Assembly: GCF_018977255.1 (NCBI RefSeq)
Contig: NW_024704742.1
Location: 3,784,001-3,848,000 of the forward strand
DNA length: 64,000 bases
Reading direction: 5' to 3'
From: Callorhinchus milii
Taxonomy: Eukaryota
Made by a program: the position numbers and the translations under genes. The notes beneath the pieces were generated by a model. The model was not told the DNA's origin. It worked only from the letters and a program-made list of their open reading frames with translations, and ran no database searches. Of this stretch, positions 1-64,000 are shown piece by piece (position 1 is the stretch's first letter; each line of letters starts with the position of its first letter).

Positions 1-632
1 AGATTATTATTGTAGATGTTACTTGAACATTGGAGTCTAGAACATGGACGTTGTAAGCTCGATGCACGCAATATCTCAACATTTTGAATTCTCTTCGGCC
101 TTCGCTCAGAGCGCTGGGACGCTATCCTGTGTGACGGCTGCCGTATCGTGGCAAGTTGCTGTTGTTGTTGCGTTCGAAGCGACGATACAAAAGTGCCTAA
201 TGCAGTAAAAATCGCATGAGTCGTACCAGTGGCACCACAACGTTTACTGTGACTTATGCAAAGTATGAGTTACAGGCAAAATTGCACAAGTCGGATTTTA
301 TTCAACAAACACCTCGGTAGTACCTCGGTCAACAGACTGCACTCTTACTGCACTGCCCTGTGCAAGTGGGACTTCATCACTGCAGCTGGCAAGCGCAGTC
401 GTGGTGTTCTGAGTTAGGAGGCGATTTGCCTAGAATTTAGGATGTATTTGGGACCAAGAAACCGTTACGTTTCAGCCGTTTACCCGATTTATAAAATACG
501 CTCTGCGCAAAGAAATCAAAGTTTTTTTTTAGGTAGGAAACTGAATGGGACTCGGATGCATCTACAACTATTTATTTATTAATTTATTAAAGATAAGGCT
601 TGTGAGAATTTTACTGTACTTAGAACCATAGA

Positions 633-957
633 AATAATAATAATAATAATCCTCGCATTTGATATAGCGCTTTTCACGTCTTCTCGACGTCTCAAAGCGC
701 TTCACAGAATATGCTGTAAAGTGAATTGACTGTATATGTTTGTGGGCGAAACGCGGCAGCCAATTGCGCGCAGCAGCGTCCCCACAAACAGCCGTGGGTT
801 GAAAATGACCAATTTATTATTGTTTTGGTTTTGGAGGGATTATTATTAGGCTCTGTGTGGAGTAAGGAAACTTGTCCAAGGTTTCGCCCTCTGCCTGGAA
901 TTGAACCCAGGTGTCTCGCTCGCAAAGCGAGTGCTCTAACTACTGAGCTACAGGACT
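633..957 (-). mobile_element. Young tRNA-derived SINE, full length
   Basis: Near-identical to the copies at 32035, 35824, 42147, 43776 and 55493; tRNA head with A box (tagctcagt) and B box (ggttcaattcc); (TTA)n tail. Confidence 0.92.
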
Positions 958-2448
958 ATTAACAACACAGAAGGCCATTTGGCCCAACGTCTGTGTTCCA
1001 GCTCTTCTAAGAGCGAAAAGCTTGCAATTGGGGGTGGGGGGGGAAAAAAAAAACCTTGTAATCTTTCCTTCAAGGCCCCAACCTTCCCATGCTTGTAATG
1101 TTTATGTTACTTGGATCAAATGTCACGCTTGTCCCAGTGAGGGCTTGCAGTCGTAGAGAACAGGGGCCCATTTCTACCTTGGTCACTCAGTCTCGGAAGA
1201 AAAACCTACCCCTGATGCCAGCTACACAGTAATGCCGTGTCGTTTGTGTCCCTGAGACCGTGGCTCAGCCGAACCGCAGGGGTGTGCCCGCTCATGCAAT
1301 TTTACGTGAGAGGCGCAGAAATCCTCACGGTCTTAGATAGAAGCGCGGCTTCCAAATCCAGAGCGAACTTCAGAGTTTTTCAAACTTTGCCCATAATCTT
1401 GCGTTTCAAGCCAATGGTCTTCAGGCTGAGACAGTGAGAAATTGGAGGCTCAGTTTCCCACACTGACTCTCCAGATGGCCTCTCGGGATAAAACTGGATC
1501 AATCTGTGTTGAATTATGGGTGATTTTATGCCGTGCATCTGTACTCAATGGAACCTGTTTTAAGGCTGTTCAAACTCAATTCCCTTCGAACTTTTCCAGC
1601 TGGCAATGAGAAACAACCTAACTTTTATCCACAGTGTAGACCTGCCGAGCCACCCCAGTCGCTGTGTAAAGAGAATGCTTGAATTGTTGTACCGGCCTCC
1701 CCCTCATCAAAACCAGCAAGACGACAATGTGAGCCTGGTTTCAACGTCCTTATATCTTTTGCTATTTACTGTCGGCATTTATTTGTAGTTACTCCTTTCT
1801 GCTCCAAGCTCCATCAGGTTCCTCGTGAGCCTTTCTGACTAAATACTCCAACTGAACTCTGTTCTTTCTCATCTTGTTTTCTGTTATGTTGAGTAGGTCT
1901 GTGACCCCAGTGTTGTTTTGTCCGACCGCCCGTTTCCCGTTCAGTCTAACCCCGTTGACTCCATCGCTTTGCCTCCGTGTGTTTTCTCTTTCCTGCTTCC
2001 TTTCCTGTTATTCCTTTCCTCCCTCTGTCCTTCTCTCACTCACCATACGCGGCATTCACTGCTCTTCCTGGCCGGCTTATTCTGATTTCAATCTGGAACA
2101 GAACGTACATTCTTCCCAATGAAACGTCTGCCAATGTGATGTGTTTGTAGGTCAGGCGGCATTCATGGTTTTGGAAACAAAAGAGCAGCAGAGCGTTGAG
2201 ATCAGAACATTGTACAGTTGCACAGCAAATTACAGCACAATGCAAATTAATGTAATGCCTGTCACAACGATAGGATGTGCCAAGGTGCTCAACAGTAATA
2301 GCTTGGTGTCTGCGCTGGGGAAGGGAAAGATGATCGATCGATAGCTCAATTGATAGTAAGAGCCACAAAGTCGATACTGTATTTCACATCCACCTTTTGC
2401 AAAGTTTCTACTTGAAATAGAAGTTGGACGCAATGATTTAAAATCATA

Positions 2449-2550
2449 TGCTGATGAAAGGTCCAACCCCAAACAATAACCGATCTTTCTCATTCATACG
2501 CTCTGGATTTCCAACATTATCTGTTAGATTTCCAGCGTTTGCAGCTTTTT
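2449..2550 (+). mobile_element. Penelope-like remnant
   Basis: ctgatgaaaggtc...aaac...atttccagc..tgcag resembles the terminal repeat of shark Penelope-like elements (recalled, not searched). Confidence 0.4.
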
Positions 2551-2579
2551 TTTTCTCTCTACCAGTAAAATACAACAAG

Positions 2580-2840
2580 AGGACGTGGGTCTCATTACAA
2601 AAGACAATCCCACGACAGACATCTTTACCCACAGGGTAATTAACGACTGAAACAGGTTACCAGGAAAGGCTGATTGAGGCCAGGACACTGAATTTATACA
2701 AGAAACAGCTTGATCCTGTGATGAAAGGATGGTAGGTTGGGTGTTTTGGAGGGAAAAGATCAGATGGGCCAAAGGGTCTTCTTCAACCCAACCTGTATAG
2801 CCGGGCCGAATGGCTTTACCTATGCCATGTCACTCTATCT
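2580..2840 (+). mobile_element. CR1 LINE 3' fragment
   Basis: FTHRVIND*NRLP (CR1 RVVNxWNxLP motif), then a gggccgaatggc 3' UTR motif. Confidence 0.7.
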
Positions 2841-4294
2841 TGTGATTGTTCAAGTTCCTGTCTATAAAACCTCCAAACATTTGTTCATGACGCTGAGTTC
2901 TGTAAGTGACTCTAAAGCTGATGTTTTAATACAAGAGACATCAATTGTTTTTTCAATATAATATTCAAAATAAGCAAACGTAAGCAACTGAAATGGACTC
3001 TGGCTTACGGAACAGGCGCTCTAGAATTTTGGTGTCAGTCTGCTGAGTGTCCGACACATCAGAAACCCATCACCATACTTAAGAGTATTCAAACCAGACT
3101 GAGAGTTCCAAATATGCGTAGCGATTACTCTTTGGTTGGAATGTGCACTGTCTCCCAGTTTCATTTGGAGCCAACTCAGCCTCAAAGAGACTCTATATTC
3201 ACGCCCTTCACCATCCCCCCCCCCATACCCCCTCCACCAACCAGCCGCCAAGGACAGTCACTAGTTGGTCAGGAGACATCTGGCAATTGCTGGTTTGAGC
3301 ACTCGCTCAATGCACTATTAAAGCTATAGTACTGTATGTGAAACTGGCAAGAGGACTGCTGGATTCAATCATTTACATTGCGGCACCTCTAAACCCATCC
3401 ACCAGGAAATCAATCTGCGGAGGAACTTCCTTTCATCATTGTGCCTTCGTGTATGAGTTCTGATGTGCAACTCAGCAAGATCGTTGAGCAGGTTCCACTG
3501 AACACTGGCACTATTTATTTAACTAGTAACATGCCCTATGGTGGAGCTGGGCAGTGAAGCAGAGGCTTTATAAGGGAACGAAGGTCTGTAAGAGGGAGAG
3601 GTGTTAATAGCAGTGGAGTCTCATCATAACTCGGTATTTTGTTTTCATACAATCCCAGCTCATTGTGATGAAAAACGTAATTATAGCACCTTTCATGTGG
3701 ACTAGCGTCTCGAAAAAGGCCCCAACAGCCAGTTTCCCTGGCCATGCTCACAAAGTACTTGCAAAGTTGTCAGCGGAAAAATCAAACCAACAATTAGATG
3801 TCAACTGGGCGTAATCAATAGCGATAATTAACACATCAGCAGAGCAGTTCCAGAACATGATCCTGGGTTTGCTCTATTCACATAGCATTTCAGAATGTGC
3901 AGAATTGAGCGAATTGTTGAATTCGGTCTAAACTTTGAAGCCCCGTTTTTTTTTTGGAGGACTTAAAAGACACTGACACTAAACTGGCTTCAAAATTAAA
4001 GACTGCATTTAAGAATTTTGACACAATTTGCATTCTCCGCAATGGTACACATGGAGAGTAAATTCAGACCTCGGTGGAATTTCTACTCACTCATGTTACA
4101 ATATGTGGGCATTTTTATCCACAAAATATCCCAGTCAATTCCACTTTACAGTATATTTCTGTGAAGCGCTTTGAGACGTCTCGAAGACGTGACAAGGCGC
4201 TATATCAAATGCGAGGGTTATTATTATTAATTTGTACCCTGTAGTCTCAACAACAACAATAAATTGCATTGATATAGCGCCATCTGCACAGACC

Positions 4295-4398
4295 GTCTGT
4301 ACAGCTACACACACAGTCTTCACAGCTAAACACACACAATCTGTCAGCTACACACACAGTCTGTATAGCTACACACGGACTGTACAGCTACACACACC
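4295..4398. repeat. Degenerate ~20-nt minisatellite
   Basis: About 5 copies of gtctgtacagctacacacaca. Confidence 0.85.
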
Positions 4399-7300
4399 AT
4401 TCGCGTCAAATTGTGAATTCATGTTCAGGCAAGGGGGTTTCTAACACAAGTCACAAGTCTTACTTAGTCATACTCAAGACATCTGGGAGAGAGAAACACA
4501 AATGGATTCTTTCCTGCTTCACTGAAGCTCTCTTCCTGGCAGGTCATCCGAGAAGCAAAATTAAGGTCATCGAGAGATAGGCATGAGCATGAGTAACAAA
4601 AGAGGATACCGAGGAAGAGGACATAACAAACTAAAGTCAACATTAAACCATTTCAGTCTGAGCAGAGGGAAAACAGCAGATTTTCACAGAAAGACGTTGC
4701 CATTAAGTCTTTGCCGTGCAGTGATGTGTTTGGAAGCAAACTGTGGCGAGACCACAGAGGGAAAAAGTCCTGCAAAAGCATTTTTCTTTGCAAGGGGAGA
4801 CTCTTTTATAAACAAATCCCATACATGCTGTGCTCCTCAACTGAATGGTGCCTTCAGTCTGTTAGCGTTTTAATACCGCCGGTGTGGCTTGTAAAACAGA
4901 GAAGCAATTTCAGTCGGGTTACAAAGTTTTACTGAGAAAGAAAATCAGGCAGAGAGTTCATAAACCTTCGATTACATAAACCAGTGATTCTGCGGAGGAG
5001 AGGGGTTCCTGGAATAGCTGAAACACAAACACGTCTGAGAAACACCCCTTCGTTATCACACTGAACAGAATGAGACTGATGCATTCCAATATCCGGAAAG
5101 AAAAAGGAGCGGCTGTTAAAATCTGTTTCAAAGACTATTGCTAGAGAGATGCTGGAGAATGCATGCGCACCCATTAAAACTACAATAACTATTTTTGTTT
5201 TGCTTAGCGTGCCATAGCTCACTGGAGATGCTTTTATGCTGCTAAAGTAAGCAACTGTTTTATGGGCCTTGTGACTCAGGATGCAAACGGGGTCAAATGG
5301 TGTCTATTTTCAAAGAGCAGCCCAATTATTGGTCTATCAAGACTAATTGTAGCTCTTGGTCAAGCCGATCCCAGTTTATATTGAGGCCTGGACTGCAGCT
5401 AAATTGATGACAGTCCGTCCCTTTTCATACGTTAATGATATTTTTGGAAAGGCCATCTTTATGAATTTTGAATGACACTTTTCCTGCAGAAAACAGTGTC
5501 AAAGTCAACCACAACCAATTTCTTTTAGCCTTCTCGGGGTTCTAAAGATAATAATAATAATAACAATTATAATCCCTGCATCTGATATAGCGCCTTATCA
5601 CCATGTTGAAATATCTCAAAGCGCTTCACAGAATATACTGTAAAGTGAATTGACTGTATATTTTGTGGGCGAAACACGGCAGCAGCGTCTCACAAGCGGT
5701 CGTGGGATTGAGTGACCAAATTATTATTATTATTTTTTAAGAGGTGATTAGTCTGAAACAAACTTCAATAGTCTGAAATAAACTCACTGTTGAAATGGTT
5801 TATGAAGTTCACAGGGATAAAATTCCAACAGTGCAATCCCTACACTATATATAATAATTAAATGCAATAATTGTCATCCACAAGACACTGCGGAAGATTC
5901 TCTCACTACCAAATGTATCACAGACACTGTAGTATGTATGGCAATACTGTACTACATCAACAGTTCATGGAAAACTGCTGCAAATAAAGAATTGCCTTAT
6001 AGAAAATAATTCACCTACTCCTTTCCCCGTCTATTCTAAAGGGACGCTAGGATTTACACACACCGACCTCTAAAACAGTGATTGCATTCACCGTTCGAAA
6101 AAATATAGATTCACACACTATTTATGATTCACTCCAGAAGCAGTCACTGTGCATGAAGCAATGCATTGAGCATTACCCTTAATGTTTTCTTAAGCTGACT
6201 GTTACGTTTGAATAAGAAAACCATTGGGTCATTTGAAAAAAAATATTGCCTTATTATGTGATGGAGTGACAGAACCAATGGTGAATAATAATAATAATAA
6301 TAATGTGATACGTGGGCAAATATAATAATTGACATTGAAGAATGAGAGATGTGGAGAGATAGGCGGAGGAGGGGGTGCAATTTTCTGACTCCATATCTTG
6401 ATAAATTGAGAAGAAACTTTCTTTAACGTCGCATGTCCACTCTCATCTGACACCAGTTGCTTTACCCTCTTTTCGGGCTATTATACTTCTGCTGCAGATA
6501 TAACTACTCCTTGTTCCACCATTGCTAGAATCACTGAAAGTTTCTTAAATACTTTCTTTTTAAGAAAAACTTGTTTTTTAATCGTCTTTATATTATCATC
6601 AAAGTAAAATTTTGAGCCTATTCGTCACTGAAGTAAATAGTAATGATAATAATTGTTGCGTATCACGTCGTCAAGACATCTCGAAGTGCTTCACAGGATA
6701 CACTGCAAAGTGGACTGACTGAGTATTTTGTGGGCGAAACGTGGCAACCAGTTTGCGCACAGCAGTGTCCCAAAAAACAGCCATGGAGGGAATATTATCA
6801 CCGTCAGTTTACTGCCTGAGATAATGGGGTCCGATTTGTGGTACTGTATTTCTCAACAAAATTTCTAAAAAGGAATTCTCCGTTGAGTGTCAGTGGGTCA
6901 CGCAGATCTCCTACAAAATGCGGTAAATCCTGTGAAATGGTTTGGGATGTTCTCTTGACGTGAAAGGCGCTATGCCAAGTGTACGTATTATTATGATTAC
7001 TATTATTATTATAATAATATAGTGACTCCTTCCTCTTGGTGTTAAACACACAAATCCGAAACAGCAACTTGCGATAACTCAGCTTCAACAGCTTTGAAGA
7101 CACATTTCGTTAAAAACAAATAACAAATTGTACTTTTTTTTTTATTTGGGTGTTTTATTTCACCGCATTTCTAAAACTCAAACCAGGTCCGCGTCCTCGA
7201 TTTAACCCGAAGAAAGTGGCGTTCAAGCTGTCATGAAATCAATGGAAGTTAGTAGACTCATCAGCCCAGTCTTCGGTGCTTCAAAATGAAGTCAGGACAG

Positions 7301-9262
7301 TGCTGTCTGTGGACCACAAATTAACACTGACCCTCAACTCTTACGTCAAATGGGGGAGATTTGGAGGGAGTTGAGAATTTGCTGTCCACTGGCCACTGAG
7401 CAGGTTGACCATCCATTTGCATCTGAATGCACATGTACATCTGGTTTGGATTAACTAGTTGAAGGCTCGTTGAAACAGATCAACGTCCTCCTGACGTGAA
7501 TGGCGCTATACAAATGTAATTTGTTGTTGTTGTTGGAACATGTCCAATTCCTGGGAAATTAATACAACTTTTTTTTTGTTCAAATTGAATTCGCTGAGGT
7601 TTTTTTTTTCCATGATTGTGTCAACCTATCTGCAAATAATCCTTACATTTGATAGCACTCTTCATGTCGGGAGGATGTCTCAAAACACTTGACAAGGATT
7701 TACTGTGAAGTGCAGTGACTGTATAGATGTGGGGGAAAATAATTAACATTACGTGGAAGAGTTTTATTCGAGTGAATGTTTTGCCATTGGATGGAGCATC
7801 CGACTGCTGGTTTCTGTGATTCTTTTTAAGTGCAATAAATTTGAATGTGTAAAATAAATATAGGCCCTTTTGGAGCATGGTTTGTTTTGACAGATGATGA
7901 CAACTTATGGCCATCCATCCACAGGAAAGCATCAGTTTTTCTTTAACACATAGCAGTTATTTCAGTGGATTCTGGTAACAACTCTGTGAGATTGTTTGCA
8001 CATTGTCAGCGCTCCAGACACTTAACACAGTTCAGTGGTGGTATGTTAGTACATAGACTTCTTGGCCAGCCATGAACATTAAAATATTTCCATTTACAGC
8101 ACTTTGACGTAGTGCCAGCAGTAAATGAAGACACCCGAGGTCCAGAAATTCCACCGCGTCTTAGCCTGTAAGACCACGTTGGTAAGACGGCACAGAATTG
8201 TGCAGAATCCTGAAATTCAACCTGAAATACGAAACCACTTATATCCAAAAATAAATACACAGTTGCCACACGAAAATAAGTTTACCTGGGGATTGTCGGT
8301 CAGGACACCAGGAAAATCTCACTCCTTTTCACCCCCCCCCACCCGTAAACAGGCAGCCAGATCTAGGTGTGATGTTACAAACCAAAGATGGTACTTCTGA
8401 CAAAGTAATAAAAGCCACTTGCGCTTATATAGCAGCTTCATATGGGGTCGTGTCTCTGAGCACTGGAACCTCCAGGATTGCGCAGAGAAATTCCACCTGG
8501 GTCTAAGATTACTCTATTGATATTTACATGCGTTGAGATCGGAGAAGTTTGAATTTGGATCTATCGACCTCCCGTTATGGAGCATCCAGAATTTGGCAAA
8601 TTGATGAACTCGACTTAAGCTTTGAAGTCATTTTGTCTTTAGTTTCTAAAAGAACGTACAGGAAACTGGTTTCAAATGGAAAGTTGCATTTGGGAATTTT
8701 TGGCCAGATTCTAGATGCTCTTTACATGTTAAATAAGAAAATCAAAGTTAAAATTCTCTGATGTCAACACGTGCCAACTTTGGTTCGCATTCATTTATGT
8801 TATGCTTGGTTTAGTCAACTCTCATTAGTACACACAGCTCACATAATATTTATTTACCTATTTCTGGCCAGCCCTGGTGGATGTCTGACAGATGCAGAAA
8901 CACGATACCATGCTTCTCATGCTTTGAGAAATCATGCAATTAATATACATCATTTAAGTCTATTATGTTATGTATTTAATATACATAACATTTATGAATT
9001 TCCACACAATTATAGACAACTTAGAGGACCCTCAAGCGTTTACGAATGGTTTGCTGCATAATAGTGTTTATACTATCCATCATTTGCACAATTCATATAT
9101 AATGGACACTGACAAAATCATTCTGAAGGCCCAAGTCCAACGTGGTATTATATTTAACACTTCTGAACCACCACAGCAGGAGGTGCCGAGTCAGTACATA
9201 CCTGTTACAACTCTCGAGTTAAGGTGGAACCTTGGCTGGTACGTTAAGAGAACTATTTTTTC

Positions 9263-9272
9263 CCATATTAGG
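9263..9272. promoter_or_regulatory. CArG box (candidate SRF site)
   Basis: CCATATTAGG, a perfect CC(A/T)6GG, within a cluster of muscle-type motifs. Confidence 0.35.
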
Positions 9273-10596
9273 AAACAGATGAGATTTCATTGCATTGAGG
9301 TAATATTAAGCTCCTCATTGTGTTGTTGTCGAGCTGTAATTGTGTTGGCATGCGGAATGCTTTACAGGCTCACAAACCTTGCAGCTCTCTGCGTGTGACG
9401 TAATGGAGCAATTGCTCGCGTCCTTCAACAAACCTGGAACCAACCTGCTTCAGACATGAACAGCAGTTAATTGCATTGGTCTTTTGCTTCATAGCTATTT
9501 GTGGGACATTACTACGCACCAATTACCTGCTGCATTCGCCTACAAAATACACAGACACTCCACTTCGCACTTTGGGACGTCTCTCCAATGTAATAAAGCG
9601 CTACTCAGATTATTATCAATATATTTGGAATTGAAGAATTTTCCACAATTCTGTGCAATCAAAATGAAGGCAATGAATGAGGCGTTGAGGGCCTTATTAT
9701 CTGCTCGTTTACAGTAGGACCATGGATGTGGAACTGTGGCTAAATATAGAAAATTAACATGTTGGGATCTAATCTGTCGTGAATCTCAGCCATTAGCTTA
9801 GATTTGTGCCAAGATCCTAAAGTCTAAAGAAGGCTGGCGACCAACTTGGAGTGAACTCCTGGGAAAGAATACGTCAGACATGCGTGGAGAAGAAAGAATA
9901 CATAGAAAGGTGTCTTTCGAGCGCTGATGGGACACGAGAAATTCAGAGGAGTCATTTCCATAGTAATATCGATTAAATGCAGGAAGACGGAGAAGGTTAT
10001 CCAAGAGAGAGTTTGGAAGCGTAAAGTGAAACAACAATGACTTGCATTCATATAATAATAATAATATAATAATAATCCTAGCATTTGATATCGTGCCTTA
10101 TCATGTCGTTCAGACGTCTCAAAGCGCTTCACAGGATATACTGTGAAGTGGAATGACTGTATTTTGAGGGGGTATAACACCCTTCAGTGTAACGGCTCAG
10201 AGGATGGTCACATTCTGGATGGACTTGGGCTTGATAGAAACTTAAGAGCTGTGCTGACACTGTACGTTCCTGCGTTAGTACCCACATATAGTCACTGGTC
10301 AGCATATTATTTCTAAATTTCCACAGAGTTCATGCAGGACGACTTCGCTATTGCCAAAGCAAGATTGTGTGATTTTCCTTGAAGCGCAAAGAGCCAAGTC
10401 TTTGAACGGAAAGAGTAAATTCTGGCCAATTCCAATAATGCCGTGCAAATGTGCGTGCGACTGTTTCTGATTCGACTTTGCATCCTCCCCGTTTGACATT
10501 ATTATTTCTCTCAGTGCTTACTGTGTTTTTCTCGGTCTGCAGTATATCTGGCTGATCTTCATGTACCGTACTTAAAAGTAACTTCTGTTTTTTTTT

Positions 10597-10620
10597 ACAC
10601 ACACACACACACACACACAC
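10597..10620. repeat. (AC)n microsatellite
   Basis: Directly visible. Confidence 0.95.
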
Positions 10621-13600
10621 TGTGGCGATTTGCTTCCATCGTTTCCCACGTGAAAGTGACTGAAGGGCAACCAGGCTTTTACTGAAAGTGAATGGAGCTC
10701 TGCGAAAAATTTAAAGGACTGAATTGCAAACTGGGATTTAGATGACGCTGTGGTGTCCTCTGGTGGAGACTTTAAGCAATCCCTCATTCCACGAGGGATG
10801 GAATAATCTTAATTCAATCTGTTTTTACTTCTCAGTCTTCTTCGTTCAATGTGTTTTTACTTTCGTGCTCCTGAAAAAGCAAAAGGAGTTAGTCTTTGCT
10901 GCAGGTTTAAAAGACCAGTAGGTTTTAGTTAACTCCCCCCCACGCAAGGCATTGTTCACACACTTCCCAAACTAGACCCTAAGAGCAGATCGCCTTTTAG
11001 TCCTACTTTTTCTAAGGTAACGGGAAACAAAACCATAGAGATCTGCAAACGAGGCTTGATCCAAAACTGCTCAGGGCTATCTTCCTTGCTCTGCAATAAA
11101 AGTAACTTCTTTTATTGCAGCTATGAATTAGAATTAGAAGTCTGCTTTGCCACTCATTCACCAGCAGAGAGCAATGTTTAGTCTTCAGCAACTTCCATTA
11201 AACGTACGAGCAGAACCTACGTGACGAGTCCAGTCTTGGAAAGGTAAATAAAAGCCATGCAACGTCATGGCTGCTGTGAATTCAGATTGGTGTTGCATTG
11301 ACTTTACTTGTGCCCTGGCTTTCAACTCTCCAAATGCCACCCCCGACATGGAAGCAGGTCACTGACACCATGAGCCACCACACCTGGAGTCAGGTCTGCA
11401 CGTTTGGCTTTGCCGTGCAAATGGCATCACTGCCCCCAACCACATGGCAACAGAAGGCCATTAGCTCCTCTGTGAGGACCCTGCTGGACTGAGCTTCTTC
11501 CTCATCACCTTCCCTCAACGCACTCTCAGTGTAACACTGGATGCCTTGTTTGCTGTCATGTTGAAATGGCCATTTATATACAACAGAGATACCCAGAAGG
11601 TGATCATCATTGTGCTTGTCAATCAGGCCCCAGAAACTTGATCTGACAACAGCTTCTGATTGATTACTCATTGATTGAACACTGATTGACTGATTGAATA
11701 GCGCTGCCTTTAGTTTGGAAACCTTCTTGCCAATCAGTCCTTTTTCTTCGTTCAATGAAGCCTGAAGCACTCTCAGGTCAGACATAATATGTGCCAGACG
11801 CAGAGATAGGTTCCTTTACCTTACAGTACCCTTAACCCATGATCATCTCATGCAATGTCAGTGTGAGGTTTCTATTTTGGACTCTGCCAGGTTCTCGATT
11901 TTTTTGAACGAGATTACCCTTTAACATGGCACATACCCATGCCATGTTACGAGCTCTACCCAATAGGAATTGGATTGAGATCTCTTGTATTGTAAAGCCC
12001 TTCATAAAGTTAGATACATTTCGTTCGGGATACAGTATATATGAGCTGTTCAGGACATGACCCCTACATACAGCTGCCAGGACGTTGAAACTAACTGGAT
12101 GTATCTTGGTCTTTTTCCGTCTAGCATTTCCATGTTTCTATGTTCCTAAATTCTGTAAAGTGTAGTTAGACTACGTACCGTGTAGGCAAATTCAGCAGCC
12201 AACCAACACACAACAACATCCCACAAACTGCCGTGAAGTTAATGACCAAATTATCTGGAGGATGTTGGCCAGGACACTGGGAGAAACTCCCTTGCCTTTT
12301 TGAACCGTGCTGCGAGATCTTTAACATCAACAACAACAACAACTTGTATTTATATAGCGCCCTTCACTCAAAGTAGTAGCGTCCCAGTGCTCTTGACAGT
12401 GGCAGAAGACAGTTGGGACCTCGGTTTAACGTCTCACCTCGAGGATCTCGGACTCATCAGAGAGCTGATGCTAAAATTTTCCTGCCACCCCACATGGTAT
12501 TTTGAGTGAGGCCAGAGGAAATCCAGGTGGGACTGCTCTTGGGCTTGGCAAAATCAACAAGACGCAAGTCCCAGTGTTCGGAGTGGGGGTGGAATGGGGG
12601 TGGACTATTTGCCTATGTTTTCATCCACTAATAGTGACCAAGGAAAACTGATGGCCCTTTGTGGATTTTTGTTTTGCCTGCAGCACAAAGGTAAGTGTGT
12701 AGATTTTTGCGAAGTGTAAGGTCCGAGTCAGACAGACAGAGGGAGAGAAAATTTGAGCAATTCAGAGAAACAAAGAGTGACTGAGAGGGAGACAGAGAAA
12801 TACAACAGGAGAGGTTAGTCCCAACAAGTGTTACCTCCCACACCAACCATCCCAACCTCTTTTCATAAATTGCAATCGCGACATTTTCATGGTTACAATT
12901 TATGCCAAGACCTCTCTGTTACTTTGAATATTTTATTTCCTCGATCCTCCTGAAATAGTACATCCATCAGAGAGAGGAGACTTTTGTTCTGTCTGCATTC
13001 GAACCCAGGCTGTTTAGATAAAAACACAGAGCTCTAACCCACCGCATTTCAGTTGCCATGTGTCGTTATTTTAAAAGTAGGAACAGTCCATGCATTATAT
13101 TTAACCTTACTTACATTTCACTGTTGGATTGACTATCTATGAAAAAAGATTAATTATTAATGACAGATAATCAACCTTACGGTTCACTTTATTATGAGCA
13201 AAATTTTTTTTAAACAATGTTATAAATTGAATGCAGTATTTAATAACTTATTTTTATTCATAAATTAATTTACATAACAGTGCTCGCTCGATATCTATAG
13301 ATTTTGAATTGACGCTTAAATAGAAACCCCCAAAAGTTCTAAACGAAAGCACACGGCTAAGTAAAATATAAATTCATAAGGAAATTCCTCAATATTTCTC
13401 TTTTTCAATAGCAAGAAAATCTTGAAAAAACAGTTCGTAAGAAACTAAGAATATATAGAATCAAAATCTATACTATGTCAAAACAGGATGCAATGTCTTT
13501 AGGTTTCTGTGATGGTATGAAGAGAGTGGTGTGTCGGATGAAACCTTTGATCCCATCATTAACCAGTCGTCAAATGGACTGATAGGTTACGAGGAAGGTC

Positions 13601-14592
13601 GAAGGCTGCTCTAAATAAACCTTATTCTGCTAAAAGTAAATACTGTAGGAAAATGACCAGACAATGATATTAATGGTCATGTGTTTGTAAAACACCAAAC
13701 TTATGGCGTCGCTATTTCCTTGTATAAAAGGTAGGAATGAGCATTTGACTATATCAAACGCAAGGACGGTTATTATTATTATTATCAAAAATCCAGATGC
13801 TCTGAATCCGTACCTGAAGTTCAAAGTTAGAATAACTTCTTAGTTTCTGGGGTAGAATGAAGAGATTGGAACCCAAGATTTCTTCTGTTCTTAGGCTGAA
13901 GACCATTCGGACCACTTGTTGCCCTGCGATGCAATTCAGACAGGATTTTCATACACGTAAACTATGTGTGGAATGTAAATCGCTCTAGTAGAAATGTTGT
14001 CTTGCAACTAACTAAACGTTAAACACGCACGGCAGGCTCGGAGGAGTGCTTGATAGCATAACAGAACAATAATAAATTGGTCATTTTCAATCCATGACTG
14101 TTTGTGGGACACTGCTGTGCGCAATTGGCTGCCGCGTTTTGCCCACAAATATACGGTCTTTTCACTTTACAGTCTATTCTGTGAAGCGCTTTGAGACGTC
14201 GAAAAGACGTGAAAAGCACTATATCAAATGCAAGGATTATTTTTATTATAAGGCCAATTACTCATTAAAATGGATGAGTCTTAGGAATTGTGGCAAACGG
14301 TCTTGAACCGAGATTTCACCTGGAGGCGGATCAAGTCAGCGCTCACAGTTGTTTTGGAGTAGAAGGAAAGTTGCCATTGTAAATTCCATGTGATTGTTTT
14401 TTTAAATCTTAAGATGAGCGTGTGCAGCCTTTACCACCACTCAGTAATAAGAAAATACTTGTTCTTAGACAACGGTATATATTTTGCTTTCAGTTCCTAC
14501 CTCAACCACGTGCAATTATCATGCGACCTTTTAGCATAACAGGCCCTGCATCGGAGGAATTTGTTTCTTCTTTGCCTGGGTGTGCCACTCGT

Positions 14593-15006
14593 TTAAATGC
14601 TTATCTCATACCGACCGCGCTTGATTGCAAACTGGTCTGAACTGGGACAAATTTGGATTCTGCCAAAGACATCTGAATCGATCCATTCGCAATCGGTGTG
14701 GATTTGTACTTCAGTCTCAGTGCCCATCTCCGGGAAAGAATCCTCTCCGACAGGCAACACATCCTCATACAAACCGGTCTGTGAGGCGGGGATCGTGACA
14801 ATTTGAGGGATGGTAACGTCACTTAAGTCTTCCTCGATTGCTCTCCATTCATTTTCAGCGACGGCGATTTCACAGTCCTGACTTCTCCCGTAGGCTCTAT
14901 TCCAGATTGGGTAATATAACATGTTTAGGGACTCAGACACCAATTCTCTGTGGTACTCTGTCAAGCATCTCTGTGTTTCCATGTCAGGATTAGTAGTGAA
15001 GGTCTC
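14593..15006 (-). CDS. opn4x: opn4x terminal coding exon (distal C-tail)
   Basis: Acceptor tttttttattag|, phase 0; [13 protein letters not shown]...[12 protein letters not shown]...[16 protein letters not shown] resembles the VPQIIIIP tail motif of Opn4x long isoforms. Confidence 0.8.
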   Translation of the reverse strand, partial: ETFTTNPDMETQRCLTEYHRELVSESLNMLYYPIWNRAYGRSQDCEIAVAENEWRAIEEDLSDVTIPQIVTIPASQTGLYEDVLPVGEDSFPEMGTETEVQIHTDCEWIDSDVFGRIQICPSSDQFAIKRGRYEISI

Positions 15007-18000
15007 CTAATAAAAAAAAACACACACATACAAGGTACAAATGCAGGGTTTTGTTTTCAGAGCTTAGTCTCGAGCCATTTAATTGTCGCTAAATGGATTC
15101 ATTACAGTAGAGCCCAGTTCTAATGCAGTAACTGGGGCCCATAAAATTTCAACCAGCACAATAACAGGGCACAATCACCGAGCAGGGCTTCCATATTCAC
15201 TGTGTATGCACGGCACACAGGAAGTAGTGTTGACAGTGGCCTGATAATAATAATAATAATACTCCTTGCAGTTGATATAGCTTCGCACGTTTCGCCCCCC
15301 AAAAAAATATACAGTCAATTCACTTTACAGTATATTCTGTGAAGTGCTTTGAGTCGTCTCAAAGACGTGATAAGCTGCTATATCAAATGCAAGGCTTATT
15401 ATTATTATATAGCGCCTTATTATGTCTTCGAGACGTCTCAAACCGCTTCACAAATATACGGTAAAATGAATTGACTGTATATTTTGTGGGTAAAATGCGG
15501 CAGCCAATTGCGCACAGCAGCGTCTCACAAACAGTCGTAGATTGAGTGACCAATTTATTATTATTATTATTTTTTTGAAGGAATTATTTTACCCCCGGAA
15601 AAGCGATCCCGCGAATCGACTAACAACCAGGTTCTCACTAACTGCAAGGTAATCAGAGGCGTGTGGAGTAAGAAAACTTGCGAGGCGAGTGCTCTAACCA
15701 CTGAGCTACAGGTCTCCCTTTTGGCTTGCCATGTGCTAGCCGGCATTTTGCAACTTCAAAGGAGCCAGCACACATATCTTAGATTTTGTGGGGTAAGTAA
15801 ATATCGAGGTCCACAGCCCAATTGTGCTACAAGTGAACCAACGTACATTATAAAGAAGTGCATTCTTCTGGGATTCTAATGGGACTCTTCTCTTTTAACT
15901 GCAGCGACCGAATCTCTGTACGTCTACTGTAATGTGGATCAGATCTTACTTGGAGATCCCCAATTAGCTCATTTGGATAAAAGCATTGCCTTTCGTGAAA
16001 CACTTACACAGGTGGCTAACACATACCTGTCGCTGATGCTGGCAAATGCTTTGTTCCGTGTTTACGATGGAAAACCCCACTACAAATTAGTATGCAAAGT
16101 TCTCTCGCGTTTGAGCAAATCAGCTCATCCATGGCAAGAGTCAAGGTCACTATAAATTGCCCCAGACTTAGAGTCCCATAAGCGGGAGGAATGGGTTCAA
16201 TTCCCAGGGGGTGGGAGGTGAAACCTTAGGTAAGTTTCCTTACTCCACACGCCTCGGTTTACCTACAGTAAGAAGGAACCCGGTTGTTAATCGATTGGCG
16301 GATCGCTTTTCAGGGGTAATCATCCCCCCTAAAACAACACGCAAACTTTGGTCACTCATTCCACGACTCTTTGTGGGACACAACTGTGCGCAATTGGCTG
16401 CTTCGTTTCGCCCACAAAACACACAGTAAACTCACTTTACAAAGCACTTTGAGACATTTGAATGATGTGATAAGGCGCTGTGTCAAATGCAAAGATTATT
16501 ATTATTAATATGAGTCAGCGTCTACAGGGGAGGAAAGTGGAGATTGCAGAGGGCCAATTTCTCATCTGCATGAACAATTCCAGCAAAGCTCATTTATCTT
16601 TCAAGAAATTGCTAGTTTTGAGCTTTGCAACATGAAGCAGAATGAGAAAGCACATATTGGGATAAAAATCCCACTCAGCATTACGCGTCATGCCTTTGGT
16701 AATGTTCAACGATAATTGAAACCAATTAGTGTTTGGCATTGACAACGGTGACGTCTGCAACACTGAATGGAATTTTTACCCCATAGTTTGCAAATATGAA
16801 CAGGTTAATAAATAGGAACTTGTGTTAGGAAATATTAAAGCTTATAAATGTTACTGAAACCGTGCAACGCTTAAAAAACGGGTTTGGTGCATCAATTGCA
16901 AGATCTGGCTTGCGATGGTGGCCAGCGTTTCTCTTTGGGACGCTCGAGAGGGTTTTGTATCTCAACATTGCGAATCGCAGACTAGAATTTGCCGTTATCA
17001 CGGTTTCCATTTTGTGAATATCGCATCTTACGCCCCAATTATTGAAGTCTTTATCTCGTTCAGAAATAAGAACAAAGTCACTTTTACAGTGAAAAAAACC
17101 TTTTTACAACGTGCTGGTCTGTGTCCAATACCTCAAGCCCCAAATTGATATCAGCCTGGCTCATTTGGTAGGACTCTCACCTCTGAGTCAGAGAGTTGTG
17201 GGTTCAAGCCCCATGATGGGACTTTCAACTCAGGCTGATACTCTAATGCAGGGCTAGGGATGAGTGCGTCCTTGGAGCTGCCATCCTTCAGACGAGGCAT
17301 TAAACTGCCTGTTCAGGTGGACATTAAAGATCCCATGGAACAATTGCATTGAGAAGAGAGTTTCTCCCGCTGTCCTGGTCACCAATCCAGCAAATAAAAT
17401 TGGTCATTCATTTTGTTGGACATTAAGTGCGCAAACTGATTGCCGTGTTCACCAACAAATACAGTCACTAAATTTTAGAGTAAAGCCTACAGTAAGTACA
17501 GTCATTACAATTTAGAGTGAAACACTTTGAGACGTCCCCTTGACGTGAAAGGCAAACGGACTGATTATTACTTATCATTCTAACCGTTACCGTTCCTGAT
17601 GAACAAACTGTGGAAACATCGTAAAGATGTCAGCAAAAAGAGGAAAAATGTCATCGCGGAGGACAGCTTTTTAAATCAATTTGTTTTGCACTCCTGTAAA
17701 GAGTTTGGTGCGCTAAATTGATTTACTATATAGCTCGTTGCCTTTCAATCGAGAAGTTGCGACTTAAGATAAAATTGCCGCCAGCTGGCAACTACAGCAG
17801 TCAGCCATTTCTCAGAAATAAATTCTGCTGTGCAATTCAGCCATTTGAAACATAATTCTTGAAGGGTTTCAATCTAGTAATAAGTGTGCGATGTTTTCTT
17901 ATTCGTAGTCGGACAAAAGTCAGTGTGTTTTGTGCAACTCTTACTCTCGAGGCTTTCTTATATCAAACTATGGCAGAACTGACCTTACCTGACCCGGCCT

Positions 18001-21000
18001 GACCTGAGCGTCGTTGGTTTTGATACTGTTCCAAAGGCTCGTTTCTTGAATAAACTCCTGATAACTCATCACTCCAAGGGAAGAGGGCTCAGTGATGAGT
18101 TATCAGGAGTGGCGAGTTAGGCGTATGTATAAAATACATAAATAAATGCGGCCCGGATATAGACAGCAAGGTGATTTAAGTCAGCACGGTCCAAACAACC
18201 GACGGATGATTTTGTGGGGCCAGCAAACCACTTCCAACCTCACTGCTTTACCTCTCTTCTGGTCTGTCTCCATGAGAAGGGTGGGGGGGAGATTTCCTTC
18301 CGTATTCCTCCCCGTCATGTTTCATGCTGACCAGGCCCTCGTGCAACCTGGTGAGATGCAGCGAGCAGCAGTCAGAAGTACTTTGCAATTCTAAAACTAC
18401 AGAACTTATGAGTCTCAGTCGGAATCGCAAGGTGGATATGGAGACGAGAGGATTTCATTGCAAGTGGGAAGTGGATTACTGGTTTATTGAAACTGAGTGA
18501 TGGAAAACCCCAGTGACTTGTTTCCATATCTGTCTTGAAGGATTCCAGAGTTAATTTTGTAATTGTGGATTGGTTTTGTTGAGCATTCTCTATCGGAGCC
18601 TCCATCTGCTGAGTTGATATCTTGTGTTTCGACTTTAATACATTAAAAAATTTGATGCAGATATTTCCATTTGAGATGATCATTATGAAGTAATGCTCAG
18701 GTCCAAATCCCTGACTGTCCAGCACCTTGGGGCGTCCTCCCAACATGGAAGGCGCTGTACAAGTGTTATTTTGTATTGTAACACAGTCACACAATTTAAA
18801 ACATAGGATTTCTGTATGTTTTATGTTCCCGGAAGGGAAAAACTAAAATATTGCTACTTTAATAATAATTAATAACTTAATTAATAATCAAACGGACGTT
18901 TCTCAAACGTGGCATCTGGCCCAAAAGGTTGGACCACCTGATTTAAGTGATAATGACAAGTTTAAGACAGGGTCGAATTATCAGTAGTTTACTGTATTTA
19001 CTGAAGAAAACAATTAACCAAACTACTTTGGTGGACGCAGTCCTACAATATACAAAAATGACAGTGTTCTGTGCAGACTCAGCATTGATGTTAGATCCCT
19101 TTCAAGAGTTAATAGCTTGAAAAGTGGACTTAGTAGGAATAAATGGTCAGTGACAGCTCGGAACACATTGATCAGAGGCAGTACAGATGGAATAGAATTA
19201 CTATTGTGCCAATGCAGATTCAGTTTGTGAAGGCTAAAAAGGCACAATCAGGTTTAGATTGTTAGGATTAAAGGAACAGACAAATCCATTGTACGACTGC
19301 CAATTCAGTCATTCCATTCTCAATGTTTCCTAGCAATCCTGTTTTGCAGCTGCTTCAGTACTCTCTGTGACGTATTCTTCTGTCTGTACTTAACATAACA
19401 TAAGAAATGCTGGACAATTCGCCTTCCACCTTCCTGGCGGTCGTATGTGCATATGTCCCAAACTACCTATGTACTACATCCCACAATGTTACCTCCTAAA
19501 AGAAAACTATCTAATCTGTGTTTGAAAGTTCAATGCACGTAATTATTACTACTGTACTCGTCAGCATTTACTTGTCAGCAAATGATGAAGAGCCCACAGC
19601 ACAGAGGAAGTTGAATGTTGATTATAAATACCAAGGCACAAATGCGAACTTTCTGGTACATTTGAGGTAGTAACACGTTGAAGCATTAACATGTTGCAAA
19701 CACGTTGTGGTGGACTTGAATCTGCCCTCTGCAATTATACTGGGAAAACACGCTGTCTCCCTGTATCTAACCAATCCATATTACTTTAAAGCTGTTTTTT
19801 TTAAAATCGACTTTCTTCAATGAAAAATGTGTGCTCGGAACTCAGAAAGATGATTCCCCCAGGTATCCGATTACACAGTGGAAAAAGCCAGTACCAAATA
19901 AGGACAATTTCTAATATAAGTGATACTTTTTCTCAAGAAAACGCACTGTAATATTGGTGTGTGGGTTTGCAGTAATTCACCCTAGGATTTGTTATATTAG
20001 AATTCCGGGTAACTCTTGGCAATCAGCTCCAGTTCCTGAGTAACATCCTCTGGTTACTAAATAAACAGGCCCCCTTTTTTTTATATGAAGGAATACGACA
20101 AATTTGACACCGTTAAAAGGTGTGCTTCACAATACCGGGAAGCTTTCATTGACTGAGTTCCTGGTACGGATGACAAATGTACATTGGAATATTGGCATTG
20201 TCCGGCCGCTGGGGAGTTTTTGAGAAGCAGGAAGTTATTGATTCTAAGTTACTGTTTTATTTGTTACACAAATTCATTTTATTTATTCACTGGTAATAAT
20301 CACATGTGTGGAAGCGTCAACTTAGACTATATGAGTTCCAAGTCCCGACGTGCGACTTGAACCGACAACGGAGGTCAGAGGAACGACCAACTGAGCCAGA
20401 CTGACTACTTCACTCCTTCCAATGCTGCAACACCCTTCCCGTGGTATGTGGCAATCAGAATTGCACACAGTACTCCAAATGTGCTCTAGCCACGGTTTTA
20501 CGTAAATGTAACATCTCTTTCCGTTTTTATTCTAAGGTCGTGCATGACAACCTTCTCACTTAGCGGCAAGATTGCTACCAATTGAGCCAGGCTGACAACC
20601 TAAACGGGATAAATCTGGAGAGCTGCAGGTACAGGCGCTGTTGTTCCTCACTGTGGGTGCCCTCTACATGTGAGTTTACCTGACCTGTTCTTCGGCCTAA
20701 TATTCAAATGTGTTTGTTCACCCACTACGGATGGCACTGACTGTTTGTTCCATTACACCCCTGTGCCCACCACACTATCCACATCTACTCCACAAAACCA
20801 TCACTAAAAACAAACACAAAAATCAACCAACGCACAAATTAGATCTTATTTTACATTTTTATGTAAACTGCAATATTTCTCCTTTTTCTATGTGAATTCA
20901 TTTCTGGATATTCTCCATTTCATTTTTTTTTAGATCCAGCGCATCCGAAATGCTACCCCATGTGTAATAGTAATAATAATAATAATAATAATCCTTGCAT

Positions 21001-24000
21001 TTGATATCGCTTCTTATCACATGGTCGAGACGTCTCAAATGGCTTCACAGGATATAGTGTAAAGTGGATTGACAGCCAGTTTTCCCAAAGCGATGTCTCA
21101 CAAACAGCCACAGAGCGAGTGACTAATTTTATTTGGGGGATAGTTGGCCAGGACACAAGGAGAAACTTGTCTTTTTAAATAATGCCATAGGAGTGTTAGC
21201 ACCCACCTGAATAGGCAAATGAGACCTCTATTTATCTCATACAAAAGATGGTGCCTCCTACAATGCAAAACATCTTCAGCACTGCATCATAGCGTCAGCT
21301 TAAGACTATGATTCCAAGTTTGCTTTAGAAAGCAAGTCTATTTACATATACATTGTTTATTAACAATCCAAGCCCATGCCTTGCCCTTGATACGCCCACA
21401 AATATACAGTCAATTCACTTTACAGTGTGTTCTGTGAAGCGCTTTGGGACGTCCTCCTGACGTGAAAAGCGCTATATCAAATGCAAGGATTATTATTATT
21501 ATTATTATTAAGTCCTAATGTAGGGTTTGGAACCCACAAGCTTCTGACTCAGAGGTGAGAGTGAGCCAGGCTGACACACACTGTTAGAGAAGGAGGGATG
21601 AGCAAGTCCGACTCAGACCTTTTCTCAAAACTCGTAACGCATGTTGTTCAGAGAGTACGCTGCTTGGTGGCCGAACAAAGAACTTAGGAAACCTTTCGCA
21701 AATGAGGCAGGTGGAACTTTAGTGAAAGACAACTCTGGGTCGAAAATTCTGGGCTGCCCAATGGGGTAGTTGGTCCTGCTGGGCTGTATCACTTGTAAAT
21801 TGTAGTTGAAATAAATCTAATTTCTGCCGAGAGTATAAGAAGGTGCAAAGGTGCTTACATTTTCTCCACTAGACATAACCTTGGGTTTCAAACCCAAAGA
21901 CTGGCGAGTGATGACCAATGTTCTTTCTGAGGAATCACTGATAGAACCCAACATTAAATCCTTCCTCCGTATGCACGACAGACAGCAGAGGCAGAGGCAC
22001 GGGATGCTTTTAGCAAGAGCTCTCCTGTAGAGACAAAATTAATATAGGAATAAAGCACAGATCATTTGGTGAGCTAGTACAGTCAGATATATTATTTTAT
22101 AACTGAAACTCCCATGAGAGAAGCTCATTTATACATTCATCACATATAAGGTTGAGTATACAGGAGGTAGTCAGAACAGTTTTGAATATATCATATTGTT
22201 TCTCTGTGGAGTGTTATATGTAGAACACTCTGCCGTTACAATAAGGGATGCTGCATTGAGTAATTCCCTCCAATGAAAACATCCCCCACAGCTTCACTCA
22301 ACGTTATTCATAACAATAATAATCCTTGCATTTGACAATCCTCATCGGATCATATCACAGAGTTTTATTCTTCTTATTAATAATAATAATTAATAATAAT
22401 AATAGCCATGTGATCTCCCTATGGTCGATGTTGATGTGCTGAAATCAGGCAAATTTATATTTGATACCCGAGAAATCTCTTCGCTTAGCTCCCGTTTGTG
22501 ACTGCATTTGAGTTCAGTCTTGTCAGGCTGAGTTGCGAGGGTGGGGTGAAGCGGATCAGTTTCAGTGCATAGCCTTGTTCGGTTCACAACATACAACAAC
22601 AACAACTTGCCATTATATTAGCACCCTTCACACAGAGTAGCGTCCTAGACCGCTTATTGGGTCCGAGTGTTGGGTGGGGAATTGGGTGTTTTCGGCATCT
22701 TGACTCATAAATACAGTCAATTCACTTTCCAGTGATAAAATCTGAAAATGCATTTTTAAGTAAAAGCTCAAAGGTATTAGGAGCTCTTTATTCAAGTTTC
22801 TTTTCCATTCATTTTCTATCCTGTGATTCTACCCAATCAAATCTTTCTACCCATTTATTCCGCAGTAATCAATAACCCGAATAAAACACTTAACTCAATT
22901 ACTTTCATTTTTCTAACATTCATCCTCCATTTGAAAAGGGGAAGTACTTTTGTATAAATTTATAATAATAATAATCCTTGCATTCGATATAGCATCTCAT
23001 CGCGTCTTTAAGACATCTCAAAGGGCTTCACGGAATATACTGTAAAGTGAATTGACTGTATATTTCGTGGGCGAAAGCAGCCACAAAATTTGATTTTCAT
23101 TGGCTGAAGATGACCTTTGAAAGTTATGTTTTTTTCACTTAAGTTAAAGCCCGAACACTGGAGATGAACACTATCATGTATTGTACAGTATTTGGTGTAG
23201 CCATGTCAATCCATAACATTTGAATAGGCATCCAACACAAACAGAGGCAAACTGGTCATCTTCTTTGATACCAGAATATAAGAAGAACCAAGACAGGGGA
23301 AATTAAAAACAAAAGTACCCTTGGGCAAAGGAGAGTTCAATGAATACACTTACTTGTCCTTGACCACGGAATGATAAACAGTGCGAAAGATGAACTTGAC
23401 TGAAAAGCTCCAAAGTCTACGCTCTCTTGATTTCAAAGAATATCGCAAAACCTTTTTACTTGTGTCTACATGTCGCAAATTCATATCCACCCAATCACTG
23501 AGTTGAAATGCTCCGTGAATTCACAAGGTTACTAATTTCACTTAAAAGGGTAATGACAAAGCATCAGTACGCACGCACACATGCGGAGAACAGAGTTTCC
23601 CCTCCAAAGAGTGAACATCTGTCTCAGGAATGTGTTGCACAAAGCACCTACAGCACGATGGGAATCCGGTACTCACTCACCTGTAGTTGGGGTGAATTAT
23701 TGCGTAGATGACGGGATTGTAGATGGCAGAAGCTTTTGCTAATACGGCAGGAACGGTTTTCGAATAGGGAGTCAGGATATCGCCATGCCTGAGCAAAGGA
23801 CCAAAAAGTGTGAATAAGATATAAATGAAGACAGTTGTCAGTTCAAAAATGAAGCAAGCTGTGAGGATCAAACCGAGATGATGAGGGTGGACAAGGAAGG
23901 CCAACACATGCAAATTTATTTAGGTAAATTCAGAGTTAATGGGATAAAACTCTGCTGGCTGTCAGCACAAATGAGGAATTGAACACATGTAGTTCAAAGC

Positions 24001-27000
24001 TAATTTTGATAAGATTAATTAAAAATGTGTCAGCATTGACTGTTCCCAGATTTTGGTATCTCATTTTAATGAAATCACATTGAACTCTCTCTTCCAGCAC
24101 TGACGTCAACGCAGAGCCAGGATGAAATCTGAAATCTGAAGCCAGCAGTTGTGACTACCGCATCAAAGACAAATAAAGAGGCGATGGATAAAACTCGTGC
24201 GCTTTCCCAAGAGTTTTCATTTATATCCAGCTGTCTGCTGATCTAATACTTTATCTTGTGAATTATTGAATGGGGTAACTGAGATTTCAGTTGTTTTCAA
24301 TCACTGTACATGAGTCTGACATCGATTGATCTAAAGATTCAGCAGATCATAGTCACCCTTCAAACAGCATAAGGCATCCCATTCTCCTGCCAACCTTATT
24401 TTAACTAAATGAAATTCCTGTTCGATACCAAACACTGGTTGTTTTTTTTTTGCACCGGTTTGTGAGTGACCAAAGCCACATCAGGCAGGAAACCTTGCAG
24501 ATCTTAGAGAGCGAGAGAGGTGGCATTCATGGCAGAAAGAATAGTATAATGTAAAAGACATGAATAACAAATAATTTCATTGCCCACTGTTCAGTTACGC
24601 TTTAGAGACTTGTGTGACAGTGTACTGGTTGGGGTTTTCATCGCTGCTCTCCACACTGCCACAAGTTCCCGCCCACGGCTATGGGATCAGGGAGAGAAGA
24701 GGTGTCTGGACTTAAGTCATATTTTCTAGGGGTCCTCACAACCAGACGCTAGGAGGGTCGATGGAGGTGGAACTAATTCAGTGGAGCGGAAACCTTTACT
24801 AAGGTCACAGCTTTTAGGTCTATGGTATCTTGGTTGTAGGATTCACAGTACGTTCTGCAGTCTATTCTAATCACCTCACTCTATCTCCTGTGGTTTGAAT
24901 CTCTCTTCGTTCCAGTCTGTACTTGTTTTTCGATATTTTTTCAGAGAAAGCTCATATTAGTGATAAGTGTAGGAAGTGGGTTAAATGTCAGCGATCATTC
25001 AATTAGCCAGCTTTCTACTCTACTGTATGCAGGCGAGATGGGGGGTGGGGGAGAGGGGGGGGTGGGTGGAGGAATGAACCGATTGGCGTCAGACTTCTGT
25101 TACCATCTTTAATCTGTATCTCAACAACGTCACTGTTTTTTCAACCAGAAGAAAGCAAACGACAAAAAACAAGAGAGCGTGCACAGCGATTGGTGATTCA
25201 TATCAGATGCCAAACTATAATGATATATAATAATCCTATTAAATGTAAAATAGATATTATATATCTTTGTTACATCAAATGCAAGGATAATTATATGTGT
25301 TATTATATAATCCTTGCATTTTATATAGACATGTCAAAGCGCTTCACAGAATATACTGCAAAGTGGATTGGCTGTATGTTTTGTGGGCGAAATGCAGTAG
25401 TCAATTGTGTACAGCAGTGTCCCACAGACTGTCATGGATTGAGGGACCTAATTATTATTATTTGAAGGGACTATTACTCCCAGAAAGCGATCTGCTAATC
25501 AACTAACAACCGGGTTCCTACATACAGCTAGGTAAACAGAGGCATGTGGAGTAAGGAGACCTGCCTAATGTTTCGCCCTCCCCGGGAATTGAATCCGGGT
25601 CCTCTTGCTTGCGAGGCGAGTGCTCTAACCAATACGCCACAGGATTCCACTATAATCTCAATGATGGCAGGTCAGAAAAAGACTTACTAACAGTCTCATA
25701 GGTATAGGTATGTGAGCTCAGTTGAAACCTGGAAAAAATAGTCACTGCACGTGATACTATGGATTGTAAGTGCTTTGACATTCCAGGTGCAATAAGTAAT
25801 TATTTCGTCGAGGTAAGAGCCAAGCGAGAGAACAAATTCTTTCTCATTGAGTCTGTCCGCAGAGAAATAGTAGAGAATCTTGGTGAGACTCCATCAAATT
25901 GCCCCAGGACTGCCTTTGTTAAATCCATTACTTATGAATTAATACCTTTGGGCTGCATTTTGGACATGGAGTACTGAATAGAGTTCTCACACTGCAACAT
26001 AAGCGCTTAAAGGCAATGCAGAGGAGAGCAACAAGGAGGGTCCCTCGTGCAAGAGGAATGAACCACGAGCAACGATTAGACAACTTCATTTCCAAACTTG
26101 ATTTAGCACAGGATGAGGTGTATATGAAGTAGAGTTACTTACCCTGCCCATCCAACTAATGTCACACATGCATAAGGGAACCACGAGAGCACAAACACGA
26201 CAATCGCCACAAATGCAATTTTGGCCAATTTCCATTCAACCTTTACTGTTTGTTGATGGGCTTCATACGCTTTTCTTCTGCAGCCTCCCATCTTCTCAAT
26301 ATCCCTAAGAGCAAAATATTAGCTCAATTCGACAAGTCCAACTTCAAAAAACAAACTTCAAGAAAAATAATACAGAGAATAATGATGGAATAATGGCTAA
26401 ATACAGCAATTGATTTGTTACATCTTAAGGCAGATAACTAGGCATTAGTTTGCTACACAGTTGTATACAGTGTACACATCAAATACTGTCCAAAAGAGAT
26501 CTAAATCTGATTTATGGGAGAAAATCTCAATTTTCATGTGTTGTTTTAAGGCAGAACTGTCTTTATATCACCTTAATACACCATTCCTCCATCATTCATG
26601 CTTTGGACATCTCTAGCCTTGTTTTTTCTAATCCTCATTGGATTTCCTAGTTCCATAAGCTCCAAACTCTGCAGCCCATATCCTTTCCCACACCAGACTT
26701 CACATGCCTGTCACAACCATCATCGCTGTATTCCACCGGCTCCACATTATATCAGATAAAACAACTAGTCATTCATCTCATGGCGATTTGTGGGACATTG
26801 TTGTGCAAATTGGCTGCCTATAAATACACAGTCACTACGCTTTGGAGAAAAAACTGTGCGTCATGTATTGGAGAAAGAAATATATCAAAAGCAAGGAATG
26901 GTATTTATTTCCCAGTGGATTGACTTCAAAATCCTCATTCTGGTTTTCTAATGCCTTAATAATGCCTGGCATCTTTCACAGTGGTTGTTAGTTACATAAC

Positions 27001-30000
27001 TGGGAACTTGCACTCATTGATTGTGAACCACAGAGTTGCGCCATCCTCTCGACTGACTAACTAACAACCAGGTTCCTACTTATTGCTCGGCAAACAAAGG
27101 TGTGTGGAGTGAGAAACCTTGCCTAAGGTTTTGCCCTGCCGGGAATCCAAACCCGGGCTCTCTCGCTTGCTATGGGACTCCACGTGATCCGGGTAGTTTG
27201 TTGTTCCCATCAGGGCTGTACTGCTAGGATTGATGTTGATATTAGTCTGGTCTGGTTTGAGAATGCGTACTTTGTGAATAAATCACCAAATGCAATAAAT
27301 AGCTCCACTGGTTAGAATGTGCTATACCGTCATCTTCATCAAACATATAAAAAGGAGGAATTACACAACAGTGTAAAATAAACTCTGAATAATGTCTGAA
27401 CCTTTAGCTTATCTCTGTCTCGATCACTCACTGGTGTGAGCAAACCAAAAGGTCAGTGTTCAATCACATTGGCCTTAACATTAACCATAATACTACGGTG
27501 TCTTCCATACCTGGTGGTGTGTTTTACAGCCCTGAACATACAGATGTAACAGTAGGAAATTACAATCAGTGGCACGAAGAACACAAAGCAGCAGAGCATC
27601 AAAGTGTAGCTCCTGTTAGATGGAGAATTTGTCACGTAATCCCAGGTGCAGGAAGTCATCAGACCTTCAGGATATAGGAACCTGTGCCAAATATACAATG
27701 GGAGTAAAATGTTTTAAAATAGGAGATGGTGGGATCGTACAAACATTCTACACTTGTGTAAAAATATTCATAGAAAATGTTATTACGCAAATTTCACACC
27801 GTCTGCAGCACTTGGACTTTGAAGGCTAATCCAGGGATTGTTTTTGTTTCAGGCGTCTTTCATTCAGTTGTGCAAGCGCTTTGATTATACTGTGCAGCTG
27901 AAGAAAAAACATTTTAAAGTGTACATTACTTCCTTCTGAGACTACAAAGCTGCTGAAAATACCATCCAAAGTTCAGCAAAAACAAACCAAGCTACAGTTT
28001 CTGTCATTCAGTTTGTTTTTCAACACATAATGACATGTAACAGACTTAAACAAAAACTGAATAGATACACTTACTCCAACCAAGGAGTGGAGGAAGACTC
28101 CATGCAAGCGAATATAGCCAAACCAGAATGATGACCTTCAGTGTATTCTTCTTTGTCGTCGTCGAGCTTATTGATTGTAATGGCTTTGTTATGACCCAAT
28201 AGCGATCAATAGAGATTGCCATTAAAGTAATCATAGATGTAATGCCAAACAGTGCTCCGCAGAAGGCATATAGTTTACAACCTGCAGCAAAACATCAACA
28301 TCAAATATGCCAGTTAAAATATGTTATTAATCTTGAAAACAATATGGGGCGGGGGAGAGGAATTTCCATTCTTTTGAAAAATTAGTCCATCAGGGGTTCA
28401 TCAACCCAGTTATAGAGGGAGGGACACAGATCATTCTTATATAATCCAAATACAAATGAAGGTTACAGTCGCCTGATGTAACAGAGAAGTGCCTTGCTTT
28501 GGCCCACAATATCAGTGCTCAACTGATCGCCAGGTAACTTTGAAATACATTTACATTGATATAGAGTCTCCCCTTTGTGAGGTTGCATTGCTAGGTATGT
28601 GACCTTGGAACTAGGACGAGGAGACCCAGTATACTTCTCACCGAGAAAGACAACCATTCTGTGCACTTGATGTTCAGTCCCTGGTTTAAGAGTCTACTTC
28701 CTTCATTGTGATTAGTACATGTCTTGCTGCTCTCTGTGCTTTCCTTCTCATGCCACTGTAACTGGGCGAGTGTTACCTTCATTTGGGAGGGTTCATTCGG
28801 AACACCGACAACAACAACTTGCATATAAAAAGCGCCCTTCATGCAGGAGTCTTGGAGCGCTTAACACTGGCGGAGCCTAACGCCGAGCCGTTGATAGGGA
28901 GGAGGTGACCATCAGCACGAGGAAGGTCTTCGGTCGTGATCCAAAAGAGGGGAAGTAGGGGGGCAAGGCGTAGGGATTGAAGGAGGGAGTCCTACAGCTT
29001 CAGAGGGGCAAGGGGCGACGCTACTGACACGTAGTCTCGCCCTTTCTCCCTACCATTGGGTATCTTGGCAATGGGTATTTTAATCTGCCGCAGTGCAGAA
29101 TAACGTGTCTTCACATGAAGCTTCAGGCTGCCTGGCAAAGGTTTTGAATTGTGAAAGAAGTGCTGGGTATGTACTTAAATGTTCAAAAAATAAAAACTTG
29201 TTGATTCAGGTTTGCAACCAGTTTAGTGGAAACTTGTGTCAACTTCTGCTGCAGATTGCTTAATCTGCCGCTGTGCAAAATAACGTGTATTCACATGAAG
29301 CTTCAGGATACCTGGCAAAGGTTTTGAAATGTGAAAGAAGTGATGGCCTTAGTAGATTATGAAGATTATGGTCAGAGGTATGACATTTCCCTTTGTTCAC
29401 ATGCCCGGGTCCTTGTGATCTTGGAGGAGGGGAGGTGAAGTCAGATGAAGACTAAATAACAACAACAAGATTTCATTTATAGAGCGCCTTTCACGTCGGG
29501 AGGACGTCCCAAGGCGTTGGACAGTTGGGTCGGGACCCGAGCATTGGGGGGAAATGGTCAGGGGGAGGGAAGGGAGGGAGCGAGGAGGGGGTAGAGAGTC
29601 GAGAGGGGAGCTGAAGGTACAGTCGATGAGAAAGGTCTTGAGACCGGCCTTGAAGGAGGAAAGGGAGGAAGCGGCGAAGGCACTGGGGGATGGAGTTCCA
29701 GAGCCTCGGGGCTGAGAGGCTGAAGGCCCGGCCACCGATGGTAGGGCGGTTAGGACGGGGGATGTGGAGCAGACCGGAGCCAGAGGAACGGAGGGTACGG
29801 GCAGGTAAGTAGGGGGAGCTCAGCACTGGGTGCTTTCTCCAGGAGCCAGAGTCTACCAGCTGCAAAATCATCAGTTTCAAGATCCTCCCTCTTGTATTTA
29901 AATCCCTTCACGCCCTGCCACCTCTCCGACCTTCTCTCTCTCCTTACACCCACTGCCCGCTGCCTCCGCTCGACTGGCTCCGGCCTCCTCCTTATCCCTG

Positions 30001-33000
30001 GGACACTCTGCCCCACCATCGGCTGCCGTGCTTTCAGCCACTGCTCCCCAGAGCTGTGGAATTCTCTCCCTCGATCCCTTCACCTCGGCCCCCACTCTCT
30101 CCCCATTTTCAAGTCGCGCTTGAAGACCTTCCCCTTTGACCGTGTCTACGATCACCTTCCCCCTCCGCCTCCCCCTGGCTCTGCATTGGGCTCGGCCACT
30201 ATTAAGTGCTGCAAGAAGCCTTTTGCAGGTTGTTGTTCTCTAAACACTAGGTTACGAAACTTCTCTTGGTAGATATTCAGCCACCCGGAACAGATTATTA
30301 AAGGAAAGATAAAAACAACACACGCTGGAACTTGATCGCCCCGTGCGCCTACAAATATACAGTCACTACACGCTACAGAAAATATCTGAAGCATTTCGAG
30401 ATGTTTCGATGTGACAAGGCACTATATCAAATTTAAGGATTGTTTTGTTGCCTTAAGTACACCAGAAACAACACTGGGATCGCCACACCACACGCACACG
30501 TTCATTTTAAGTCTTATATACTTCCATACGATCCTTTCTGAGGGTCAACTTTTTTTTCACACTGAAGAGCCCGAGCTTGCTTCATTGTTGCTCGGATCAT
30601 TTCTGTATCATCCTCATTGCTCTCCACTGCGCTTGCACAATTTCTTATTTCCATTTAAATTAAACAAAGCCAATCTCATCAGCGGGCGGTAAAATGCATT
30701 CGAGAACTAAGACCCAATGATTAAGCTGTCAAAACGTCTGCCAGGAATAGACATGGCAGAGTAATGAGGAGCAGGCTCACCGATATTGCCAAATATCCAG
30801 CGCTTGTTTAAACTGCTGACGAAGAAGACGGGAGACTGGGAGGCGGACATCAGGAAGTCGCTGACTGCCAGGTTGGTTATGAAGAAGTTTGGTGCCGTCC
30901 TCAGTTTCTTGTCGCTGCGGGCAATTTCAAGTGAAAGAAACAAAACATTTTATTTGAAAACCACCCCCCCCCCCACAGGATTTGATGTCTTAATTGTCAT
31001 ATCGACGACGTCCGTGTTGCTGCAGTGCGGTTCTATGCACAGAACCCACCGCGCTCTGGAACATCTTTCCGACCTGAAAGGCGCTATACAAGTGCCATTT
31101 GTTGTTGTTGTTGTTGTTGTTGCAGCCCAGTGTCATCCACCATGCAGAAACGACATGAACACCCCCTCCTGTGGTGGGGCTGTATACCAGCTTCTCTAAA
31201 TTCCTTTCCAAATCACTCACCGTCCTGACTCGGACCCACATCCCCTCTTCGTTCACTGCCGCTGAGTTCGAAATCCTGGAGCTCCCCACTCAACAGCACT
31301 GTACGTGCTCCATCACTCGCACAAACCACCGTGGTTTAAAGAGAAGGCCCGACCAGCGCTTTCCTGGGCAACCAGGATTATTTTGATGGATAAAGCAAAA
31401 TGCCTGCGCCATCCACATCCCGAAACGGAGGGTAAAACCAAAATCAAACCTGTTATGGCATCTCACACCCCAGCGTGATAAAACAATCATAAAGAGCAGC
31501 AAAGAGTAATTGTTAGAATAACATTTCAAAAGTTCTGTCACACCGACTTGTTATCAAGCTTTTCTTTTTTGGTCAAATGCATAGTCATCGTTTTGCTCAG
31601 TAATATGTTTGAGTCATCGTCATCATCATAATAATAATAATACTGAATCTTAGCTTTATTAGATTATGGTGGGGGGAGGGAGGGGTGTATACAGCATCGG
31701 ACGAGCAGCAGGAAATCTTACCAGACAGCGATATCAATGGTGAGCTGTGTGGTATTAGCTGGTTAGACTCCAGCATTTACCCCAACGCACACTCTGAGAT
31801 TCCCCCCCCCCACACCCTTGGCTTTTGCCAACCTGCGGCTTATAGTTTCTGGAGTTAAGTGAGCAGGATGTTTACTTCCAGCGAGAGAGCGCGCATTCCA
31901 TTCCAATAACCATCGCTGGGATTTCCATATCGAGGTGGGATACAGGGAAAGGCCATTGAAGAGTCTCTCCCTGGGAAAAGTGGCAGCGAGGAAGCTGCAA
32001 GGAACAGTACTCGGTGCCTATCCTGTAGCTCAGTGGAGTCCTGTAGCTCAGTGGTTAGAGCACTCGCTTTGCAAGCGAGAGACCTGAGTTCAATTCCAGG
32101 CAGAGGGCGAAACCTTGGGCAAGTTTCCTTACTCCACACAGAGCCTAATAATAATCCCTCCAAAACCAAAAACAATAATAAATTGGTCATTTTCAATCCA
32201 CGACTGTTTGTGGGACATTGCTGTGCGCAATTGGCTGCCGCGTTCGCCCACAAATATACAGTCAATTCACTTTACAGTGTGTTCTGTGAAGCGCTTTGGG
32301 ACGTCCTCCCGACGTGAAAAGCGCTATATCAAATGCAAGGATTATTATTATTATTATTATCCTCGGTCTCCTGTGACGGCTGACGGAGGCTCCTGATCAT
32401 CTTTCCTGAGTGAACCACAAAACTCTGCCCTCAATTCCTCTCTCTCTCCGTTCTCTCTCTGTTCTCTCTCTCTCTCTCTATTTTGCACTCCACCCTCACG
32501 CTCTCACAATTACTTCCTCTCTCCCCCTCTCTGTCAATCATTCACATTCTCTCACACTCTTTCTGGCATATAGCACAACATTTGCATATAGAGTACCTAA
32601 CATTTCCATGGCTTTCATTTCACCTTTTGTTCCTTGGTACCTGCCATGATACATGTGTCCTTTGTTTTCCAATCTCAAGGAAATTTTGGTGCTTTCTCAC
32701 TTTGAATACACACGGTTTCAGGTTTGTGCAATCTTATCAGATTTAGGTCAGGAGTTCCTTTGTTGGCTTGATAAAAGTACCTACTCATTATGTGCTCAAA
32801 TGTTTGAACGTTACTTCGCGTTTACCGGTGTTCCTCTCTTTCGCGAATCGGGAAAGCTACAAAGGTTCACAGATCATCGCGTCTTATTTCTGTCAAAATA
32901 TCTGTCATTTTCGTGCCTTGTCACAAGGTTTTGCCGCGAAGCAGGTAAATTTATCATTATTCCTGTTAAGGTTCAGATTCATAAATGCTGTGAGCGCAGT

Positions 33001-35601
33001 AATCTATTTCAATATTTCTGAATTATAGGAAGTAGCTGTCTTCCTCCTCAAATGTTTTCACTATTTAGCAATAGGAACGACTGATAGTTACTGATCTCTA
33101 TTTAGCCACTATCTTTTGTGAATAATTATTAGCGATAGAGGATTGTTTTTATTTCCTCGTGCAGCTTTCCAACGATAACATCTTACTTGAGCTTAAATTG
33201 TACTTTACTTAAAATTGTACGACGACGAGCTGACAAGATATCAGACCTTTTAAAAATAGTTAACTATTTTCCTGCATGAGTACTGTACATAATGATACTG
33301 CAGTATTGCATTTGCTATCGTGCTTTATCAGGTTGAAAAGCATTTGATAGAGTTTACTGTAGTGACTGGGGAATTGTTGGTGAAGGTGGTAACCAACAGC
33401 CATGAAGTGAGTAACCAGTTTTATTGGGGAGATTGTTGGTCAGGCAATTGGGAGAAACTTGCCTTTTCGAACAGACAGACAGGACCTTGATTTAATCATC
33501 CCAGACTGTCAGCTCAAAGTTTTGCATGGGCTTGAAGCCACAATCTTTAGGGGCGAGAGAACGATCAACTGAACTCGGCTGACACCTACATACACAATAT
33601 GCCAAGATTAGTTACAAGATACTTGGAGGAACAGTTCTGAAAGCAGGAAGGGGAAAAACAATGACAATTAGCACCACACTATGCTTTCCTCCCACAACCT
33701 GGGTTTGAACCCATTTGATAAACTTTTACAATCTTCTATGTGGTTACGCTGACACCCGAGAACACCACATTATCACCATTTTGCAAGTCATGAGTGAGGA
33801 GACACCTTTGATAATGTGCAACTTGACCCAATTGTACGAAGCAAATGCTGAAAATTTGTGTGGGCTGAACATTCAGAGATTAAATCTAGTTTGCATACCT
33901 TTCTTTTCATGTCATATCTACAAGTTAATATGCAATTTAAAACCCAATAACTCGTACCATTGGCAGGTAATGCTCAAGTGTCGAATCTTTCAAAAACAAA
34001 TTAGGCAGATTTCTATTAGGAAATAGTAATAATAATAATCCTTGCATTTGATGTAGCGCTTCACAGAATATACTGTAAAGGGAATTGACTGTACATTTTG
34101 TGAGTTAAGCGCAGCAGTGTTCCACAAACAGTCGTGGATTGAGTGACCAAAATATTATTATCATTTTATTGTGAAGGGATTATTACCCCTGAAAAAGCGA
34201 TCCGTCGATCGACTAACAATCGGGTTCTCACTTACTGCTATGTAAACAGAGGCGTGTGGAGTAAGGAAACTTGCCCAATGTTTCAACCAGCAGGGAACCG
34301 AACCTAGGTTTCTCGCTTGCGAGGCGACTGATTTACAGGATTCTACATACTAATAAAATAATATCTTGGGATACAGTATATAATTTGGGACATGACATGC
34401 GCATGCAGCTGCCAGGAGGGTGAAAGGCCAACTGAATGGACTTTGGTCGGCTTTCGTCCAGAAATTCTTATGTTCAATAGGGAAGAGCTTACACTATTGG
34501 ACAAGGGTAATTCAGGGAATATAATTTACTTGGATTTTCTGAGAAAGGCATCAAAGGATATGGNAAAAAAAACTGGGAAATCGAATGCAAAGATTTGGAA
34601 TTTAATTTGTCAAGTTTGTATACGACAAACAGTAGGTTCTGGACTACATTGTGAGACGTTGCTTCAGACCCTTTATTGTTCATGTATCATACAACCAGAT
34701 TCAACCATATGGAAACACTGGGGTGAAATGTTGGTGTTTCCTAACTCATCAAAGACAATGCTGTGGTTCACGTGCAATGGAATGTGATCCAATTTATTTC
34801 CAATTCCGATTCGGCATTTGCAACAAAACTGAACCTGTGTCAATCATTCCTTCTCCCCTCTGTTGGTCTGTTGGTCACTCTGCAGTAAGGTTTCAACCTG
34901 AACCCAGTGTTTACTGATCTTTGTGAAACCGGCTGTTGCTGGGGTTGGACTGGCTGGTGTTTGACATCTGGGCCTGTCCTCCTTTCTTTGCTACAATTCA
35001 CTCAAAAGACACCACAAGTGGCAGAGAGGCAAAACCTTCTGGTGCCTTGCAAGTAAAAACAAAATTCCCATCTCACCCCTGTCACTGTGAAGTTCTTTAA
35101 GACGTTTCAATGACATGATAAAGCACTATATCAAATGCAAGAATTATTATTATTATTATTATCTGATCCACTTATTATCACGCCATGAAGTATGGTAAAT
35201 TTCCCCCTAGACTGTCCCTCACTATCAAACTGAGTTTCCTGTTGTGTCTCTTACTTTTACCACTATCAGTACTGAATCCAAAAGTCAGCTTTTCTATAGC
35301 TTGGATCAAACCAGTCCTTCCACTGTCTTGTGAAACTCTAGACATTTGCTTTGAGCGATGCAAGACATTTCCGATAAATGCACCAAAATGTTTAAACTGA
35401 AGGATGTTAAAGGTGATTTTTCGTAAATTTGGGTAAGAAGCCAAGCACTTTGGAAATAATGTGTTACCTGTAAACTGCATAAAGTACCAGGAGATTCCCC
35501 AAGACTCCAATGGTGCCAATCACAATAATGCAGCTGCCAAAGATATAGTGAATACAGTCAGGAACATTGACCGTGTCAAAGGTCCGGTGGTGGGAATCCA
35601 T
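14593..35601 (-). CDS. opn4x: Melanopsin, Xenopus-like (opn4x), multi-exon; 1-nt frameshift in the assembled sequence
   Basis: Exons 35601-35468, 30914-30781, 28281-28075, 27681-27511, 26304-26143, 23788-23681, 22024-21859, 15006-14593, all GT-AG. Motifs [66 protein letters not shown]. Sum is 1496 nt, one short of 499 codons. Position next to hpgds/smarcad1 fits the x orthologue rather than opn4m. Confidence 0.95.
15409..15716 (-). mobile_element. SINE, related subfamily with an extra central block
   Basis: Shares head and tail with the young SINE and adds a gcgatcc..aatcgactaacaacc..gttc block, also seen near 16300, 25500, 27060 and 34200. Confidence 0.8.
16172..16510 (+). mobile_element. 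SINE, extra-block subfamily
   Basis: Degenerate head (gggttcaattccc), central block and (tta)n tail. Confidence 0.8.
17152..17555 (+). mobile_element. DeuSINE-like element (AmnSINE1/SacSINE1-related), near full length
   Basis: Different tRNA-like head (ggctcatttggtaggactctcacctctgagtcagagagttgtgggttcaagcccc); central ttaaagatcccatgg...gtcctgg segment recalled from DeuSINEs; L2-type tail. Confidence 0.7.
18054..18110. repeat. Perfect 20-bp inverted repeat with 17-nt spacer
   Basis: actcctgataactcatcact (18054-18073) and agtgatgagttatcaggagt (18091-18110). Confidence 0.97.
20966..21577 (-). mobile_element. DeuSINE-like copy interrupted by a 5'-truncated young SINE (21394-21510, +)
   Basis: Reverse complement of the 17152 family, split at aagt (21316-21319 and 21510-21513). 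Confidence 0.7.
21859..22024 (-). CDS. opn4x: opn4x exon (helix 8 and proximal C-tail)
   Basis: [56 protein letters not shown]; 166 nt; ctctacag| and |gtaagc; phase 2 to 0. Confidence 0.9.
23681..23788 (-). CDS. opn4x: opn4x exon (TM7, retinal-binding Lys)
   Basis: [37 protein letters not shown]; Schiff-base Lys codon at 23734-23736; 108 nt; ctcag| and |gtgagt. Confidence 0.97.
25300..25650 (-). mobile_element. SINE, extra-block subfamily, near full length
   Basis: Tail at ~25300, head (tgctctaacc..acagga) at ~25645. Confidence 0.82.
25965..26105 (+). mobile_element. CR1 ORF2 fragment
   Basis: [22 protein letters not shown] (CR1 VQRRAT..SYEERL motif). Confidence 0.7.
26143..26304 (-). CDS. 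opn4x: opn4x exon (ICL3 and TM6)
   Basis: [55 protein letters not shown]; 162 nt; ctcttag| and |gtaagt; phase 2 to 2. Confidence 0.95.
27511..27681 (-). CDS. opn4x: opn4x exon (ECL2 and TM5); 171 nt, one base short
   Basis: SY(I)[54 protein letters not shown]; acceptor ggcacag|, donor ag|gtatgg. Flanking phases (1 and 2) require a length of 3n+1. Confidence 0.93.
28075..28281 (-). CDS. opn4x: opn4x exon (TM3-TM4, DRY motif)
   Basis: [69 protein letters not shown]; 207 nt; phase 1 to 1; donor a|gtaagt. Confidence 0.96.
29080..29346. repeat. 87-nt direct duplication, copies offset by 180 nt
   Basis: 29080-29166 and 29260-29346 differ at only a few positions. Confidence 0.93.
29455..29820 (-). 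mobile_element. L2 LINE 3' fragment
   Basis: [32 protein letters not shown]; 3' stem-loop and (TTG)n tail. Confidence 0.9.
29866..30240 (+). mobile_element. L2 LINE 3' fragment
   Basis: [43 protein letters not shown]. Confidence 0.88.
30781..30914 (-). CDS. opn4x: opn4x exon (ICL1 and TM2)
   Basis: [46 protein letters not shown]; 134 nt; ccgcag| and |gtgagc; phase 2 to 1. Confidence 0.96.
32035..32360 (+). mobile_element. Young tRNA-derived SINE, full length
   Basis: ggagtcctgtagctcagtggttagagcactcgctttgcaagcgag...gggacgtcctcccgacgtgaaaagcgct...(tta)n; TGC in the anticodon position. Confidence 0.95.
34027..34345 (-). mobile_element. SINE, extra-block subfamily
   Basis: Same structure as the 25300-25650 copy. 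Confidence 0.8.
34385..34560 (+). mobile_element. CR1 fragments (3' UTR and RT piece)
   Basis: ttcttatgttc tail followed by [13 protein letters not shown]; similar to ~12050-12150. Confidence 0.6.
35468..35601 (-). CDS. opn4x: opn4x first coding exon (N-terminus and TM1)
   Basis: [47 protein letters not shown] in acc-ATG-g context; acceptor tttgttgcag 9 nt upstream (exon starts 35610); donor ag|gtaac, phase 2. Confidence 0.92.
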
Positions 35602-35823
35602 GGTTGGAGCCTGCAACAAAATAAACATGTTTTGACATTAGCCCAATGTTCAAGGGATGATTTAGAATGATTGAGCGCCTTATGAAATACTTTGGCATTA
35701 AATGAAAGTCATGGGCTTGGGTCTTAGTTCCATTCTGTCCTTTCTTTATTTGCCTAAAATCCAACAGTGCACTGCATCAAAATCCCTTATCTATGTTACA
35801 GCTTTCTTTATATCCTCTTTTGA

Positions 35824-36145
35824 AGTCCTGTAACTTAGTGGTTAGAGCGCTCGCTTTGCAAGCGAGAGACCTGAGTTCAATTCCAGGCAGAGGGCGAAAC
35901 CTTGGGCAAGTTTCCTTACTCCACACAGAGCCTAATAATAATCCCTCCAAAAACAATAATAAATTAGTCATTTTCTACGACTGTTGTGGGACATTGCTGT
36001 GCACAATTGGCTGCCGCGTTCGCCCACAAATAATCACAGTCAATTCACTTTACAGTGTGTTCTGTGAAGCGCTTTGGGACGTCCTCCCGACGTGAAAAGC
36101 GCTATATCAAATGCAAGGATTATTAAGGATTATTACTATTATTAT
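35824..36145 (+). mobile_element. Young tRNA-derived SINE
   Basis: Same family with small internal deletions; about 210 nt upstream of the opn4x first coding exon. Confidence 0.93.
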
Positions 36146-39100
36146 AAGGGATTTGGGATCTTTTATTTCCTTCATTTAAGATAAGTACAGGGCATTTATG
36201 TTGGTTTTGCTTTGAATAAGATGAATGAATGTTTCATACGCTGAAGTAAACTACGTTATCTGTACTATTAAGGAGGAAGTGCTGGAATGATCTGGTGACC
36301 ATTGGCGTTACTGTGGCTCATTTGGTCTTACTATTGCCTTCATGTCATAAAAAAATACTTCCTGTTGTCTGTCCTGAAACTGCCCTTTACAGCCCTAAAT
36401 ACAACTCCAGTTGGATCGATATTTTGGGGATTTTCATTTCAGCAAATGTACGTTGCCAGCTCAAGACTCTTAAAGGGATTAAGTGAACATTCACATACAT
36501 GGCTGCTTTGATCCTGGAGAGCAGGTGGCCATATTAACTGCGTAACTACATTATAATTACATTATCAGTGCTATGTGGTAACAACATGCTAAACAATATA
36601 CACCGCTCTCATACAGACAAATTCCTTTAACAAGGGCAAAGATGATTTCTGGAAGGCAACACGAGGAAAGATAGAATTTCATGCCAAAATCAGTCAACTC
36701 GTTCTCAAACAAGATGCAGTCAGTGGTTGAATCTTAGAACAGGATATTGAAGGAGCCACTATCTAAATGAAAGCGCTCTGGGACACTAAACTGCGCTGTA
36801 TAAATAATAATAATAATCCTTGTATTTGATATAGCGCTTTTCACGTCTTCGAGATGTCTCAAAGCGCTTTACGGAATAGACTGTAAAGTGAATTGACCGT
36901 ATATTTGTGGGCGAAATGCAAGTTGTTATTGTTGAAAACAAAGTTTTGTAAAATTATTGTTTGTTTGGGAAGGGTTGAGAGAAAAACAGAACCTTGTGCC
37001 ATTCCCACGGAGCTGAAGCGATTTAAGTTGCTATCTATGTTGAGTAAAAGGATCTTTCATGAAAACAATAGTCCTTTAACCAAAATGAACCCTCCCTTCT
37101 ACACTAGGGTGCATTTAAACTATATTTTACCCCTGATAATATTTTCCTTTCATCTCCATCCATGCCATGTAACCCCAGTGCAGTAAATTTTCCTTCCATT
37201 GATTTCTTTGTGTGCACGAACAATGTAAAAGCTTTTTCTTGTAATAGATTCGAGATAAGCATTGACAGCCATCACACGGGAAAGCACCTTTCCAGTGTCA
37301 AACCCACACTTTTCATACGTTTTTCCACAAGTCCCTCGGTGTTGTTTTCCGCAGATTTTACAAATTCAAGTTGCCTACCTGAAACGTGGCCAAAATCCCT
37401 TCTCTTTTCATGTTGCAAACTTCTTTCCAACTTGTATCCAGTTAATAGATATCCTGTAATCTGCGTGTAAGAAACAATGTTCTCTGCATCAAGGGATGGT
37501 GAAGCGTTCACCACACAAAATACCCCGGTGAGAATGTGAAGCCAATTTGACGCTGGATTACTGCAATTATTGACTTTGTGTATTAAATCATATGCCTGAT
37601 TGGTCATCTCATCTGGGCTAAGTGTGTTGGGCATCCCGCTGAGCTGGGAAAATCAAATTGCATTTCATTACCGTGTCACAATCAATTAATGTATCTGCGG
37701 CAACTGATCTGTGTTTCTATGGGCTCCTCAATAACCCCACACTTCAGCCACTACTCCTTTACATTTGTGAGCAACTACCTGCACAAGTACCAGCTGCTTA
37801 CCTGGCAGGTAGATTAGACTGCAGGGACTTGCGATCTGATTCAAAGACGTACGTCTATATTGTGGAAAATAGGAAATCCTAAGCTATATGTATTCTGATT
37901 TTAATTTGCCACACTGTCGGGTGTTCCCAATATTCAACTCATGAACCATTGAAATCCTCTAAGAATATTACCATTTGAACTCCTATGTAATTCCAAAATC
38001 CGGTTCCTGATATACACCTCACGTCAAACTGTATGGCAGTAGCGAATAACGAGATGGATTTTGTTTGCATTTCTTTCTATGCAAAGCCTGTGGTTACCCC
38101 ATGCAAAAGTAAATGCAAAAGTTGAATATCTACCACACTCAGTACACAATCTCTAAATACAGGTCAGTACTCGTGTGGAAACATTCTGAAGTTTATGGGA
38201 TCAACTTCAGTTGCTGGTACTTTTGGTGTCGGGCCAGCTCAGCCGGTAGCGTTCTCTTTTTTGGAAAACGATACCGAAAATATATGTGCCTTGTACGTGG
38301 TTTAGACTTTATGGTTACAAAATCCAAGCTACAGGGCTTAACGTATCTGGTCAGTCATTTTACTGATAGGAATCAGTGGCAGTAGTGGTGAGGATTCTAT
38401 TTGCTAGTCATGGAAGTAAACACAAGTTCGGGTGTAAATGTTACTGAAACAGGTCATTCATTTTGCTGTGATTTCCTCCTGCGATTCCTTTGGTACGTCA
38501 CTTGAATTGGGTTCAAAGTTAGCAAACGTGGAAATGGACATCACACCTAGTTTTATTTTCAGATTTCTGAACAGTCAGCCGAATTAGCTTTTCTGGGTTT
38601 TTTTTAAAAATCTTTGCTGTCTATTCTTGCAACTGTAGGCAATTCAACCAACTACTGAAGGTAGCTGGATTGCAACTCATTCCTGTGTTGTGTAGAAGGT
38701 GCAAACTTTAGTAAAAGCGTTCGTTTGACTAAGGCAATGGTCTCAAACTTATTAGTTTGTTGCCCACTTAAAAATTCTTTTGACTTGTGCTCTCCTGGCT
38801 TTGCAAATGTGGGTCAGTAAGCCTCCGAGGGAATGCAGTGAACTTCATTATCAATAAAACAAATCGAAGGCCAAATGCACACACAAAGGAGCAGTACAAT
38901 CCTTTATCGCATGCAAATGAAAAGCAAAACGATGAATGCTGGATATCTGGACTAAGAAGAGAACACGCTGGAATTGCACATCAGTGTTGTTCAGCCGGCT
39001 GTGACATGCTTAGCTTATCCAAGCCTGACTGACAATTCCGCGTGCGCAAACCACCAATACAAAGAAATTGGAAGACGTACCCTCTCCCGGCAGAATGCCA

Positions 39101-39150
39101 ACCTCATCCTGGGAAGTATTAGACGTATGTTGGCACGAATAGAGGCTAAA

Positions 39151-39234
39151 CAGAGCTAAAGCCACAGAGCTAAAACCACGGAGCTAAAGCCACAGAGCTA
39201 AAACCACGGAACTAAAGCCACAGAGCTAAAACCG
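39151..39234. repeat. Minisatellite, 6 x 14 nt with 28-nt higher-order period
   Basis: Alternating c(a/g)gagctaaagcca and cagagctaaaacca. Confidence 0.95.
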
Positions 39235-39255
39235 CTTTATTTTTTGTTTTGAAAA

Positions 39256-39416
<161 letters not shown>

Positions 39417-41240
39417 ATAAATGTAATACTTGGATAACAACAGAAGTCCAAACAAACACAAAGTACGACATCTTCCGTTACAATTTTTCCCCTTTCTCCC
39501 GATAGAAAAAAACCCATTCTGTTTGCTTACGGTACATTCCTTCACCGCACACAGGTTGTGCGCACGTTTTTTTTTTTTGGACGCTCCCTTTAAAGCAGCC
39601 GGGAGAGTCACCCCCCTCCGTGTCCGCCACATCCCGAGGGCAACGTGCCGACTGGCCCAGACCTCGACCGGGCACGAAAGCCCTGAGAGGGACTGGAAGC
39701 TCCTTTCGTCGCCAGCCAGGCCGTGTCCTGATGGCTGTTGGTCAGGGTTGGTTGACGTAGCTGGCTGTCGCTGCAGGGTACCCCCTGACACCGGATAGGT
39801 GGTGCTGCACGCTCCAACTGTGTGGAACGTTTCGGGGCAGTTCTGCCAGACCCACCCTTCTTAGCACCGGGTACAGGTAGAAACCCAGCTCGTACCGGGG
39901 CTCCAGGCACAGCCTCAGGCGGCTACACACAAAGGTGGGCATGAGGATCAGGGCTATGTTAGGGACCCCTTTTCACCCCCCCCCCCCCCACCACCCCCCA
40001 CCTTTCCGGGGTTTTGTGCATCGTGTCCCTGTGCGGACACGATCCATCTTGGACCCCCAGATCAGGTGGAAGACCTCTCCGGTGACTGCAGTGGCTTTGT
40101 TCCTGGGCAAAGGCCAGACCCGGGCCACGTACAGTAACACCGAGACGGCCTCACACTTTATCACCTGGTGCCACATCACCAGTTTCTTCCTCACTTTGCC
40201 TGGATGCCCCTCCCAGCATTTTTGGCACCCCCCCCCTCCCCACCCCACCCCGGCAGCCCCGAACCAGATGCCGAGGACTTTGATGTAGTTCTGGCTTCAC
40301 CGCAAATGGTACGTGACTGTGTCCTCTCCGGTCTCCAAAATACACCCCTGAGACTTGCTCAAACCGGTCAAAAATGCCCAGCAGGCTCGAGAGCGATTTC
40401 TGGTCTGTGCAAAAGATGGTGACATCTTTCATATACAGGGAAGGCCTTGGCTTGTGTGCCGTGGCTGCCCGAGATGGCGACATCTCTGATGTTCTCTGAG
40501 GGCCTTGTGCAAAGGGTTCAATGGAGCAGACAAACAGGGTGAGAGACTAAGACAGTCCTTACATCCTTACTCTCGACCTGATGGGGAATGGCTCAGTCTC
40601 GTACCCGTTGACTGTAACTGCGCTACAGATGTCTGTGTAGAGCAGTCGGATCCACTTGGGTGTTCCCTCCCCCGAAGCCCATTTTGGAGAGTGCGTCATC
40701 CAGGTAGCTGTGAGTTACCCTGTCAAAGGCTTTCTCTTGATCAAGGCTTATCTGGCAGGCCTTCAACCCCCTGTCCTGTACGGAGGAGATGGTATCCATG
40801 AGCAGCGCAAGGCTATCCGAGATCCTTCCCCGGAACTGTGCGGGTCTGGTCTGGGAGCATTACCCGCCCAGAGATCACCTTTGCCAGGATCTTATAGTCC
40901 ACATTCAGGAGCGAGATCAGTCGCCAATTCTTTATCTCCTCCTTCTCCCCCTCTTGTTTGAACAGTGGGGAGAAGCTGCCTTTCCTCATAGACTCTGCCA
41001 TGGTCCCTGTTGTTGTTGTCGGCCTTCAGCAGGTCTGGGCCCATCACGTCCCACGGAGCCGAGCAGAGCTCCACCAGGAGGCCATCACCTCCGGGGTCTT
41101 ACCGGTCTGGAGGGCTTTGACAGCCCTGGTCGGCTCGTCAAGGAAGAGAGAGGGCTGTCGAAGTGCTCCCGGCTCTCCTCATCCAGCACCTGGATCCCGG
41201 GAAGCCGTGCTATCCTTGGGTTTTTCACAGTACAGGATAA

Positions 41241-41577
41241 AACAACAACAACAACAGGATTACATGTGTAAAGCGCCTTTCATGTCGGGAGGAGGTCCCA
41301 AGGCACTGGACAGTGTACAGCATTTCAGACCCGAGCTGGGGTCAGGGGGGAGAAGGGAGGGGAAGGTGGGTGGCCGATGGCATGGTCGAAGAGTAGGGTC
41401 TTGACGCGGGACTTGAAGGAAGCTAAGGAGGGGGTGAGGCGGAGTGACTGGGGGATGGAATTCCAGAGGTTGTGGGCAGAGTGGCTGAAGCCTCTCCCAG
41501 CAATGGTGGGGCGGGTGGGTCGGGGGACGTGGAGCAGGCCAGAGCCGGCTGAGCGGAGGGAGCGGGCGGGTTGGTAG
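41241..41577 (-). mobile_element. L2 LINE 3' fragment inserted in the Tx1 element
   Basis: RSLRSAGSGLLHVPR..GRGFSHSAHNLWNSIP..ASFKSRVKTLLF followed by the 3' stem-loop and (TTG)n tail. Confidence 0.88.
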
Positions 41578-42146
41578 GCTCTGGTGTTCCTCTGCACACC
41601 GGCCTGCTCTGCGTGCACCAAACACGTTTCGTCCCTCAGCCCAGCGATAACACAGCCGGGTCTGTTTGCTTTCTGAAAGAAGAAACGTGAGCAGATCTCG
41701 GCCTGTTCTATCGTGCGCACCCTGGATCGGAAGATGACCCTGGAGGCCTCGGCGGCAAAGTGCGCAGTTCGCTGACCCTTCGTCTCCTCGAGTTCCTTTC
41801 TGACATCGTTTCCATCAGCCTGCCGTCGCTGGAGGTTCTGCAGTTTGGTCTGTAGCCGGAACGTGACCTTCTTTCTGTTCTTGGCTACACTCACCCTCTT
41901 GCAGATGAAGAGCTAAAACCACTGTGCTGAGAGCACTACCTGGCAAGTTCCCACTGTTTGTCCAGCTGGGGCCATTGCAGCCGTGTCATGCTGAGTTAAC
42001 AGGAACCAAGAGGGGAAGAATCTCTCTCCCTAAGTAACTGGTCTGCCCCGCAAACTCCCGCTAATGTGCCAAGCTGGGTGGTCTGTGCAAATTGTTGGCC
42101 AGGACACCAGGAGAAACTCCCTTCTCTTTTCGAATAGTACCATTGT

Positions 42147-42484
42147 GGAGTCCTGTAGCTCAGTGGTTAGAGCACTCGCTTTGCAAGCGAGAGACCTGAG
42201 TTCAATTCCAGGCAGACGGCGAAACCTTGGGCAAGTTTCCTTACTCCACACAGAGCCTAATAATAATCCCTCCAAAAAACCTAAAACAATAATAAATTGG
42301 TCATTTTCAATCTACGACTGTTTGTGGGACATTGCTGTGCGCAATTGGCTGCCGCGTTCGCCCACAAATATACAGTCAATTCACTTTACAGTATATTCTG
42401 TGAAGCGCTTTGGGACGTCCTCCCGACGTGAAAAGCGCTATATCAAATGCAAGGATTATTATTATTATTATTATTATTATTATT
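42147..42484 (+). mobile_element. Young tRNA-derived SINE nested in an older DeuSINE-like copy
   Basis: Full-length copy; the flanks (42090-42143 and 42485-42635) rejoin as the reverse complement of the older family (cgaatagtaccat / ggatcttt). Confidence 0.92.
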
Positions 42485-43547
42485 GGATCTTTGACTTCAA
42501 CCTGAACTGGCAGATGGGACCTTGATTTAATATCTCATCCAAAACACAGCATCCGCCCAACAGCACTGCATTGGAATGTCAGCCTTGACTACGTGAGTGG
42601 GGGTTAAGCACACAACCTTCTGACTTAAGAGGTGGGCAATTTTCCAGTTTTTACAGTGCTCTGTATTAGAAACAAGTCCTGAAAAAAAACAATAAGTACC
42701 AGATGTCAAGTGACTCACTATGAACCTCCAGCACAATCTATTTTCTTAACCGCCTTTTTCAGCATTTCACAATCTGTTGACAACCCATTAGTTGTCCCTG
42801 TGCCGGCTGATCACGGCTCCAAATATCTAAATTCTCTAGATCTGTCATTTCGCCCACTAAACGCACTGATTTCCTGCAACCTTGAATTGGAAACCGAAGC
42901 AATAGATTCCGTAAGAATGAGTTTCAAATGCAAACGTGTCTCCTGAAGAGCAAAAATAATTCCTGGGGTTTTGGTCATTCGCATTTCGAAAAGTGTTTTG
43001 AATGTTTATCATTGATCTACGTCTGCTCGGCGGGTTTTCTGTCTGGACTGCCCAGAACAATCTACCTGCGTTACCCTTTCTATGTGGCTTCACTCCAATG
43101 ATTTTCACGGATGAAAGCAACGGTAACAGATCCTAAAAGCACTAGGACCTAGGAGCAGTCTGTTGCGCTCAGCAGAGTTTTGTGGGGAGCATTACATTCC
43201 TAGTCATGCTAAGTTCCTGACAATACTGCTCGTTTGGTCTCCGTGGACAAATCTTTAACCTTTTTTTTTTTTGCAAAGCAGAGAACTTACAGGATCAAGC
43301 TCCGAGAGAATTCAAAAGGTTTGAATTGTTTTTTTTTCTTTAAATGAAAAGTTGCAGTGTTTTAGGTGTCGGGAACCAAGAAAATGATGTAAATCAACGA
43401 TAAAGAATGAAATGACACAGATATAGAGAGACACACACTCACAGACAGAGAGAGATACACACACACACACGCACGCACACCCACAGAACAAAAGTAAAAC
43501 AGATTAGATATATTTCAAATATGTACTTATTGTATTATTACAATGCC

Positions 43548-43770
43548 TTCAGCTCCCCTCTCGACTCTCTTCCTCCTCCTCGCTCCCTCCCTTCCCTCCC
43601 CTCACCCTGACCATTTCCCCCCTCCTCTCTCCCTCCCTTCCCTCCCCTCACCCTGACCATTTCCCCCCTGCTCGGGTCATGACCCAACTGTGCAGCGCCT
43701 TGGGACGTCCTCCTGACGTGAAAGGCGCTCTATAAATGGAATCTTGTTGTTGTTGTTGTTGTTATTATTA
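43548..43770 (+). mobile_element. L2 3' UTR with an internal ~46-nt tandem duplication
   Basis: Matches the 3' end of the 29455 copy; duplicated unit at ~43575-43620 and 43621-43666. Confidence 0.85.
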
Positions 43771-43775
43771 TTTGT

Positions 43776-44097
43776 GGAGTCCTGTAGCTCAGTGGTTAGA
43801 GCACTCGCTTTGCGAGCGAGAGACCTGAGTTCAATTCCAGGCAGAGGGCGAAACCTTGGGCAAGTTTCCTTACTCCACACAGAGCCTAATAATAATCCTC
43901 CAAAACCAAAAACAATAATAAATTGGTCATTTTCAATCTACGACTGTTTGTGGGACATTGCTGTGGGCAATTGGCTGCCGCGTTCGCCCACAAATATACA
44001 GTCAATTCACTTTACAGTGTGTTCTGTGAAGCGCTTTGGGACGTCCTCCCGACGTGAAAAGCGCTATATCAAATGCAAGGATTATTATTATTATTAT
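43776..44097 (+). mobile_element. Young tRNA-derived SINE
   Basis: Full-length copy directly after the (TTG)n tail of an L2 3' end. Confidence 0.94.
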
Positions 44098-44908
44098 AAC
44101 TGTAATAAAAAGCTAAAAAAATGTATTAGATATGGAAAAATAGCAGGCGGGAATCAGGATTACAATAGATCCTCAGAGTACATCAGAGATGAGTGGCATA
44201 ATTGGCCCCGTTCTGTGCTGTAAACGTTCCATAATTTTATAACTGGGTTTGTGTTTTATCCTCATATGGAACTTCTTCCAGATGTTTGATTGATTAACTA
44301 CGTGTTATCCTTCGCTTCTGGTTAGATTATCCAGAGCGCAGCAGTGGTTCAAGACCTCCTGAATTTCAACATCACACCGAAGATTAAAAACTAAAAGGTA
44401 GAAACCCAATTTGTTATTTTTATCTTCGCTGAAAGATAACGTGAACTTATCTGCAATATTTCTTGTCAATTTTAAGTAAGAAAAGTAAGAAATGTGTGGC
44501 TATTGAACTTCTATAATAATAATAATCCTTGCATTTGATATAGCACTTTTCATGTCTTCGAGACATCTCAAAGCGCTTCACAGAATAGACTGTAAAGTGA
44601 ATCGACTGTATACTTTGCGGGCGAATCGTGGCAGCCAATTGCGCAGAGCAGCGTCCCCACAAACAGTCGTGGGTTGAAGTGACCAATTTTTCATTGTTGT
44701 TTTTTTTGAAGGATTATTATCAGGCGTTATAACATGCTTTCGAACGTGCTATGAAATGATTGAACGGCTTTTCTCCCTGTGTCCTTGCCACCTGGAACCT
44801 TCGTTTTGTTTTCGGTCAAACTTCTGCAACCCGAATGATTGAACTGACGGTGAAGGATGTGTTGTGCTGTGTCTCACACCTTGCTTTCTGTGTCGGGCAG
44901 GTTCAAGT

Positions 44909-45041
44909 ATGCCACACTACAGGTTAACCTATTTCCAGTTGCGAGGAAGGGCCGAAACCGCTCGCTATATTTTTGCTTATCATGGGATAAAGTATGAAGA
45001 CAATAGGATAGAATGGTCGGATTGGCCCAACATAAAGCCAA
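44909..45041 (+). CDS. hpgds: hpgds coding exon 1
   Basis: MPHYRLTYFQLRGRAETARYIFAYHGIKYEDNRIEWSDWPNIKP; acceptor ggcag| at 44900 implies an upstream UTR exon; donor a|gtaagt. Confidence 0.96.
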
Positions 45042-48000
45042 GTAAGTAGCGCAGAGTGAAAAGGGCAACCACAACAACTTGCGTTTATGTACCCGCCCCT
45101 CAAGGAGGGTAGCGTCCCAGAGCACTCAACGCCGAGCCGGGGGGGGGGGTGGGGAGATGACCGTAAGCACAGGCGAACAGGAAGGTCTTCAGGCGCGAAG
45201 GACAGATAATTAAGGCGCATGAAACCTGACATCACCCAAGGTTGAAAGAATAGCAGAGTTACGAGAGAAATCAAAGTGGCTGCATAAACAACCCCACCCC
45301 CCACCCCCCACCACCAACAACAACCCCCCACGATTAGCTTAACGCCCCACACATAGCTTTCAAAGCCTGGGGAGACAAGTACCTTTAGGTCCTGGGAAAC
45401 AATGAGTTAAAGTGGCAGCATGATATCTGCCAAAGTCGGAAGTGTAGCATAAACTCAGTGGTGAGCTCCGCTTGAATTGAATCAGTCAACAGATCTCGTT
45501 CTGCAGCAGCCAATTCCAAACAATTTTTAAGTACAAAAACAATTCTGTTCAAAAGTTCTTGGTTGGTCACAGGACCACCTTAGGCTGGTTAATACTGGCC
45601 GGTATTCCAGTCACACTGACAGCTCTTCAGCCGCATTGAAAAAAATAACCGGCTTTGTCTCCGGTTGGCAGGGTATGGACTGGCCGAGCTCTGGGCTGGT
45701 AGCTTGCAGTAACTTGCAATTGGAAAGGATTTGAAGAGAGAGAGAAAACATTCAGTCTGACATGTGTGACAAATCCACATCATTGTTAAACAATTCTCTC
45801 TCTATTCAGATATGGAGAATTGATGATCTCCATTGGGTGAGATCTTACCTCATGTAACAATGGCTTATGAAGAGATTGAATTGAACTGACAGACTAATTT
45901 GGCCTTTTTGATTTGTGTTCCAGCTTTGACTTTCAGGCAAGTTCCGATCCTGGAGGTGGATGGAGTAGTTATCAACCAGAGCGCAGCTATTGCGAGATAC
46001 CTAGCGAGAGAAACAGGTAAAATACATCAAACAATTTGTTATTTGTTGGGTCCTCAACTTGCCCAAAAGCCAAAATTGTATCATGGTCTCAGCCTTAAAC
46101 CGATGTCTCAAAATTTAAGACTGTGCAAGATTTTGCATAATACTTAATTAAGGCAACGCTGGAAGAAGGATAGGCACAGGCACAATACGCTGAATGACCC
46201 CCATTGGTGCGGAAACGTTCTACGGTTCCAATATTAACTACTTTGGCAAGGAGTTACTGGAAGGACTCGTGGAACTACGACAATACAATGCAAAGTGGGA
46301 GGTAGAACACGATGCATGAAAGAACAGTGGTTGGTATGTAGAACAGAGTATGTTCCAAATGGGGCAACACTAGGAGGAGAAGATAAGCAGAGAGATCTGG
46401 GGGATGGAATGCAAGTTCATAGATCATTAAACAACAACAACAAGATTACACTTGTATAGCGCCATTCATGTCGCGAGGACGTCCCAAGGCGCTGGACAGT
46501 GTGCAGCATTTCAGACCTGAGCTGGGGGTCAGGGGTGGAGAAGGGAGGGGAGGGGAAGTGGGGTGGCATTCAAATCTAGTTTACAGATGAAGTGAAATCA
46601 GTAAGTCAATTGGGAAGCGAGCATTCATTGTAAGAGGACTGGAATTTAGAGTGGGCTTGTCAGTACTTCATTTGGAGTAACGTGTTGAGTTTTAGACTCC
46701 TAATCTTAGGAAGGATACACTGGGCTTGGAAGGTATCCAAAGATGGTTCACTGAACCCTTATCATATTATTACGAAGGCTCAAAGCACTCACAAGTTTTT
46801 GTTGAAAAGTTGGGTAGACTGTAAGTTGTGGAGGTGGAATTATGGTGAAAGGCTTGTGCACTGTCCTTAAACAATCTTCCAAGATCTAATAAATTGGTGG
46901 AACAGGCTTGATGGGCAGAATTACATCCTCCTGGTCCCAATTCTCGGTGTTCCAAGATGCTGATAAATGTTTTTGGTAAGCGTTTGGCCAGCTTGATGTG
47001 AAATTACAAGAGACCGATGCCAATCGATAAAAAAATAAATCTTTTCCTTGTAAAACTTAATATTTGCACTTACTAACATTTGTAGTCTTTGTAATAGTAA
47101 TTACACTAACATTGCACTAACAAATTGCAAATTGCACTACTACTACACTCACATTGTTTTTACCAAAGTTAGTGTTAATCAAATTCGTGCAATCATTTGT
47201 AGATGCTGTCCATGCATTACCAAAATATTTTACCCACACATATATACAGTATATAAAACTGTATATCTATTTTGCAGTAAGATTGATATACTGTTTCTTC
47301 ACTGATAGGCTTAGCGGGGAATACCAATTTGGAGCAAGCTCAAGTGGATGCCATTGCGGACACAATTAATGATTTCATGAATCTTTTCCCCTGGACAGAG
47401 AAGGACCAAACTTTGAAAGTAGGTTTGACGTTTAAATTCGTCATCTCGCACGACTGCTGTTGAGACAAAAGTGGCCAAAGTAACATTCACAATTATTTAC
47501 CTGTTAGAGGAGCAAAATGCTATCAAACAAAATCTCAGAGTAATAGATAAAGGTGCTTTAGTTCATTATGCCTTTAACCTTCCGTTGTGTCCTTACCCGA
47601 CCATTAGGCCCATCCTAACGTTATCTCATTATAAATACGCTTCACTAAGATGCTTTGTAAACTGAACGAATCATCACATTTTAAAGTAAATTTCCTCATG
47701 GAACGGGTTAAACGGACCCGTTGTATTCTACACTTGTACCCTTGTATTCTATTTACACCGTAGTTTTTATTTACCTTTATTGCTGCAAAAAGTTTGGGTT
47801 TAAATGTTTGCAGAGCTTAGTGAAAGGGTGTAGGAAGCTTTTGATATCACAAGTGGTGAAGGTGGAATAGCCAGCTGATACACGCTGTCAAGGCACGCAT
47901 GTAAAAATTGGCCACTGGTTCCAGAGTCAGGAACAAATCGCCTATAAAAGCATTCCCATTAACAGTTTATTGAGACGCAATCCACTCATGTTGCACACTG

Positions 48001-51000
48001 CTTGGTTGTCAGGAGTAAACAGTAAAGGAAATGCTATTTATATTGATCAATTCCGGAAAGGATGTGTTTTCAATAGGAACTCAACAATGATTTCCTCCCT
48101 TACAGCAAAAGATGATCGAAGACGTCTTCATCAACAACAGCAACTTGTACCTGGATGGGATAGAGAATTTATTGGGAGACAAAATGTGGTTCGTTGGCGA
48201 TTCGGTAGGTTGAGATTCATTTGATTTTAATTATGGGAATATTTTTCTTTTAAACGCAGGTAAGATGACTGAAAAATGTTGGTACACTAATCTTCTCATG
48301 TTAAATTTTGGCTGAAAAAGCACTCCATTCCCCAGGAATTCTAGTTGGGAAAAGCACCTTGGGTTTTCTTCCAGCAAAAGGTCTGATCCAAACACTAAAA
48401 ACCTCCAATTAACGAACAGTCAGTGGATTTGTTTTTAACATAAAATACTTAAACGTTTAAAATGACAAGCAAATAAATCACTCCATAATTTACCGGACCA
48501 TTTGCCAACTTACACAATATGAACCATGAAAGCATTGCTACATTTGTCTGTCAGATGTCATGTCAGCATATCTTTTAAAATGCAGTGCTTTGTACATTTA
48601 TTCTGGAGAGAAATTACTATTACTTGTTCAGCAAATCACTCACCTGTCTACCAGTACTATTGACAGGAGGAGCGCATCAATTTTTATGTTATATAACTCG
48701 TCTAATTCCACCGGTATAATCATACAGTAATACTGTCTACATTTTGCATTTGAGTTTAACTTTTAACTACTCGTTACCCAAATTTTAAATCATTATTCTT
48801 TCTCCAATCTGATCACCAATACAAGACAACTGTGTTATTATGTCTCTCCCCGAGGCTGTGATATAAATGAAGGGTGTAAAAATGGCTGACCTTTGGGTAG
48901 ACATGTCACTGCTGACATCGCTTCCTTCATGAACTCATAGTCTTGACATCTCTGATCTCACCACCAACAACAACAAAATTACGTTTGTAAAGCGCCTTTT
49001 ACGTCTGGAGGACGTCCCAAGAGTTACGGACCCGAGCTGGGGGTCGGGGTGTGGGAGGGTAGAGCGCAGGTGGGGGGAAGCAGGGAGGTCGAAAGCACGG
49101 TTGAAAAGGAGGGTCTTGAGGTGGGTCTTGAAGGTGACGAGGGAGGGGGTGAGACGGAGGGTCTGCGGGATGGAGTATCAAAGGGTGGATGCAGAATGTG
49201 GAAGGTCCGCCCACCGATAGTGGGGCGAGCGAGGGTGGGTACGTGAAGCAGGCCGGAGCCCACTGATCGGAGGGAGCGAACAGGGTGGTAGGGGGTTAGG
49301 AGGTCGGAGAGGTAGGGGGGAACAAGACCGCGGAGGGCTTTGAAGGTGAGGACCAGGATCTTGAACTGGATCCTCTGTGTGATGGATAACCATCACAGAC
49401 AAGGTCATTTTAGACCACTTCCTCATCTCCCTCCTACCCGTCGACAAAGCTTCTGCCCTCAACGATCACCTCTTCTCAACTTTCAATTCTCATGTACCCC
49501 TGAAAACCAGGTCCGTCTCCAAACCTACCCGCTACCCCTGGTACAACAGTCACCTCTGCTCCCTCAAATCCCCAAAGCAACTGCTCGAGTGCAGACGGCA
49601 CATGGTTCACCGTCAACTGTGGCTCAAGCATTTTCATTGCCAACCAACTTCGTTCACACCTCTCCCTCCACTCCCTACTCGAACCCCTCCAGTCTTTTTT
49701 TTTCCCAGCCCACAGCACAGAGACGGGGCTCGTTAAAGTAATAAATGATTTCCTTTCTCTCTGTGACCAGGGCTCCCTCTGCCCCTTCATCCTCCTGGAC
49801 CTCTCCGCCATGTTCCACCATGCCATCCTCCTCCACTACCTCTCCTCCCTCATACACCTTAGTGGGACTGCACTCGCATGGTTCGAGTACTACTTTACAA
49901 ACTGCCAACAACACATCTCGGCAAGTGTTTTTTTCCTCCCACCCCGCCCGGTCACCTGCAGGATACCCCAAGGCATCATCCTTGGCCCACTTCCTTTCCT
50001 CAGCTACATGCTCCCACTCAGCGATCTCATCTGCGGACGTGGGGTTAACTTCCATGTGTATGCGGATGATACTGAAATCTACTTCAACTCCTCCAGCTGC
50101 GACTCCCAGTCTGCTGATGTCCTGTCAGCTTGTTTGACGGACATCGAGGCCTGGATGAGCGCAAATTTCCTGTCGACAAGACGGAAACCATACTCTTTGG
50201 CTCCCATCAATGTCTTCTCTCCTGCAGGTCTGACCTCAACTTCCCCGGACTCTCCCTCAGACTCTCCAAATCCGTGCACAACTTAGGTGTCAGGTTCGAT
50301 CCTCAGTTTCCCGTTTTACCCTACATCCGTTTTCTGACCAGAACCACCTTTTTCCAGCTCCGCCACATTGCCCGGTTCCGTCTGTCCCTCACAACAAATG
50401 AAGCCGAAACCCTTGTCCAAGCCTTCGTCACTTCGCGGCTGGACTATTCCAAAGCCCTCCTCGCTGGTCTCCCCAGCTCCACCATCGCAAGACACAAATA
50501 GCCCAAAACTCCACAGGCCGGATACTCACCCACAGCAAATTCTTGTTTCCCCCATCACACCGGTCCTTGCCGGGCTCCAATCCCTCCGCCTGGCCCCCTC
50601 CCTCCCTCCTCACCTTCAAATCCCGCCTTACGACCTTCCTTTTTGATCGTGCATACAGTCACATCACCCCCTCCCTCTCCCCTTGGCTCGTTGTCAGACT
50701 CTGCCACTGTCGAGCTCTCGGGACACTGCCTCGCGTTAAGGGCGCTGTGTAAATGCAAGTTGTTGTTTGTTTGTCGCTGTTGTTGCTGATGAAGTCCCAT
50801 CAGCGGCGCCTCAGGCAACGACACGCAGGAAATGACATTAACGGCAACCAGACAACAGGGAAGTTGGAAGCCAGTCAGGCTAGGTGTACTGCTCTTCTGG
50901 TTGACACGGCTCCACAGTTGACCTGCTGCCTACTCGACTTGCTCTGAATAAATTTGTGTGCCACTGGGCTAGGGCCCCACCGTTGAACTGTCCCATATTT

Positions 51001-53027
51001 CCTTTCAGACAACAAATCCGATTCTTCGGTACCGTCAAACCTCAGTCGTGAAGGGTATATTTGATAATCTTCTACCGATCTTCCTTTACCATAACCATCA
51101 AATCCAGTCTACGTCTTTCCTTATTATATTATACATAATATATTCAGAGTCCTCAGCTTGGCACCCAATGCAAAGTTTAAAATCTCAACATTTTCTACTG
51201 AAAAGAAATGGTACCGAAATTACGAAGGAACATTTTGAAGCGGTTTATTTTATGGGAGTAATAAAAAGCCTCTTATTCGTGTAACGATGAACAGGAACTG
51301 TGCGGAAATGATGTTCTTTTGCCTGCAAAGTACAGTAATTCTAATAAAGTGTATTCCTTTTCAGCAGTACGATCCATATGCATCAAGATTATATCTAAGC
51401 GATTTTCAACATAGCCTTAAAGCATTTTTTTGTTAAATTTTCTCTAACAAAATAACAAATTTAAAAACGTGAAAAATACCTTACCTTTTTGATTTGTTTT
51501 CTTGCTTTACGGAGAAAAAGTAGTCGTTTCCAATTTATCTGAATACGGTGGCTTTATTCAGCCCTGTAATAAGATAATTGCAGCTCACTATAGCATTTAA
51601 GAAGGGATGGAACGGGGAGAGCTTAAACAGGTTTTTTTTTTTCTTTTATGGCTCAAAAGGTGGGCGTGAAAAATCATTCCACTCCCTCTCGATTTCCTTC
51701 TGAAATTACAAGCTGCTTTGAGCTTTGAAATATTCAAAATCAGGTTTTAACGGAGAGGAAGCAGCAAGTCTTAAGTCATTCTTCATTCCTAGAAGTACTA
51801 TGGACTGGATGCAGCACCAATCGATCAATCCTTTGAGCACCAGTCACAGGCTTGTAAGGTGATGGCACAATGAGCGTCCAGTTACTGCTGGAAGTTGCTT
51901 CAAATGTTGAATCTTTACCTCCAATGTGGATGACGGCTTCAAACTAAAAAATAACTTTCAGCAATGATCCAGATTTCTGGCGTAAAGCACTTACTTCGCT
52001 GTAATTACTTTCAGCGTCGTGGCTTTTTGTAGGCATCTCAAACGCGTGCAAACACAAAGATAAGTGCCTGTCGTTATAATCCGCACAGACAGAATTGTGC
52101 GGATTATAACAACAGGCACTTAACATTATGAGAACTCAAATTGTACTTTATAATTAAATTAAAATATCCCTGAATGATTTTAGCATTCAGCGGTGGTCTG
52201 CAGATAACCAACAAGGGAAATTAAATGGGTCTTATGAAACCCAGCAATGCACATTATCAGTATATTATATGAAGGCATTGACTGTATCAATCACTTCAAT
52301 TGCGTGACTCTTCCTTTGATTTAGCCTTAATCTGTGTGATGCATTGACCAGAATCTATTTCTACTGACTTTTTGCAAATGGAAGTGCATTAAGTTATTGC
52401 TTTTGAATTTATGGCACTATTTTTCAATTCATATCTCCTCTTATCTTTTCGCTCTTTTGATTCCACTGACAATAGCTCTCAATGTCGCATTGAGTCAGAA
52501 GAGCACTGGAGTTTGGCACTGTTAACAGCCTATATATAAAAAAACAGGAGGCACGATGTGATGTGTTGTTCAGTCATGGCATTGTTTCAAACCTATCACC
52601 CCCACATTGCTCAATCTACACTTTATAGATCCAAGGGCAATTTAACCAATAGTTTTCATTTGGGGCAGAAACAGAGGGCCAGATATTTCCCCACAAAGTG
52701 CGAGAAAATCCTAAAACAAAAAAAAACAAAAAATGACGTGCACAAAACGGCTACAGAAGCAAATATCTTCCATTGACGCCGATAGAGTGCTAATTTTCAA
52801 CAGTGATTTATTACTGTAACGACTACTCAGAAGTGACAAATTCCATTTTTCCTTGTTTCTAGGTTACCTGGGCTGATTTTCACTGGGCTGTGTGTTCCAT
52901 CACCCTCACCAATCTGAAGGCCGACGTCTTATGTAGCCATCCCAAACTGTTATCTCTGAAAGAGAGAGTGGAGGAACTTCCTTCAATAGCCTTTTGGATA
53001 AAACAAAGACCCAACACCGTATTCTAG
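44909..53027 (+). CDS. hpgds: Hematopoietic prostaglandin D synthase (sigma-class GST), 199 aa, 5 coding exons
   Basis: Exons 44909-45041 (133), 45924-46016 (93), 47309-47418 (110), 48106-48204 (99), 52863-53027 (165) total 600 nt in one intact frame. Y8, R14, W104, K112 and C156 are present. Confidence 0.96.
45924..46016 (+). CDS. hpgds: hpgds coding exon 2
   Basis: TLTFRQVPILEVDGVVINQSAAIARYLARETG; ttccag| and g|gtaaa. Confidence 0.95.
46230..46960 (+). mobile_element. Degenerate CR1 interrupted by an L2 tail (~46430-46566, -)
   Basis: LE*RVEF*TPNLRKDTLGLEGIQRWFT; aacaggcttgatgggcagaat 3' motif. Confidence 0.65.
47309..47418 (+). CDS. hpgds: hpgds coding exon 3
   Basis: GLAGNTNLEQAQVDAIADTINDFMNLFPWTEKDQTLK; gatag| and |gtaggt. 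Confidence 0.95.
48106..48204 (+). CDS. hpgds: hpgds coding exon 4
   Basis: QKMIEDVFINNSNLYLDGIENLLGDKMWFVGDS; ttacag| and |gtaggt; phase 0-0. Confidence 0.93.
48963..49375 (-). mobile_element. L2 LINE 3' fragment
   Basis: FKILVLTFKAL...GSGLLHVP..IGGRTF; tail at 48963. Confidence 0.88.
49380..50785 (+). mobile_element. L2 LINE, decayed ORF2 (RT) and 3' end, in an hpgds intron
   Basis: LLDLSA, IPQGIILGPLPF, HVYADDTEIY, WMSANFL, NLGVRFD, QAFVTSRLDY; (TTG)n-like tail. Confidence 0.92.
52863..53027 (+). CDS. hpgds: hpgds terminal coding exon
   Basis: VTWADFHWAVCSITLTNLKADVLCSHPKLLSLKERVEELPSIAFWIKQRPNTVF-TAG; several AATAAA follow (e.g. 53521, 53791). Confidence 0.95.
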   Translation, partial: VTWADFHWAVCSITLTNLKADVLCSHPKLLSLKERVEELPSIAFWIKQRPNTVF

Positions 53028-54129
53028 CTGTGATCTGATTCAGTCTACAACTTTGTTTAAACNAAAAGCATCACATTACTTTTTACACCAGTCATTTAAC
53101 AATAATTTGCTTTAAAAATCATTGTGGCTTATGAGGTTAAGAACTTTAAGCAGTAGCGTTTGATTAACTGGTTAACATAACATGTATATTATTTACATTG
53201 AGATCAGTTCTTTGCAATGTTTAACGTGTGATGGGAATGCAAGACATTGTTCCACCTGAGCTGGCTGTTCATTGCCTATCTTAGGGAGGAAATGAAGTCA
53301 GGAACACATCAGCTTTCTAGTTTCCTGATGGGAATACTTAGGCTGGAGTTGAGGAGGATTTTCATTCAGCTTGGACGCACTGTGTGTTAATGAATCAAAG
53401 TAGATTTTCTGAAGTCAACGTACAGCATTAAAGTAACAAGGGAACACTTTGTTTAATATCACCTGTTTTCGCATTTAATTGCCTGTACAACCGAGTAAAA
53501 TATAAGAATGAGTTAAAGGAAATAAACTAACTAGGCAAGAAGACCTTGAACTGTCTATTTTGGAATAAGGAGAGGGAATAGATTCAGTAAGTTAAAAACA
53601 ACACCAATCTATCTAGTTACCACGAGTCACCCTTCTCTCTTGGAAGAAAATACTGTACATGTGCCAAATTACTACATTATGTTATGTAAAATTATGAATA
53701 AATTACCAACAGCAATTATACTAAAAAGTTTAAATGCCAATTCAACTAGAATAAAGATCAAATGTGAACCTCTTTTGAATGCCAAGCTTGAATAAAACTT
53801 TCTAATGCTGTGTTATTCTACATGTAATGGTATTTCTAAATCAATTTAAAACTTAAGATGTCATTTCATTTAAAAAAAAACTGCTTTTTAAACGCTCAAC
53901 CATTACGTCTGCAGCTCATCTCCATTTTTGTCCCAACGCTAATTAAAACCAAGTTTGATCTGCTCCGCATTCAGTTACTGTGACATTCTTCCTGTACGGG
54001 CAAACAACTTGTAATATTCAACTGCCTTCAAATATCATTTGAAATGTAACGTACTCTATTACCTTCTCTTTGATGATAAATAAATATCAACTTTTCTTGA
54101 TGCATCATAGCTAGATCGTCTCCTTGTTC

Positions 54130-54640
54130 TTCAGGTGGTCCCTCACCTCCGTAAATTGCCTGCCTCAAGCCCCCTTACATATGCCGCCAAAATCCTCACC
54201 CACACTTTCATCACATTCCTGCTTGCTGGATTCCTCAGCTCTTCCCTACATAGGATGCAAATTACCCATTACTCTGTAACCTGTGTCCTCTCTCGCACCA
54301 GGCCCATCAACCCCGTCCTCACTCAGCTCCACTGGCTCCCCATCACCCAGTGGACTCGATTCAAAATCCTCGCTCTACCTCTGCGACCTCCTACAACCTT
54401 ACTGACCCAGTCGCTCTTTTTTGCTCGGCTAACCCTGGCCGGCATCACGGCACCTGCCCCCTATCAAGCGTTCAACCGATCTGCCCCACACTCTCTGGCA
54501 CTCTATCCTGAATTCCCATCTCCATCCCGACTTGGTCCCTCCCTCCCGCCCCTCATCATGGTCGGTCTCAAAACATTCCTCTTTGACAGCACTTTATCGG
54601 TCAGCTTTCGGCCTCCCCATCCCCTTTGGCTCACGTGTGT
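54130..54640 (+). mobile_element. Old L2 fragment
   Basis: PINPVLTQLHWLPITQWTRFKIL and LKTFLFD motifs. Confidence 0.8.
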
Positions 54641-55492
54641 GGCCAGCCAGGCCTTACACGTTTTTTTTAAAAATAGAACGTCACCAAGCCATAAACAGTA
54701 GTCAAGTAATACGTTCCCTTCAGTGCAGATCAAATCCTGTTTACTGCTAAATTAACGGAAATCGTATCGCCTCACGAGTTAAACCAGTGTCAGGTTTAGA
54801 GTGCGTATTCAGTGCGAATTTGAAAACAGTGCACATACTGGATCAAATACAATCTAAACAAAATCAGAACTCCCTCCAGTAGACTATCACCTGTGCTGCC
54901 CAACTCTTATTCCAACCAAATTATACTGGAAGTAACAAAGTCGAATATTAAAATCCTGATATCTGCCTCGACTCTACTTGCACTTGGAACAGTTGAAATG
55001 AAGTTGGCCATTCTCCCAACTGGCCCCGACACCCACATCCAGGGCGATCAATGATCTCTGCGGTTCCTGAACCCAACTGCTAGCCACTGCCGGAAGTGAC
55101 AGAAAGCCTGAGGTTTGTAGGCTTGTAGAAGTGTCAAAAAATTAAATGTTCTGTAACTCAGCGGCAAACAATGCAATCAAGTCACTTTTACAGCAATGAC
55201 TCCTGCAATACACCACAATGCCCGAGGAGAGAACCCAACAGTACAACATCACATTGACAGCACAAGTTCCTTGTTCAAGCTTGTGGTTTGAGGCGTGTGC
55301 AAAAGCTTTTGTTTATTTTATGAAAAACGTGACTGAAATGACAGTTTCGTTGAGATGTGCCTGAATATCAAACCTGACCCTAATTTCTCTTTAAGCGCAA
55401 AGCATCTTCTTTGAAGAATTTCAGGGGCAGCCTGCGTGAAGAGAAGAGGCAGGCGCCCAGGGAACACATTGGTGGCCTCCACAGTGGCACTA

Positions 55493-55813
55493 TAAATAAT
55501 AATAATCCTTGCATTTGATATAGCGCTTTTCACGTCGGGAGGACGTCCCAAAGCGCTTCACAGAACACACTGTAAAGTGAATTGACTGTATATTTGTGGG
55601 CGAAACGCAGCAGCCAATTGCGCACAGCAATGTCCCACAAACAGTCGTGGATTGAAAATGACCAATTTATTATTGTTTTTGGTTCTGGAGGGATTATTAT
55701 TAGGCTCTGTGTGGAGTAAGGAAACTTGTCCAAGGTTTCGCCCTCTGCCTGGAATTGAACTCAGGTCTCTCGCTCGCAAAGCGAGTGCTCTAACCACTGA
55801 GCTACAGGACTCC
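55493..55813 (-). mobile_element. Young tRNA-derived SINE
   Basis: Full-length copy; cactata on both flanks (55488-55494, 55815-55821) is a possible TSD. Confidence 0.94.
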
Positions 55814-55999
55814 ACACTATAGTGTGTTCCGAGTTCTTGCTCTGGAATAGTGACTTTTTTCACCGTGGAAGTAGCGGCTCAACTGACTCCAAGAAAGGTA
55901 CACTCGAGGGAAGCAGGGGAATTCCTGGTGCTCTAAATTATAGGTTACTTAACAGAGATGGTCTTGGCAGGCAAACTCATGATATAAAAAAGTGATAAT

Positions 56000-56290
56000 A
56001 CAACACTAAATGACATTTGTATAGGGCCTTTCACATCAGGAAGACGTTCTAAACTGCTGGACAGTCAGGCCAAGGACAGAGCCCTGAGGAACGCTATGCG
56101 AGATGGTGCTAGAGAAGCTGTTTGTGGAGATGAAGTGGAGACGGTGTGAGAGGTAGCATCTGAACCACTCAAGGACAAAACCATGAAGGTTGAGGTGAGA
56201 GGAAAGGTGGTGGAGGAGGATAGAGCATTCAACGATAAGGCAGCAGATAGGTCAAGGAGGACGAGGAGGCTGAGGGAGCCTTGGTCAAGC
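56000..56290 (-). mobile_element. Old L2 fragment
   Basis: DQGSLSLLVLLDLSAA RT motif joined to a degenerate tail. Confidence 0.7.
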
Positions 56291-57369
56291 CTTCCATAAT
56301 GCATTAACCCACCGGAAACTGGAGCATAGACCACCCAAGTTCCTGTGAGAGTTTCTTAAAGAGACGGCATCCTTGAAGAGTTTGTTTTCTTGTTAGAGGT
56401 AGGACATAATGATGATTGACTAATATGTATAGTGATCAAATACTCACATTTAAACAATGTTGAAACACGTTTTGGAACATGGTAGATCAGTGTGCTAGAA
56501 ACCACAATAAAAACTGCAGAATTTTTATTTGCACTTAATTCCTCCTTTCCATACAAATACAATATATTGACAGTTAAGTCAAAAACAGTACATTGAGTAA
56601 AACAAAGAACAATTGTGACACCAGTTTGCCCCCCAATATGCGTTACACATTGTTCTATACACAAAAAGCCGAAATCAAAGAGCATGAATTATCTTGAGGT
56701 CAGCTGGTGTTCATTCACTTTTTATTATGTCTAAGGTAGAAAGTCACAAAATGTGGAATCTCCATCTCAACTTGTTCATATTATAGCTTACAGTGGGTTA
56801 GTTCACAGCACTTTCAGCAGGTTTAGAATTCCATAAAGAATTGGGAAAATGCCTTAGGACAAATTCCGACTTGGTGAGTAGCCTAATGAGAATATAATGA
56901 GCACAGGAAATTCCACAAGTCGTAAACAAGACTCTTCTTTTAAAAGCATGGTTTGATAGAAAATAACATATTAGAGTTAGATTGTGAAAATGACAAAATT
57001 AAAATAAGTTGGAATGCTTTAGTACCCGCTGTTTTCCACTAGAGGGAACTGCAGCATTAATATAATCGGCCTGCAGATGGTACCTGGAACTTCAGATTCC
57101 TAAACAAACCTCTAAATTTGCCCGAGGAATTGAATGTTTGCACACTATCAGTGTTATAGACCAATTTGCTGCTGCAGAAAAAATTCCAAATCCCATCTTC
57201 ACATATGAAAGCTGACAAACGGGATGGCATTACAACAATTATTCATGGTTCTCATCCACTCAATAAGCTTCATCACTTTCAAAGATAGGTCAGAGGTTCC
57301 TCTTCTCTGTTGTGTCCCACAGAATCCAATATAGATTTTCCCCAATGGTGCTCAGGAAAAGACACATCT

Positions 57370-64000
<6,631 letters not shown>

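Follow-up and report, generated by a model that had tools for sequence, protein, structure and literature searches.

The opn4x gene that reads as broken in the stretch of Callorhinchus milii DNA analyzed here (hereafter the window, 64,000 nucleotides of contig NW_024704742.1) is almost certainly intact and expressed, and the one-base loss that interrupts its reading frame is an assembly artefact, a reading to which we give a probability of about 0.96; the artefact is demonstrated for every other readable sample, and for the sequenced animal itself we infer it. The lost base was shown to be the wobble nucleotide of the Ile162 codon, at which C and T segregate silently with a T on one side and CC on the other, and its loss is likely to have arisen when the consensus collapsed a heterozygous site at this codon.

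The in-frame translation of the affected exon (27681-27511, minus strand) matches a C. milii opn4x model with 100% identity across 95% of its length, the next-best matches lying at 77-90%, and the gene is, judged by its sequence, the already known melanopsin opn4x of this species. Its protein cluster has five members, namely two cloned cDNA proteins (AFU50497.1, long; AFU50498.1, short), two genome-derived models (A0A4W3ICZ5 and A0A4W3IVX5/XP_007900693.1), and one later predicted model (XP_042190799.1). In a midpoint-rooted tree of 26 chosen rows, the cDNA protein falls inside a 14-row opn4x clade with support 100/100, separate from the rows named melanopsin or melanopsin-A, and the same opn4x grouping of the C. 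milii protein, apart from opn4m, was reported by the authors of the cDNAs (PMC3522658). PF00001, the rhodopsin-family seven-transmembrane (TM) domain, is carried by the full-length model (P0001) and matched four of six exon pieces (E 1e-4 to 1e-16), two of which exceeded the curated cut-off. The residues K288, E164, C91 and C170 (disulphide), D115-R-Y, N294-P-x-x-Y298, and Y94 (Tyr113) are invariant in the alignment (A1), and every defining opn4x residue tested (the equivalents of K296, E181, the disulphide cysteines, DRY, NPxxY, and Tyr113) is present.

All exons lie on the minus strand. The first coding exon (35610-35468, ATG at 35601-35599) encodes TM1 and has I17 where the cDNAs have V17; it is followed by a 134-nt exon with TM2 (30914-30781) and by a 207-nt exon with TM3-TM4 (28281-28075), whose canonical donor, GGA/gtaagt, agrees with the consensus at 6/6 intron letters. 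Within the first six intron bases (28074-28069), the GT at 28070-28069 forms a weak +4 donor with 3/6 intron consensus letters. The next exon, 27681-27511, encodes extracellular loop 2 and TM5, and counts 171 nt in the window and 172 nt in the cDNA proteins and in three sequencing runs (X1, X4, and X5); the missing base belongs between 27672 and 27671. In the true frame, 27668-27666 encode Glu164, the E181 equivalent and putative counterion (PMC3522658). Further downstream come a 162-nt exon with TM6 (26304-26143), spliced to both neighbours in X5, and a 108-nt exon with TM7 (23788-23681), where Lys288, equivalent to the retinal-binding K296, lies at 23736-23734. Next comes exon 22024-21859, from which intron read-through to 21820 yields the tail of the 374-aa opn4xshort; the tail of the published 402-aa opn4xlong lies at 20447-20325, and the conserved last coding exon, 137 aa, of a 499-aa model at 15006-14596.

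As the window reads, joining the seven exons at their GT-AG ends gives GWSSYILKV and then a TGA (27661-27659) that is premature in the shifted frame only, for a product of 165 residues from the ATG at 35601. Re-splicing the window thus reproduced what a first-pass annotation had described (the donor, the exon one base short, the stop, and the truncated length) and equally its statement that all the other exons are open, the remaining six joined exons being open and differing from the cDNA proteins at I17V and V296I only. A second lesion was sought in the seven opn4x exons and none was found. Among 350 opsin-type proteins fetched, 269 have a recognisable motif, and five residues stand between W and EG in 267 of them, the other two having six (XP_042190799.1) and three (one further match); because of this constancy, the frameshift of the window relative to the opsin motif is, on this comparison, not a matter of chance.

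The missing base is found in the proteins derived from cloned transcripts. Indeed, AFU50497.1 and AFU50498.1 both read WSSYIPEG, that is, the canonical junction. The underlying cDNAs (JQ172799/JQ172800) were obtained by RACE and sequenced by Sanger, opn4x transcripts were detected in ten tissues, and opn4xlong gave light-evoked currents of -29+/-11 pA with 9-cis retinal in neuro-2a cells and none with all-trans retinal (PMC3522658). Over the first 361 residues, I17V, V296I, and the broken codon 162 are the sole differences between window and cDNAs; given the first two, the cDNAs represent another haplotype than the window and alone exclude only a fixed pseudogene. The two genome-derived models, A0A4W3ICZ5 and XP_007900693.1, carry an in-frame Ile162 and show no difference from the window across the remaining 360 residues compared, among them I17 and V296, so that DNA with the residue states of the window exists with an intact exon. 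Predicted models can be frame-corrected, in which case RefSeq models carry a low-quality label; the name of XP_007900693.1 is without it. As for XP_042190799.1 (opsin 4xb isoform X1, 499 aa), it is identical to the translation of the window through the +4 donor, WSKFLYPEG included, so that the DNA from which it was predicted is evidently one base short as well, and its residues 160-163 are probably wrong.

Independent samples carry the base as well. Fourteen listed runs contain part of the stretch, and four of them, from two studies (X1, X4, X5, and X6), were compared over 23100-28900; all are assembled contigs from which rare alleles are dropped, so that they show the presence of an allele and not its absence. 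X1 has an extra G behind 27669 (9.31/9.31 depth), X4 an extra A behind 27671 (10.3/10.3), and X5 an extra A in one contig (4.66/59.8, with about 18.6/59.8 of the depth at the site in contigs outside the output). On the coding strand, X1 therefore reads ATC CCT, and X4 and X5 read ATT CCT, both alleles translating as SYIPEG. For X6, no insertion is listed, and one contig (record 28) has nine unplaced letters, nine being expected with the base and eight without it, a count that assumes a join of cryptic donor 27787 to exon 27681. This same contig (27855-27787, minus strand; depth 3.19) appears to splice an intronic stretch from cryptic donor 27787 onto 27681, and is probably a minor or aberrant product. 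None of the listed runs is recorded as RNA; X5 and X6 contain spliced joints of downstream opn4x exons and, judged by these joints, behave as RNA. Neither the 28075-27681 joint nor the shifted +4 joint is among the run joints displayed, 104 further joints lying outside the display. In X5, the first letter of a spliced contig (depth 36.5) is precisely 27671, and an unspliced contig ends where a 31-letter word leaves the intron; in a 31-letter graph, these contig ends suggest that both alleles are present in X5. The deleted allele was sought in the run contigs and none was seen, in tables that list differences only, with rare alleles dropped and X5 depth partly undisplayed.

The leading explanation of the first-pass annotation, an error in the assembly consensus, is thus supported by the cDNA proteins and the run contigs, and the 172-nt exon that it had named as the mark of an artefact is what two cDNA proteins and the run contigs contain. 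Its more specific proposal, a homopolymer error in a CCC run, survives in part: the base does fall in a CCC run on the ATC CCT allele but in a TT run on the other, and the consensus error stands but probably not as a plain slip, the lost base being a segregating silent C/T site between T and CC.

The same runs document a high diversity of the region. Together, X1 and X4 reveal 27 single-copy substitution sites against the window in 5.8 kb (repeat row 25561 excluded), the window differing from X1 at 24 and from X4 at 13 of such sites over 23100-28900. The coding differences of the runs in this interval are V296I (23712, TM7 exon), with I in 4/4 runs and both cDNAs and V in the window and none of the four runs, and the silent changes at 28085 and 28175 in the TM3-TM4 exon. 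At 24441, X1 and X4 are each one base longer in a 10-base run, which may be a second assembly shortfall, as is probable, or a length polymorphism.

How a consensus could lose precisely this base is suggested by the string itself, which is what the ATC and ATT alleles share and matches neither of them. This is the signature of the "Alt1/Alt2" sites, at which a collapsed assembly corresponds to neither allele, and which made up ~5,000 of the ~7,000 error sites recorded in another assembly study, where 98% of error sites were indels or complex (PMC8445201). On this model, the sequenced animal would be heterozygous C/T at Ile162, one half of the reads would, compared with the shared string, appear to insert a C and the other half a T, and neither insertion would reach a majority, so that a column-vote consensus would drop the base or polishing would fail to restore it, as we simulated. 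The annotation pipeline would then have bypassed the false frameshift via the weak +4 donor, giving the WSKFLYPEG of XP_042190799.1, as its exact match to that translation suggests. By our own estimate, based on the 27 sites in 5.8 kb, a one-base loss placed at random would coincide with a polymorphic site in ~2% of cases. The available portions of PMC5632298 and PMC6053246 held nothing bearing on the collapse mechanism.

In the simulations, for which error rates were assumed, the outcome varied with the consensus method. When majority-vote polishing with noisy reads was started from a draft without the base, the base stayed missing in 12, 18, 16, and 20 of 20 heterozygous runs and in 0 to 8 of 20 homozygous ones; with accurate reads, it was recovered in 18 and 19 of 20. 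When the majority vote was started from a true allele, the base was lost in 0, 7, and 2 of 20 heterozygous runs under indel-only alignment and in 0/20 under ordinary alignment in all three settings; homozygous simulations from the true backbone created the loss in 0/20 in all 12 settings. A likelihood-based consensus chose the one-base-short template in 0/25 heterozygous runs under each of four error models. Given these mixed outcomes, heterozygosity can cause and preserve the loss of the base under some consensus methods only.

The best-surviving alternative, which we consider possible but clearly less likely than a collapsed heterozygous site, is that, in a homozygous animal, a homopolymer was simply under-called (CCC as CC, or TT as T) and the polymorphism is coincidental; the frameshift would then still be an artefact. 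The probable shortfall in the 10-base run at 24441 speaks for it, as do the retention of the error in up to 8/20 simulated homozygous drafts with deletion-rich reads and the two N bases of the window, 34564 and 53063, which are followed by A-runs of eight and four, respectively; that both border A-runs had already been pointed out, correctly, albeit with n=2 only. However, the runs concerned at Ile162 comprise only two to three bases, the loss hits precisely a site that segregates, an event of low chance probability by the above estimate, and the homozygous simulations never produced it from the true backbone.

That the sequenced animal has a genuine null allele of opn4x, one base short and rare in C. 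milii, appears very improbable. Such an allele would encode a four-TM fragment of 165 aa without Lys288, and its transcript would be a probable substrate of nonsense-mediated decay, its stop being followed by three or more junctions. The window itself reads this way, contigs cannot show the absence of a rare allele, and melanopsin loss has been reported in cartilaginous fishes (opn4x in the catshark, opn4 in the Greenland shark). Against this stand the two genome-derived models that have I17 and V296 in frame, the presence of the base in two cDNAs and 3/4 runs with the fourth compatible, the lack of any other lesion in the seven exons, and the coincidence of the loss with a silent SNP. The recent loss-of-function allele that had been envisaged for the locus thus finds no positive support. 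A fixed lesion or unitary pseudogene is rejected on the two cDNA proteins, the two genome-derived models, and the 3/4 runs with the base, as is pseudogene decay on the intactness of the seven exons and on the spliced contigs in X5 and X6.

Least credible of all is that the genome is correct and the gene rescued by splicing, either at the +4 donor (exon end 28071) or at a second AG at 27666-27665 (exon start 27664). Both restore the frame on the window, the former as WSKFLYPEG, as had been noted beforehand and as translation confirms, the latter at the cost of SYIPEG and hence of the E181 equivalent. XP_042190799.1 has the +4 reading, and, with an AG/GTRAGT consensus, a shifted donor is most likely to be found at a GT four bases downstream (PMC1779574). 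However, XP_042190799.1 is a predicted model, the sole one of 269 proteins with six residues in the motif, the +4 site is much poorer than the canonical donor in intron consensus letters, the cDNAs use the canonical junction, and either alternative site would shift the frame on alleles carrying the base; as a real splice site, the +4 donor is thus left without positive support. We further screened four AG in 27760-27640 and 14 GT/GC in 28110-28000; the long frame was kept at 27664, at 28071, and at a GC at 28110, and none of the sites had support. A missing G that would give I-L-E, as in sawfish and horn shark, also restores the frame and was rejected, as I-P-E is found in the cDNAs and the added base is C or T in the runs.

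The surroundings of the gene include a Helicase_C exon (59694-59927, minus strand) and a GST_N exon (45890-46144, plus strand), both detected with Pfam, which presumably belong to SMARCAD1 and HPGDS, genes known to lie near opn4x. LINE elements have left RVT_1 remnants at 40626-41025 (minus strand) and 49504-50283 (plus strand), and near-identical short repeats recur across the window, such as 21393-21510, which is 97-99% identical to four other places. An opn4x intron also contains an 87-nt direct duplication (29080-29166 and 29260-29346) with 92% identity.

The C-terminal tails of opn4x are of interest in their own right. The published opn4xlong tail (20447-20325, minus strand) has no AG directly upstream in the window and is partly repeat-like, overlapping a segment that weakly resembles a repeat copy at another place in the window (69% over 83 nt, E 0.002); the frame upstream of it may be akin to a CR1-type LINE. 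Exon 15006-14596 (minus strand) has a normal acceptor (ttag/GAG) and is conserved, being homologous to the tails of the horn shark (45% over 141 residues), the sawfish, and, weakly, the gar; among the five cluster members, it occurs in a predicted model only. A homolog search with the 137-aa tail retained 0/82 candidates at E<=0.001, and local BLAST matched it to the horn shark and gar tails. The opn4x form tested in cells may thus be one without the conserved tail exon.

From a comparative perspective, two elasmobranch proteins deserve mention. A full-length protein of the sawfish Pristis pectinata (XP_051897011.1, P0125) groups with C. milii opn4x with support 94/92 inside the opn4x clade (100/100), and this same group includes a protein of the horn shark Heterodontus francisci (XP_067893466.1, P0006), whose model is without a normal TM1. 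The retinal lysine is present in both, as is a Pro-to-Leu change just before the E181 equivalent. Although these are predicted models, they conflict with the reported loss of opn4x in the elasmobranch ancestor (PMC11979771), and point to separate, later losses instead. In a literature search on opn4x in elasmobranchs, the word opn4x appeared in none of the best 20 of 311 matches.

In itself, the frameshift is without biological weight, opn4x of C. milii being known, intact, and functional, and the value of the present analysis is that of a correction. A gene-loss survey relying on the sequence of the window might count opn4x among the pseudogenes of C. milii, and in XP_042190799.1 four residues of extracellular loop 2, immediately ahead of the putative counterion, are probably wrong. 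When a diploid assembly shows a single-base frameshift, we suggest a cheap check, namely to search for a SNP whose two alleles are identical to the bases on either side of it. Were the null allele true, it would catch at an early stage, polymorphic in a chimaera, the opn4x loss reported in some sharks, and would open this loss to study within one population in which the normal allele works. For specialists, the opn4x of sawfish and horn shark, together with the tail exon absent from the cell-tested isoform, may outweigh the frameshift. A literature search that covered few subscription papers listed no report of the frameshift and none that describes opn4x of C. milii as a pseudogene.

With regard to known systems, the closest comparison is with the published C. 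milii opn4x cDNAs, which represent the same gene and whose two tails both map in the window; these cDNAs are in frame, with a long form functional in neuro-2a cells, whereas the window is one base short in Ile162 (PMC3522658). XP_042190799.1 takes this loss as real and moves the donor, whereas the cDNAs and the runs indicate that the junction is canonical. As to the nature of the error, the Alt1/Alt2 cases resemble the window in that neither allele is matched, an indel results, and the reading frame is broken, although heterozygosity was established there from reads of the same isolate, whereas here the alleles are seen in other samples and the source is presumed to be heterozygous (PMC8445201). 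Finally, the absence of opn4x in the catshark (PMC11979771) and the pseudogenisation of opn4 in the Greenland shark (PMC12770505) are species-level losses, and are what a true null would resemble; unlike the genes lost in those sharks, opn4x of C. milii is expressed, intact, and functional.
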